NCBI GenBank assembly: GCA_964591795.1
Contig: CAZQEL010000004.1
Span: 16,805-48,804, forward strand
DNA length: 32,000 bases
Reading direction: 5' to 3'
Origin: an uncultured archaeon
Lineage (GTDB): Archaea > Iainarchaeota > Iainarchaeia > Iainarchaeales > CSSED10-239
Under the pieces are notes generated by a model. It did no database searches. It was given only the letters and a program-made list of their open reading frames with translations, and had not been told where the DNA came from. Of the stretch, positions 1-32,000 are shown one piece after another. A program made the position numbers and the translations under genes. Every line of letters starts with the position of its first letter. Positions within the stretch are counted from its first letter, which is position 1.

Positions 1-774
1 TAAAATTAAATAAATATTAGACGATAAATTTGACTTAAATCTAGATACAATTGTACTTGCTTGAGAAGATGAAAATGAAGGTACTAAAATAATAAAAAGG
101 GAAGATATAGAACCTATAAAAGACCACCAAAGAGATTTATTTAAAGGATAATTAAAATTGGCATTAATGACTTGTTTTGAAATTACTGGTTTTTCAAAAA
201 TGCTTTTTAATAATAAAGGCAATGAAAACAAACCAATAACACAAACAAACAAAGGCTCTTTTAATCCAAAATTATATTTTAAAGTAAATATACCTAAAGC
301 TCCAGAAGATAATAAAATAAAAAATACAATTAACCTATCAAACATGGTTTTTTCAAAATACAAAAAACTTAAAAAAACAAAAATAATTGCAAAAGAAACA
401 AAATAGTTAAACCCAATTAATGAAGAAAATAATAAATACAAAAAAGGAAGTAATAAAATTGCAAATATTGCTCCAAAAAAAGAACCTATAAAAGTTAATA
501 AAAGAGCATTAAATGCTTTTCCTTTTAAATATAATCTATGTAATGGAAATAAATGCATTATATTTTCAACATTAGGAACTGAAAAAAAAGTTTGAGGTAA
601 ATAACTAGTTATTAATTGAGAAATTGATATGGATAAAAAAAAATAAAACCTATCAGGAAAAATAGTAAACAAACCAAAATATAGAAACAAATAGGCTACA
701 AAATTAATGTGAAGCGCAGGAATTAATCCGAAAAGAACACCAGCACAAACACCTACAATTATATCAATTAGCAT
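1..774 (-). CDS. Polytopic membrane protein, TctA/DUF112-like permease (3' end runs off the window start)
   Basis: Absent from the ORF track because it has no stop in the window. Hand translation of the minus strand from ATG 774-772 stays open to position 1: MLIDIIVGVCAGVLFGLIPALHINFVAYLFLYFGLF...ILVPSFSSSQASTIVSRF. It has many hydrophobic segments. GLIPALHIN and PSFSSSQA resemble the duplicated PG(I/L)H and PGxSxxQA motifs of archaeal DUF112/TctA proteins. The start overlaps the upstream ORF (764..1141) by 11 nt. Confidence 0.5.
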   Translation of the reverse strand, partial: MLIDIIVGVCAGVLFGLIPALHINFVAYLFLYFGLFTIFPDRFYFFLSISISQLITSYLPQTFFSVPNVENIMHLFPLHRLYLKGKAFNALLLTFIGSFFGAIFAILLLPFLYLLFSSLIGFNYFVSFAIIFVFLSFLYFEKTMFDRLIVFFILLSSGALGIFTLKYNFGLKEPLFVCVIGLFSLPLLLKSIFEKPVISKQVINANFNYPLNKSLWWSFIGSISSLFIILVPSFSSSQASTIVSRFKSNLSSNIYLIL

Positions 775-1141
775 TCATTACCTCAAACTTATAAACAATT
801 AATTCAAGTTTAGTATCATATTCAGTTAATTTTCCTGTAAAAACTAAGAATGCGTTATTTTGATATAATGTATATAATTTGTTTTTATTAAATTCAGAAG
901 AATTAAAATATACTGCAGGCAGGCATTTAGATAAATCACATATTTTAAAAAATAAATTATTTTCAGAATCAGAAATAAACTTAATATTTCCAGATACCGA
1001 AACTACGTGCCCAATATATTCAAAATTATCTTGAGTTAAAAATATATTTGTAGGTTGATATGTAAAAGTATAAATACCCAAAACTAAAAATCCTACAACA
1101 ATTAACAACACACTACTTAATTTTAATTGTTTTACATCCAT
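764..1141 (-). CDS. Membrane-anchored OB-fold protein (tRNA_anti / ExoVII-large-like OB domain)
   Basis: ATG at 1141-1139. One N-terminal TM helix (LSSVLLIVVGFLVLGIYTF) is followed by a beta-rich domain (HVVSVSGNIKFISDSENNLFFKICD..LPAVYF..FLVFTGKLTEYDTKLELIVYKFEV) matching the classic nucleic-acid-binding OB-fold pattern. There is a 3-nt gap to the upstream gene. Confidence 0.6.
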   Translation of the reverse strand: MDVKQLKLSSVLLIVVGFLVLGIYTFTYQPTNIFLTQDNFEYIGHVVSVSGNIKFISDSENNLFFKICDLSKCLPAVYFNSSEFNKNKLYTLYQNNAFLVFTGKLTEYDTKLELIVYKFEVMNAN

Positions 1142-1144
1142 AAA

Positions 1145-1643
1145 CTATTTTTCAATAATGATTTGTTTTACACTAATTGGTTTTTTATCAACAAAACTTT
1201 TTGAAAGATTTAGTATGATAATTGAATTTAATTTTGGTTTTTTAAAACATTTTAATATATATTCTTTTTTTGTTTTGAAAAAAGGATCTGTTATTTTAAC
1301 TGTAATTGTTGTAGCTAAACTTTTAATAACTACTCCAAAAGTTGTGTTAAATAAAACCTTATACAAATAAAGGTATAATATCACAGCACACATAAAGAAC
1401 ACTAAAAAATATATATGTGTAATATATTGTGCTAAAATAAACAAAAATAAAATACTAGTAAATCCAATACCCACATACTTATATTTTGCACGATTGTAAG
1501 TAAAAGCATCTAGTTCTTTTATAAAAAATAAGAAAGTAAGTAATAAAAATAATATTTTTAAAGTTAGCATATCAGGGACAAATAAGTTTAAAATAACCGC
1601 TACTAAAAAAATTAATTCTAAGTAAATTAAATGTTTATTCATA
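1145..1643 (-). CDS. Integral membrane protein (about 4 TM) with a C-terminal soluble beta-rich domain, function unknown
   Basis: The ORF-track start at 1651 is TTG; the first ATG is at 1643 (MNKHLIYLE...). Hydrophobic helices cover the first ~100 aa, followed by VVIKSLATTITVKITDPFFKTKKEYILKCF... It is tightly packed between a minor pilin and the OB-fold gene. Confidence 0.55.
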
Positions 1644-1652
1644 ATTATCAAA

Positions 1653-2009
1653 TTAAATACATTTCAATAAAATAGACACATCTGTAAATTTAGTTTTATT
1701 TTCAAGTAAACTTTCAAGTCTACTATAATTATAATCTGTAGCTAACGGGCAAGTAGAATATGCAACTTTTTGGAAAGTAACAGTTACAATTAAGGTTGTT
1801 GCTGTAAGATTGTAAGTAATATTATTAATTGTAATTAAATCTTGATTTGTAGTAATAAAATTTAAAGACTGGTTTTTAGTTTCATAAATCGCATAATTTA
1901 CATCAAACGTAGCGGTTAAAAATAAAGTTACAGCTGCAGCAAGAAGTATTAAAACCATAACAATAGTTAAAAATTCTAAACTAGTTTGTCCATTATGGTC
2001 TTGAAACAT
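1653..2009 (-). CDS. Type IV pilin-like protein (class III signal peptide), minor pilin candidate
   Basis: The N-terminus MFQDHNG|QTSLEFLTIVMVLILLAAAV has the G|Q-x-S-x-E-F motif plus a hydrophobic helix. The mature part has five N-x-S/T sequons (NQS, NIT, NLT, NYS, NKT). Confidence 0.75.
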   Translation of the reverse strand: MFQDHNGQTSLEFLTIVMVLILLAAAVTLFLTATFDVNYAIYETKNQSLNFITTNQDLITINNITYNLTATTLIVTVTFQKVAYSTCPLATDYNYSRLESLLENKTKFTDVSILLKCI

Positions 2010-2469
2010 CTAAATCCCCTGTATTAGATTTTATGATTTGTAAATATCCATTAAATCCAGGTCCTATTGCTTCACAGGTTATATCTGCATCTGAAACAAA
2101 TAATGGTAAATTAAAAGTACATAAGTTAGTATTACGATCACACGCAGAAATATTTGGTTTAGGTTCTTGATTTGAAATTAAAATTGTATATTTTAATTTT
2201 TTAGTAATATTATCACACTCAACTATTTGTGCAGTATCTGGTAAATATAAGTAAATTGTTCTAGCTCCGTATCCAGGAGTACTTGCAAAGGTTGAAACAT
2301 CATTAACAAATTTATCCATACTTTGCTTTGTCTGAGTAATTCCATAAACATCTTTAAGCACATTTTCTGAAAAATTAATATTTGGATATACTATGGCTTG
2401 AAAAAATAATAATAATATAGCTAAAAATAAAATATATTCAATTGCAATTTGTCCTTTAATATTTATCAT
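1993..2469 (-). CDS. Type IV pilin-like protein (class III signal peptide), minor pilin candidate
   Basis: MINIKG|QIAIEYILFLAILLLFF has the KGQ cleavage motif, a Glu at +5 and a hydrophobic helix. GTGAT lies 3 nt upstream of the ATG. It overlaps the next pilin gene by 17 nt. Confidence 0.75.
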   Translation of the reverse strand: MINIKGQIAIEYILFLAILLLFFQAIVYPNINFSENVLKDVYGITQTKQSMDKFVNDVSTFASTPGYGARTIYLYLPDTAQIVECDNITKKLKYTILISNQEPKPNISACDRNTNLCTFNLPLFVSDADITCEAIGPGFNGYLQIIKSNTGDLDVSRP

Positions 2470-2485
2470 TTAATCACATCTTTAT

Positions 2486-3607
2486 TTAAAATAACAACCA
2501 TATAAAATCCCCTAAAATATTTAAAAGGATATATGCACACAAAACAGAAGGTGTAAATGGAATTGTCTTTTTTAAAATGATTTCTGTTTCTAAATTATGG
2601 TTGTAAGAACTCTTTAAAAAGGTTATGTCTTTTAAAGAAAGTCCTCCAATTTTCCTAGAATCCACTATGAGATTAGTGTGATAGGTATTATTTATTATCA
2701 TTTTTAGATAGGTTATAAAAGAAATTTTTTTAACAACTAATTTAGAATTAACTAAATAATAACAATTTACAGGAACATCTCCGTCTTTTAATTGAGCTAA
2801 TGTTTTGGTGGTAGCTAAAATTTTAGTAGATATAATTTGATACATAGTAATTGCTAAAAACAAAATAATAATTGTTAACAATATAGAAATAAAATCTTTT
2901 AAATAAAATATTTGAGCAGTAACAAAGAATGAAATTATTAATAAAAACACATAAAACAAACTTATTAAATAGTAATAATATCTCAAACTATATTTTTCAA
3001 CTTGTTTAAAAAATAATATAAATAAAATGGATAATATGAAATACAATACCAGTGGTACGTTTAAAGAAAAAATATTAAAGAAAGAACTTATTAAATATAA
3101 AACCAAAATAGAACTAATTAACGATAAAATAGTATTTTTGGTTTTTAATAAATTCCATAAAATAAGATAATGCTTTTTAAATATAAACAAATAAAAAGAA
3201 TTAATTAATAAAACTGGAGCAGTTGCTAAAACACTTACAAGGATTAATGTGATTCCAAATATTGGTGCCTTAATAGTTCCAAAAGTAAATATCCAGTTTA
3301 TAAAATTAATATTTACTGGATTTAACATAGATATTGCAGCAAATAATTTTAAGTCGCCACCAGCAAAAAAACCTACTTCCCAAAATATATAAGAAACTAC
3401 CAAAGTAATTACAAAACCTAACAAAGCATTTAAAAAAATACTACTCTGATGTAAGATGATTGCTTCTAAAACTTTAGTAATTAAACCAATTATAAATAAT
3501 AAAAGAACTAATTTATTTGGAATAATTCTTTTTTTAATATCAAAAAAACTAGCAAAAATTAAAAATAAGATTGTTATTAAAAATATAAAAAGAGTAAAAT
3601 TAAACAT
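2486..3607 (-). CDS. Prepilin/preflagellin peptidase, A24 (GxGD aspartyl protease) family, enlarged EppA-like form
   Basis: The first catalytic Asp context is FFDIKKRIIPNKL and the second Asp sits in FFAGGDLKLFAAI. A C-terminal IPFTPSV resembles the conserved PFGPF end of A24 peptidases. The protein is about 10 TM and 373 aa, and the gene is embedded among prepilin genes. Confidence 0.85.
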   Translation of the reverse strand: MFNFTLFIFLITILFLIFASFFDIKKRIIPNKLVLLLFIIGLITKVLEAIILHQSSIFLNALLGFVITLVVSYIFWEVGFFAGGDLKLFAAISMLNPVNINFINWIFTFGTIKAPIFGITLILVSVLATAPVLLINSFYLFIFKKHYLILWNLLKTKNTILSLISSILVLYLISSFFNIFSLNVPLVLYFILSILFILFFKQVEKYSLRYYYYLISLFYVFLLIISFFVTAQIFYLKDFISILLTIIILFLAITMYQIISTKILATTKTLAQLKDGDVPVNCYYLVNSKLVVKKISFITYLKMIINNTYHTNLIVDSRKIGGLSLKDITFLKSSYNHNLETEIILKKTIPFTPSVLCAYILLNILGDFIWLLF

Positions 3608-3632
3608 ATATTTTCCAGAAAAACTTATTTAA

Positions 3633-3824
3633 CTATAAAGAAGCCAAGATATTATCTCTATAGGTTAATATTTTAGATTTAGCAACTGTAATAAAACTAT
3701 TCAAATTTAAAATTACAATACCAGTTGTGATTACAAGAATCATACCAAAAACAATCATTACTAAATATTCAACAGACACTTGACCTTTTTGATCAACAAT
3801 AATTGATTGTATTTTAGATATCAT
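3633..3824 (-). CDS. Small class III signal peptide protein (mini-pilin, about 45 aa mature)
   Basis: MISKIQSIIVDQKG|QVSVEYLVMIVFGMILVITTG matches the short Class_IIIsignal/DUF361-type archaeal pilins. Confidence 0.7.
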   Translation of the reverse strand: MISKIQSIIVDQKGQVSVEYLVMIVFGMILVITTGIVILNLNSFITVAKSKILTYRDNILASL

Positions 3825-3848
3825 AAATAATCTTATATTTTAACAAAC

Positions 3849-4304
3849 TTATCTAGCAACACAAGAAGATGCTGGTTGAGATAATTTAGAATAATTACTA
3901 TTTTTTACAAAGGCAACTGAGACTGCGTATGTTTGCCCAACTGTAGTTACCCCTAATGCGGAAGCTGATTGAGTAATAATACCTCCAACTGCAGGTAATT
4001 CAGTAAGGTTTGGAGTTCCAGAATCAACAGCGATTCTATAATAAGCATTATGTTCAGATTCAATTAAATGAATAGTCACCAAATCATTTCCAACATCACA
4101 ATCAACTGAAACTACAATGGGTGGCACTAATGCATTATCTAATAAATTGGTTAAAGTTTTATCTTGATCAAGTGCAACTTTTCTATTTGAACTACCCATA
4201 CTAGTAATTAGTACAACTACAGAAATTGCAATTATAATTGCAGCTCCAATTAATAAAAGGTACTCCATAGCACCTTGCCCTTTAATCTTTTTTAAATTAA
4301 TCAT
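3849..4304 (-). CDS. Type IV pilin (class III signal peptide), structural pilin candidate
   Basis: The ORF-track start at 4313 is TTG; the ATG at 4304 gives MINLKKIKG|QGAMEYLLLIGAAIIIAISVVVLI. The mature domain is Ala/Val/Ser/Thr-rich, unlike cytoplasmic proteins in this window. Confidence 0.8.
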   Translation of the reverse strand: MINLKKIKGQGAMEYLLLIGAAIIIAISVVVLITSMGSSNRKVALDQDKTLTNLLDNALVPPIVVSVDCDVGNDLVTIHLIESEHNAYYRIAVDSGTPNLTELPAVGGIITQSASALGVTTVGQTYAVSVAFVKNSNYSKLSQPASSCVAR

Positions 4305-4356
4305 AAATATCAATTATAATTTTTTATAAATAAAAATAAAAATAAAAAAATATAAT

Positions 4357-4386
4357 TTAAAATATAGCCGTTAAGCTATATTTTAA
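4357..4386 (-). terminator. Stem-loop plus oligo-T tract downstream of the major pilin gene
   Basis: A perfect 12-bp inverted repeat, TTAAAATATAGC (4357-4368) and GCTATATTTTAA (4375-4386), has a 6-nt loop. It lies 12 nt after the pilin stop codon (4399-4401). On the transcribed strand, T-runs follow (complement of 4331-4350). Confidence 0.55.
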
Positions 4387-4398
4387 AATACATTAAAC

Positions 4399-4944
4399 TT
4401 ATTGTGCTGTCCAACCGTATCTATAACCTTGTGATCTTACAGTTTGGTTGTTCTTTGTTGTTTCAATGTAAAGGTAGTAAGAATCTCCACATTTATTTGT
4501 AGTAGTATTTTGAGCAATATCAGGAATACTAATTATAAGTCCAGTTACTTCGTTTGGATTTAAATCATCAGTAGGTATAGATGTTACACCATCTGCTGCA
4601 AATATAGTAACCCCTGTAAATTCTTTATTACTTGAATCGTAAACCTTTAATGCGTTACTTCCACCGTCACCAAGAGGTCTCCATGCTAATGTTAATTGAC
4701 CTACCATAGTACCTGCAAGTGCATCATCGTTACAATCAGAATATCTTGCAACAACAGAAACAATTTGTGCTGGTTGAGGAACATCTAATGCTTGTCCTGC
4801 TTTGTCAGCTTGTGCTGCAGCAGAATCTCTTGATTGTCCACCCATACCTACAAGTAATGCAATTACAATAACAGCAATTAATACAGCACCACCGATTAAA
4901 AGAAGATACTCAAGAGCACCTTGTCCTTTAAATTTTTTATTCAT
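4399..4944 (-). CDS. Type IV pilin, major pilin candidate
   Basis: MNKKFKG|QGALEYLLLIGGAVLIAVIVIALLVGMG. It is the only pilin gene with its own long AT-rich upstream region, a good SD (AAAGGTG 8 nt before the ATG) and a dedicated hairpin terminator. The mature domain is Ala/Gly/Val/Thr-rich. Confidence 0.8.
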   Translation of the reverse strand: MNKKFKGQGALEYLLLIGGAVLIAVIVIALLVGMGGQSRDSAAAQADKAGQALDVPQPAQIVSVVARYSDCNDDALAGTMVGQLTLAWRPLGDGGSNALKVYDSSNKEFTGVTIFAADGVTSIPTDDLNPNEVTGLIISIPDIAQNTTTNKCGDSYYLYIETTKNNQTVRSQGYRYGWTAQ

Positions 4945-5090
4945 TTTTTAAACACCTTTTATATTTTTTTAATACACTTTAAGTGTACAACTAATATTTT
5001 TTTAAAAAGTATTAGTCTTATAATAAATTTAATTAAATATAAGAACAATCTGTTTATATATCTATCTTTTCTATTTATCAAACCACACTA
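4945..5090 (-). promoter_or_regulatory. Promoter/leader region of the major pilin gene with two palindromes
   Basis: This 146-bp intergenic region contains TATA-like tracts. It has a perfect 15-bp palindrome TACACTTTAAGTGTA (4973-4987) and a near-perfect 25-bp palindrome CTAATATTTTTTTAAAAAGTATTAG (4991-5015). The AGGTG SD lies at about 4953-4957. Confidence 0.45.
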
Positions 5091-5270
5091 TTAACCTGAC
5101 TCAAAAGCTTTCTGATAATCATTGGCTTTTTGAACGTTTTTAGCAGAGGCTTGTTTTAGAAAAATACCTACCGTTAATGCAACTAAAATTACAACTCCTA
5201 AAATTATTATAAATTCTAAAGAAATTTGCCCTTTATTTTCAATTAATAATCTTTTTATTTTTGAGTTCAT
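5091..5270 (-). CDS. Small class III signal peptide protein (mini-pilin)
   Basis: The ORF-track start at 5288 is TTG inside the TadC-like gene. The ATG at 5270, 1 nt after that gene's stop, gives MNSKIKRLLIENKG|QISLEFIIILGVVILVALTVGIF. Confidence 0.7.
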   Translation of the reverse strand: MNSKIKRLLIENKGQISLEFIIILGVVILVALTVGIFLKQASAKNVQKANDYQKAFESG

Positions 5271-5271
5271 T

Positions 5272-6174
5272 TTAAACCATTCCTGCAAGCATTAAATTTA
5301 GTACAAATTGAGATATAAAGTAAACTATATAACCAATAGTTATTAAAACAGGGAAAAATAAAACAACGAAACTTAAGTCTCCTTCCCTCATAACACTAAT
5401 CATTGCAGATGCTGCAAATATTTCTAATACAATATAAATATCTAAAAGTAAGAATATTGTTCTTTGAGCTTTTAATGAAACTGCTAAAGATTCTGCAGCT
5501 GCAATACCCGAATTAATTGCAATATCTGTTAAAAAACCAGTTATTACTCTGGTCATTCCAAAAATAAAAGGAGCAACTATTGCTGATGCTGCAACAATAA
5601 AAATTGTTTGAAGCATAGTTTTTGTTAATCTTTCTTTTTTAACCCTAAATAATTGTTTAGTGTCATTTGCAATTTCATCTAAAACATCTGCTAACTGAGC
5701 ACCTGTTCTTATTGATTCTTGAATTAAAGTAATAGTTCTTCTTACAATTTTAGACTCTATTCTTAAAGAAAGATAACTTAGGGCTACATGCATAGTATCT
5801 CCCATTTCAAGTCTTCTTATTGCTTCGTTAATTTCAAATGATAGTGGTCCAAAATCAGCAGTTGACACTTCTCTCAGTGCAAATTCAAATGATGACCCTG
5901 CCTTCATTGTGTCTGCAATTAACTTTAATGAATCTGGCCAATATCTTTCTATATTTCTTATTTTTTTATAATAAATATACATAGGCATACCAAGACCTAA
6001 AACTAATGCATTTACGAAAAATAAAATACCGATTTTTAAATCTATAAACTGTCCTATAAAACCTAAGGCTAGACTCGCAAAAAATATTAATAATATCCAT
6101 GCTCTTGCAGGGATTTTAATTTTTAACGCAAGTAAAAAAACTTGGTATCTATCTAATCTGGTTGATTTCAACAT
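5272..6174 (-). CDS. Pilus platform membrane protein, T2SS-F domain (TadC/EpdK-like)
   Basis: It has a single T2SSF-type domain (WPDSLKLIADTMKAGSSFEFALREV...LIQESIRTGAQLADVLDEIANDT) flanked by TM helices. There is a 3-nt gap to the preceding TadB-like gene. Confidence 0.8.
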   Translation of the reverse strand: MLKSTRLDRYQVFLLALKIKIPARAWILLIFFASLALGFIGQFIDLKIGILFFVNALVLGLGMPMYIYYKKIRNIERYWPDSLKLIADTMKAGSSFEFALREVSTADFGPLSFEINEAIRRLEMGDTMHVALSYLSLRIESKIVRRTITLIQESIRTGAQLADVLDEIANDTKQLFRVKKERLTKTMLQTIFIVAASAIVAPFIFGMTRVITGFLTDIAINSGIAAAESLAVSLKAQRTIFLLLDIYIVLEIFAASAMISVMREGDLSFVVLFFPVLITIGYIVYFISQFVLNLMLAGMV

Positions 6175-6177
6175 AAA

Positions 6178-7323
6178 TCACATTTTTGGTTCTATCATTT
6201 TAATATAGTAAATTAAGAAAATAAATATTATTGGCAACGCAACTACAAAAATTATTGTTAAAGTTCCAGGAGTCATAACACCTGGAAGGAAAAGCGAACC
6301 GTCTTGTCCTAATGGAGCATTTGCAATTGCACCTAAAATGGCTGCAAAAACAGGCAAGACAATTGCCATGAAAATGAAAATAATTCCAAAAAAATTCATT
6401 TTTTCTCCGAAAGTTTTAGCTGATTCTAAAAGATCGAAAGCCACTGTATCTGCAACACCATTAATTGTATTAGCAAGATTACCACCTGTATTTAAAGTTC
6501 TAACAATGTGGAATAATGCAATATTATAATTTTTAGATTGACTTCTTAATGCAGCATGTCTTAAAGCTGTTTTAGTATCAGTTCCATTTTCAATTTCTAA
6601 AATAGTTCTATTCATTTCTTCTGATAATACACCATAATCGTTTGCAGCAACAGATTGTAATACTTTATAAAGTCCGATTCCTGCTTGTAATTCAGTTGCA
6701 ATATGTCTTAGTGCAAATGGAAGTTCAATGTCAATATACACTCCACGAGATTTTGACTTTTGCATAGGTGCCACATAGGAAAATAAAAGTAAAAATATTA
6801 AAAATAAAATTGGAAATATAAAAACTAAGGATACTGCCCAAACAGGGTTAACTGAAATAAATATAAATAATAGTAAGAAAGTTAAAAAAGCAGTTGCCAT
6901 TAATGAAAAAATAGTAGAAATTACTAAATGTTGAATTAATGATCGTTTATAATTTGCAGAAGTTAAATAAAATGAAATTTTTTTCCCAATTGGATTTTTT
7001 AAAATATACAAAACAACTTTATCAATAAGTCCTTTAAATGGTTTATAATATTTAGCAGCACTTTTTTCTAAAGTACCACCTACATTTGAAGTTAATTTAG
7101 TTTCAGGATCTACATCTAACTGAGATAAACGACCTTGAGAAATTACATCTCTAAGTTCTTTTAAGTGACCTTCAGCTAAAGATGAGGCATCAATATTTTC
7201 ACCTTTCTTTTTCATCTTTGTAATTATATTCTGAACAGCATCAAGATCTATATCTAACTCTTTATCTTTTGGTTTAGATTGTTCCAAATCTTTTTTTAAA
7301 AGACCTAACTTTTTTGAATCCAT
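6178..7323 (-). CDS. Pilus platform membrane protein, T2SS-F domain (TadB/EpdJ-like) with a charged N-terminal extension
   Basis: The T2SSF-type domain is LPFALRHIATELQAGIGLYKVLQSV...IVRTLNTGGNLANTINGVADTV, with TM helices on both sides. The first ~125 aa are soluble and charged. Confidence 0.8.
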   Translation of the reverse strand: MDSKKLGLLKKDLEQSKPKDKELDIDLDAVQNIITKMKKKGENIDASSLAEGHLKELRDVISQGRLSQLDVDPETKLTSNVGGTLEKSAAKYYKPFKGLIDKVVLYILKNPIGKKISFYLTSANYKRSLIQHLVISTIFSLMATAFLTFLLLFIFISVNPVWAVSLVFIFPILFLIFLLLFSYVAPMQKSKSRGVYIDIELPFALRHIATELQAGIGLYKVLQSVAANDYGVLSEEMNRTILEIENGTDTKTALRHAALRSQSKNYNIALFHIVRTLNTGGNLANTINGVADTVAFDLLESAKTFGEKMNFFGIIFIFMAIVLPVFAAILGAIANAPLGQDGSLFLPGVMTPGTLTIIFVVALPIIFIFLIYYIKMIEPKM

Positions 7324-7382
7324 ATTTAACTTTTATTTATTTATTTACTGTTATTATATGTGCCTAAAGTATATTTAAATAT

Positions 7383-9296
7383 TTACCTTTTTATAATATA
7401 TTCTTTTTGTATTTCTTTTGAAACATCATGAATAACTCTTATTTTTTTATCAATTAAATTTTGTAAAATTTGAGCTCTATCAGATATTTTTTTCTTAATA
7501 TCAGCATCATTTAAATTTGTGTATGTTTTAATAATATCAAGATACATTATTGGATTACTTGTTCTTTCTAACATATCTGTTTGAGGATTCCATGCAAACA
7601 CCATATTAATTTTTGGATCTCCATCTAAAACGCCTTTTATTTCAGCAATAGCAGTAATTCTTCTTACTTGTCCTTTTGCGGTTCTTAGTCTTTTTTGAAT
7701 TATAATAAAATCAATACCAGCAAGCATTAATGGAGGTACGTTCATGGGAGGAGAAGTTAATCTTACAATAGTTTCTTTTGCAGAGTTAGCGTGCACTGTT
7801 CCCATACAACCATCGTGACCTGTGTTCATGGCAGTGAATAAGGTAGTTGCTTCTTTGTGTCTTATTTCACCTACTATTATTCTATCTGGTCTCATTCTCA
7901 ATGTATTTTTAGTTAAAATTTCTAAACTTAATTCACCTTTACCTTCAAGACCTGGAGGTCTTCCTTCAAATCTAATTACATGTTTAATAGGTAAATTTAA
8001 TTCCGCAGTGTCTTCAATTGTTAATATTCTATCTGATTCTGGAATAAAATTTGCTAAAACATTTAATGTGGTTGTTTTTCCAGATCCAGTTCCACCAGAT
8101 ATTAAAATATTTGATGGTTTTGCACCAAACCCTTCAACCACACACCATAAGAATGATGCAACTTCTAAATTTAAAGTTTTAAAATTAATTAAATCAATGA
8201 TAGTGTAAGGATCTTCTCTAAACTTTCTAATAGTTATTGTAGAACCATCAATTGATGCAGGTGGTACAGTTGCATTTACACGAGAACCATCAGGTAATCT
8301 TGCATCTAAAAGAGGATTTGCAATATCAACATTTCTACCAATAGATCTTGCAATTTTATCAATAATATCATTTATCCCATCATCAGAATAAAACATAATA
8401 TTTGTTGTCATCATACCATAATCTATATGATAAACATATACTGGTTTTTTAGGACCAACAATCATTATTTCTTCAAGTTTATCATCATCAAGTAAAGGCT
8501 CAATTATTCCATATCCAGTCATTTCTTTTACAACTGCGTCAGCATAAAAAGGATATAAGTGCTTTGGAATATTAATTTCTTGAGCGGTTTCAAGAATATC
8601 TAGAACTTTTTGATAATATATATTTTTTCTTTGTAAATGATCTTTAATTTTATAAGGATCAGATGAAACTAATCTAGTTGTTGCTTCTTTTAAAGTATTA
8701 ATAATTATTTTTTGACTAGGATTTGGTTTAGGCACAGGTACTGAATAGTGTAGTAATGATTGAGAATCAAGTCTATAAATTTTAACTTTATTATATTTAG
8801 CAATTACAGTTGCACCTTCTATTGTTTCTTCTTGTGCTTCAATTATAGTATCATTTTTTGGTTGAAGTTCATCAGGATTAATATCCTTATTATTTTCTAA
8901 AGATTTTAATTTTGATAAAGCATCTTCTCTATTTTTAACTTGTGTATTACTTTCAAAAGCATCTGTTGGTTTGTTAAGATCCTCTATTGATGTTTTTGGT
9001 TGTGAAGAAATAATTTCTTTTTCTTTAAATACATTTTTTGGTTGTGGTGATGAAAAATCAACTATCTTATGTTTTAATAATAAATCATCTAAATTTTGAG
9101 AAGAAGGTGTTGATATGGTATTTTTTTTATGGTTATTATCTTGCACAGGAATTTTTTTTTTTTCTGTAAAAACTTTTTTAATTTCAGAAGTTGGAGAATT
9201 ATTTAAAACTGGTTTTTCTATTAATTTTTCTTTACTAGAAACTTTTTTTTTATCATCACTATATTTTACAATCAATTCATCAAGATATGATGCCAT
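7383..9296 (-). CDS. Type IV pilus assembly ATPase (VirB11/TadA/FlaI-PilB superfamily, EpdL-like)
   Basis: Walker A is SGGTGSGKTTTLN. The Asp box/Walker B region is ILTIEDTAEL...RMRPDRIIVGEIR and the His box is NTGHDGCMGTVHANSA. The ORF-track start at 9305 is GTG; the ATG at 9296 is preceded by GGTGA with a 5-nt spacer. The N-terminal ~190 aa are low complexity. Confidence 0.9.
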   Translation of the reverse strand: MASYLDELIVKYSDDKKKVSSKEKLIEKPVLNNSPTSEIKKVFTEKKKIPVQDNNHKKNTISTPSSQNLDDLLLKHKIVDFSSPQPKNVFKEKEIISSQPKTSIEDLNKPTDAFESNTQVKNREDALSKLKSLENNKDINPDELQPKNDTIIEAQEETIEGATVIAKYNKVKIYRLDSQSLLHYSVPVPKPNPSQKIIINTLKEATTRLVSSDPYKIKDHLQRKNIYYQKVLDILETAQEINIPKHLYPFYADAVVKEMTGYGIIEPLLDDDKLEEIMIVGPKKPVYVYHIDYGMMTTNIMFYSDDGINDIIDKIARSIGRNVDIANPLLDARLPDGSRVNATVPPASIDGSTITIRKFREDPYTIIDLINFKTLNLEVASFLWCVVEGFGAKPSNILISGGTGSGKTTTLNVLANFIPESDRILTIEDTAELNLPIKHVIRFEGRPPGLEGKGELSLEILTKNTLRMRPDRIIVGEIRHKEATTLFTAMNTGHDGCMGTVHANSAKETIVRLTSPPMNVPPLMLAGIDFIIIQKRLRTAKGQVRRITAIAEIKGVLDGDPKINMVFAWNPQTDMLERTSNPIMYLDIIKTYTNLNDADIKKKISDRAQILQNLIDKKIRVIHDVSKEIQKEYIIKR

Positions 9297-9301
9297 AAAA
9301 T

Positions 9302-9308
9302 TCACCTA
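9302..9308 (-). promoter_or_regulatory. Shine-Dalgarno of the pilus ATPase overlapping the rfcS stop codon
   Basis: The minus strand reads AAA-TAG-GTGAATTTT-ATG. The rfcS stop TAG (9308-9306) shares its G with GGTGA (9306-9302), and 5 nt later comes the ATG at 9296. Confidence 0.6.
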
Positions 9309-10286
9309 TTTGTTTATACTAATTAATATTATTTGAGCAAGTAATGCTTCAAGTTGGATTCTATCATTTGCACCTTCAACTAATCTAAAGTTAATTTCTG
9401 CAATTTTATCAATTATTTTTATTTTCATTTTTATATTTATTTTTTCTTCAGGATAAGCTACTAATTTTTTATAAATTTGATTAATTATATCTTCTCCACT
9501 TAATCCCTGTTCAAAAAGTAATTTTTGCATAAAGCTTCTTGCTTTTAAAAAATCTTGGGATAAACAGGAATCTATCATATTATATATATCTTGAGGTTGA
9601 GCTGAATTTGACACTTCATAAATACTTTCTAAAGTAACTTTGTTATTTATTGAAGCTGCAGCTTGTAAATAATTAATTGCAGTCCTCATATCTCCTGCAC
9701 AAACATCAAAAATTGCATCTAATGCATCAGTATCTAATTGTACTGTTTCTTTTTCAGCAATCATAGTTAAATAATCTTTAACATCTATTTTTAATAAAGG
9801 TTTAAATTTAAATAAAGAACATCTACTTTGTATTGGAGTTATTAATTTTGAAGAATAATTTGCATTAAGTATAAATCTAACAGTTCCAGTATATTTTTCC
9901 ATGGTTCTTCTTAGTGCTTGTTGAGCATCTACTGTTAATGCATCAGCTTCATCTAAAAAAATTATTTTAAAATCTGCACCTAAAGGAATTGTTCTTGAAA
10001 AATCTTTAATTGCTCCTCTTACAATTCCAATACCTCTTTCATCAGAAGCATTTAATTCTAAAAAGTCTTGAGAAAATGTATTTTGAAAAATTTCTTTTGC
10101 AAGTGCTACTGCTGAACAAGTTTTTCCAATTCCTGGAGGACCTGCAAACAACATATTTGGCATACTTTTCTTTTCAACATATTTTTTAAGCCTAGGAATT
10201 ATATGTTTTTGACCAACCATTTGGTCTAATGTCTTAGGTCTATATTTTTCGGTCCAAGGAAAAGAATGGTCTGATTTTACTGTCAA
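9306..10286 (-). CDS. rfcS: Replication factor C small subunit (clamp loader)
   Basis: N-terminal WTEKYRPKTLDQMVGQ, Walker A GPPGIGKT, DEAD-type Walker B IIFLDEADALT and the SRC motif QSRCSLFKF are all present. The 326-aa length is typical. It has a TTG start preceded by GTGAT. Confidence 0.92.
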   Translation of the reverse strand: MTVKSDHSFPWTEKYRPKTLDQMVGQKHIIPRLKKYVEKKSMPNMLFAGPPGIGKTCSAVALAKEIFQNTFSQDFLELNASDERGIGIVRGAIKDFSRTIPLGADFKIIFLDEADALTVDAQQALRRTMEKYTGTVRFILNANYSSKLITPIQSRCSLFKFKPLLKIDVKDYLTMIAEKETVQLDTDALDAIFDVCAGDMRTAINYLQAAASINNKVTLESIYEVSNSAQPQDIYNMIDSCLSQDFLKARSFMQKLLFEQGLSGEDIINQIYKKLVAYPEEKINIKMKIKIIDKIAEINFRLVEGANDRIQLEALLAQIILISINK

Positions 10287-10497
10287 AAATAATCACTTTA
10301 TAATATATATTAATAATATTTATTGTAACCCAATAGATTTATAATACTTTTTAATACTAGTAAAATTATATCTAATTCGAACAAATGTTAACTAAATTTT
10401 AAGATTTACAAGCAATTTTAAATTAAAAACAAAAATAAGAAAGTTATTTATAGTTTTTAGTACATAAATATAATATAAAATAAAAAGAGAATAATAT
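10287..10497. promoter_or_regulatory. Divergent promoter region (rfcS-pilus string versus membrane protein/mtaB string)
   Basis: This 211-bp AT-rich intergenic region lies between divergently oriented genes and has several TATA-like tracts (for example TTTATAATATATATT near 10297-10311). No transcription start can be defined from sequence alone. Confidence 0.3.
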
Positions 10498-10905
10498 ATG
10501 ACTAAAAAAATTAAATTTAATTTAAAAGCAATAATTTGGTTTTTAATTGCTATAATAATAACCTATGGAATGATTTACCTATTAACTCCTGGTGATTTTT
10601 TTAAATCTCCAATGTATATGCTTTTACCATTAGTTGGATTTTTTGTAATGTTTTATATTACAGAATATATAATGAAATATATTCATTTGAAAAACAAATA
10701 TATTTTTTTAGGAATATTTATTGTGCTTGGAATTATAGCCTATTACTTAGCAATATTCTTTTTTTATTGGAATATAATTACATTAAATAATATACCTGCA
10801 AAAGAACTTTTTAAATTTGTTTTTGGAAATACAAGTTTGATTTTAACAACCGCCTTTTTAGAATTTATTGTTGCAGGGGCATTTGGAATAATTGCCTCTA
10901 AATAA
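10498..10905 (+). CDS. Small integral membrane protein (4 TM), unknown function
   Basis: It has an ATG start and four clear hydrophobic helices. I recognise no motif. Confidence 0.5.
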   Translation: MTKKIKFNLKAIIWFLIAIIITYGMIYLLTPGDFFKSPMYMLLPLVGFFVMFYITEYIMKYIHLKNKYIFLGIFIVLGIIAYYLAIFFFYWNIITLNNIPAKELFKFVFGNTSLILTTAFLEFIVAGAFGIIASK

Positions 10906-10937
10906 TTCTTTTTTTAATTTATTAAAATTTGATAAAT

Positions 10938-12173
10938 ATGTCTAAATTTTTTGTAAAAACATTTGGTTGTACTTTAAACAAAAAAGACACAGAAGAAGTA
11001 ATTAATTTAAATGAGACCACCTCTGATTTACAAAAATCTGATTATATATTAATTAACACTTGTGGAGTTAAAGAACAAACTCAAACAAAAATAATTAATT
11101 ATCTCAAAAAAATAAAACTTACTAACATAAAACAAAATAAAATAATTATATTTGGTTGTTTAGTAGATATAGATAAAAGTGCAATGACAAGTGTTTTACC
11201 AAATGCAAATTATTTTAAAGTAGCTGAAAAAAATAATATAAAAAAATTAATTGGGAAAGGAAAATTAAAATCAAAAAAAATAAATTTCACACAAATTATC
11301 GTGCTATCAAATGGTTGTCTTGGAAATTGTTATTATTGTGCAGTTAAATTTGCAAGAGGAAAACTAAAAAGTAAGCCAGTAAATAAAATTGTTGAAGAAA
11401 TAAAAAAAGAATTAATTGAAAAACAAGTTAAAGAAATTATTTTAACATCCCAAGATAACGCTTACTATGGACTTGACATTAATGAATCATTAATTACACT
11501 TTTAAAAGAAATTCTGAAAATTAAGAATGATTTTAAATTAAAAATAGGTATGGGTAATCCTCAACATTTAATTAATATTTTACCCGAATTAATTGAAATT
11601 TATAAAGATCCTAGAATATATAAATTTTTACATATTCCTATTCAGTCAGGTGACAATCAAGTACTTAAAGATATGAATAGATTTTATAAAATAGAAGATG
11701 TATATAAAATAATTTCAGAATTTAAAAAAGAAATACCTGAACTTACAATTGCAACAGATATAATTGTAGGTTACCCTACAGAAACTGATGCCCAATTTAA
11801 AAACACATTAAAATTTATTAAAGAAATAAAACCAAACTTTGTAAATATATCTAGATACGGGATTAGAAAAAATATTGAAGCAAACAAATACACAGATTTA
11901 AAAGGAAATATAAAAAAAAAACGTTCGAGAGAATTAACTATCCTTTTTGAAAATACAATTGAAAATAAAAACAAAAAAGATATTAATAAAATAAAAGATA
12001 TATTAATTACAAAAATTGGTAAAAACGGATTATATATAGGCAAAACTAATGAATATAAATCAGTTGTAATTAACCAAAAGGTGTCCCTTGGAGACAAACT
12101 AACTGTAAAAATAACAAAAACCTCAAAATACCATTTATTTGGAAAAATAACAAATCCAAAACAAATTAACTGA
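10938..12173 (+). CDS. mtaB: Radical-SAM methylthiotransferase, archaeal MiaB-like (MtaB/CDKAL1-type) with a TRAM domain
   Basis: The N-terminal UPF0004 Cys pattern is FVKTFGCTLNKKD...NTCGV...GC and the radical SAM motif is CLGNCYYC. A C-terminal TRAM-like beta domain (VVINQKVSLGDKLTVKITK) is present. The ORF-track start at 10929 is TTG; the ATG is at 10938. Confidence 0.85.
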   Translation: MSKFFVKTFGCTLNKKDTEEVINLNETTSDLQKSDYILINTCGVKEQTQTKIINYLKKIKLTNIKQNKIIIFGCLVDIDKSAMTSVLPNANYFKVAEKNNIKKLIGKGKLKSKKINFTQIIVLSNGCLGNCYYCAVKFARGKLKSKPVNKIVEEIKKELIEKQVKEIILTSQDNAYYGLDINESLITLLKEILKIKNDFKLKIGMGNPQHLINILPELIEIYKDPRIYKFLHIPIQSGDNQVLKDMNRFYKIEDVYKIISEFKKEIPELTIATDIIVGYPTETDAQFKNTLKFIKEIKPNFVNISRYGIRKNIEANKYTDLKGNIKKKRSRELTILFENTIENKNKKDINKIKDILITKIGKNGLYIGKTNEYKSVVINQKVSLGDKLTVKITKTSKYHLFGKITNPKQIN

Positions 12174-12239
12174 AAATGTTAGGTTTTTAAAATAATTGAC
12201 ACAATATATAGTATATATTAAACTTAAAATTGATAATTT

Positions 12240-12959
12240 ATGGACGTAATATTAAGCTTTAAAAAATATTTTGAAAATTACAAACTTGCATTTTCATATA
12301 GTGTACTATTTATTTTTTTGCTTTTTATAATTGATCCTTTCATAAGTATGTTTGGAGGTACCTTAAATTTATCCTATAACTTAGTTGATGCACCTTTTGT
12401 AAATATGGTAGTTATATTAATTACAATGCTTATTTTAAATTTTATTTATTCATTAATACAAAGTGTTTTAATTTACAAAATAGGAAAAGACTATCACATT
12501 TCAGAAACTGTGCCTTTCAAAAAAATAAAACAAATATTTTATAAATTATTGAAATTTAATTTTAGTTTCTTTTTATTTATTTTTTTAATATCCGCAATAT
12601 TATATGACTTTAATATTTTAAATAATATCTTAATTCAATTAATTTTTTTAATTATATCAATAGCACTTTGGTTTGTACCTCAAATAATGGTACTTGAAAA
12701 CGAATCTATTTCAAAATCAATATATTTAAGCATTAAATATTTTGGCAGGAATTGGTTTCATTTTATCACTTTATTTTTAAGTGCATTCATATTAATTATA
12801 ATCACAAGTTTACTTGATATTTTAATTCCTGGTGTAGGTGGATTCATTATTTCAACAGGATTTTTAGTTATTTTTGTAATTCCATTTATAGAAATTTTAA
12901 AAACAGAAATATACTTAAATAAATATAATTTATTAAAACCAAGACATCAATTAAAATAA
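12240..12959 (+). CDS. Polytopic membrane protein (about 6 TM), unknown function
   Basis: The long ORF has regularly spaced hydrophobic helices. I recognise no catalytic motif. Confidence 0.5.
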   Translation: MDVILSFKKYFENYKLAFSYSVLFIFLLFIIDPFISMFGGTLNLSYNLVDAPFVNMVVILITMLILNFIYSLIQSVLIYKIGKDYHISETVPFKKIKQIFYKLLKFNFSFFLFIFLISAILYDFNILNNILIQLIFLIISIALWFVPQIMVLENESISKSIYLSIKYFGRNWFHFITLFLSAFILIIITSLLDILIPGVGGFIISTGFLVIFVIPFIEILKTEIYLNKYNLLKPRHQLK

Positions 12960-12981
12960 TATTTAAAAAAGAGGAATAATT

Positions 12982-13452
12982 ATGCAAATCATAGATAAAA
13001 TTGACAAACACATTATTGAAAAATTAATAAATGATGGAAGAATATCATTTGCTGCTATTGCCAAAGATATTAACTTAACTGATGTTGCAATTAAAAAAAG
13101 ACTTGAAAGATTAAAACAAAGAGGTATTATTAAAAATATTTTTGCAGAAATAGATTATAACATTATAGGTTATACTGAAATAATAGAAATGCTTGTTGCA
13201 GTAGATCCATCTAAAAAAAATGAAGTTGTTAAAAAATTAAAAGATAATGAAGATGTACTTAGTTTAATTGAAGTTACTGGTGAATATAATTTAATCTGTA
13301 AATTAATGGCACAAGACAAAATTGATTTAAAAATTGTGTTAGATAATATATTTAGAGTTGATGGAATAATAAAAGTAAATACATTAACAGTTTTAAAAGA
13401 ACACAAAAACAGTAAAAGCCTTCCAAGTAAAATATTACAAACCACATTTTAA
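12982..13452 (+). CDS. Lrp/AsnC family transcriptional regulator
   Basis: The N-terminal HTH is DKIDKHIIEKLINDGRISFAAIAKDINLTDVAIKKRLERLKQRGII, followed by a RAM/ACT-like domain. The 156-aa length is typical. GAGGAATAATT precedes the ATG. Confidence 0.85.
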   Translation: MQIIDKIDKHIIEKLINDGRISFAAIAKDINLTDVAIKKRLERLKQRGIIKNIFAEIDYNIIGYTEIIEMLVAVDPSKKNEVVKKLKDNEDVLSLIEVTGEYNLICKLMAQDKIDLKIVLDNIFRVDGIIKVNTLTVLKEHKNSKSLPSKILQTTF

Positions 13453-13477
13453 ATTTTTAAAAAAGGATCTGTTATAA

Positions 13478-15619
13478 ATGAAACTAATTATTTCTGAAAA
13501 GGCAATTGCAGGAAAAAAAATTGCAAATATATTATCCAAAAATAAATTTGAAACTATTAAAGATAAAGGAATTAATACTTTTAAATTTAAAGTTGGCACT
13601 GAAGATTACCTTTTAATTCCTTTAAGAGGTCATATTAATACAGTAGATTTTGCAAATCCAGAAGGTTACTGGAGTATATTTAATTTAGATTTACTTGCAA
13701 ATAAAAAATTTGAATACAAAGAAGTAGAAAAACGAATTATTACACTTTTAAAAGAAAAAAGAAAAGAATTAACAGAAATTATAATTGCAACTGATGCTGA
13801 TCGTGAAGGTGAAGCAATTGGTCTAGAAGCATATAATTATATAAAAATAAAAAATGATAAAGCTACCCTTAAACGTGCTTATTTTAGTGCATTAATTGAC
13901 AAAGAAGTAAATAATGCATTTAATAAATTAAGAGAATTAGATTTTAATTATGCATATTCTGTTTTTGCAAGACAAGAAGTTGATTTATTATGGGGTGCTA
14001 TTCTTACAAGATACCTATCAGTAATATCAAATAGAAAAGGAAAATTATTTTTATCTGCAGGAAGGGTACAAACACCACTTTTAAATTTTATTGTTGAAAA
14101 AGAACTTGAAAGAGATAATTTTGTTTCTGAAAAATATAGAGTTATTAGAATACTATTTGAAAAAGATAAAATTAAATTTGAAGGATTACACAAAATAAAT
14201 AAATTTTTCAACACTGAAAAAGGAGATTTAATTTTTGATAAAATTAAAGATGCTAAAGAAGGTATTGTTCAATCAGTATCCAAATCAGAAAAAATATTAA
14301 GAAGACCAGCTCCATTTAATACAACTAGTTTTTTACGAAGTGCAAGTGCAATAGGGGTTGGTACTACAAAAGCAATGTCAACCGCAGAAAGTTTATACCA
14401 AAGAGGACTTATTAGTTATCCGAGAACCGATAACACAGTATATCCTTCAAGCCTTGATTTTAAAGGTATACTTTCAAAATTATCAATCATAAAGGAATAC
14501 GAATCAGATATTAAAGAAATTTTAAAGAAACCACTTAAACCATCCAGAGGAAATAAAGAAACTACTGATCATCCTCCAATATATCCTGTAGATATATCAT
14601 TAGATTTAGATGGAACTGAAAAAAAGGTTTATGATTTAATAATTAGAAGATTTTTGGCTACACTTTCAATAGATGCAAAAACAGAAAATTTATCTGTAGT
14701 AATAAATGTTTTAAAAGAACCATTTACTGTTACCGGTCAAATAATATTAGAACCAGGTTGGAAAAAAATATATATTTATTCAAAATTAAATGAAGTAATA
14801 TTACCTCATTTAGAAAAGGAAAATATAGTTGCAATTAATAATAAATTTTTAGATAAAAAAGTAACTACTCCACCTCCAAGATATACAGAAGGTGGATTAA
14901 TCAAATTAATGGAAGATCAAAATTTAGGAACTAAATCTACAAGACCAGCAATCATACAAAAGTTAAAAAATAGAAATTATATTAAGCAAGAAAAACAAAT
15001 TGAACCAACTAAAATAGCTATCTCTGTATGTAGTGTTTTAAATAAACACGCAGATCTAATTGCAAAACCAAAATTAACTGCTGATATTGAAGAAAACATG
15101 GAACAAGTAGCAACTGGAAATAAAACAAAAGAAGCTGTTGTTGATGATAGCAGAAAAATGTTACATGAAATAATTAAAATACTTTTAAAAGAAAAAGATG
15201 ATATTGCAAAAGAACTTCGTGGTGGAATACAAGAAAGTAACTACATAGGTAAATGCAATAAATGTGGTAAAAATTTAATTATAAGACATGGGAAAACTGG
15301 AAAACAATTTGTAGCATGCACAGGATATCCTGCATGTAGAAATACATTCCCATTACCACAAAATAAAAATGTAACTCCAATTGAAAATGTGTTTTGTGAA
15401 GTATGTAAAAGCCCAATGATAAGAGTTGTTGGCAAAAGAGGAAAACCCTATGAAATGTGCTTAAATCATAAATGTTCAACCAAAGAAGATTTTTTAAAAA
15501 AAATGAAAGAAAACGAAGCAGAAAACACAGATAATTCTGAAAAACCAAAAACAACTAAATATTATAAAAAAACATATAAACCAAGAAAAAAATATGTTTC
15601 TAAAAAAAAGAAAATTTAG
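13478..15619 (+). CDS. topA: DNA topoisomerase, type IA (TopA)
   Basis: The Toprim domain has LIISEK and IIATDADREGEAIG. The catalytic Tyr region is GLISYPRTDN. Two C-terminal Zn ribbons are present (CNKCGK..CTGYPAC and CEVCKS..CLNHKC), followed by a Lys/Tyr-rich tail. Confidence 0.92.
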   Translation: MKLIISEKAIAGKKIANILSKNKFETIKDKGINTFKFKVGTEDYLLIPLRGHINTVDFANPEGYWSIFNLDLLANKKFEYKEVEKRIITLLKEKRKELTEIIIATDADREGEAIGLEAYNYIKIKNDKATLKRAYFSALIDKEVNNAFNKLRELDFNYAYSVFARQEVDLLWGAILTRYLSVISNRKGKLFLSAGRVQTPLLNFIVEKELERDNFVSEKYRVIRILFEKDKIKFEGLHKINKFFNTEKGDLIFDKIKDAKEGIVQSVSKSEKILRRPAPFNTTSFLRSASAIGVGTTKAMSTAESLYQRGLISYPRTDNTVYPSSLDFKGILSKLSIIKEYESDIKEILKKPLKPSRGNKETTDHPPIYPVDISLDLDGTEKKVYDLIIRRFLATLSIDAKTENLSVVINVLKEPFTVTGQIILEPGWKKIYIYSKLNEVILPHLEKENIVAINNKFLDKKVTTPPPRYTEGGLIKLMEDQNLGTKSTRPAIIQKLKNRNYIKQEKQIEPTKIAISVCSVLNKHADLIAKPKLTADIEENMEQVATGNKTKEAVVDDSRKMLHEIIKILLKEKDDIAKELRGGIQESNYIGKCNKCGKNLIIRHGKTGKQFVACTGYPACRNTFPLPQNKNVTPIENVFCEVCKSPMIRVVGKRGKPYEMCLNHKCSTKEDFLKKMKENEAENTDNSEKPKTTKYYKKTYKPRKKYVSKKKKI

Positions 15620-15702
15620 AAACAACTAATTTTTATAAAAATAAAAATCTTTTTAAGCTCTTTTAACTATAATATAACTATTAAATTTAAAAAAGATTAA
15701 TT

Positions 15703-17868
15703 ATGGTTGAAAAAATAGTTCTTACTGTTAAAGAAACAGACATTAAAGATGCACTTAAAGGCATTGCAAAGATAGACCCAATTGTTTTCGATAAAATGAA
15801 ATTGGCTATTGGGAATGTTATTCTAATTGAAGGAACTAAAAAAGCACTAGCTTACGCAACTCGTGGTGCAGAAAAAGATGCTGGTTTAAATCAAATTAAA
15901 ATTGATGGAATTGTAAGATTTAATTCAGGTGGAACTATTGATAACGCTGTTTTTATTGAAAAAACAGAAGTACTTGCTTGTGAATCAATAAACTTAGCTC
16001 CAATTATTGACAAAAATAAAAAAATCAATCTTACAAAAGATGTTGAAAGTGTTATTAAAGAAAAATTACTTAATTTAAATATTATGGAAAAAAATATTGT
16101 AAAAATTCCTGGCCTTCCTATTCTTACTGATGATGGTTACAGAGATCTACAATTAATTGTAAATAAAACAATTCCTAAAAAAGCAGTTAGGATAACTGAA
16201 AAAACAAAAATTATTGTGTCAGATAAAACTGAAGAATCTAAAACCCCATCCATGACTTATGATGATATTGGTGGACTTAAAAAAGAAATTGAAGCCATAC
16301 GTGAAATGGTAGAACTTCCTATTAAAAGACCAGAAATTTTTAAAAAATTAGGTATATCTCCACCTAAAGGTGTTTTATTATATGGACCACCAGGAACAGG
16401 AAAAACTTTACTTGCAAAAGCTGTTGCTGCAGAAACAGATGCTAAATTCATTACAATTAATGGACCAGAAATAATAACTGCACAGGTAGGTAAGTCAGAA
16501 GAAAATTTAAGAAATATTTTTAAAGATGCAGAAGAAAATACACCAGCAATCATTTTTATTGATGAGATTGATGCAATTGCTCCAAAGCGAAATCTTTCGC
16601 ATACATCTGACTTTAATAAATCTTTATTAGCACAATTATTAACTTTAATGGATGGATTAAACGCAAGAGGGCAAGTAGTAGTTATTGCAGCAACAAACAT
16701 TCCAGATTCAATAGATATGGCTTTACGAAGACCAGGAAGATTTGACAGAGAACTTGAAATTAATGTTCCTGATAAAGAATCTAGAAGAGAAATTTTATTA
16801 GTACATACTAGAAGTATGCCTATTAAAGATTTAAATGTTAATGAAATTTTAAAATCTACAAATGGTTTTTCTGGTGCAGATATCTCTGCACTTTGTAAAG
16901 AAGCAGCCTTAAAAGCAATAAAAAGATTAATGCCTATAATTAATAAAACAACTGATAATCAATTACCAATAGAAATTATAGATCAATTAATTATAATTAA
17001 TCAAGATTTCTTGGACGCTTTAAACATTGTTGAACCATCTGCATTAAGAGAAGTACAGGTACAAGTTCCAACAACTACATGGAATGATATTGGTGGACTT
17101 GAAGAACCAAAACAAAAATTAAAAGAAATGATTGAATGGCCTTTTAAATATCCAGAAAAATTCAAACAAATAAACATTGCACCACCAGCTGGAGTAATTC
17201 TTTATGGACCACCAGGAACTGGAAAGACTTTAATTGCAAAAGCAATTGCTAACGAAAGTAAATCTAATTTTATTTCATTAGAAACATCAGAAATAAAACA
17301 AAATTTACAAGGGGATAGTGAAAAAAAAATAAAGAATATTTTTAAAAAAGCAAGACAACTTGCTCCATCAATAATATTCTTTGATGAAATCGATGCAATT
17401 ACTGGACAAAGAAAAAATGAAAATTCAAACTCAGATTATAATAATAGCATAGTTTCTCAATTGTTAACTGAAATGGATGGAGTTTCAAAATTAAAAGATA
17501 TAGTAATTATTGGAGCAACAAATAGAATTGATATAATTGACCCTGCATTTTTAAGACCAGGTAGATTTGATTTAAAATTAAAAATACCATTACCAGATAT
17601 TAATACAAGAATAAAAATATTTGAAGTATATCTTTCAAAAATAAAGAATGATGGTAAAATAGATGTTAACCAACTTGCAAAAGAAACAGATGGATTTTCA
17701 GGAGCTGACATTGAAGGTATATTAAGAGAAGCTGGAATGATCGTATTAAGAGAAAATATATTAGGAAAAGGAACTACTATTTTAATTAATGAAGCTAATG
17801 TAAAACAAGCTATTAAAAATACAGAAAAATATAAAAAACAAAACAAAAAACAAAAAGGATCTTATTAA
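15703..17868 (+). CDS. cdc48: Cdc48/VCP-type AAA+ ATPase (two AAA domains plus a Cdc48 N-domain)
   Basis: Walker A GPPGTGKT occurs twice, with Walker B IIFIDEIDAI and IIFFDEIDAI. Second region of homology motifs PGRFDRE and PGRFDLK are present. The N-terminal double-psi-barrel-like domain includes LKGIAKIDP...GNVILIEG. Confidence 0.92.
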   Translation: MVEKIVLTVKETDIKDALKGIAKIDPIVFDKMKLAIGNVILIEGTKKALAYATRGAEKDAGLNQIKIDGIVRFNSGGTIDNAVFIEKTEVLACESINLAPIIDKNKKINLTKDVESVIKEKLLNLNIMEKNIVKIPGLPILTDDGYRDLQLIVNKTIPKKAVRITEKTKIIVSDKTEESKTPSMTYDDIGGLKKEIEAIREMVELPIKRPEIFKKLGISPPKGVLLYGPPGTGKTLLAKAVAAETDAKFITINGPEIITAQVGKSEENLRNIFKDAEENTPAIIFIDEIDAIAPKRNLSHTSDFNKSLLAQLLTLMDGLNARGQVVVIAATNIPDSIDMALRRPGRFDRELEINVPDKESRREILLVHTRSMPIKDLNVNEILKSTNGFSGADISALCKEAALKAIKRLMPIINKTTDNQLPIEIIDQLIIINQDFLDALNIVEPSALREVQVQVPTTTWNDIGGLEEPKQKLKEMIEWPFKYPEKFKQINIAPPAGVILYGPPGTGKTLIAKAIANESKSNFISLETSEIKQNLQGDSEKKIKNIFKKARQLAPSIIFFDEIDAITGQRKNENSNSDYNNSIVSQLLTEMDGVSKLKDIVIIGATNRIDIIDPAFLRPGRFDLKLKIPLPDINTRIKIFEVYLSKIKNDGKIDVNQLAKETDGFSGADIEGILREAGMIVLRENILGKGTTILINEANVKQAIKNTEKYKKQNKKQKGSY

Positions 17869-17882
17869 AAAAAATAATTTAA

Positions 17883-18320
17883 TTATTGACCAGAAGAACC
17901 AAAACCTTTTTCTCCTCTAGAGGTATCATCAAGATTTTTAACTTCTTTAATTTCTGATTTAAAAATAACAGTAGGAATCATTTGAGCAATTTTGTCGCCT
18001 TTTGAAATTTCAAAATTTTCTTTTGATGAATTAAAAAGACAAATCATAATTTCTCCTCTATAACCAATATCTATAACACCTGCAAAAACATCAACACCTT
18101 TTTTTACTGAAAGACCTGACCTAGGAGCTATTCTTAAATAAGATGTGAATTGATTTGATTCTGGAGCATTCATAGCTAAAGAAATTCCTGTTTTTACAAC
18201 CCGCCTTTCCATAGCAGGAATAATTACTGATTCAGATGAAAATAAATCATAACCAGCATCATTAACGTGTGCTTTTTCTGGAACCTTAGCATCTTCATTT
18301 AATTTTTTTACACATATCAT
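17883..18320 (-). CDS. dut: dUTP diphosphatase (trimeric dUTPase)
   Basis: The five dUTPase motifs are recognisable: DAGYDL, PRSG, GVIDIGYRGE and C-terminal RGEKGFGSSG. AGAGGT lies upstream of the ATG, 23 nt after the nrdJ stop. Confidence 0.9.
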   Translation of the reverse strand: MICVKKLNEDAKVPEKAHVNDAGYDLFSSESVIIPAMERRVVKTGISLAMNAPESNQFTSYLRIAPRSGLSVKKGVDVFAGVIDIGYRGEIMICLFNSSKENFEISKGDKIAQMIPTVIFKSEIKEVKNLDDTSRGEKGFGSSGQ

Positions 18321-18343
18321 TTATTTTCAACCTCTTTAAACTT

Positions 18344-20950
18344 TTAATGTTTCATATCACAAGAACCTTTAAAGCCACAACCAGCAGAACACTCTGTACA
18401 ACCACCAAGTTTAATCATAACACCAGTTTTACAATTAGGACAAGTTTGACCTGCTTCTGAACCATAAACTACTAATTTATCTTGTGCTTTTATTTCATAA
18501 TCATTATTTGTTCTTGTTGATTTTTTTGTTTTTTCATCATTTTTTCTTTTTATTGCATCTTCATTTATTTGTTCTTGTTTTTTATTTGTAGATAAAACTT
18601 GTTCATCTCTAGATGAATCTCTATAGATTGTAACACCTTTACAACCTAAATCATAAGCTTTCATATAAAGTTCTTCTGTTTGTTCAACAGTAAAGTTTGC
18701 AGGAACGTTTGCGGTTTTACTTATTGATGAATCAGTCCATTTTTGAATAGCTGCTTGTACATTTATGTGATCATCAGGAGATAACTCCATTGCAGAAACA
18801 AAATATTTTGGAAGTTTATCATCTTTATAATATGCTTGCGCAATAGGAGCATGTACTTCGTGGAAACCAAGTCTTGATTGCCTATAATATTTAAATGCAA
18901 AATATGGTTCTATACCTGTTGATGTTCCTATCATAGTTCCAGTTGACCCTGTAGGTGCTTGTGTAGTTAAAGCGATATTACGTATACCTTTTTCTTTAAT
19001 TTTTTCTTGAACTTCAAGTGGAAGTTCTTTTATAAATTTACTATTAAGATATTTTTCTTTATCAAACTTTGGAAAAAAACCTTTTTCTTCAGCAAGAAGT
19101 GCTGAAGTAGTATACATTTCACAAGTAATTAATTTATATAATTTATCAATAAATACTAAACTTTCTTGTGATCCATATGTAATTCTAAGTTTAATTAATA
19201 ATTCAGCTAAACCTAATGTTCCTCCACCTATTCTTCTTTCTGATTTTTGAACTTTTTCATTTTGTTCAAAGAAATAAGGTGTAAGATCGATTATATTATC
19301 TAAAAACCTAGTTAATACTTTTGCAGATTTTTTTAATTTATCCCAATTAAATTCATATATTGGGCCTACTTTATCATCACCTATTTTTTCAGCAAAAGAT
19401 GCTAAATATAAATGTCCAAGATTACATACACCCCATGCTGGTAATCCTTGTTCACCACAAGGATTTGTTGCAATTATTTTATTATAATAATAACTATTAC
19501 TCATTTTATTATATCTTTCCATAAAAACAACACCAGGTTCAGCTGATTTCCACGCAGAATTAATTATTTTTCTCCAAAGATCTTTTGCTTTTACTTTATC
19601 ATAAATTTTTGTAGGATAGCCTTTTTCTTTCCAAGCTTTTAAATCTCCATCCCACTCTTTATCATACACTTCAGAATAAGTTACATTTTCATAATCTGGA
19701 AATTCTAAAAACCAATCCTCATCATTTTTTACAGCTTCCATAAAAACATCAGAAACTTTAACTGATATATTAGCATGTTCTAAAATACCTGATTTTATTT
19801 TTGCATTAACAAATGAATAAATATCTGGATGCCAATCATCAAGCATAAGCATAAGCGCACCTCTTCTAGATCCTCCTTGTTCAATTAATCCTGTTAAAAA
19901 AGAATATAATCCACCCCAGGATACTGCTCCAGAAGATCTACCATGAACACCACGCACATAAGCATAAGCTGGTCTTAAACTTGAAAGTGACATACCAACA
20001 CCACCACCTCTAGAAAAAATTTCAACCATGTAATGTGCTGCTTCTTTAATAATTGAACTTCTAGAATCTTGTGGTGATGGAATAACATAACAATTATATA
20101 AAGTTAGATTTGAAGTATATCCAAGTTCATCAACTGATGCTCCAGAAAGAATTCTTCCACCTGGAGAAATATGATTATTTTTTAATTGTTCATAAAATTC
20201 ATCAAACCATTTATTTCTAGACAATTCATCTTTTTCTACTTTTGCAACTGCTTTAGCTACTCTTTTATATGTATCAAATACGGATTCATTTGGTTTCTCA
20301 CATTTACTTTGATTTTGAACAAATTCAAAATTATAAAATTCATCAGCATAAATTCCTGTAATCATATAAAGATATACTTTGTTATTTTCTAAATTTTTAA
20401 CAATTCCAATATCTTTCTTAGGATATTTTTCATCATCTTTTGTAATTGTGATAATTAAATCTCCAATTTCAATTTCATCTCTCTTTGTTTTTATAGAATA
20501 TCTATCTAAAAAAATTATTAAACCAAGATCTTTAAACACAGCTGAATTATTTATTACATTTATTGCTTGTTTTGATAAATTTATATTATTATTTTTTAAT
20601 TTAACAACTATTTCAGTATCAATTACTTCTTCTTTACTTTCTCTTAATTTTCTTTTTTCTTCTCTGTATAATATAAATGATTTTGCTACATTTGTTATTT
20701 CAGATGCAATTAACACATATTCTATAGCATCAGATACATCTTCTACAGATGGAACTTTATTTATAAATTTAGATTCTAAAACTAAAATTATTTTTTCAAC
20801 CAAAGTTTCTAAAAAAACCTCGTCTACTTCATCAACAGACTTCATTGCTTTTAATATAGCACTTTGAATTTTTAATTTATTAAAATCAACTATTTCACCG
20901 GTTCTTTTTTTTACTTGAGTTATTTTTTTAATTTTTAGAATCATGTTCAT
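18344..20950 (-). CDS. nrdJ: Ribonucleotide reductase, class II (adenosylcobalamin-dependent) with an N-terminal ATP-cone and a C-terminal Cys-rich Zn ribbon
   Basis: The ATP-cone is VKKRTGEIVDFNKLKIQSAILKA and the active-site motif is TNPCGEQGLP. It has a single large chain with no adjacent R2 or activase gene. The C-terminus is CPNCKTG..GGCTECSAGCGFKGSCD. The flanking cobalamin adenosyltransferase supports class II. Confidence 0.85.
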   Translation of the reverse strand: MNMILKIKKITQVKKRTGEIVDFNKLKIQSAILKAMKSVDEVDEVFLETLVEKIILVLESKFINKVPSVEDVSDAIEYVLIASEITNVAKSFILYREEKRKLRESKEEVIDTEIVVKLKNNNINLSKQAINVINNSAVFKDLGLIIFLDRYSIKTKRDEIEIGDLIITITKDDEKYPKKDIGIVKNLENNKVYLYMITGIYADEFYNFEFVQNQSKCEKPNESVFDTYKRVAKAVAKVEKDELSRNKWFDEFYEQLKNNHISPGGRILSGASVDELGYTSNLTLYNCYVIPSPQDSRSSIIKEAAHYMVEIFSRGGGVGMSLSSLRPAYAYVRGVHGRSSGAVSWGGLYSFLTGLIEQGGSRRGALMLMLDDWHPDIYSFVNAKIKSGILEHANISVKVSDVFMEAVKNDEDWFLEFPDYENVTYSEVYDKEWDGDLKAWKEKGYPTKIYDKVKAKDLWRKIINSAWKSAEPGVVFMERYNKMSNSYYYNKIIATNPCGEQGLPAWGVCNLGHLYLASFAEKIGDDKVGPIYEFNWDKLKKSAKVLTRFLDNIIDLTPYFFEQNEKVQKSERRIGGGTLGLAELLIKLRITYGSQESLVFIDKLYKLITCEMYTTSALLAEEKGFFPKFDKEKYLNSKFIKELPLEVQEKIKEKGIRNIALTTQAPTGSTGTMIGTSTGIEPYFAFKYYRQSRLGFHEVHAPIAQAYYKDDKLPKYFVSAMELSPDDHINVQAAIQKWTDSSISKTANVPANFTVEQTEELYMKAYDLGCKGVTIYRDSSRDEQVLSTNKKQEQINEDAIKRKNDEKTKKSTRTNNDYEIKAQDKLVVYGSEAGQTCPNCKTGVMIKLGGCTECSAGCGFKGSCDMKH

Positions 20951-20974
20951 ATGTAATGCACCTTTTGTTCTTTT

Positions 20975-21493
20975 TTAATATTCAATTCCTTTCCTTGCTA
21001 AAGTTTTTTTAAAATAATGTTTTATTTCTTTCATTTCAGTAATTAAATCTGCAAGACTACTTATTTCTTCATTTAAATATCTTCCAGTAATTATTAGTTC
21101 AATTTTTTTAGTTTTACAAATTTTAATTATTTCTTTGAGTTTATCTAATTTTATTAAATTATAATATAATACTAAATTAAATTCATCTAAAATCAACAAA
21201 TCAATTTTTTTATTTTTTAAAATATTATCTAAATATATAATTCCTTTTTCAATTTGAATGAAATGTTCTTTTTTTATATTATTATTAATTATAAATTCTT
21301 TAATTCCAAATTTTTTAAAACAAATATTTGGAATTTTAGTTAAAATTTTTTGTTCACCTGTTATTTGTGCTTTTAAAAATTGCACAAAATACACATTTCT
21401 ACCAGTTCCGGCACACCTTATGGCTTGCCCTATAGCAGAAGTTGTTTTTCCCTTACCGTTTCCAGTATAAATATGAAATTTACCATAATTCAT
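20975..21493 (-). CDS. cobO: Cob(I)alamin adenosyltransferase (CobA/CobO/BtuR family)
   Basis: The family-typical P-loop and following segment read YTGNGKGKTTSAIGQAIRCAGTGRNVYFVQFLK..TGE and LLILDEFN. The ORF-track start at 21514 is TTG; the ATG at 21493 (MNYGKFHIYTG) is preceded by AAGGGG. Confidence 0.8.
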   Translation of the reverse strand: MNYGKFHIYTGNGKGKTTSAIGQAIRCAGTGRNVYFVQFLKAQITGEQKILTKIPNICFKKFGIKEFIINNNIKKEHFIQIEKGIIYLDNILKNKKIDLLILDEFNLVLYYNLIKLDKLKEIIKICKTKKIELIITGRYLNEEISSLADLITEMKEIKHYFKKTLARKGIEY

Positions 21494-21705
21494 TTTTAAA
21501 AACCCCTTTTTCAAAAAATGAAAAGTTCTGAAAATATAATAGTAGATTTTGTTTTTATAGTGTTTGGTTTAAAATACAAATTAATAGTTTTATTTTATTT
21601 TAAATATGAATAAATGATATACATTAGCCTATTGAAAAAACCATAAAATACCAAAAAGAATATATATTTATCCACATAAACATAATATAAGTGATATTAT
21701 ACTGA

Positions 21706-22032
21706 ATAAATATAAAAGATAATTTAATTAAACCTGCAAAACATTCAATAATATACGATGATTTATATTTATATGCGTGTCTTGCAAAATATCCTATAAC
21801 AAAAGGACATACTATTATTGTTTGGAAAAAAATAGTAAAAGATTTAAATTTGTTAAATAAAAAAGAATATGATTATTTAATGGATAAAGTAGATGAAGTT
21901 AATCATGTTCATTGGCATTTAGTTCCAAGATATAACAAAAAAGGATTTGATGTATTTGCTCATACTCCAAAAAAAAATAGTGACTTTTCATTAGTTAACA
22001 AAATACAAAAAAAATTAATTTTAAAAATTTAA
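21706..22032 (+). pseudogene. Degenerate HIT-family (histidine triad) gene
   Basis: The frame is open from 21706: INIKDNLIKPAKHSIIYDDLYLYACLAKYPITKGHTIIVWKK...VNHVHWHLVPRY. The HIT N-terminal half and the HxHxHxx triad are recognisable. There is no ATG, only an internal TTG at 21850. An in-frame TGA sits at 21703 after a GTG. About 25 aa appear missing between the GHT and NHVH segments compared with typical ~130-aa archaeal HIT proteins. The stop lies 1 nt before the xer ATG. Confidence 0.5.
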
Positions 22033-22033
22033 T

Positions 22034-22888
22034 ATGATAGAAATTAGTAAAAACACAAAATTAATCAATAAATTCAAAAATGAATTAAATATAGAAGGAT
22101 ATAGTGCTAAAACAATAGAAACTTATTCAATGTATATAAATTTATTTAATAGATACATAAAAAAAGATTTGATAATGGTAGTAAATGATGATATCATAGA
22201 TTATTTATCATATTTAAAAATAAATAAAAAAGTTAAGAGTACTACAATAAATTTAGTTCTTTCAGCAATAAAGCACTTTTATGGTCAATTTTTAAAAAAA
22301 GATTTAGATTTAAATATAAAATTACCTAAAAAAGCTAAAAAAATACCAATGGTACTTACAACTAAGGAAATTAAAGAATTAATTAAGGCAACTAAAAACA
22401 CACGAAACCGCCTAATAATTGAATTTATTTTTTCAACAGGTGTTAGAATATCAGAGTGTATGTCTATGAAAATTAACGACTTAGACTTTAATGAATATAC
22501 TGGTAAGGTTGTATCTGGTAAAGGGAATAAAGATAGGTTAATTATACTTTCTAAAAAATGGGTTGGTAATTATAATAAATATTTAGACAATAGAAATAAA
22601 GATGTTAATTCAGAATATTTATTTTGTAATAGTCAAGGAAATCAATTATCAGTAGATACTGTTCAAAAATTTTTAAAAATATCAGCAAAAACAGCTAATA
22701 TTACAAAAAACGTATCTCCTCATACATTAAGACATTCTTTTGCAACTAGTTTACTTGAAAATGATGTTAATATAAGATATATTCAACAACTTCTTGGTCA
22801 TACTAATTTAAACACAACACAAATATATACAAAAGTAAATACTAATAAATTAAAAATAATTATAAATCCATTAGATAATATTGATTAA
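22034..22888 (+). CDS. xerA: Tyrosine recombinase, XerA/XerCD-like
   Basis: An N-terminal SAM-like core-binding domain is followed by the catalytic signature STGVRISE ... HTLRHSFATSLLENDVNIRYIQQLLGHTNLNTTQIYTKV (R..HxxR..H..Y). The 284-aa length is typical of archaeal XerA. A role as the integrase or invertase of the adjacent accessory DNA cannot be excluded. Confidence 0.85.
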   Translation: MIEISKNTKLINKFKNELNIEGYSAKTIETYSMYINLFNRYIKKDLIMVVNDDIIDYLSYLKINKKVKSTTINLVLSAIKHFYGQFLKKDLDLNIKLPKKAKKIPMVLTTKEIKELIKATKNTRNRLIIEFIFSTGVRISECMSMKINDLDFNEYTGKVVSGKGNKDRLIILSKKWVGNYNKYLDNRNKDVNSEYLFCNSQGNQLSVDTVQKFLKISAKTANITKNVSPHTLRHSFATSLLENDVNIRYIQQLLGHTNLNTTQIYTKVNTNKLKIIINPLDNID

Positions 22889-22892
22889 ATAC

Positions 22893-22922
22893 TATAGGAA
22901 GGATGACCCCACACTTCCTGTA
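22893..22922 (+). terminator. GC-rich stem-loop followed by a T-rich tract just downstream of xer
   Basis: TATAGGAAG (22893-22901) pairs with CTTCCTGTA (22914-22922) in a 9-bp stem that includes one G-U pair. The 12-nt loop is GATGACCCCACA. Downstream comes ...ATTATTATTATTTTTATTTTATTTT. The 3' arm is also the left copy of a long-range inverted repeat (see findings). Confidence 0.4.
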
Positions 22923-23080
22923 CTAATTATTATTATTTTTATTTTATTTTAAAAAATAATCTTATTTGAAAAATAAACTAAATAACTACAATAAATAACA
23001 TAAATAAAATAAAAAGATATATAAATCTTTTGTATAACATTATATTATAAAATTAAATTTATTTTTTTGGAGGAATTAAA

Positions 23081-23443
23081 ATGACAACAAGAATATCAAA
23101 ATTATTTGGTATGGATATATATCAAACAGACGCTACTTATAGAGGAAAAGTTCATGATCTTATTGTAAATATTGAACAAGGTGTTATAGAAACTATAACA
23201 ACTCAACCTTTAAAGGTTAATTCTAAGTTAGAAGCTAAAAAAATTATTACTGAACATAGTATTCCTTATAACAAAGTAATATCTTCAGATGATATTATTT
23301 TAATTAATGCCGGTAATGTTCCTATAAAACAAGAACAAAAAAGAATATCTGAAGAAAAACATACAAATACAGGTAAAAGTAAAGATGCTAGTATTAGAAA
23401 AAAATATATAGGTTATAAAAGTAAATACGCTGCAAGAAAATAG
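23081..23443 (+). CDS. PRC-barrel domain protein with a Lys/Tyr-rich basic tail
   Basis: ISKLFGMDIYQTDATYRGKVHDLIVNIEQGVIETI fits the archaeal PRC-barrel pattern (G-x-x-V/I-Y..G..-G-x-V-x-D-hhh-D...G-x-I). A strong SD (TGGAGGA) lies 8 nt upstream of the ATG. The tail is RKKYIGYKSKYAARK. Several oligo-T runs follow the stop. Confidence 0.65.
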   Translation: MTTRISKLFGMDIYQTDATYRGKVHDLIVNIEQGVIETITTQPLKVNSKLEAKKIITEHSIPYNKVISSDDIILINAGNVPIKQEQKRISEEKHTNTGKSKDASIRKKYIGYKSKYAARK

Positions 23444-23485
23444 TATTTTTTATTTTTTTTTAATATTTTTCTATTTTTTTATAAG

Positions 23486-23538
23486 TATATATATATAAAC
23501 ATATACATATATTATATATATATATTATATATATACAT
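23486..23538. repeat. Imperfect (TA)n / TATATA-rich low-complexity tract
   Basis: The sequence is TATATATATATAAACATATACATATATTATATATATATATTATATATATACAT. It lies between the PRC-barrel gene terminator and the next gene and contains multiple overlapping TATA-box-like sequences. Confidence 0.7.
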
Positions 23539-23584
23539 AAAATAAGTTTTAATAATAAAATTATTTTATTACAGGAAGTACGGG

Positions 23585-24187
23585 GTGTCTCTCTTGACTA
23601 AAATTAAATCAAGCTATATTAAATATAAATTTATTTTTAAAGATAATATTAATAGATCTTCCTATCTTTATCAAAAAGTATTTAGATCAATTTATGGTTA
23701 TCAACAAAATGTAACTAAAAAAGGTAATAAACCATATTTATATATTAGAAAAGGAATATTAACAGATATACCTCATTATAAACCAGGTAGAAATGCAGTT
23801 GTAGTACCTAAAGGGTATGAACAAAAATTAATAGAATATTTTACAACTGGTATTAATCCAGCACATAATTGGAAAACAAAAGGTGATTGGGAAGTAAAAT
23901 ATACTGTTGATGAAATTGAATTAGATATTAATAATATTATAAAAATATTAGAAGATTTTATATATAATTATAAAATAATTAATTTAAATAATAAAGAAAT
24001 TAGTTTGTTTTTAGAATTAAATTATTTAGTTGAAAATAATATTATGGATAAAAACTATTTAACTAATATTATTAAGATATCAGATAATATAATTAATTTT
24101 GAATGGTTTAAAGAAACTAAAGAACAATCAGAAAAATTAACTAGTTTTTATAGTAATTATCAAAAAATAAAGCAAAAATTACAGTAA
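23585..24187 (+). CDS. Hypothetical protein (about 197-200 aa), no recognised family
   Basis: The ORF-track start is GTG at 23585. TTG at 23594 is better placed, 6 nt after GGGGTG. The N-terminal ~90 aa show an alternating beta-alpha pattern (YKFIFKD / SSYLYQKVFRSIYGY / KPYLYIRKGIL / NAVVVPKG / YEQKLIEYF). The C-terminal half is Asn/Ile-rich and helical. Confidence 0.55.
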   Translation: MSLLTKIKSSYIKYKFIFKDNINRSSYLYQKVFRSIYGYQQNVTKKGNKPYLYIRKGILTDIPHYKPGRNAVVVPKGYEQKLIEYFTTGINPAHNWKTKGDWEVKYTVDEIELDINNIIKILEDFIYNYKIINLNNKEISLFLELNYLVENNIMDKNYLTNIIKISDNIINFEWFKETKEQSEKLTSFYSNYQKIKQKLQ

Positions 24188-24191
24188 TTAC

Positions 24192-24710
24192 TTATTCTTT
24201 TTTTATTATTATTATGTTTTTTTTCCAAGTTCTTTTTTTCCCAGTATTATTTAATTTAATTAAATTAATATCAGTTAATGTTTTTAAATATGGATAAAGA
24301 CTTTTTTCATTTGAATATTCTATATTAAAATTTAATTTAATATTATGTCTTATTTCATCCATTGTTACCCATTTATCAGATGGTATTGAATTGATAATAT
24401 GTTCTGCTTGAGTATTTTCTTTTATTTTTAAAAACTCCCAAATTGTATGTAATTGATTTGTTATGATTTTTTTTACATCAATAGTTTGTGTTGTATCTTC
24501 TATAATATTGTTTTTTGTATTAAGATATTTTAATTTGAGTATTCTTTCTTCTTCTAAATAATTTCCAGTTATGTTGTTATTTTCTACTGTTAAATTAGTA
24601 TTATTCAGTTTAGTTTCTGTTGGTTCAATTTTAAGATCTACTTTAGATAATTTTGAATTTAATTTTTTATTTTTAATAAAAAAACTTTTTATAAATTTTA
24701 ATAATCCCAT
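24192..24710 (-). CDS. Hypothetical protein with a probable C-terminal winged-helix DNA-binding domain
   Basis: ATG at 24710. The N-terminal half is low complexity (Asn/Lys/Thr). The C-terminus WVTMDEIRHNIKLNF....SLYPYLKTLTDINLIKLNNTGKKRTWKK looks like helix-turn-helix plus a beta-wing. It is convergent with the preceding gene (4-nt gap). Its upstream region is the GTAATTAC palindrome array. Confidence 0.5.
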   Translation of the reverse strand: MGLLKFIKSFFIKNKKLNSKLSKVDLKIEPTETKLNNTNLTVENNNITGNYLEEERILKLKYLNTKNNIIEDTTQTIDVKKIITNQLHTIWEFLKIKENTQAEHIINSIPSDKWVTMDEIRHNIKLNFNIEYSNEKSLYPYLKTLTDINLIKLNNTGKKRTWKKNIIIIKKE

Positions 24711-24717
24711 ATAATAA

Positions 24718-25146
24718 GTAATTACCGTAATGATTTTAAATCTTTTGGTAATTACAGTAATTATATAGTTAATTTTGTGGTAATTACAGTAATTATATAG
24801 ATTTTTAATATAATTTTTGTTGATAATTTTATTATAAGTTAATTTATTAATTTATTTCTTATTAAATTTATGTAGCTTGTAATGAAATTTTTAATAAAAT
24901 AAATAAATTTTAATAAATTAGTTGGTAATTACCAATATTTTAGTTAGTAATTACTATGTTTTTATAGTTTATTTTTTATTTAATTTGAAAATTAGTGTTT
25001 TTAAGTTGTTTAAAGTGATTTTTACACTTTAAATTTAATTTAATGGCCTTTTATATATTTTAAGCCTTAATATTTTAATTATTAGTAATTACTTTATTAG
25101 TCCAAGTTTAGTTGTATTTTATTTAATTAATAATGGTAATTACCAT
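24718..25146. repeat. Array of seven GTAATTAC palindromic sites (putative protein-binding iterons or operators)
   Basis: Exact GTAATTAC starts at 24718, 24748, 24780, 24925, 24947, 25085 and 25136. Extended perfect palindromes are TTGGTAATTACCAA (24922-24935), TAGTAATTACTA (24945-24956), AGTAATTACT (25084-25093) and ATGGTAATTACCAT (25133-25146). A perfect 23-bp direct repeat TGGTAATTACAGTAATTATATAG occurs at 24746-24768 and 24778-24800. Confidence 0.85.
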
Positions 25147-25170
25147 ATTTTATTTAAAATAAGTATTTAT

Positions 25171-25244
<74 letters not shown>

Positions 25245-25332
25245 ATTTTTGTAAGTATTTGTTTTAAGTAAAAATAGTTAGTAATATATATTTTAATAAA
25301 CCAAAATATATATAAACCTATTTAAACTAATT

Positions 25333-25905
25333 TTATCCACAAACAAATCCCTTTGTATTATCAGTAATTTTAGTTATTATAATTTCTAGTTTTTTGATAT
25401 TTTCTTCAATTTTTCTTTTTTCTTTTTTAAGTTTAATTATTCTTTTTTTAACATTTACCATTTCTAAATTAGTACTACAATTTGGACATTTAAAGTTATA
25501 AGCTGCAGCAACTTCAAATGCGACTTCCACATTACATTTTTTAGGACAATAAAAATAATCATGACCTTCTTTTTGTGTTAAATCATATTCTATTTTTTTA
25601 TATTTTTTCATTTCTTGTATTAATAAAATATCAATAATTTTTTTATATTTAATTTCCCAAATAAATTCATACATGTTATTTTCATTTCTTTTTTTCTTAT
25701 AACATGCAATACCTCTAAAGTGTAAACTATTTAATGTGGCTCTTACAATTGTAATTTTTTCTTTTAATTTTTTTGAAATGTCTTCTGGAGATAATCCATT
25801 GTTATTGAATAACTTAACAACATTAATTGCCATCGGTCCTGCAATCTGTTCTAAAAAATTGATTGTAGTTTTGTCTGATAATAATTCTTTTTTAAGTTTA
25901 TTCAT
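25333..25905 (-). CDS. tfe: Transcription factor E (TFE, TFIIE-alpha homologue)
   Basis: The N-terminal winged helix is FLEQIAGPMAINVVKLF...ISKKLKEKITIVRATLNSLHFRGIACYKK...YEFIWEI. The Zn ribbon is YFYCPKKC...FKCPNCSTNLE. The ATG at 25905 is preceded by GGAGAGTGAT; the ORF-track start at 25917 is GTG inside that SD. Confidence 0.8.
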   Translation of the reverse strand: MNKLKKELLSDKTTINFLEQIAGPMAINVVKLFNNNGLSPEDISKKLKEKITIVRATLNSLHFRGIACYKKKRNENNMYEFIWEIKYKKIIDILLIQEMKKYKKIEYDLTQKEGHDYFYCPKKCNVEVAFEVAAAYNFKCPNCSTNLEMVNVKKRIIKLKKEKRKIEENIKKLEIIITKITDNTKGFVCG

Positions 25906-25945
25906 AAATAACATCACTCTCCTATAGTAATATTATGTTACAAAA

Positions 25946-26473
25946 CTATTTTAAGGAGATAACTTTCTTTCCTTTATTGCAAGGATCAATTTTTATTTTT
26001 GTATTTTTAAAAGAATCAGTAAATAATGCATCTGGATTTAAATAATTTAAAATAATAGCTAGTGCTGCTACTTCACTATGGGGTTGATTTGTAACTGATA
26101 GATTGTAATTTGCATTTTCATAATAAAAATTTTCAACTTTTGGACCACCAACAATAATTAATAGATTTATTTGTTTTTTATGTTCTTTAATAATTTCATT
26201 TATTTTATTTATTATTTTTATACCATACATAGTTAAATGAATTTTTATACCTTTAAAATTAGTAACAATTTCTTGTGGTTCTGTAGTATAAATTGTTTTG
26301 AATTTACCGCCCCATTGTTTGTTTATTTCAATCACACTTTTTTCAAAATGGTCATCTTCAATTCCAGAATAATAAAATCTGTTTGCTCCAAAAGCTCTTG
26401 AAACTAAAGCACAATGAGTTGTAATTCTTTTATCTCTAAAAGGACGATGATCTAATTTTAATATATATATCAT
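25946..26473 (-). CDS. trm56: tRNA (cytidine56-2'-O)-methyltransferase, aTrm56 (SPOUT family)
   Basis: The N-terminus MIYILKLDHRPFRDKRITTHCALVSRAFGA matches the highly conserved aTrm56 signature (LRLGHRxxRDKRxTTHVxLxARAFGA). The size (~175 aa) fits. The ORF-track start at 26482 is TTG. Confidence 0.8.
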   Translation of the reverse strand: MIYILKLDHRPFRDKRITTHCALVSRAFGANRFYYSGIEDDHFEKSVIEINKQWGGKFKTIYTTEPQEIVTNFKGIKIHLTMYGIKIINKINEIIKEHKKQINLLIIVGGPKVENFYYENANYNLSVTNQPHSEVAALAIILNYLNPDALFTDSFKNTKIKIDPCNKGKKVISLK

Positions 26474-26565
26474 GTTTTTCAAATTTTTAATTTATGTTTA
26501 CTTAACATTTAAAATAGAAATTATTTATAAATGTTTAGCTTGTATAATATATATACAATATTATC

Positions 26566-26575
26566 TTTTTATATA
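26566..26575 (+). promoter_or_regulatory. TATA box candidate for the tRNA cluster
   Basis: TTTTTATATA lies 25-34 nt upstream of the first tRNA nucleotide (26600), the usual archaeal TATA-to-start distance. Confidence 0.35.
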
Positions 26576-26599
26576 TTGATTTTATATTTAGATTTTATT

Positions 26600-26673
26600 G
26601 GATCCGTAGCTCAGTCTGGCAGAGCACTGGACTTTTAATCCAGGTGCCGCGGGTTCAAATCCCGCCGGATTCA
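26600..26673 (+). tRNA. tRNA-Lys (TTT)
   Basis: Cloverleaf: acceptor GGATCCG/CGGATTC (one G-U), D-arm GCTC..GAGC, anticodon arm CTGGA-CTTTTAA-TCCAG and T-arm GCGGG-TTCAAAT-CCCGC. It is 74 nt. Confidence 0.9.
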
Positions 26674-26700
26674 CTTTCAATTATTTTTTAGATTCAAAGA

Positions 26701-26775
26701 GGGCTCGTAGCTCAGCCTGGTTAGAGCACTGGACTCTTAATCCAGGTGTCGTGGGTTCAAATCCCATCGAGCTCA
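26701..26775 (+). tRNA. tRNA-Lys (CTT)
   Basis: Cloverleaf: acceptor GGGCTCG/CGAGCTC, anticodon arm CTGGA-CTCTTAA-TCCAG and T-arm GTGGG-TTCAAAT-CCCAT. It is 75 nt. Confidence 0.9.
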
Positions 26776-26793
26776 TAATTTTTAAAAAATATT

Positions 26794-26867
26794 GGGTCCG
26801 TAGCTCAGTCTGGGAGAGCAATAGGCTGAAGACCTATGTGTCGTGGGTTCAAATCCCACCGGAGCCA
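26794..26867 (+). tRNA. tRNA-Phe (GAA)
   Basis: Cloverleaf: anticodon arm ATAGG-CTGAAGA-CCTAT and T-arm GTGGG-TTCAAAT-CCCAC. The acceptor GGGTCCG/CGGAGCC carries a G3-G70 mismatch. It is 74 nt. Confidence 0.85.
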
Positions 26868-26947
26868 TTTTTTCTTTTTTTAATTTAATTTAATTTATTT
26901 TGTAAAATAAATCCTATTTTTAAGTATTATCTTTTATATATTATATT

Positions 26948-29371
26948 ATGGTTGAAAAAAATTATACACCTATGATGCGACAGTATGTCGAGACTAAAAA
27001 AAAATATCCTGAAGGTATATTATTATTTAGAGCTGGTGATTTTTATGAAATGTTTTATGATGATGCTAAAGAAGCAGCACATATATTAAATATAACTCTA
27101 ACTAAGCGTGGTAAGGGTGAAACAGAAGCACCTTTAGCTGGTGTACCTTATCATTCAATTGATCCTTATATTTCTAAACTTGTTAAAGCTGGGAAAAAAG
27201 TTGTAATTTGTGATCAAATAGAAGACCCTCGTCTTGCGAAAGGATTAGTAAAAAGAGGAGTGACACGAATTATAACACCAAGCACCTTTTTTACAGATGC
27301 TTATGATAACAACTACTTGTGTTCTATAGCCTACCATAAAGAAAAATACGGGTTTTCACTTGTTGATATAACCACTGGTGATTTTAAAATTACTTCTTTT
27401 TCAGATCTTTCATCTCTTTTAAATGAACTTATATTAAATAAGCCAAAAGAGTTGTTATTAACTAAAAATCTTCTAAAAGATATTAGTGTAATTGATAATT
27501 TAAAAAAATCAATACCTAATACAATTATAAATTACACAGATAATACAGATGTAATAACATCTTATAATCAATTATTAGATCATTTTAATTTAAGATCATT
27601 AACTATATTTGGAATAGAAAGTTTTAACTCTAATCAAGAAGTTATTTTATCTGCAAGTAATGCTTTAAAATATTTGACTGACACCCAATTTTCTGATTTA
27701 AAATATATTAATAAAATTAAAGAATATTCTGTAAATAAATATTTAAAATTAGATAGAAAAACAGTGCGTAATTTAGAGCTTGTGTCTAATTTAAATGATT
27801 TTACAGTTAAACAAAGTTTATTTCATTTAATTAATAAGACAAAAACACCTTTGGGTCATAGAAAATTATATTTTGATATATTACATCCAATATTAGATAA
27901 ATCTAAATTAAATTTAATTTATGATTCTGTCCAAGAATTGATGGATGTACCCTATTTACTTCAAGAGTTAGCTATTCAGTTGGCGTACGTAGGAGATATT
28001 GAAAGAATAATTAGTAAAATAGGATTTGGAAATGCAAATCCACGAGATTTAATTGCATTAAAGCAAAGTTTGTCTGTTTTACCTAAAATAAAAACTATTT
28101 TGTCAGAAGCCAATTCTACTAATTTAAATTTAATTAATACTAATTTGTTATCTCTTAATAATTTATATAATTTAATAAATAATGCTATAGTTGATGAACC
28201 TCCATTTAGTGTTAGAGATGGTAAATTTATTAAACCAAGTTTTTCAAAAGATTTAAATGAGTTGGTGCATACTCACCAAACCATTAATTCATGGATTTTA
28301 GAATTTGAAGCAAAATTAAAAAATGAAACAAATATCAAATCCTTAAAAATTAAATTTAATAAAATATTTGGGTACTATATAGAAATTTCTAAAGCTCAAG
28401 CATCAACAGTTCCAGATTATTTTGAAAGAAAGCAAACATTAGTTAACGCTGAAAGATTTACAACAAAAGAGTTATCTGAAAAAGAAGATATTGTGCTTAA
28501 TGCAAAAGAAATGAGAATTAATTTAGAATATAAATTATTTCTAGATGTTTGTGCTGAAATAAGTAAATTTAAAGAAGATCTTTATGTGGTTTCTGGTTTA
28601 ATTGCTGAATTAGATGTATATTTTGCATTTGCATTAGTTTCAAATAATTATAATTATATTCGGCCAGTTTTAAATGATTCAGATAAATTGTATTTTAAGG
28701 ATTTAAGGCATCCTATTATTGAAAAAGTAGTTGATTTTATACCTAATGATTGTAATTTGTCTAAAGATATACAAACAATGATTATTACAGGGCCTAATAT
28801 GTCTGGTAAGAGTAGTTATATGCGGAGTGTGTGTTTAGCCATTATTCTTGGACACACAGGTTGTTTTGTTCCTGCATCAGAAGCAGAAATAGGTAAAGTT
28901 GATGGTGTATTTACAAGAGTTGGTGCTTCAGATGATATTGTGCATGGACAAAGTACTTTTTTAGTAGAAATGTCTGAGGTTGCATATATTATTAATAATT
29001 GTACTCAAAATAGTTTTGTTATTTTAGATGAAGTAGGACGAGGAACAAGTACTTTTGATGGGTTAAGTTTAGCCTGGTCAATTATAGATTATTTAAATAA
29101 TGTTATTATGTGTAAAACTTTGGTTGCAACTCATTATCATTTATTAAATAATTTAGAAAATATTTTTCCAACTATTAAAAATTATCATGTTACTGCAAAA
29201 GAAGAAAATAATAATTTATTATTCTTTCATAAATTAAGAGAGGGTGGAATAAATAAAAGTTATGGTATTCAAGTTGCAAAAATTGCGGGTCTTCCAAAAG
29301 AACTAATAAATAAAGCTTTGTTAATTCAGAAAGATTTAGAGGAAGATAATTTTTTAAAATCAAAAAAATAA
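26948..29371 (+). CDS. mutS: DNA mismatch repair protein MutS (bacterial MutS1 type)
   Basis: The N-terminus TPMMRQYVETKKKYPEGILLFRAGDFYEMFYDDA contains the mismatch-binding F-x-E motif. Walker A is TGPNMSGKSSYMR and Walker B is FVILDEVGRGTST. STFLVEM and the HTH-like C-terminal region are also present. Confidence 0.92.
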   Translation: MVEKNYTPMMRQYVETKKKYPEGILLFRAGDFYEMFYDDAKEAAHILNITLTKRGKGETEAPLAGVPYHSIDPYISKLVKAGKKVVICDQIEDPRLAKGLVKRGVTRIITPSTFFTDAYDNNYLCSIAYHKEKYGFSLVDITTGDFKITSFSDLSSLLNELILNKPKELLLTKNLLKDISVIDNLKKSIPNTIINYTDNTDVITSYNQLLDHFNLRSLTIFGIESFNSNQEVILSASNALKYLTDTQFSDLKYINKIKEYSVNKYLKLDRKTVRNLELVSNLNDFTVKQSLFHLINKTKTPLGHRKLYFDILHPILDKSKLNLIYDSVQELMDVPYLLQELAIQLAYVGDIERIISKIGFGNANPRDLIALKQSLSVLPKIKTILSEANSTNLNLINTNLLSLNNLYNLINNAIVDEPPFSVRDGKFIKPSFSKDLNELVHTHQTINSWILEFEAKLKNETNIKSLKIKFNKIFGYYIEISKAQASTVPDYFERKQTLVNAERFTTKELSEKEDIVLNAKEMRINLEYKLFLDVCAEISKFKEDLYVVSGLIAELDVYFAFALVSNNYNYIRPVLNDSDKLYFKDLRHPIIEKVVDFIPNDCNLSKDIQTMIITGPNMSGKSSYMRSVCLAIILGHTGCFVPASEAEIGKVDGVFTRVGASDDIVHGQSTFLVEMSEVAYIINNCTQNSFVILDEVGRGTSTFDGLSLAWSIIDYLNNVIMCKTLVATHYHLLNNLENIFPTIKNYHVTAKEENNNLLFFHKLREGGINKSYGIQVAKIAGLPKELINKALLIQKDLEEDNFLKSKK

Positions 29372-29411
29372 TTCTATTATAAACTAAACAATTTTATTCA
29401 TGTGATTTGTT

Positions 29412-31151
29412 ATGAAAATAAAAAAACTATCTAAAGAAACTATTAATTTAATTAGTGCTGGAGAAGTAATTGACGGCCCTTCTGATGTTTTAAAAGAATT
29501 GATTGAAAACTCAGTTGATGCTAAGGCGACAGAAATTCTTATTGAAGTAAAAAACTCTGGAATTGATTTAATTAATATTAAAGATAATGGAGTTGGAATT
29601 TTAAAAGAAGATCTTAAAGTCTGTTTAGAAAAATATACTACTAGTAAACTTGAAACAATAGATGATTTATACTCTTTAGATAGTTTTGGGTTTAGAGGTG
29701 AGGCACTATCTACTATAGATGCAGTATCTAAGTTAAAAATAATTTCTTCTACTAATAAAGATGGTAGTGGATTTGTTTTAGAATATAATAATATTTCTGA
29801 AATTTCAGCATCTCAAGGTACAAATATTATTATTGAAGATTTATTTTATAATGTGCCTGTAAGAAAGAAGTTTTTAAAATCAACAAGTTCTGAATTTTCA
29901 AAAATTTATGAGGTTTTCCTTGCTAATGTTTTATTAAACCCAGATATTACTTTTAAATTTATTTCTGAAAAGAAAAATGTTGTTTTTTCAAAAACTACAT
30001 TAGAAAATCGTTATATTCAAATTTATGGGTCTAATATTACATCTAAAACCGTGCCTATTAATGTAAATAATGATTTTTTCACTTTAACAGGTATTTTAAC
30101 TAATCCAACTAATTCAATTTATTTGTCAACAAATTTTTTATTTATTAATAAAAGATTTGTATTTTCACCTCAAATTTATAAAACAATTACTTCTGCTTAT
30201 AAAGATTATTTGATGATTCAACAAAAACCTTTTTTTATATTATTTATTACTTTAAACTCTAATACTATTGATGTAAATGTGCATCCTAAAAAAAGAGTTG
30301 TTAAACTTCAAAATGAGATGTTATTTTTAATTGAATTAAAAAAAGAACTATCTAAAATTTTAGATGGATTTTTAGGTAAGAGTTTACCTGTTACAAATTA
30401 TAATTCTTTAAGTGATTTTGTATCATTTAACAAATCTATTACTTATAATTCTACAGAAAGTACAAATAATTTTAAATCAAATGGTGCTACAGAATTTATA
30501 AATAAATCTCAAAAAAACTTATTTGCAGATGCTGAATTTAAAAATAATTTTTCAGGAATAAATAAAATTAATTTATTTGAATTTGAATTATCGAAGATAC
30601 TTGGTCAAATAAATAATACATTCATTGTTTGTGAAACAAAGGATGGTATGTTGCTTGTAGATCAGCATGCAGCAGATGAAAGAATAAACCTTGAAAAAAA
30701 CAGAAAACAATATGATTTCGTTGAAAAGCAAAGTTTAATTTCTGAAATTTTATTAGATGGTTTATCAGAAAGATATATAGAAATATTAAATAATAAACCA
30801 AACATTTTTGAAAAAATAGGATTTTCATATATTTTTAAAAATAATAATTTTTATTTAAAATCAATTCCTTTATTTTTAAATAGATATTTTGATAAAAATG
30901 TATTTGTAAATATTTTAAAAGATATAGATGAAGGAACCGATGATGTTTTGAAATTAAAAGATAATTTATTAAAATTAAAATCTTGTAAAGAATCAATTAA
31001 AGGAAACCAATTACTTTCTTTTACTGAACAAGTAAATTTAATTAGAAAATTAAATGAGTGTTCTGATAAAGGTATTTGTGCACACGGTCGACCAACAATA
31101 ATATTTGTTTCAATAAAAGATTTAGAAAAAGGGTTTAAAAGGATTGTTTAA
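29412..31151 (+). CDS. mutL: DNA mismatch repair protein MutL, endonuclease-proficient type
   Basis: The GHKL ATPase N-terminus has ISAGEVIDGPSDVLKELIENSVDA, DNGVGI and GFRGEAL. The C-terminal endonuclease motifs are DQHAADERINLE (DQHAx2Ex4E), SCK (LKSCKESIKG) and CAHGRPT. GTGAT lies 5 nt upstream of the ATG. Confidence 0.9.
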   Translation: MKIKKLSKETINLISAGEVIDGPSDVLKELIENSVDAKATEILIEVKNSGIDLINIKDNGVGILKEDLKVCLEKYTTSKLETIDDLYSLDSFGFRGEALSTIDAVSKLKIISSTNKDGSGFVLEYNNISEISASQGTNIIIEDLFYNVPVRKKFLKSTSSEFSKIYEVFLANVLLNPDITFKFISEKKNVVFSKTTLENRYIQIYGSNITSKTVPINVNNDFFTLTGILTNPTNSIYLSTNFLFINKRFVFSPQIYKTITSAYKDYLMIQQKPFFILFITLNSNTIDVNVHPKKRVVKLQNEMLFLIELKKELSKILDGFLGKSLPVTNYNSLSDFVSFNKSITYNSTESTNNFKSNGATEFINKSQKNLFADAEFKNNFSGINKINLFEFELSKILGQINNTFIVCETKDGMLLVDQHAADERINLEKNRKQYDFVEKQSLISEILLDGLSERYIEILNNKPNIFEKIGFSYIFKNNNFYLKSIPLFLNRYFDKNVFVNILKDIDEGTDDVLKLKDNLLKLKSCKESIKGNQLLSFTEQVNLIRKLNECSDKGICAHGRPTIIFVSIKDLEKGFKRIV

Positions 31152-32000
31152 ATTTTAACAATCCATACAAATAAAATTATTGTAATAATTATTAATATTG
31201 TAATTGCTGTATTTTCAGAAGAATCTTTGTTTTGAGCATCTATAGTAATTATTTGAGAACCAATTTTTTTATTATTGTTGTTCATGGTATAATCTAAATT
31301 AAAATTCAACCCATATTGTCCTTCTTTAAATGTTTTTATTTTAAATGGTATTTCAATAACATCCTTTGGGGTTAATTCATTTATTTTATTATCTGACATT
31401 AAAATTTCGCCTACAAAATTAGGTGAAATGTATATATTTTTAATTGTATTTTCAGATGTATTTCTAATAATTAAATTTCCAGTTAAATAATTATCTGGAA
31501 TTACTGTTTTAGAAATATCTGTATGCACATTTAATGCAGATTCTTGTTCAATAATATTTATGATTTTATTATTTAAATTTTTAATGTGTTCTACACCAAA
31601 CCTATCTGTAAATTTAACTTTTGCATAGGGTGTAGAAAACGATGTGTTCAAATCTGTTTTTACATAATAATTAAGTGTGATTGTTTGTTGTGCATTTAAT
31701 ATTCCTTTATAAGAAGTTTCTCCAGAAACATTTTCTAAATTTGAATTATATATAAATCGTTCAGAAGCATTAGACAATTCAATATAAATATAATCATAAC
31801 CACTATTTCTTATAAATAATTTAATAGGAATCATTGTATTTGTGTAACCATATGTTGGTGTTTCTTCATAAAAATCAGCATCACTAATTTCTGCAACATA
31901 ATAATTACCTAATATACTGTTTTCTGAAATAATCATTCTTGGTAAAAAATTATTTTCAACACAAATTTCTAGATTATTAATTTTTTTAATATTTGTTAAT
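31148..32000 (-). CDS. Cell-surface protein with a C-terminal TM anchor (beta-rich, CARDB/S-layer-domain-like), 5' end outside the window
   Basis: The frame stays open upstream of the ORF-track Met (31936) to the window end (...LTNIKKINNLEICVENNFLPRMIISEN), so the gene is probably longer. The sequence is a repetitive beta-strand-like pattern ending in TAITILIIITIILFVWIVKI. Its stop overlaps the mutL stop in the tetranucleotide TTAA (31148-31151). Confidence 0.55.
   Translation of the reverse strand, partial: LTNIKKINNLEICVENNFLPRMIISENSILGNYYVAEISDADFYEETPTYGYTNTMIPIKLFIRNSGYDYIYIELSNASERFIYNSNLENVSGETSYKGILNAQQTITLNYYVKTDLNTSFSTPYAKVKFTDRFGVEHIKNLNNKIINIIEQESALNVHTDISKTVIPDNYLTGNLIIRNTSENTIKNIYISPNFVGEILMSDNKINELTPKDVIEIPFKIKTFKEGQYGLNFNLDYTMNNNNKKIGSQIITIDAQNKDSSENTAITILIIITIILFVWIVKI

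Follow-up and report, generated by a model that had tools for sequence, protein, structure and literature searches.

The window, that is the whole stretch of 32,000 nucleotides that was analysed, is very AT-rich (~24% G+C) chromosomal DNA of a DPANN archaeon. It carries type IV pilus genes and the genes for RFC, a topoisomerase, CDC48, dUTPase, a class II RNR, the CobO adenosyltransferase, MutS/MutL, aTrm56 and TFE-alpha. At its centre of interest is a non-coding spacer between the gene of a 172-aa winged helix-turn-helix (wHTH) protein (24192..24710, minus strand), the presumed binder of the sites described below, and an initiator tRNA-Met gene (25169..25245, minus strand), which delimits the spacer on its upstream side in all loci. 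The tRNA had been called an initiator in the first-pass annotation, and we agree, because it has an A1:U72 pair and its anticodon stem is closed on the loop side by three G:C pairs. The tRNA gene is co-directional with the wHTH gene, and so are the genes for TFE-alpha (25333..25917, minus strand) and aTrm56 (25946..26482, minus strand); the wHTH gene comes directly after the TFE and initiator tRNA genes. On the other side lie p200 (23585..24187, plus strand), encoding a conserved 200-aa protein of no known fold and always convergent with the wHTH gene, a PRC-barrel protein gene (23081..23443, plus strand) that is part of the same conserved block, and the gene of a XerA recombinase (22034..22888, plus strand; NF040815 equivalog, 267 bits against a cut-off of 220). 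The only P-loop protein encoded nearby is the CobO adenosyltransferase beside the class II RNR.

For comparison, one genome per GTDB species was scanned, which gave 52 loci, or 53 with the window added. Nearly all of them belong to the Iainarchaeota (Diapherotrites), and the complete genome of Ca. Forterrea multitransposorum is included. The gene order Trm56, TFE, tRNA-iMet, spacer and wHTH, followed by the convergent p200, the PRC barrel and XerA, is kept, and this synteny holds even where the identity of TFE is just 30-40%. The p200 gene is present in about 46 of the 52 loci.

The spacer contains seven exact copies of the palindrome GTAATTAC within 426 bp, at positions 24718, 24748, 24780, 24925, 24947, 25085 and 25136, as had been described in the first-pass annotation, which placed them in ~430 bp. 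The window as a whole has 9 copies, where dinucleotide-preserving shuffles give an expectation of 0.87; of 100 shuffles, none reached 9. The sites are real and non-random, and the earlier judgement that chance is an unlikely explanation of their density stands. The annotation was wrong in counting only one copy outside the spacer, at 3405; another, at 24184-24191, had been overlooked. Ten kb of the same genome beyond the left end of the window contain no GTAATTAC at all.

The promoter-proximal cluster, a putative operator (24718..24796; like the other clusters, not assigned to a strand), consists of three double sites of the form ATTAC-N-GTAATTAC, with the exact sites at 24718, 24748 and 24780 and one-mismatch sites at 24757 and 24789. 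Read on the gene strand, two of the double sites are ATAATTAC-T-GTAATTAC and one is tcATTAC-G-GTAATTAC. This cluster is invariant in the four closest relatives, and an equivalent layout is found phylum-wide. In the middle cluster (24925..24954), the palindromic sites TTGGTAATTACCAA and TAGTAATTACTA are separated by 22 bp. The distal cluster (25085..25143) also has two palindromic sites, at a distance of 51 bp, and from the outer of these it is 26 bp to the 3' end of the tRNA. Most of the finer geometry had already been seen correctly: four sites do extend to perfect palindromes of 10-14 bp (TTGGTAATTACCAA, TAGTAATTACTA, AGTAATTACT and ATGGTAATTACCAT), the 23-bp direct repeat with a period of 32 bp is TGGTAATTACAGTAATTATATAG, present twice, each repeat has a degenerate second site, GTAATTAT, 9 bp after the exact one, the centre-to-centre spacings are 30, 32, 22 and 51 bp, and the closest site is 8 bp upstream of the wHTH start codon (ATG at 24710). 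The downstream sites (24153..24191) are the exact copy at 24184-24191, placed between the stop codons of the convergent wHTH and p200 genes, and a one-mismatch GTAATTAT at 24153-24160, within the 3' end of p200 and 31 bp from the former. Loci L001-L003 and L015 likewise have 2-3 sites immediately past the wHTH stop codon.

The sites are arranged around the predicted promoter of the wHTH gene. A TATA-like box, TTTAAAAT (24733..24740, minus strand), is found 30 to 23 bp before the ATG, between the sites at -45 and -15, and since it is this close to the start codon, its position implies a putative leaderless or near-leaderless mRNA with a very short leader. The box is invariant in the window and in L001, L002 and L003, and the alignments show TTTAAAAT, TTTATAA or TTTTAAG at the equivalent position in most loci. 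The conserved core in these alignments reads TTAC-N-GTAA or a full site, the TATA-like box, GTAATTAC, 10-20 bp, and the ATG. Of the 53 loci, 37 have an exact site 8-40 bp ahead of the predicted ATG, and 44 have one there when a single mismatch is tolerated. The palindromic sites overlap the wHTH gene's own core promoter, as predicted from sequence, in the window and in most of the 52 relatives, the box being 20-30 bp ahead of the ATG. Further upstream, at -166 of the wHTH gene, is a conserved island, GCTACATAA (24868..24876, minus strand). It resembles a promoter-like 10-mer, TTATACATAA, that is found ~50 bp upstream of p200 and at -140 of the wHTH gene in a sister clade.

The spacers of all 53 loci contain GTAATTAC, at genome G+C contents from 0.20 to 0.49, and apart from the tRNA sequence it is the sole universal 8-mer of the spacers. 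The 34 kb of spacer contain 196 copies and the remaining 500 kb contain 67, so that the spacers are enriched 42-fold. Between 2.5 kb upstream and 150 bp downstream of the wHTH gene, 267 sites were observed and 5.7 expected; beyond these limits there were 30 against 14.7 expected in 409 kb of related DNA. This count in related genomes, proposed earlier as a check, is near background outside the locus, and the motif is thus not a generic AT-rich repeat in the DNA covered. No other target promoters with sites were seen in ~42 kb of the source genome and ±6 kb of the others. Throughout the phylum, an invariant palindrome is found together with an invariant winged-helix protein at the same place, and this co-conservation, which is visible only through comparison, is the strongest property of the finding.

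Sites are also found in the neighbouring coding DNA. In L028, L030 and L040 the housekeeping genes GT2 and Dus are inserted between the tRNA and the wHTH gene, and the sites persist inside them; the GT2 gene of L040 has 5 sites as compared to 0.04 expected, four of which read V-I-T in frame. Two sites 31 bp apart are present inside Trm56 in L006, L012 and L019, in the form ATTACTGTAATTACC, which is read I-T-V-I-T, and L005 has five sites between MutS and Trm56. It is likely that the sites inside neighbouring coding DNA are kept under selection.

Adjacent sites across the loci are separated by 9-10, 18-22, 30-32, 41, 50-52 or 61-63 bp, with nearly nothing between these classes. The vector strength at a period of 10.3 bp is 0.77, whereas none of 2000 random sets exceeded 0.34; the loci are related and the counts not independent, yet several different spacing classes fit 10.3 bp. 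Since the spacings follow this period, the sites are on one shared face of the helix, as had been suspected from the near-whole-turn spacings in the window. When the flanks are symmetrised, a 12-bp consensus, YR-GTAATTAC-YR, is obtained. The number of exact sites per locus varies, with a median of 6 and up to 10 in AT-rich genomes and a median of 2 above 30% G+C. The high-G+C relatives have just 1-3 exact sites, all at the promoter. It is the promoter sites that form the conserved core, of which the long arrays seem to be elaborations.

Outside the promoter block, no sequence conservation of the spacer was found in the high-G+C relatives, which have lineage-specific direct repeats of the form TYACTTT instead, for instance CTTACTTT six times in L023. 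A non-coding RNA in the spacer was considered and rejected, as Rfam finds only tRNAs there and the spacer is unconserved outside the promoter block. No credible small ORF was found in it either. A dif site for the neighbouring XerA was considered as well. Such sites have two 11-bp arms and a spacer of 6-8 bp; the sites here do not have this layout, and the block has no universally conserved 10-mer beyond the tRNA and the GTAATTAC site.

The spacer is 313-520 bp long and is retained in streamlined genomes. This would suit a chromosomal replication origin, primary or secondary, with the GTAATTAC copies as origin recognition boxes and the wHTH protein as an Orc-independent initiator or origin-binding factor. 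The sites are repeated, phased and adjoin the gene of a dedicated DNA-binding protein, the spacer of the window is very AT-rich (14% G+C), and RFC, topoisomerase, RNR and MutS/L are encoded nearby, all of which fits. We nevertheless regard an origin as highly improbable. The sites are presumably unlike ORB or mini-ORB elements, and the genes do not diverge from the spacer. In the high-G+C relatives the spacer has 0.38-0.43 G+C as compared to 0.30-0.40 for another spacer, and is thus not more AT-rich, and there is no conserved AT-rich unwinding element. Neither Orc1/Cdc6 nor whiP is encoded in the window, in the 10 kb beyond its left end (L174) or in the 52 loci (±6 kb), where all long ORFs are otherwise assigned and the ORFs left unscanned are shorter than 185 aa. 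The local GC skew in the window merely reflects the orientation of the genes and is uninformative on an origin. In Ca. Forterrea, the origin has been predicted from cumulative GC skew and Z-curve and adjoins cdc6, and the genome was made to start there (PMC5905446). In Forterrea, the locus (L002) is at ~770 kb of 839.6 kb, which is ~69 kb or ~8% of the genome from the start of the record, presuming that the deposited record starts at the origin as stated in PMC5905446. The predicted origin of this genome would thus be elsewhere, and L002 has no cdc6 and is fully accounted for by the genes from MutL to dUTPase.

The first-pass annotation had offered three interpretations of the array, the first being an iteron origin of a plasmid or virus. 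A related explanation is that the array is the remnant or origin of a plasmid or virus integrated at the tRNA-Met gene by the neighbouring integrase. A tyrosine recombinase gene is indeed found 2 kb away, and a tRNA gene is at the edge of the repeat region. The recombinase is, however, the chromosomal XerA equivalog, well above the NF040815 cut-off, the whole block is syntenic phylum-wide, att-like repeats are missing, with no tRNA repeat of at least 14 nt in the window, and IMG/VR has no member of the wHTH family. We give an integrated element practically no credence and treat it as excluded. The iteron origin is not supported for much the same reasons: the block is chromosomal and syntenic, no Rep or Orc1/Cdc6 gene is adjacent, and no relatives are found in viral contigs. 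A search with GTAATTACNGTAATTA matched 120 viral contigs, all as single chance matches and none with a comparable array.

The wHTH protein appears to have three parts: an N-terminal cationic amphipathic helix, a disordered linker rich in N and K, and a C-terminal winged helix (residues ~100-165). The AF2 model of residues ~100-165 has a pLDDT of 86-91 (~90) and the topology H-H-H-beta-beta, which is that of a winged helix. The best Foldseek matches in the PDB are Fur/PerR, ArsR/SmtB, PadR and MarR repressors, all of them wHTH proteins and all with E-values above 1e-3, and TubR is among the matches at rank 50. The first-pass annotation had called the protein an orphan wHTH, and of this the fold is supported by the AF2 model and by Foldseek, whereas it is not an orphan, with 89 homologues found. 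Their C-terminal ~85 residues are 50-83% identical and share the pattern ENTQAEH...W..MDEIR...EY.NEKSLYPYLKTLTDINL...GKKRTWKK, in which hardly any variation is seen in the recognition-helix region NEKSLYPYLKTLTD and in the wing GKKRTWKK.

When 1.84 billion representative proteins were searched exhaustively with a profile, just 37 clusters came up, each at E<=1e-12, and no weaker matches followed. Judged by this search, the family is compact and restricted to the Iainarchaeota; it is single-copy per locus. The wHTH protein has no match in Pfam or NCBIfam at E<=0.1, and the profile of the family has none among PDB sequences at E<=10. In these databases and the exhaustive search it shows no sequence membership in the described transcription factor families MarR, ArsR, PadR, Lrp, TrmB and Fur, and the family is likewise missing from IMG/VR. 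A single PHROG match (SieA-like, E=0.0014) was discarded, because it falls in the low-complexity N-terminal part, which leaves no meaningful match in PHROG. No ligand-sensing domain is recognisable. Residues 1 to ~15 make up a conserved segment that is cationic and amphipathic, with a mean hydrophobic moment of 0.67 as compared to 0.51 when shuffled (residues 1-20 are MGLLKFIKSFFIKNKKLNSK); the helix is a heuristic prediction, and AF2 gave no helix there. Literature searches on the motif and on regulators of Iainarchaeota were without a relevant result, and both the protein family and the motif are undescribed so far.

Of the three interpretations offered at the outset, the cooperative operator array is best supported, as the sites flank the TATA-like box in nearly all relatives and their spacing is helix-phased. 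With moderate confidence, we propose that the adjacent wHTH protein binds the array cooperatively, as an operator array by which it represses its own gene. Dimers of this protein would recognise the 12-bp palindrome YR-GTAATTAC-YR and may also recognise runs of GTAAT/ATTAC half-sites. YRGTAATTACYR is a candidate binding sequence of the protein, and TGGTAATTACCA is, besides the double site, a candidate target of the dimer. The nearly invariant recognition helix and wing would match an invariant DNA site, which argues for the operator. Because two sites sandwich the TATA-like box of the gene's own predicted promoter, the gene would be autorepressed: occupancy of the sites would block TBP/TFB or RNA polymerase. 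Exclusion of TBP/TFB or RNA polymerase by binding beside the TATA box is the usual mode of archaeal repressors. The further sites, as far as ~430 bp upstream and also directly after the stop codon, at multiples of ~10.3 bp and on one face of the helix, may allow cooperative binding and looping into a larger nucleoprotein complex that brackets the gene. We infer the identity of the binder, the repression and the cooperativity.

Several observations fit the operator less well. A regulator of itself alone makes little sense, and no further target promoters were seen in the sampled DNA. The protein has no recognisable domain for sensing a ligand, the 8-bp core is short for a classical winged-helix dimer, and every Foldseek E-value is above 1e-3. 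Simple autorepression would not need arrays of 6-10 sites, nor sites past the stop codon or selected ones inside neighbouring coding DNA.

It is also conceivable that the sites are bound by another protein, p200 or a factor encoded elsewhere, with the wHTH gene as the regulated target. The p200 protein, of unknown fold, is co-conserved with the array in almost all loci; it is as co-conserved as the wHTH protein and could in principle be the binder. Its structure model is confident, yet it has no match in the PDB or BFVD, and thus no match to a DNA-binding fold. The sites are, moreover, centred on the wHTH promoter, whereas the p200 promoter carries the different motif TTATACATAA, and the wHTH domain is of a type known to bind DNA, with most neighbouring genes less well conserved. 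We therefore think it unlikely that another protein is the binder.

A different role for the array would be that of a dedicated chromosomal cis-site, centromere-like or a tether to the membrane or division site. In this reading, the phased sites would be coated by the winged helix, and the amphipathic helix at the N-terminus, on its long flexible linker, would attach the complex to the membrane or a partner protein, with autorepression as a by-product, comparable to ParB/parS, Noc/NBS, RacA/ram, TubR/tubC and AspA. The centromere-like site was the remaining interpretation of the first-pass annotation, and the outcome is divided: the array does adjoin the gene of a small DNA-binding protein, but a partner NTPase gene is missing. 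The sites are concentrated at a single locus, the arrays are large, helix-phased and bracket the gene, and sites seem to be selected inside neighbouring coding DNA. The protein, with its amphipathic N-terminal helix, disordered linker and winged helix and no sensor domain, would suit such a role, and TubR is among its fold matches, at rank 50. In bacteria, parS clusters are found close to the origin. The Ca. Forterrea locus is likewise only ~8% of the genome from the record start, given that the start was set at the origin (PMC5905446). XerA and the PRC-barrel protein are conserved neighbours, and PRC-barrel proteins function in archaeal cell division (10.1101/2023.03.28.534520). This synteny may, on the other hand, be historical, and PRC-barrel genes also adjoin translation genes (10.1101/2023.03.28.534520). 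Furthermore, no gene for a ParA, SegA, TubZ or ParM-type NTPase is present in the conserved block, and the amphipathic helix is a heuristic that the AF2 prediction does not show as a helix. The high-G+C relatives have 1-3 exact sites, at the promoter only, and since relatives with few sites keep just the promoter sites, the ancestral core looks like an operator. A structural cis-site is possible and, in our view, doubtful. We would, slightly more tentatively still, suggest that the wHTH protein is an Iainarchaeota-specific chromosome-anchoring or centromere-binding protein, which would tie the locus to the membrane or to the machinery for division or segregation. If so, it would be a new archaeal segregation or positioning device without a ParA-type ATPase in the locus, and with XerA, the PRC-barrel protein and p200 alongside.

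To our knowledge, DPANN archaea have not been cultured or grow only with difficulty, and next to nothing is understood of their gene regulation and chromosome biology. The locus offers a testable pair, an invariant palindrome of 8-12 bp and a small, highly conserved protein, once per genome in a phylum that spans 20-49% G+C. If the protein is a plain autorepressor, it would be the first candidate for a lineage-defining regulator with a predicted operator in the Iainarchaeota. If the array is a structural cis-site, it would be a new archaeal way to mark or handle a chromosomal locus. The motif can also serve as a practical marker for Iainarchaeota contigs misbinned into bacterial MAGs.

When compared to known systems, the locus shares with archaeal oriC, where ORB or mini-ORB elements flank a DUE next to orc1/cdc6, the presence of a long intergenic region, conserved and with repeats, beside the gene of a DNA-binding protein. 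It differs in having no orc1/cdc6, no ORB-like sequence and no conserved DUE, and in that the predicted origin of Forterrea would be elsewhere. With TubR/tubC, ParR/parC, AspA of pNOB8, ParB/parS and Noc/NBS it has in common that a site array adjoins the gene of a small DNA-binding protein and that the promoter is within the array. TubR and AspA are wHTH proteins, and Noc has an N-terminal amphipathic helix and a DNA-binding domain. Unlike these systems, the block has no NTPase gene, it is chromosomal and phylum-wide and not found on a plasmid, and the relatives with few sites have them at the promoter only.

The short abutting half-sites (GTAAT/ATTAC every ~4.5-9 bp) are reminiscent of the hexamer arrays of Fur and PerR boxes, in which short AT-rich repeat units overlap, and the best structural matches of the wHTH DNA-binding domain are to Fur/PerR, with Foldseek E-values of only 2e-3 to 1e-2. 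The wHTH protein differs from Fur/PerR in having no metal-binding or dimerisation domain and no sequence homology to them. Autoregulated archaeal repressors with spaced palindromic operators in their own promoter are known, such as Ss-LrpB with three boxes, MDR1, Phr and the TrmB type. As in these, a small HTH or wHTH protein is encoded here behind palindromes that overlap or abut its own BRE/TATA and start site, and the sites are helix-phased, which implies cooperative binding, in our case as an inference. The wHTH family is unlike them in having no sequence relation to the Lrp, MarR, ArsR, PadR and TrmB models and no ligand-binding domain, in having up to 10 sites over ~1 kb, also downstream of the gene and inside coding DNA, and in that motif and gene are invariant across a whole phylum. 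In kind, the locus would be a transcription factor with its operator, which is a known class, and the family and the motif would be new members of it.

The GTAATTAC palindromes around the winged-helix (wHTH) gene are not confined to the spacer between this gene and tRNA-iMet. Protein-coding DNA near the locus also contains them, and in five of the related loci (L040, L028, L006, L012 and L019) their count is far greater than expected by chance. The embedded sites lie at 3884-5825 in L040, 3836-5883 in L028, 4232/4263 in L006, 4078/4109 in L012 and 4113/4144 in L019, within genes for a GT2 glycosyltransferase, Dus and Trm56, where they spell the codons V-I-T or x-N-Y. Their presence there suggests that the predicted binding sites are selected whatever the coding context.

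The spacers hold other elements as well. In the high-G+C relatives the distal spacer carries short, lineage-specific direct repeats, on a single strand and spaced by 40-70 bp (L023 5478-5743, L032 5437-5699, L039 2212-2424 and L021 5499-5649). Examples are CTTACTTT, GMTTACTTT, CCACGCACTT and CACTCAAAAAAACAA, and across clade 2 one TYACTTT element of the distal spacer can be aligned. These repeats may represent half-sites, or may be recognised by a different factor. In L036 (5668-5712) we noticed by eye a spacer sequence resembling both ends (5' and 3') of the adjoining tRNA-iMet (AGCGGGATGGGGCAG...CCCCGC), which may be a tRNA remnant. The 10-mer TTATACATAA is found about 50 bp upstream of the start of p200 in most loci. 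One clade also has it at -140 relative to the wHTH gene, and it recurs in several further spacers of the high-G+C relatives. Its version in the window is ATATACATAA; elements of this type lie at 23531-23540 (+) and 24868-24876 (-), and at many positions in L006-L052. The 10-mer probably represents a promoter consensus general to the phylum, or else a shared regulatory element.

The p200 gene (23585-24187, +) encodes a 200-aa protein confined to the lineage of the wHTH protein, and the two genes are convergent at nearly all loci for which the flank on the downstream side is available. AF2 models p200 with very high confidence (pLDDT 89.5); its fold had no match in PDB or BFVD and its sequence none in Pfam, NCBIfam or PHROG. 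The protein may be a functional partner of the wHTH protein. Immediately 5' of xerA lies a 60-aa ORF (21850-22032, +), whose match is limited to the C-terminal end of a HIT domain (E=0.005), and which may be a gene remnant. A gene for a CobO/BtuR-type corrinoid adenosyltransferase (20975-21514, -) directly adjoins that of an 868-aa ribonucleotide reductase (18344-20950, -), judged by eye to be presumably of class II. The pair is kept in many relatives, and the CobO/BtuR-type enzyme presumably supplies adenosylcobalamin in an organism of minimal metabolism.

The contigs of L005, L010 and L044 (identical to L024) carry the Iainarchaeota-specific block, but the bins they were deposited in bear the labels Candidatus Vampirococcus, Bacilli and Planctomycetales; the contigs are probably misbinned. 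A 613-kb contig of one Diapherotrites MAG starts within the wHTH gene (locus tag _00005), leaving a truncated protein (the homologue P0089), so the assembly broke at, or adjoining, the repeat array.

Residues 1-20 of the wHTH protein (gene 24192-24710, -), MGLLKFIKSFFIKNKKLNSK, form a cationic amphipathic segment conserved throughout the family. This segment is similar to the membrane-targeting helices of MinD, FtsA, SepF and Noc, and bears a loose likeness to a PIP-like [ILM]xxFF peptide as well.
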